In this document: piece by piece, positions 1 through 12,017 of the stretch
Numbering within the stretch: the first letter of the stretch is position 1
Layout: each line of letters begins with the position of its first letter
From: an uncultured bacterium
GTDB lineage: Bacteria > Abyssobacteria > SURF-5
Direction: 5' to 3'
Length of the DNA stretch: 12,017 nucleotides
NCBI GenBank assembly: GCA_964607485.1
Contig: CAZSKP010000066.1
Coordinates: forward strand, 1-12,017
The notes under the pieces: model-generated
Seen by the model: the letters and a program-made list of their open reading frames with translations, nothing else
Databases searched by the model: none
What the model was told of the DNA's origin: nothing
Position numbers and translations under genes: made by a program

Positions 1-60
1 CAAGAGCGTGACAACCAATACAACCGCCGCAAGCAGCGGCAACCTCTCTTTTCGCTTCAT
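1..60 (-). CDS. 5' end of a probable secreted/exported protein (partial, runs off the left edge)
   Basis: The reverse complement reads GGAG-N7-ATG, then MKRKERLPLLAAVVLVVTLL: a basic n-region plus hydrophobic h-region typical of a Sec signal peptide. Only 20 codons are visible. Confidence 0.6.
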   Translation of the reverse strand, partial: MKRKERLPLLAAVVLVVTLL

Positions 61-137
61 GCTTGGTCTCCGGCGTGGCATCGCGAAGATGCCTCGTGCA
101 AAATATTCTGGTACCAAAAGCTCAAAAGTATATTCTA

Positions 138-167
138 AACCACAGATGCACACAGATATACACAGAT
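138..167 (+). repeat. Left arm of inverted repeat, made of 3 tandem 10-bp CACAGATNNA units
   Basis: AACCACAGATGCACACAGATATACACAGAT; matches the reverse complement of 542..571 at 28/30 positions. Confidence 0.9.
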
Positions 168-179
168 GAAGAAATCGGA

Positions 180-563
180 TCAAGGAGGTCCGGCAATCCG
201 CTTCACCTCCACCCGTGTAGTGCCAAAGTTGATTAGGAGACACACCTTCAGGTCGGTTGCTTTCAGATAATTTAGACACTGTGCGAGATGTATATCTTCG
301 ATTCTCTTGACCGCCTTGGTTTCGACGATTATTTCTTCTTCCGCCAGAAGGTCCGCGACATATTCTCCGACACTCTGTCCATCGTAGAGAACCGTGATAG
401 GATATTGCTGTTTCACGAGAAGCCCCGACTTCGCCAGTTCGATTTTGAGCGCGTTCTCATATACTTTCTCCAGGAAACCGCATCCCAGCGAATTTCCTAT
501 CTTGTATGCGCATCCGATTACCTTCTCGGTGATGGTATTTAATCTGTGTCCATCTGTGTGCAT
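180..563 (-). CDS. GxxExxY family protein (PD-(D/E)XK nuclease superfamily)
   Basis: 127 aa with the signature G-F-L-E-K-V-Y (GxxExxY), a D...ExK nuclease motif (ADLL...IVETK), 'AQCLNYL' and a C-terminal 'LLINFG', all characteristic of this family. Confidence 0.92.
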   Translation of the reverse strand: MHTDGHRLNTITEKVIGCAYKIGNSLGCGFLEKVYENALKIELAKSGLLVKQQYPITVLYDGQSVGEYVADLLAEEEIIVETKAVKRIEDIHLAQCLNYLKATDLKVCLLINFGTTRVEVKRIAGPP

Positions 564-571
564 CTGTGGTT
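542..571 (-). repeat. Right arm of inverted repeat (3 tandem 10-bp units), overlapping the GxxExxY start codon
   Basis: ATCTGTGTCCATCTGTGTGCATCTGTGGTT is the inverted copy of 138..167; it encodes the N-terminal MHTDGHR of the ORF. Confidence 0.9.
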
Positions 572-626
572 CCGATCTGTTCTTCTTCTCTTCGTTGTGG
601 CTGTGCCGCGCTACGAATCCGAGAGA

Positions 627-655
627 ATAATATCTTTTCTAGAATGCGGCGTCAA
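627..655 (-). promoter_or_regulatory. Putative sigma70 promoter for the GxxExxY gene
   Basis: Minus strand TTGACG (655..650), 17-nt spacer, TATTAT (632..627). Confidence 0.5.
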
Positions 656-691
656 CCTAATTCTGTCAAGTGCCCTCGCTGGAGGCTGTGC

Positions 692-718
692 CACAGAGAG
701 CACCGAGGACACAGAGAG
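692..718 (+). repeat. Tandem 9-bp repeat x3
   Basis: CACAGAGAG-CACCGAGGA-CACAGAGAG. Confidence 0.75.
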
Positions 719-798
719 TCAGCGCGGACATTGGAACCACTAAGCCTGTCCTCGACAACGATCGGGGAGCGCCAAGGAAGAAATCGAGAGAGGGTCTT

Positions 799-822
799 CT
801 TTGTGCCTTTGTGCCTTGGTGG
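799..822 (-). repeat. Tandem 8-bp repeat x3, with a degenerate inverted partner at 737..776
   Basis: CTTTGTGC-CTTTGTGC-CTTGGTGG. Partner units CCACTAAG (737..744) and GCGCCAAG (769..776) are separated by a 24-nt hairpin-containing insert. Confidence 0.7.
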
Positions 823-870
823 CTAATGTGCTTCTCCCCCGGACTGCTTGATGAAGAACTTATTGCTTTC

Positions 871-879
871 TGATATAAT
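871..879 (+). promoter_or_regulatory. Extended -10 element (TGn-TATAAT) upstream of the protease-cyclase unit
   Basis: TGATATAAT. No well-spaced -35 element. A second TGG-TATTAT lies at 957..965. Confidence 0.4.
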
Positions 880-935
880 TTGCGGAGAGGCCTGTGAGAT
901 TCGATGTAAAGTTCTTGATTCGCTATGGAGCGTTT

Positions 936-953
936 TGCCACGATTTCGTGGCA
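936..953. promoter_or_regulatory. Perfect 8-2-8 palindrome, candidate operator
   Basis: TGCCACGA-TT-TCGTGGCA, about 60 nt upstream of the protease start. Confidence 0.45.
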
Positions 954-1014
954 CAATGGTATTATGAAGAGATCATGACAAGCTATAGTTAGTGCATGAA
1001 CCAAGGAGTTGTTG

Positions 1015-1746
1015 ATGCCTACTACTGAGTGGCATAAAGTAGTCGAAATCTTGATGCCTTACGTTGTGAGAATATGGACGCCCCAAAGCTCTGGCACGGG
1101 ATTCGTAGTATCGAACAGTCGCACCACAAATCTCTGTGCGATTGCAACAGCCGACCACGTGATTAGCCATGCGCACTACTGGGAGGAACCAATCCGCATT
1201 GAGCATCAAGCCTCTTCCAAGACTCTTCTCTTACGGCCAGCAGATCGGGCTATCAAGACAAACCCGACAACCGATACCGCAGCGATCACCTTTTGGCGTA
1301 GCGACCTGGCCTTGCCTGAGACGATGTTGCCTCTTACACCAAAGGCTAAGTGGTTCAAACCCGGAGTTGAGATCGGTTGGCTAGGCTATCCAGCTATCCC
1401 CCGAGCTAGTCTGTGTTTCTTCTCCGGACGGATTAGCGCATGGCTTGCTGCGGAAAGTGCCTATCTGGTGGATGGAGTTGCTATCAACGGTGTCAGCGGC
1501 GGTCCCGCATTCATCCAAATGAACAGCACGCTTGCGGGAGTCGTTTCTGCATATATTCCTAATCGCGCTACGGGGGAACCCCTTCCAGGGCTAGCTGTGG
1601 TTCGCGGTGTCGATCAATTTCACGAGCTTGCGGAGTCGTTTCGTACGCTTGACGAGGCGAAGGCGGAGGAGGTTACTCCTCCTGAGCCGCCACCGCCGAT
1701 ACCGGAGGGCGAAAGCCCAGCAAAATCGCCTCGTGGTGGTGCGTGA
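1015..1746 (+). CDS. Trypsin-like (S1/PA clan) serine protease, no signal peptide
   Basis: AAGGAG SD 6 nt before ATG 1015. Motifs GTGF, TADHV (catalytic His), TDTA (Asp) and NGVSGGP (Ser). Pro-rich C-terminal tail (TPPEPPPPIP). No PDZ domain or hydrophobic N-terminus. Confidence 0.88.
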   Translation: MPTTEWHKVVEILMPYVVRIWTPQSSGTGFVVSNSRTTNLCAIATADHVISHAHYWEEPIRIEHQASSKTLLLRPADRAIKTNPTTDTAAITFWRSDLALPETMLPLTPKAKWFKPGVEIGWLGYPAIPRASLCFFSGRISAWLAAESAYLVDGVAINGVSGGPAFIQMNSTLAGVVSAYIPNRATGEPLPGLAVVRGVDQFHELAESFRTLDEAKAEEVTPPEPPPPIPEGESPAKSPRGGA

Positions 1747-1774
1747 AATTTCCCTAATTTCCAGGGGGTATCGA

Positions 1775-2404
1775 ATGGCTAGGCGATTCGAGAAATCTGT
1801 CATCACAAGGAAAATAGTGCTCTTCTTTGATGTCTGCTCTTCCACCTCGATTCTTGAAGATTTAATCATGACGGAGAACCAAAAACTGTGGAAGAGGTTT
1901 CTGATCGACATAAAGAATTATCTTCGTTCCGAGCGAGCTGCAGTGGACTTTGAAATATACAAATTCCTCGGTGACGGATGGGTACTTCTTCTTGAACCGC
2001 GACCGGAGGGACTTGGGATACTCGACTTTCTTGACGAACTTTCGGATGAGTTTGTGTCGACATACAAAGGCCGTATCGAGAGCGTGCTCACGAGGCGAAT
2101 TAGAAATGTCGGGCTCACTTTTGGAATGGATATTGGCTCATGCATCCCCGTGGTCATGAATCAACAACGTGAGTATACAGGTCGTCCCCTCAACGTGGCC
2201 GCACGTCTCCAAGGAGCCATCGGACAGAAAGACAAGAACCCCCAGTACAAGGCGTTACTCTCCAACAATCTCTATGCGACTTTTGAAGACCAACAGGACA
2301 TAGAAAACGAGTATAAGATCATGCGTGTGAAACGAACCCTCACGAACATCTCTGGAGGTGAAGACTATCACTGCAAGAAGATTTGGCTCAGCCGCGCTCA
2401 GTAG
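1775..2404 (+). CDS. Stand-alone class III adenylate/guanylate (nucleotide) cyclase catalytic domain
   Basis: AGGGGG SD before ATG 1775; the longer ORF-track start at 1607 gives a junk-like extension. Motifs VLFFDVCSST (metal Asp19), YKFLGDG (Lys63, metal Asp67), FGMDIG, and EYTGRPLNVAARL (Asn140/Arg144 transition-state pair). Confidence 0.85.
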   Translation: MARRFEKSVITRKIVLFFDVCSSTSILEDLIMTENQKLWKRFLIDIKNYLRSERAAVDFEIYKFLGDGWVLLLEPRPEGLGILDFLDELSDEFVSTYKGRIESVLTRRIRNVGLTFGMDIGSCIPVVMNQQREYTGRPLNVAARLQGAIGQKDKNPQYKALLSNNLYATFEDQQDIENEYKIMRVKRTLTNISGGEDYHCKKIWLSRAQ

Positions 2405-2480
2405 AGAACTAGGAAAAAGGAGATAGACTCATTTTCTACTTCTTTCCGACGACCCCCTTCGCTCCAACCCAAGCCCCACC

Positions 2481-2514
2481 TTGACATTTTGACGTCATAA
2501 CGCTATAATGTTAT
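2481..2514 (+). promoter_or_regulatory. Consensus sigma70 promoter of the TA operon with overlapping 8-bp operator-like repeats
   Basis: TTGACA (2481..2486), 17 nt, TATAAT (2504..2509). Periodic units GACATTTT/GACGTCAT/AACGCTAT/AATGTTAT at 2483..2514. Confidence 0.85.
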
Positions 2515-2536
2515 AGTGACAGTGGGAGGTGGCGCT

Positions 2537-2770
2537 ATGGCGACGAAGATCAAGCGTGCCACGATCTACTTTGACCCAGACTTGCATAAAGCATTGCGGC
2601 TGAAGGCGGTTGAGACATCGCGGTCCGTATCCGACCTGGTGAACGAGGCCGTCCGGGAGGCCCTTTCGGAGGATGCCGAGGACCTTGCGGCGTTCGAAGA
2701 GCGGGCCGATGAGCCTCTGATCAGCTATGAGGAGATGGTCAAGAGGCTGAAGAAAGATGGCCGCTTATAA
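2537..2770 (+). CDS. CopG/ribbon-helix-helix type II antitoxin
   Basis: GGAGG SD, ATG 2537; 77 aa. RHH pattern (KRATIYFDPDLHKALRLKA...SVSDLVNEAVREAL) and an acidic C-terminal part ending 'EPLISYEEM'. Overlaps the toxin start by 14 nt. Confidence 0.88.
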   Translation: MATKIKRATIYFDPDLHKALRLKAVETSRSVSDLVNEAVREALSEDAEDLAAFEERADEPLISYEEMVKRLKKDGRL

Positions 2771-3068
2771 ACTGTTTTTCAAGAAGTCGGTGGAAAAAGA
2801 GTTGAAGGCTGCCTGCTCTGGGGACAGTCCCGAATCTACAGCCTCGACAGGCTCGGCCCGTAATTCTTGGGACAGTCCCCGTCGCTTAATCCTCAGCCGC
2901 ATCGAAGCTCTCGCCGAAGACCTCCGTCCCCCAGGATGCGAAAAATTGACCGGGCATGAGAGGTATCGGGTGCGTCAGGGAAGATACCGCATTGTGTATT
3001 CGATTCACGATGATGAGCTGACAGTGTGGGTGATAAAAGTCGGCCAGCGAAAGGATGTTTATCGCTGA
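2757..3068 (+). CDS. relE: RelE/ParE-superfamily toxin carrying an in-frame repeat insertion
   Basis: YKLFFKKSVEKEL...RPPGCEKLTG..RYRVRQGRYRIVYSI.D..LTVWVIKVG.RKDVYR is the RelE pattern. An extra low-complexity segment (GDSPESTASTGSARNSWDSP) is encoded by the repeat at 2820..2880. Confidence 0.85.
   Translation: MAAYKLFFKKSVEKELKAACSGDSPESTASTGSARNSWDSPRRLILSRIEALAEDLRPPGCEKLTGHERYRVRQGRYRIVYSIHDDELTVWVIKVGQRKDVYR
2820..2880. repeat. REP-like element with paired GGGGACWGTCCC palindromes, inside the toxin gene
   Basis: GGGGACAGTCCCGAAT (2820..2835) ... ATTCTTGGGACAGTCCCC (2863..2880); the ends are mutually complementary. Confidence 0.75.
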
Positions 3069-3127
3069 CGCGAACAATGGCTTGGTTTTTCGGGATGTTC
3101 GGAGTAGAATAGGCGAGGCGGGTTTCT

Positions 3128-3146
3128 TGCTCCGGGGACAGTCCCC
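3128..3146. repeat. Third copy of the GGGGACAGTCCCC palindrome
   Basis: TGCTCCGGGGACAGTCCC matches 2814..2831 at 17/18 positions. Confidence 0.75.
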
Positions 3147-3166
3147 ATCGCAACAGTGAGGGTTCG

Positions 3167-4087
3167 ATGTCTGAATATGCGCTGATAGTCAAAGACCTCA
3201 AGAAGTACTACGGACGCGTGCGCGCGGTGGACGGCATCTCGTTCGCCATCCGGCGGGGCACGATCTTTTGCTTCGTCGGGCCCAACGGCGCCGGAAAGAC
3301 CACGACGATGGAGGTCATCGAGGGCTTGAAGGAGCCGGACTCGGGCGAGATACTGCTTCTCGACATGGCGCTGCCGCAGGAGGCCGCGCGGGTGAAACAG
3401 GCGATGGGCGTGCAACTGCAGACGACGGGCCTCCTCGAACGTCTCAAGGTGCGCGAGATCATCGACCTGTTCCGCTCTTTCTACGCGCGTCCTCTTCCGA
3501 CGAAACAGGTGATGGCGGCGGTCTCGCTCGATTCAAAACAAGATCAGTTGGTAGCTGAGCTGTCGGGCGGACAACAGCAGCGGCTGGCCGTGGCGCTCGC
3601 GCTCGTGAACGACCCGGAAATACTGTTTCTGGACGAGCCGACAGCCGGCCTCGATCCGCAGGCCCGCCGGGAGGTGTGGCGGGTGATAGAGTCCATAAAG
3701 GAAAGGGGCAAGACCGTCTTCCTCACGACCCACTACATGGACGAAGCCGAGAAGCTGAGCGACGAGGTCGCCATCATCGATAACGGAAAGATAATCGCGC
3801 ACGACGCCCCGAGAAATCTCGTCGCCAACCTGAACAAGGGCAACGTGATAGAGTTCTCCACCGATGGCGGGCCGACGCGGGAGGACTTCGCCCGGCTGAG
3901 CGGCGTCACGTCGGTCAACATCGCGGGCGGAAACGTTGTGCTCTACACCGGCGACGTGAAGGAATGCCTCCTGGAGTTGCTTAACCTTTCACACGAGAAG
4001 GGGTTCGAACTCAAGGACATGCGCTTCCGCAATCCTTCGCTCGAGGACGTGTTCATCGAGCTCACCGGAAGGATGCTGCGGGACTGA
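3167..4087 (+). CDS. ABC-2 type (drug-export-like) transporter ATP-binding protein
   Basis: Walker A GPNGAGKT, signature LSGGQ, Walker B ILFLDE, D-loop PTAGLDP, H-loop TTHYM, and C-terminal 'PSLEDVFIELTG' extension. Confidence 0.95.
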   Translation: MSEYALIVKDLKKYYGRVRAVDGISFAIRRGTIFCFVGPNGAGKTTTMEVIEGLKEPDSGEILLLDMALPQEAARVKQAMGVQLQTTGLLERLKVREIIDLFRSFYARPLPTKQVMAAVSLDSKQDQLVAELSGGQQQRLAVALALVNDPEILFLDEPTAGLDPQARREVWRVIESIKERGKTVFLTTHYMDEAEKLSDEVAIIDNGKIIAHDAPRNLVANLNKGNVIEFSTDGGPTREDFARLSGVTSVNIAGGNVVLYTGDVKECLLELLNLSHEKGFELKDMRFRNPSLEDVFIELTGRMLRD

Positions 4088-4150
4088 CCCGCCCGTCGGC
4101 TTTCTGCCTCAAGAGTAACCCGGATAATGCTCCGCCTTCCTTGGGCCCGT

Positions 4151-4227
4151 TGTCATTCCCGTGAACACGGGAATCCAGGAATTTCTGCCATAGAATAGAA
4201 TGAATTCCCATTTTCGTGGGAATGACA
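4151..4227. repeat. dRS3/REP-like double hairpin (two ATTCCC-N8-GGGAAT units in inverted arrangement)
   Basis: TGTCATTCCC-GTGAACAC-GGGAATCCAG ... TGAATTCCC-ATTTTCGT-GGGAATGACA. The outer TGTCATTCCC/GGGAATGACA are perfect inverted repeats. Confidence 0.8.
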
Positions 4228-4377
4228 TGTCTGAGTTACCCACACGACAAGGAGATTTGCGGACGCCTTCAAGCGACGCGACACCAGCTTCTTTCCCGTA
4301 AAATTATCTCCCAATAATGCCTTCTGCGGTTCCCATCCTGGCCGTTCAAGAGACCCATCAATTTTGACGCTTATCGC

Positions 4378-4406
4378 TTGACACGATTGGCTTTGGATGA
4401 TATAAT
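4378..4406 (+). promoter_or_regulatory. Consensus sigma70 promoter (with extended -10)
   Basis: TTGACA (4378..4383), 17 nt, TATAAT (4401..4406) preceded by TGA. Confidence 0.75.
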
Positions 4407-4618
4407 CTATAGACCATATATGTTATAAGATAATTCTTACAGTATCAGCGTGCGCTCAGGTTTATGAGGATTTATTCGCCGCTGGAGAATAGCAACAATT
4501 TCGTAATCGGCAGCCAGTGACATGCAAAGGGGTGACGTGTCTGGGGATGTGCCAGAAATCCTCGTAAGTACCCTAATAACAAAGGGTTTAAATCGAAGCA
4601 TGCCACCCAATATCCCGA

Positions 4619-4633
4619 GGGCACGGTTCTTGC
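4619..4633 (+). promoter_or_regulatory. Sigma54 (-24/-12) promoter of pilin module 1
   Basis: GGGCACGGTTCTTGC: GG-N10-GC, matching consensus TGGCACGNNNNTTGC except at the first base. Confidence 0.7.
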
Positions 4634-4736
4634 CCGCCGAATCGCAGAGGGGGGATGAGAGTCACCGATGGCTTTCGCCGTTGGCAGGGTCGCGCGGCCG
4701 AGCGACGGGGGCTGCGACAGGAGAGGAGACACCCGC

Positions 4737-5222
4737 GTGTGTGAACATAGGAGGCGCTGCTTGAGGCCGGCCCGTGGCCGAGGCGGTTTCACCATCATAG
4801 AGCTGATGATTGCAACCGCTGTGTTGGTTATTTTCGCAACAGGAACGTACATGGCCATTCTGGCCTCGATAAACCTTTCGAAGACCGCCCGCGAGACAAG
4901 CATCGCCACGGCTGAGCTGGAATGCATTCTCGAGGAAATCTACAACACCCCGTTCATCAATCTGTCGGCTTCGTTTCCGGGATCGGCGCCCAGGCCAGCG
5001 GGCCAATCGGTGGAGACGCCGCCCCCTTGTTACAACGTGAACCCGGCGCTGGACACGAGCATTCCGGCGTACAGGGACCGGAATCTGGAGGATGAGCGGG
5101 TGTGGGTCGAGTATCCCAGCCCGGGAGCGGATCCTCTCGAAATACGGGTGCGCATATGGTGGCGGACCCACCGGGGCACTCATCGAGAGGTGACGATGAG
5201 CACGATGAGAACGAACGTTTAA
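4737..5222 (+). CDS. Type IV minor pilin / pseudopilin, PilV-like
   Basis: Prepilin peptidase site G|FTIIEL with Glu5, followed by a hydrophobic helix. Start uncertain: ATG 4668, GTG 4737 (GGAG SD) or TTG 4761 (AGGAGG SD), all in frame. Confidence 0.85.
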   Translation: MCEHRRRCLRPARGRGGFTIIELMIATAVLVIFATGTYMAILASINLSKTARETSIATAELECILEEIYNTPFINLSASFPGSAPRPAGQSVETPPPCYNVNPALDTSIPAYRDRNLEDERVWVEYPSPGADPLEIRVRIWWRTHRGTHREVTMSTMRTNV

Positions 5223-5239
5223 ACGGTGAAGGAGCGAGT

Positions 5240-5869
5240 ATGCACGACGAAAAACCGGCGGCGTACCGGAAGCACGAGCGGGGATTCACGCTCATCGAGA
5301 TCGCGGTCGTGGTCGTTGTCTTTTGCATCCTGCTGTTGGCGATACTCGGCACGCTGGGCGACTCCTTCGGGATGTTCACGCTGGGTGAGGACGAGGTGGC
5401 CCTGCAGGAACAGAGCCGTGCCGCCATCAACTTCATGTGCGCCGAACTGAGGGAAGCCGGCATTCAGCCCAACCCGACCGGTCCGGACGCCTACCCCACG
5501 ATCACGGGCGGAACGGCCATCCAGTTCGTCCTCCCGACCGACCAGGACGCGGACGGATACCTCACGAAGGGTCCGCCCGCCAGCGCTCTTTATAACGTCG
5601 GCGATGTGGAGTGGGACCTTGCAAACGTGATTCAGTACAGAATCGAGCAAGCCCCAAGCGGCGAAGGAATGCTGGTGCGGCGGGTCAACGGCGCGAATCC
5701 CCGGGTGTTCGCCCGGTACGTCCAGAGCGTCCGGTTCGACGACTTCGACACCGACCCCATAAGCGTGGCCCTCGGGGAGGTAAGGGTTCAGCTTACCATG
5801 TCCAAGAACACAGTCAAGCAGAACGCGCTGACATACAACACGAGCTTCTCGGTGGCAATGCGCAACTAA
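5240..5869 (+). CDS. Type IV minor pilin / pseudopilin, PilW-like
   Basis: AAGGAG SD, ATG 5240. ERG|FTLIEIAVVVVVF; 'LQEQSRAAINFMCAELREAG' is a PilW/GspJ-like helix; DQDADG motif; C-terminal 'SVAMRN'. Confidence 0.88.
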   Translation: MHDEKPAAYRKHERGFTLIEIAVVVVVFCILLLAILGTLGDSFGMFTLGEDEVALQEQSRAAINFMCAELREAGIQPNPTGPDAYPTITGGTAIQFVLPTDQDADGYLTKGPPASALYNVGDVEWDLANVIQYRIEQAPSGEGMLVRRVNGANPRVFARYVQSVRFDDFDTDPISVALGEVRVQLTMSKNTVKQNALTYNTSFSVAMRN

Positions 5870-5887
5870 TCACTTCAAAGGGGGTAC

Positions 5888-7534
5888 ATGAAGATGTTTC
5901 TTGTTCGACCACTGAATAACGAACGCGGAGCCCTCCTCGTCATCATCGCCTCAGTGATGTCGCTCTGTGTCGCGTTCACCGCCATCATGCTGCAGAACGC
6001 CATTTCCGACAACCGCCAAGCGGACACAAACCTGAGAAAGAAAGAGGCGCTCTACACCGCCGAGGGGGTGCTGGAGGTGGCCAAATCGAGGATTCTGAGC
6101 CAGACGGCCAATTATCGCCCCGTCGGCGCAACGGGCACGGTGACTCTCAACGGTCAGCCGGTCTCCTATTCCATCACCCCGCTCTACGCAGAACAGACCG
6201 TCTTCGACACCGACGGACTCATGAGCCAGATTCAGGCCTATCTGCTCCGCTGCACGGCGACGGCCGATGACGTCCCCACGACGGTCGAGAAGATAATCGG
6301 CTGCTCGAAGATGCCGCTGTTTCAATTCGCCATCTTCTACGACGACGACCTGGAGCTCCTGCCCGGCCCCAACATGACGCTCTCCGGCAGGGTCCACTCG
6401 AATGATGACATCTACGTGGGCAGCCGCAACACGCTCACCGTCGACTCCAACTACTTCCGCTCGGCCGGGAACATCTATCTCGCGCGGAAGGACGACCCGC
6501 TGGATTTGATGGGCGGGACGGTGAGGATCGAGGTCAACGACGGCTCGGGCACCTTCGCTGACCTCACGTTCGACAGCACCTCGCCCACGTGGACCGTCGA
6601 TGCGCTCAACACGTGGATGGGGACCGTCCAAAGCACCGACCACGGCATCACCGAGCTGACGCCTCCCTCGGTGCAAACGATAGACGCCTTTGTGCCCGAG
6701 GCAGGGGGCGACTACGTCGACAACGGCGACGGGACGTACACGCAAGTGGCTCCCGGAACGGGCGATTCCACCCGTGGCTACTACCACAGCCAGGCCGACC
6801 TGGCCATCATCGACGGGGTGGCATACAACAAGGCCGGCGCGGACGTGACGGCAATGCTTCCGCCCGGCACAATCACCACCGCGACGATGTACGACGGCCG
6901 CGAGAATGAAGACATCACGGTCACTGAGATCGACGTCAAGAAGTTGTTCGACAGCGGCGTTCTCGTCGGGCACTCCGACCCGAACGGGGCGCTCGTCTAT
7001 GCTACACGCTCCGACACGACGGCCGCTCAGCCGAACGGCATTCGGTTGAAAAACGCCTCCGAGCTGGGAGACGGCTTCACCGTGTGTTCCGACAGTCCGG
7101 TGTATTCCTGGGGAGACTACAACAGCGTCAACAAGAAGCCCGCCGCCATCATATCGGACGCGGTCAACATCCTGTCCAACGCATGGAACGACACCAAGAG
7201 CGCGGGCACACTGCCCAACGCCAGCGAAACCATCTTCAACGCGGCGCTCATCTCGGGCGCTTACGACACGCTGGCCGGCGCGTATAACGGCGGATTGGAA
7301 AATCTGCCCCGGTTCCACGAAAACTGGAATGGGGTGCCGCTGCACATCCGCGGCTCTTTCGTCAATATCTTCAACAGCCAGTATGCGCAGGGGCTCTGGG
7401 TGTACGGCGGCGACAACTACACGGCGCCCGTTCGTGACTGGAACTACGATACCGACTTCAACAATTCGGCGAATCTGCCGCCTTATACTCCCATCAGCGC
7501 CTCGGTGTTCAACGTCGTTTACGACGCGAAATAG
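5888..7534 (+). CDS. PilX-like pilin N-terminus fused to a large C-terminal beta-rich domain (548 aa)
   Basis: NERG|ALLVI class III signal lacking Glu5 (PilX/GspK type), 'ALYTAEG' helix, then a long Gly/Asp/Thr/Asn-rich region (FQFAIFY...GRVHSN...GGLENLPRFHENW...RDWNYD). Confidence 0.8.
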   Translation: MKMFLVRPLNNERGALLVIIASVMSLCVAFTAIMLQNAISDNRQADTNLRKKEALYTAEGVLEVAKSRILSQTANYRPVGATGTVTLNGQPVSYSITPLYAEQTVFDTDGLMSQIQAYLLRCTATADDVPTTVEKIIGCSKMPLFQFAIFYDDDLELLPGPNMTLSGRVHSNDDIYVGSRNTLTVDSNYFRSAGNIYLARKDDPLDLMGGTVRIEVNDGSGTFADLTFDSTSPTWTVDALNTWMGTVQSTDHGITELTPPSVQTIDAFVPEAGGDYVDNGDGTYTQVAPGTGDSTRGYYHSQADLAIIDGVAYNKAGADVTAMLPPGTITTATMYDGRENEDITVTEIDVKKLFDSGVLVGHSDPNGALVYATRSDTTAAQPNGIRLKNASELGDGFTVCSDSPVYSWGDYNSVNKKPAAIISDAVNILSNAWNDTKSAGTLPNASETIFNAALISGAYDTLAGAYNGGLENLPRFHENWNGVPLHIRGSFVNIFNSQYAQGLWVYGGDNYTAPVRDWNYDTDFNNSANLPPYTPISASVFNVVYDAK

Positions 7535-7779
7535 ACGCGCCACATCGGGTTCACGACGAGGGGGGAGAGCCACGGGCTGAGGTCCCCGGATTGCCGCGAA
7601 ATCCTCGTTCTCACGAATTTTCTGACAATTTCCGGCAGTCCCAGACAATTTTTTGATGGTCTCGACACCAAACAAGGGAGGCAAAAGTCTCTGGCCAACA
7701 CCGCTGGATAGCGCGTAACATTTTACAGAATAAATGTTTACATGTGCCGCGGGGATGAGGAGTTCTGCTCCTCGGCTTG

Positions 7780-7795
7780 TGGCAGTCTTCTTGCA
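7780..7795 (+). promoter_or_regulatory. Sigma54 (-24/-12) promoter of pilin module 2
   Basis: TGGCAGTCTTCTTGCA: TGGC...TTGCA with exact GG-N10-GC spacing, about 55 nt upstream of the GTG start. Confidence 0.7.
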
Positions 7796-7849
7796 ACCTA
7801 CACAAGCGGGCAAATGGTCTTTAGAGGCGGAACGTGAGGGAGGAAACCA

Positions 7850-9619
7850 GTGAGAAGATTACGTCAATTTACAAGGAAATGCTGGCAGGGTGCCGGCCTC
7901 AATGAGAGAGGCATACTGCTGGTCTCCGTGGCCGTCGTGTTTACGCTGGCCGCGGCCTTCGTCACGGTGGCGGCCACGAGGACGGTCAACGACAGGCATT
8001 CCACCGCGACGAGAGACGAGAACATGGCCTCATTCTACGCAGCCCAGGCGGGCGAACAGGCGATGAAGGCGGCCATAAGGCAGGATGCGCTGGCAAGGTT
8101 TTCGGCGTTTCAGGCGGCATGGACGGGCGCCGGGGGCATGGGTACGCCCATCCTTGCCAATCCAACGACTTTCTTCGCGAACCAGGTCTCGCTTCCGGGA
8201 GTGCGGCTTCCAAACGGAACCTGTTACGATACGGTACAGGCCAATATTGCATTTGTCGCCCCCGCCGTGATCACGCCGACGAGCCAGGCTTACCAATTCG
8301 CGTACAACATCACGGCTCAGGGGACCGACCCGGATGACCCCGACCGTCTCGCAACCGTTTCCTCGGCCGGCAATTTCTGGATTCAGGTGCAGAGGCAGAG
8401 CTTCGCCAACTATGCGCTTTTCACGGGCACACATACGATGACCAACGGCACGCGCGTATGGTTCACCACCGACACGAATTTCACCGGTCGAGTGCACACC
8501 AACGGCAGATTCGCGTTTGCCTTCTTTCCGACATTCTCCAACGGAGCGGTCTCCAGCGTCTCGACCAATGCGTATTTCTACAACAACGGCAGCCCCGTAC
8601 TGCGTGACGCCGACAACAATGCGCCCAGGGACGTTCCGGTGTTCGGCGAGGGCTTTCAACGCGCAGCCGACCCGATCACGCTGCCGCCGAACGCGTTCGA
8701 CCAGCGCGCCGCCGCGGTGGGCGGGCCGGCTGCCGACAACGCCGAGCTGCGGGCGACGCTCGGATTGGCGCCAAGCACCGATCCTCCTCCCAACGGTATC
8801 TATATTCCGAACGACGGAACCTCGCTCACGGGGGGAATATACGTTCAGGGCAACGTGAACGACATCCAGCCATACGTTGACGGAAGCGAACGACAGTGTT
8901 ATCAGATCACGCATACAAACGGGATGAGCTCAAGCATCGTCGTTGACCAAGCAAACGACCAGACGACGGTCGATGGTATCACCTATCAGGGAGTGCCCAA
9001 CGGAGCGCTGTATGTGGCGGGCAACGTAAATTCCTTCGGCGGACCTGCCAGGCCGGACGAAAGTACAAGGCCGCCCGCAATCCAGTCAGACACGGCTGTG
9101 AGCCTTTTCTCCGAGGGAGACGTGGTAATCACTCGTGACGTCGTCTATGAGGACAACCCGCTCACCATGCCCGACGCGACAAACGTGCTGGGCATATTCA
9201 CTCCCGGCGGCGACATTCGCATCGGCACGAGCGCACCCGATGACGTGATGATTCACAGCACGCTGATGACTTCCCAATCCGATGGAGTCGTTCAGGTGGA
9301 CAGTTACAATTATGGAGAGCCGCGCGGGACGGCTACGATACTGGGCGGAGTCATCTCCAGTTACTACGGCGCGTTCGGCACGTTCAGCAGGGACGGGCAC
9401 CAGACGGGATACTCTCGAAACTTCGTGTACGACCGCCGGCTGAGCGGGGGTCTTGCGCCGCCGTTCTTCCCGACGACCAGCGTATTCAACCCGGCGAACT
9501 CGACGTTCAATCAGACTGCCTGGAGCTCCCAGCGGAGTTATGTGCCGGGCAATTCCGAGACTTTCCAGGTGCCCTCGAGTGAAGCCAGTCTCAATCCCAA
9601 CTTCTCCACTGGAGCGTGA
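7850..9619 (+). CDS. Second PilX-like pilin with a large C-terminal domain (DUF4900-like), 589 aa
   Basis: GGAGG SD, GTG start. NERG|ILLVS (no Glu5), 'SFYAAQAG', 'FANYALFT...FTGRVHTN', and C-terminal 'GYSRNFVYDRRL..G.APPFFP'. The DUF4900 assignment is from motif recall only. Confidence 0.8.
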   Translation: MRRLRQFTRKCWQGAGLNERGILLVSVAVVFTLAAAFVTVAATRTVNDRHSTATRDENMASFYAAQAGEQAMKAAIRQDALARFSAFQAAWTGAGGMGTPILANPTTFFANQVSLPGVRLPNGTCYDTVQANIAFVAPAVITPTSQAYQFAYNITAQGTDPDDPDRLATVSSAGNFWIQVQRQSFANYALFTGTHTMTNGTRVWFTTDTNFTGRVHTNGRFAFAFFPTFSNGAVSSVSTNAYFYNNGSPVLRDADNNAPRDVPVFGEGFQRAADPITLPPNAFDQRAAAVGGPAADNAELRATLGLAPSTDPPPNGIYIPNDGTSLTGGIYVQGNVNDIQPYVDGSERQCYQITHTNGMSSSIVVDQANDQTTVDGITYQGVPNGALYVAGNVNSFGGPARPDESTRPPAIQSDTAVSLFSEGDVVITRDVVYEDNPLTMPDATNVLGIFTPGGDIRIGTSAPDDVMIHSTLMTSQSDGVVQVDSYNYGEPRGTATILGGVISSYYGAFGTFSRDGHQTGYSRNFVYDRRLSGGLAPPFFPTTSVFNPANSTFNQTAWSSQRSYVPGNSETFQVPSSEASLNPNFSTGA

Positions 9620-9622
9620 GAC

Positions 9623-10027
9623 ATGAGTGTGAAAGGACATCTTTCGTTTAGCGGCATCTCGGACTTGATGGCCAGGGGGCGTTCCGGGCGGTACGGAGAC
9701 CTGAGGCTGCTCGGGCTGAGTCTCGGCATAATCTTGCTCTGCGCCGTGGCCCTGCTGGTTCTACAGGCGAGAAGCTCTTCCGAGAAAGCTTCGGCTTCTC
9801 CGGTCAGCACCGCCGTTGCCGCCCCGTCCGTCGGCGTACAGCCTGCGGCGCAGGAACCGACGATCGCGGTCTATGAGACAGGCTCGGCAGTGGCGCAACC
9901 CCACCTGCTCGACCAGCGGGCGGGACCGCACGGAATCGCCGCCGCGCCGCTTTCGCCCGAAGAGCACCGACGCATGCTCCGCGAGATGGCTGAACAGATT
10001 CCAGAGGGCCAGACAATCGTCTTCTAG
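9623..10027 (+). CDS. Hypothetical single-pass membrane protein
   Basis: Fills the gap between two pilin genes on the same strand (3 nt after the upstream stop). Hydrophobic segment LLGLSLGIILLCAVALLVL, Ala/Pro/Ser linker and short helical C-terminus. Confidence 0.65.
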   Translation: MSVKGHLSFSGISDLMARGRSGRYGDLRLLGLSLGIILLCAVALLVLQARSSSEKASASPVSTAVAAPSVGVQPAAQEPTIAVYETGSAVAQPHLLDQRAGPHGIAAAPLSPEEHRRMLREMAEQIPEGQTIVF

Positions 10028-10055
10028 CAGGAACCGGTAAAGGAGGGGATTTTCA

Positions 10056-10637
10056 ATGGGCATCGTGCGCAGCAACCGCGGTCTTACCCTCATAGAGATC
10101 GTGGTATCGGTCGCGATATTGATGTTTCTTGTGCTCGGTGTGGGCGCGATGCTCACGACGTCTCTCAGGGCCGACACGTATAACCAGGACCGCCACATAG
10201 CCGGTAACCTGGCGGCAGGCCTGACGGAAAAGATCGTTGATTATGCCTCGCAGGGCACGACCCAATTCGGCAACCTGATACAAAACAACTTTCAGGGGGC
10301 CATGCCCGGTCCTCAGCAGGCCATCACGGGAGTGCGTCCGGCGATTGCGGCCGAACCGGCGAATGACCGGCTGTACAACGATTTCGACGGCAACGGAGTG
10401 GCCGATTTCGGGATGTCGAGCAAAAGCATATTCGTGTACCAGTTGCTCATCGATGACATCACGGTAGGCGGGGCGACGGGGCTGCTCAAACGGATAACGG
10501 TCCGTATTTATTACGCGAACCAGAACTCCGTGCAGCCGGCGGTGGACCCCGTCAAGCACGCGGACCCCGGCGGCCTGCTGCCGCGCAGGTTTGGGTCTCC
10601 GCTCTCGGAAATAACCACCTACATCGCGCAGCCGTGA
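10056..10637 (+). CDS. Type IV minor pilin / pseudopilin, PilV-like
   Basis: AAGGAGG SD. SNRG|LTLIEIVVSVAILMF; DFDGNG motif; C-terminal 'LKRITVRIYY' strand. Confidence 0.88.
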   Translation: MGIVRSNRGLTLIEIVVSVAILMFLVLGVGAMLTTSLRADTYNQDRHIAGNLAAGLTEKIVDYASQGTTQFGNLIQNNFQGAMPGPQQAITGVRPAIAAEPANDRLYNDFDGNGVADFGMSSKSIFVYQLLIDDITVGGATGLLKRITVRIYYANQNSVQPAVDPVKHADPGGLLPRRFGSPLSEITTYIAQP

Positions 10638-10658
10638 AGAAGAGGGAGCGACGATTCG

Positions 10659-11186
10659 ATGAAGATAAGAGAAATGCGAAGTCCTCACAGAAATTCATCC
10701 GGCTTCTCGCTCATTGAACTTGCAATATCGTTGGTGGTCATGACTCTCATCATAATTGTCGTGCTGAAGTTCTGGATGGACACTTCGGACGCGTTCAGTC
10801 TCGACGGCAACGTCGTGACGACCAAGCAGCAGTCCGAGCGCGCCATGGAGATAATGACCGAGAGGATGCGTCGGGCCGACATGACGGTAGTGCCCTCCCC
10901 CTTTGTCGTGAGTAACGGAGGCGCCACCATCAGCTTTGTCGACAATTCCGACGGCAGCCAGGTCCAGTACAGCCTGGCGCCTCTCGCGCCCACCGCTCCG
11001 AACTGGGGACAGATCGTCCAGACCGTCAACGGCACGCAGAACGTTATCGCCAGCTATGCCGAGTCGCTTCAGTTCGCCGTTTCGCCCACCGACATGGTTA
11101 CCGTCACCGCGCGGTTTCATAAAGGCGACAAGCGTCGCACGGAGACATGGTTTACGCTGGAATCCAGCGTCTCGCCCCGGATGTAG
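10659..11186 (+). CDS. Type IV minor pilin / pseudopilin, PilW-like
   Basis: SSG|FSLIELAISLVVM; 'QQSERAMEIMTERMRRA' helix; C-terminal 'SSVSPRM'. Confidence 0.85.
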   Translation: MKIREMRSPHRNSSGFSLIELAISLVVMTLIIIVVLKFWMDTSDAFSLDGNVVTTKQQSERAMEIMTERMRRADMTVVPSPFVVSNGGATISFVDNSDGSQVQYSLAPLAPTAPNWGQIVQTVNGTQNVIASYAESLQFAVSPTDMVTVTARFHKGDKRRTETWFTLESSVSPRM

Positions 11187-11214
11187 TCAGGAACGAACCC
11201 GCACGGAGGCACAA

Positions 11215-11245
11215 GAAAAGCCCGGCTCTCGAACTGAGTCGGGCT
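11215..11245 (-). terminator. Intrinsic terminator hairpin between convergent genes
   Basis: Stem AGCCCGGCTC (11219..11228) / GAGTCGGGCT (11236..11245) with one non-Watson-Crick position. The U-tract follows on the minus strand. Confidence 0.65.
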
Positions 11246-11362
11246 AAAACATTGCGGCTCCGCGCCGCTATCATATGTCCGCTTCTGAGACTCCTCTCGC
11301 CCTCTCTGGAACTCCGCTTTTTGGGGGAATTCGCGAAATTTCCTCGCCAACGAGGGAAAGCC

Positions 11363-11680
11363 CTAGGCGATCAGGTCGAGAAATGTTCCCCGCTCGGCAA
11401 GCCCTCGTTGCCCGGTCTGCTGTTGAAGGTCCGGAGAAGTAAGGGGGGTCCGCTGCTCGTCTATCGTGGTGTCCTCGGCCTGAAGCCCGCCGACCGCGTT
11501 GTCCATGTCGTTTATCAGGATCTGGTCGTTGCGCGAACCCCGGACGGTGTCCTCCGCACCGAGCCTGTCGGCGGAGTTATTGGCGCCCGTCCGTGGATTG
11601 CGCACGGGATTCAGCACCGGATCGAGCTGATTCGGCAATAATGTAGTAAAAACGAGTGGATTTAGCGCTCGCTGACCCAT
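11363..11680 (-). CDS. Hypothetical low-complexity protein with a C-terminal GxxLDLxA motif
   Basis: GAGGG SD 5 nt before ATG. 105 aa, polar, ends RGTFLDLIA. Lies between two minus-strand terminators. Confidence 0.55.
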   Translation of the reverse strand: MGQRALNPLVFTTLLPNQLDPVLNPVRNPRTGANNSADRLGAEDTVRGSRNDQILINDMDNAVGGLQAEDTTIDEQRTPLTSPDLQQQTGQRGLAERGTFLDLIA

Positions 11681-11793
11681 ATTTTCCCTCGCTTAAAATT
11701 ATATCATCCAGCTGTCCTCCTGTCAATCTTCGTTGCTGGTCGAGCAGGCTCGCAGACACGATTGCGCTCTGGGACGGAGGCGGGGGGCCACAC

Positions 11794-11833
11794 AAAAAGA
11801 ATCCCCCGGGAACGCGTTTGCGTTCCCGGGGGA
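11794..11833 (-). terminator. Rho-independent terminator
   Basis: Perfect 14-bp stem TCCCCCGGGAACGC (11802..11815) / GCGTTCCCGGGGGA (11820..11833), 4-nt loop, followed on the minus strand by TTCTTTTT; 32 nt after the upstream stop. Confidence 0.9.
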
Positions 11834-11865
11834 GGTGTGTTGCCGGTTATGCCGGCCTTCAGGAT

Positions 11866-12017
11866 TTAGAAGACCAGCATGGCCTGTACGTACACGTAGT
11901 CGAGGTCGTCGTCGTGGCCAACGCCCCAAGAATTCTTGATCGCGTCATCGGCGAAGAAGTGCGCCCAACCGACGCGCAGATTCAGATCCTCGGTGTACTG
12001 GTAGTCGGCCAACAGGT
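11866..12017 (-). CDS. C-terminus of an outer-membrane beta-barrel protein (alginate-export/porin-like), partial
   Basis: The minus strand reads LLADYQYTEDLNLRVGWAHFFADDAIKNSWGVGHDDDLDYVYVQAMLVF*: alternating amphipathic strands and a terminal Phe (BAM signal), followed by a strong terminator. Confidence 0.75.
   Translation of the reverse strand, partial: LLADYQYTEDLNLRVGWAHFFADDAIKNSWGVGHDDDLDYVYVQAMLVF

Follow-up and report, generated by a model that had tools for sequence, protein, structure and literature searches.

A trypsin-fold protease gene beside a class III cyclase gene: two-gene system or neighbours in a foreign island?

In a contig of an uncultured bacterium (Abyssobacteria, SURF-5; GenBank assembly GCA_964607485.1, contig CAZSKP010000066.1), a gene for a trypsin-like protease is followed at a distance of 28 nt by a gene for a small class III nucleotide cyclase. 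Do the two products work together, or do their genes simply lie together? The first-pass annotation of this stretch of 12,017 nt, which we call the window, suggested an undescribed signalling or anti-phage module and mentioned unrelated neighbours as a fallback. If cyclase and protease do signal to one another, this would be a cyclic-mononucleotide-to-protease or a protease-to-cyclase axis, so far undescribed in bacterial immunity, and a protease branch would be added to cyclic-mononucleotide immunity. The evidence that we have assembled argues against such a system. We give a probability of about 0.6 to the reading that protease and cyclase are independent accessory genes, placed side by side in a small island of foreign composition. 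Evidence against a module is of practical use, as it spares bench effort on a chance adjacency.

The two genes and their surroundings

The protease ORF occupies positions 1015..1746 of the forward strand (ATG at 1015, TGA at 1744-1746) and encodes 243 amino acids, a bare HtrA-like protease domain; its 3' part specifies a C-terminal helix and then a Pro-rich tail. The cyclase ORF, on the same strand (1775..2404; ATG at 1775, TAG at 2402-2404), encodes a single-domain class III enzyme of 209 amino acids. Each gene has a Shine-Dalgarno sequence of its own, 6 nt 5' of its ATG: AAGGAG at 1003..1008 (forward strand, read from the sequence) serves the protease, and AGGGGG at 1763-1768, inside the 28-nt spacer (1747..1774, forward strand), serves the cyclase. 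Both start codons are consistent with the N-termini in alignments of homologues. A promoter-like or terminator-like site was looked for in the spacer and none was found. Because the gap is so short and no such site separates the genes, the two genes of the window are probably co-transcribed.

To the left, on the reverse strand, lies a gene of the GxxExxY/PD-(D/E)XK nuclease superfamily (180..563; PDDEXK_3 E 2.6e-41, NCBIfam TIGR04256 GxxExxY E 2.1e-42), and the ORFs in the 451-nt gap that follows it (564-1014) have no Pfam match. To the right, on the forward strand, lies a toxin-antitoxin pair. Its ribbon-helix-helix antitoxin (2534..2770) matches Antitox_RHH (E 6.2e-6), RHH_5 (3.3e-4) and an NCBIfam RelB-like model (E 1.1e-5), in each case below the cut-off; its ParE/RelE-type toxin (2757..3068) matches Pfam ParE_toxin with E 5.4e-8 and 33.7 bits against a cut-off of 23 bits. 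The pair is a separate transcription unit, since it has its own sigma-70-type promoter at 2481..2509 of the forward strand (TTGACA, 17 nt, TATAAT; 12/12 consensus positions).

Third-position GC content (GC3) sets these genes apart from the remainder of the window. It is 0.54 for the GxxExxY gene, 0.52 and 0.55, thus alike, for protease and cyclase, and 0.57 for the ParE toxin, a range of 0.52-0.57, whereas from position 3167 onward the genes have 0.72-0.83. Together with the GxxExxY gene and the RHH-ParE pair, protease and cyclase form an island of foreign composition at approximately 1-3100. Two co-directional genes, each with a Shine-Dalgarno sequence, in AT-richer DNA between a nuclease element and a toxin-antitoxin pair had been described from the letters alone, and that description holds. 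As for the source of the island, tblastn with both proteins gave no match in plasmid and phage collections, so those collections do not place the genes in any context and do not point to an origin from a plasmid or phage. The whole window is also free of Rfam and tRNA matches.

Two catalytically intact families

By its fold and its intact triad the protease is a trypsin-like (PA clan) serine peptidase. An alignment of 63 family members shows no exception at His48 (TADHV), Asp87 (DTAAI) or Ser161 (GVSGGP). The AF2 model (pLDDT 87.9) resembles the protease domains of DegS/HtrA in Foldseek (E ~1e-11 to 1e-10, TM about 0.6), with DegS 2qf0 as the best match (E 1.7e-11). Pfam Trypsin_2 is matched at E 1.5e-5 with 26.2 bits, slightly short of the cut-off at 27.6 bits, and PF13365 is given for the window protease in the precomputed Pfam field of the protein collection. 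There is no PDZ domain and no second Pfam domain at E<=1. The protein starts with a conserved stretch that is modelled with confidence as a helix (residues 6-16, with W6 and P15 conserved in at least 90% of sequences) and is therefore no signal peptide. On the triad, the missing PDZ domain and the missing signal peptide the first-pass annotation was accurate.

Known proteases with the same trypsin fold and His/Asp/Ser triad include HtrA/DegS, LmuA variants and the retron type XI RT-protease, and the window protease indeed gives weak PADLOC matches to RT-Protease_XI (8e-7), PDC-S45 (2.3e-5) and LmuA (9.2e-5). There are differences as well. HtrA/DegP have one or more C-terminal PDZ domains and are exported to the periplasm, neither of which applies here, and the protease has neither the SMC-like LmuB partner of Lamassu nor the fused RT of retron type XI. 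In place of these it has a conserved C-terminal helix and Pro-rich tail. A retron, which the RT-Protease_XI match brought to mind, was rejected for lack of an RT gene and of any ncRNA match. The family is large (1759 homologues at E<=1e-3, of which the closest, P0123-P0135, have 72-78% identity), highly conserved across phyla (identity 55-78%) and uncharacterised.

The assignment of the second gene to the class III cyclases rests on fold and on the register of its motifs, and formation of a product is predicted from these. The AF2 model (pLDDT 93.9) has 192 PDB matches in Foldseek at E<=0.001, headed by CyaC 1wc1 (E 7.7e-10) and CyaB 3r5g (E 2.6e-9), with TM 0.64-0.70. In a PDB profile search the motifs fall in register with those of CyaB 3r5g (E 1.2e-4), where their counterparts are FSDI, KFVGD and NLASRL. 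Asp19, Lys63, Asp67, Glu133 and Arg144 are the same in every one of 60 relatives, and Asn140 in at least 90% of them, which bears out the earlier picture of a bare catalytic domain with both metal-binding Asp residues, the Asn/Arg pair and an adenylate-like Lys combined with Glu133. The unusual TFGMDIG motif is also there, at residues 115-121. The window cyclase has no Pfam or NCBIfam match at E<=1, PF00211 Guanylate_cyc included, and seven members of the family, out of 60, reach that Pfam model at E<=1, with 0.001 as the best value. CyaB 3r5g, CyaC 1wc1 and bPAC 5mbg have the fold, the register of catalytic motifs and the purine-type Lys in common with the window cyclase. It differs from bacterial class III adenylyl cyclases in its low identity to them (15-18%), in having no regulatory domain, in Glu at the second base-reading position where they have Asp or Thr, and in TFGMDIG where they have (R/I)xGIxxG.

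If the family fold is a guide, the cyclase would work as a homodimer, with two metal ions bound by Asp19 and Asp67 and the transition state stabilised by Asn140 and Arg144. Recognition of the base would fall to Lys63 and Glu133, whose pattern looks purine- or ATP-like. The expected product is a 3',5'-cyclic mononucleotide.

On sequence comparison the cyclase belongs to a discrete family that is distantly related to PycC, the cyclase of Pycsar and its nearest curated relative. The family comprises 604 clusters at 50% identity, with single-domain members of ~206 aa; the window cyclase has 230 homologues at E<=1e-3, the closest metagenomic ones (P0004-P0011) at 63-69% identity. Elongated forms bear diverse, unannotated C-terminal extensions. 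Among curated models, those of PycC alone are matched by many members of the family, 35 of 60 doing so weakly at E<=0.01 (best 4.2e-7), and PDLC02367 PycC in PADLOC matches the window cyclase weakly (E 5.2e-4) over residues 111-204 only. At E<=10, the profile search of PDB returned no solved PycC structure. The family is horizontally scattered, with a patchy occurrence in many phyla, and 65% identity is seen across phylum borders. In the tree the window cyclase clusters with Thermodesulfobacteriota and Planctomycetota rows (SH-aLRT 99), and the five Planctomycetota rows require five changes.

Like the window cyclase, PycC is a single-domain class III-type enzyme with both metal-binding Asp residues. 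In Pycsar, however, it is accompanied by an effector in which a cNMP-binding domain is fused to TM helices or TIR. No such effector was detected beside the window cyclase, whose neighbours have no cNMP-binding, TIR or PycTM match in Pfam or PADLOC, so that the locus was rightly said not to be canonical Pycsar. Most loci of the family likewise have no recognisable effector, unlike Pycsar. Lys63/Glu133 are purine-like, whereas pyrimidine-specifying residues are reported for BcPycC or EaPycC in the accessible part of PMC11224242. Stand-alone cNMP cyclases in conflict contexts are also found among the Pycsar subclades and Pucsar; according to the accessible part of 10.64898/2026.08.12.744502, specificity varies among the Pycsar subclades, which include predicted ATP and GTP users, and the effectors there are CNBD-TIR, 3TM pJV1-spdB3, E2/JAB and caspase-family peptidases, with no trypsin-like protease mentioned in that part of the text. 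One further likeness to those subclades and Pucsar is a WYL-type regulator (WCX) near one member of the cyclase family (locus L051).

The pair across the cyclase family

If protease and cyclase formed a system, their homologues should be found together elsewhere. We looked from the side of the cyclase, in 54 loci with up to 6 kb on either side, 44 of which have at least 800 nt on both flanks of the cyclase gene. None of the 54 has a tblastn match to the window protease at E<=1e-3, and when all 2007 ORFs of these loci were searched with a profile built from 120 protease homologues, the best E was only 0.91. The nearest locus, with 65% identity to the window cyclase (L001), has an antitoxin and ParE upstream and no protease; the next, with 57% identity (L002), has an FGE-sulfatase gene upstream, a pseudopilin gene downstream and again no protease. 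The remaining genes of the window also have no counterpart at these loci except generic ABC ATPases. Fusions are equally absent: with Pfam run on 37 of 41 elongated forms, together with a local protease profile, no trypsin domain was found in the seven of seven "longer" cyclase matches and the 34 representatives of at least 280 aa. Contigs of equal length among the cyclase and protease homologues (for example 1427 nt for P0040 and P0222) occur no more often than by chance and were set aside. Since relatives of the cyclase at these 54 loci never adjoin a protease of the window type, the two genes are probably separate passengers. The protease has a family of its own, which is far larger and consists of bare HtrA-like domains with intact catalytic residues.

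One locus, L004, deserves a closer look. Its cyclase gene lies between AbiU and, 60 nt downstream, a gene for another trypsin-fold protease (Trypsin_2 8.5e-4; LmuA 3.8e-10). We considered whether this protease belongs to the window protease family and rejected it. BLASTP between the two gives E 0.18, and hhalign (E 0.0013, probability 18.6%) aligns only the Ser motif; hence the two proteases are of different families. This single case among 54 loci leaves room for the thought that pairing of the cyclase family with trypsin-fold proteins may be recurrent. The pairing seen in the window may be young and confined to one clade.

Could the pair still be a rare Pycsar-like system, in which a trypsin-fold protease takes the place of the cNMP-binding TM or TIR effector? 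In one version the product of the cyclase would activate the protease; in the other the protease would cleave and thereby activate the cyclase. The spacing of the genes, with a Shine-Dalgarno sequence for each and no internal promoter or terminator, would fit such a system. The neighbours of the cyclase elsewhere vary as modular effectors do, from PycTM (L015) and a TIR-like gene (L017) to TM proteins and the L004 protease, and the window and L004 proteases both match LmuA, the former also RT-Protease_XI and PDC-S45. Moreover, protease-effector modules are common in defence. In the accessible part of PMC12642450 these consist of a trypsin- or caspase-like protease with an MBL, alpha/beta-hydrolase, Pepco or EACC1 protein, and the window resembles them in that its trypsin-fold protease gene adjoins the gene of a small enzyme in defence-like surroundings. 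Proteases of those modules, however, are described there as fused to sensors (STAND etc.) and as co-evolving with their effectors, whereas the window protease is a bare domain and its adjacency to the cyclase is not conserved (0/54). The word "cyclase" has no occurrence in that part of the paper. At 243 aa the bare protease is too small to accommodate a cNMP-binding domain as well, and no such domain was detected. Its family is about eight times the size of the cyclase family (1759 versus 230 homologues at E<=1e-3). The order AbiU-cyclase-protease at L004 fits a defence island equally well, and in defence-rich regions chance could account for a single trypsin-like neighbour among 54 loci. The literature accessible to us pairs no Pycsar or cNMP cyclase with a trypsin-like or serine protease, and it lists neither a cyclase among protease-activated effectors nor a trypsin-like protease among effectors of the Pycsar type. 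We therefore regard a two-gene system as unlikely, and the module proposed at first is not borne out. The fallback of unrelated neighbours is the better-supported reading, from the lack of adjacency and of fusion.

A cyclase without a fixed partner

Independence of the two genes, which we favour, would not deprive the cyclase of a possible role in conflict. The first-pass annotation had held that homologues lying apart and lacking any association with defence islands would speak against the module. At the 54 cyclase loci they do lie apart; the association with defence, on the other hand, is present. By raw count, approximately 17 of these loci have defence, toxin-antitoxin or mobile genes at most two genes away. 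Unrelated neighbours are thus favoured, and for the cyclase by itself a role of the defence type is plausible.

PADLOC was run on the neighbours from L001-L028 and on 24 selected proteins. Classical Pycsar-type neighbours are limited to 2 of 54 loci, with PycTM about 740 nt from the cyclase in one (L015; PADLOC 8.2e-16) and a TIR-effector-like gene after the cyclase in the other (L017; 1.8e-6). Elsewhere the neighbours are AbiU with the LmuA-like protease (L004), PDC-M36A (L005), EAD1 (L011), CHAT (L016), an AriA/GajA-like ATPase (L020), a helicase with an MTase (L022), DzbA (L024) and WCX (L051), or toxin-antitoxin or mobile genes (L001, L018, L023, L030, L032, L033, L041). Unannotated TM proteins adjoin the cyclase in six loci (L005, L006, L007, L013, L020, L038). 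At L019 the ORF downstream was considered as a second cyclase and rejected (hhalign probability 0.3%). No neighbour cluster is common across loci apart from synteny in closely related Acidobacteriota, and an all-against-all phmmer comparison of the neighbours (E<=1e-3), in which a shared small domain was sought, returned only this same synteny.

The family is mostly "orphan": defence genes, among them the classical effectors PycTM and TIR-like, adjoin it only sometimes, and the receptor of its product is not a conserved neighbour. Because no neighbour is conserved and classical effectors occur occasionally, the most likely role of the independent cyclase is cNMP signalling in defence or conflict, through an effector that would be unlinked or variable between genomes. 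The family offers a tractable case in which to ask how an "orphan" immune cyclase is connected with its receptor, since it is compact and well conserved, has an affinity to PycC and a purine-type Lys/Glu pair, and combines the absence of a fixed partner with frequent defence-type neighbours.

A more mundane role can also be imagined. The protein might be a housekeeping or regulatory adenylyl cyclase that makes cAMP for ordinary signalling, with receptors encoded elsewhere and no part in conflict. Lys63/Glu133 resembles the Lys/Asp of adenylyl cyclases, the top PDB matches by structure and by sequence are adenylyl cyclases, and some members carry the JGI label "class 3 adenylate cyclase". In two Acidobacteriota subclades the gene order around an elongated form of the cyclase is stable and includes housekeeping genes (ThrRS, TldD/PmbA-like), and because of this the case for a defence role is weakened. 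Against ordinary signalling are the patchy occurrence with 65% identity between phyla, the foreign GC3 in the window, the matches of 35 of 60 members to PycC models as compared with 7 of 60 to Guanylate_cyc, the defence, toxin-antitoxin or mobile neighbours just listed, and the lack of a sensor or regulatory domain in the protein. We find a housekeeping cyclase quite unlikely.

Still more speculative, and in our opinion very doubtful, is the suggestion that orphan Pycsar-related cyclases signal to effectors without a classical cNMP-binding domain, of which the bare trypsin-fold protease in the window and, independently, that of L004 would be instances. A stand-alone cyclase with no dedicated neighbour, acting as a constitutive decoy or guard signal or as a nucleotide-depleting, toxin-like enzyme, is highly improbable: it would suit the absence of a conserved partner in 54 loci, the minimal architecture, the C-terminal extensions of elongated forms, which could be sensors, and the example of Panoptes, whose minimal cyclase works by constitutive synthesis (accessible part of PMC12657218), but Panoptes has another fold (a minimal CRISPR polymerase) and an adjacent effector, and the window has no sign of toxicity or of an antidote.

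The protease family merits a neighbourhood census of its own.

Proposed association of the protease and cyclase genes

The protease gene (1015-1746, 243 aa) and the cyclase gene (1775-2404, 209 aa) were proposed in the first-pass annotation to form an undescribed signalling or anti-phage module. Its description of two co-directional genes, 28 nt apart and each with an SD, is borne out: AAGGAG lies 6 nt before the protease ATG and AGGGGG 6 nt before that of the cyclase, and both start codons match the N-termini of the respective homologue alignments. Neither a sigma-70-like promoter nor an intrinsic terminator was found in the spacer. Co-transcription of the two genes is probable.

The module itself is not supported. 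A single genome scan, with the cyclase alignment as query, identified 54 loci in 13 or more phyla; at 44 of them the cyclase has flanks of at least 800 nt left and right. Not one of the 54 was matched by tblastn of the window's protease at E<=1e-3, and a profile of 120 protease homologues reached E 0.91 at best against all 2007 ORFs of these loci. Clustering of all locus ORFs, and phmmer on the two nearest genes each side, revealed no common neighbour of the cyclase except for synteny in two Acidobacteriota subclades; the window's other genes, generic ABC ATPases excepted, do not recur in the 54 loci. Of the cyclase relatives at these loci, the closest (L001, 65% identity) has an antitoxin-ParE pair upstream, while L002 (57% identity) has FGE-sulfatase and pseudopilin genes nearby, and neither locus contains any protease. 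No fused protease-cyclase occurs among seven "longer" matches or 34 long cyclase representatives. In these 54 loci homologues of the two genes are therefore not adjacent, which is the first part of the outcome that the first-pass annotation gave as refuting the module.

We favour, with a probability of about 0.6, the suggestion that the cyclase belongs, as an orphan, to the Pycsar-related radiation and that the protease is a gene independent of it. If correct, the cyclase would act as a homodimeric, two-metal enzyme making a 3',5'-cNMP, whose receptor would be unlinked or variable between loci. A rare variant of Pycsar coupled to a protease seems unlikely. In favour of such a link are the 28-nt spacing, the probable co-transcription and locus L004 (Nitrospirales bacterium), where AbiU (PADLOC 1.3e-53), a related cyclase and a trypsin-fold protease of another kind (Pfam 8.5e-4; PADLOC LmuA 3.8e-10) are packed head to tail at locus positions 1397-4610; the AbiU ORF shares 4 nt with that of the cyclase, and the protease begins about 40-60 nt downstream. 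However, one case of this type in 54 loci does not exceed chance expectation in defence-rich regions, and the window itself was chosen for its pair. The L004 trio is a defence island or else a unit of three genes not described before. Sequence comparison ruled out that its protease belongs to the family of the window's protease.

The cyclase family and its neighbours

Pfam and NCBIfam gave no match to the window's cyclase at E<=1. A profile of 60 homologues matched CyaB (3r5g, E 1.2e-4) and also bPAC in the PDB, with catalytic motifs in register, and the AF2 model (pLDDT 93.9) resembles CyaC, CyaB, bPAC and other class III cyclases with TM 0.64-0.70. In the alignment of the 60 homologues D19, K63, D67, E133 and R144 are invariant and N140 nearly so; hence the residues assigned earlier (the metal Asp pair, Asn/Arg, Lys and Glu133) were correctly called. 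Under class III rules (compare the PycC residue positions given in PMC11224242), Lys63 and Glu133 suggest that the orphan cyclase would read a purine substrate, probably ATP.

PycC is the only defence model that the window's cyclase matches in PADLOC (E 5.2e-4), and 35 of the 60 family members match a PycC model versus 7 of 60 for Pfam Guanylate_cyc. Of 1.84 billion cluster representatives searched exhaustively with a profile, only 604 score E<=1e-3 and 396 reach 1e-10, so the family is discrete and does not merge into canonical cyclases. Its tree mixes phyla. The median length is 216 aa among 149 of the listed representatives; 34 of these 149 have at least 280 aa, mostly with the cyclase N-terminal and varied unannotated C-terminal extensions. 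Elongated forms of 400-626 aa carry several unrelated unannotated extensions of this kind (loci L026, L027, L029, L030, L033, L034, L036, L037, L039, L042, L043 and L044; homologous proteins P0242-P0248). With a constant enzyme and a variable tail they resemble sensor-effector fusions. Most come from Acidobacteriota, where their synteny with ThrRS or TldD/PmbA-like genes is stable.

Neighbours were taken as the two nearest genes each side; Pfam covered all 190 of them, PADLOC those of L001-L028 and 24 selected proteins. Defence-type neighbours are found at 10 loci: AbiU and the LmuA-like protease (L004), PDC-M36A (L005), EAD1 (L011), a PycTM-like gene (L015), CHAT (L016), a TIR-effector match (L017), an AriA/GajA-like ATPase (L020), a helicase and a methyltransferase (L022), DzbA (L024) and WCX (L051). 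Two of these are classical Pycsar-type neighbours: within 978-3073 of L015 the PycTM-like gene (PADLOC 8.2e-16) is divergent and about 740 nt from the cyclase, and within 5986-8410 of L017 the TIR-effector match (1.8e-6) is a 554-aa protein 170-180 nt downstream. Toxin-antitoxin or mobile genes occur at 7 loci (ParE, L001; a weak IS200-like match, L018; HipA, L023; PIN, L030; IS110, L032; ORF6N, L033; DUF4160/DUF2442, L041), and small TM proteins without a recognised family adjoin the cyclase at 6. Enrichment of defence genes around the family is an impression rather than a statistic. Elsewhere the setting is clearly one of housekeeping genes, above all in the Acidobacteriota clades that have the elongated forms. 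As a reading of the window's cyclase, we consider a housekeeping adenylyl cyclase improbable.

Stand-alone Pycsar-related cyclases are described in the available part of the Pucsar preprint (10.64898/2026.08.12.744502), with CNBD-TIR, 3TM, E2/JAB and caspase-type proteins as effectors; that part makes no mention of a trypsin-like protease among them. A domain-centric discovery paper reports a new clade F of Pycsar, whose effectors are TM proteins. Literature searches turned up no pairing of a cNMP cyclase with a trypsin-like protease. That the cyclase stands alone in some other way, for instance by giving a decoy signal or depleting nucleotides, is a distant alternative to the orphan Pycsar-related cyclase.

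The protease family

Pfam Trypsin_2 matches the window's protease just below its cut-off (E 1.5e-5, 26.2 against 27.6 bits), and ESM Atlas places it among trypsin-like families. The AF2 model (pLDDT 87.9) resembles DegS/HtrA protease domains (E 1.7e-11, TM ~0.6). What had been said of this protein stands: the triad is intact, with His48, Asp87, Ser161 and 37 other positions invariant in 63 family members; Pfam finds no PDZ or other additional domain; and the N-terminus is not a signal peptide, since its sequence is conserved and the model gives it a helix. A C-terminal helix and Pro-rich tail (residues 201-243, window 1615-1743, consensus ETPPxEPPPPxPE) are kept across the family and may serve for docking or autoinhibition. 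In PADLOC the window's protease has weak matches only, all with the protease domains of proteins that act in defence (RT-Protease_XI 8e-7, PDC-S45 2.3e-5, LmuA 9.2e-5).

The family is a large one, with 1759 matches at E<=1e-3. Among those listed (120, being the window's own and 119 others) identity to the window's protein is 55-78%. By source name, members come from Nitrospirota, Verrucomicrobiota, Planctomycetota, Eisenbacteria and one Nitrososphaera archaeon. As the homologue so named (P0236) is 58% identical, the family seems to cross domains at high identity.

Setting of the pair in the window

GC3 is 0.52-0.57 in the GxxExxY gene (180-563, minus strand), protease, cyclase and ParE versus 0.72-0.83 in those from 3167 on, which marks region 1-3100 as a foreign-composition island. 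The RHH-ParE pair (2534-2770 and 2757-3068, plus strand) is a separate transcription unit, since it has its own sigma-70 consensus promoter directly upstream (TTGACA-17 nt-TATAAT, 12/12 matches, 2481-2509, plus strand). Another match, at 2489-2517 on the same strand, overlaps it. The 451 nt between the GxxExxY gene and the protease (564-1014) contain no Pfam-recognisable ORF and no Rfam match, and the scan of the window found no tRNA genes or Rfam families. A promoter-like site within these 451 nt (655-627, minus strand) faces the GxxExxY gene.

Further along, a run of pilin-like or pseudopilin genes occupies 4668-11186 (plus strand). The large ORFs at 5888-7534 and 9623-10027 have no family match, and a 589-aa ORF of the run has DUF4900. 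Four plus-strand ORFs, at 4668, 5102, 10056 and 10659, have the N-terminal methylation motif, and the run looks like a minor-pilin cluster of a type IV pilus or type II secretion system belonging to the host genome.
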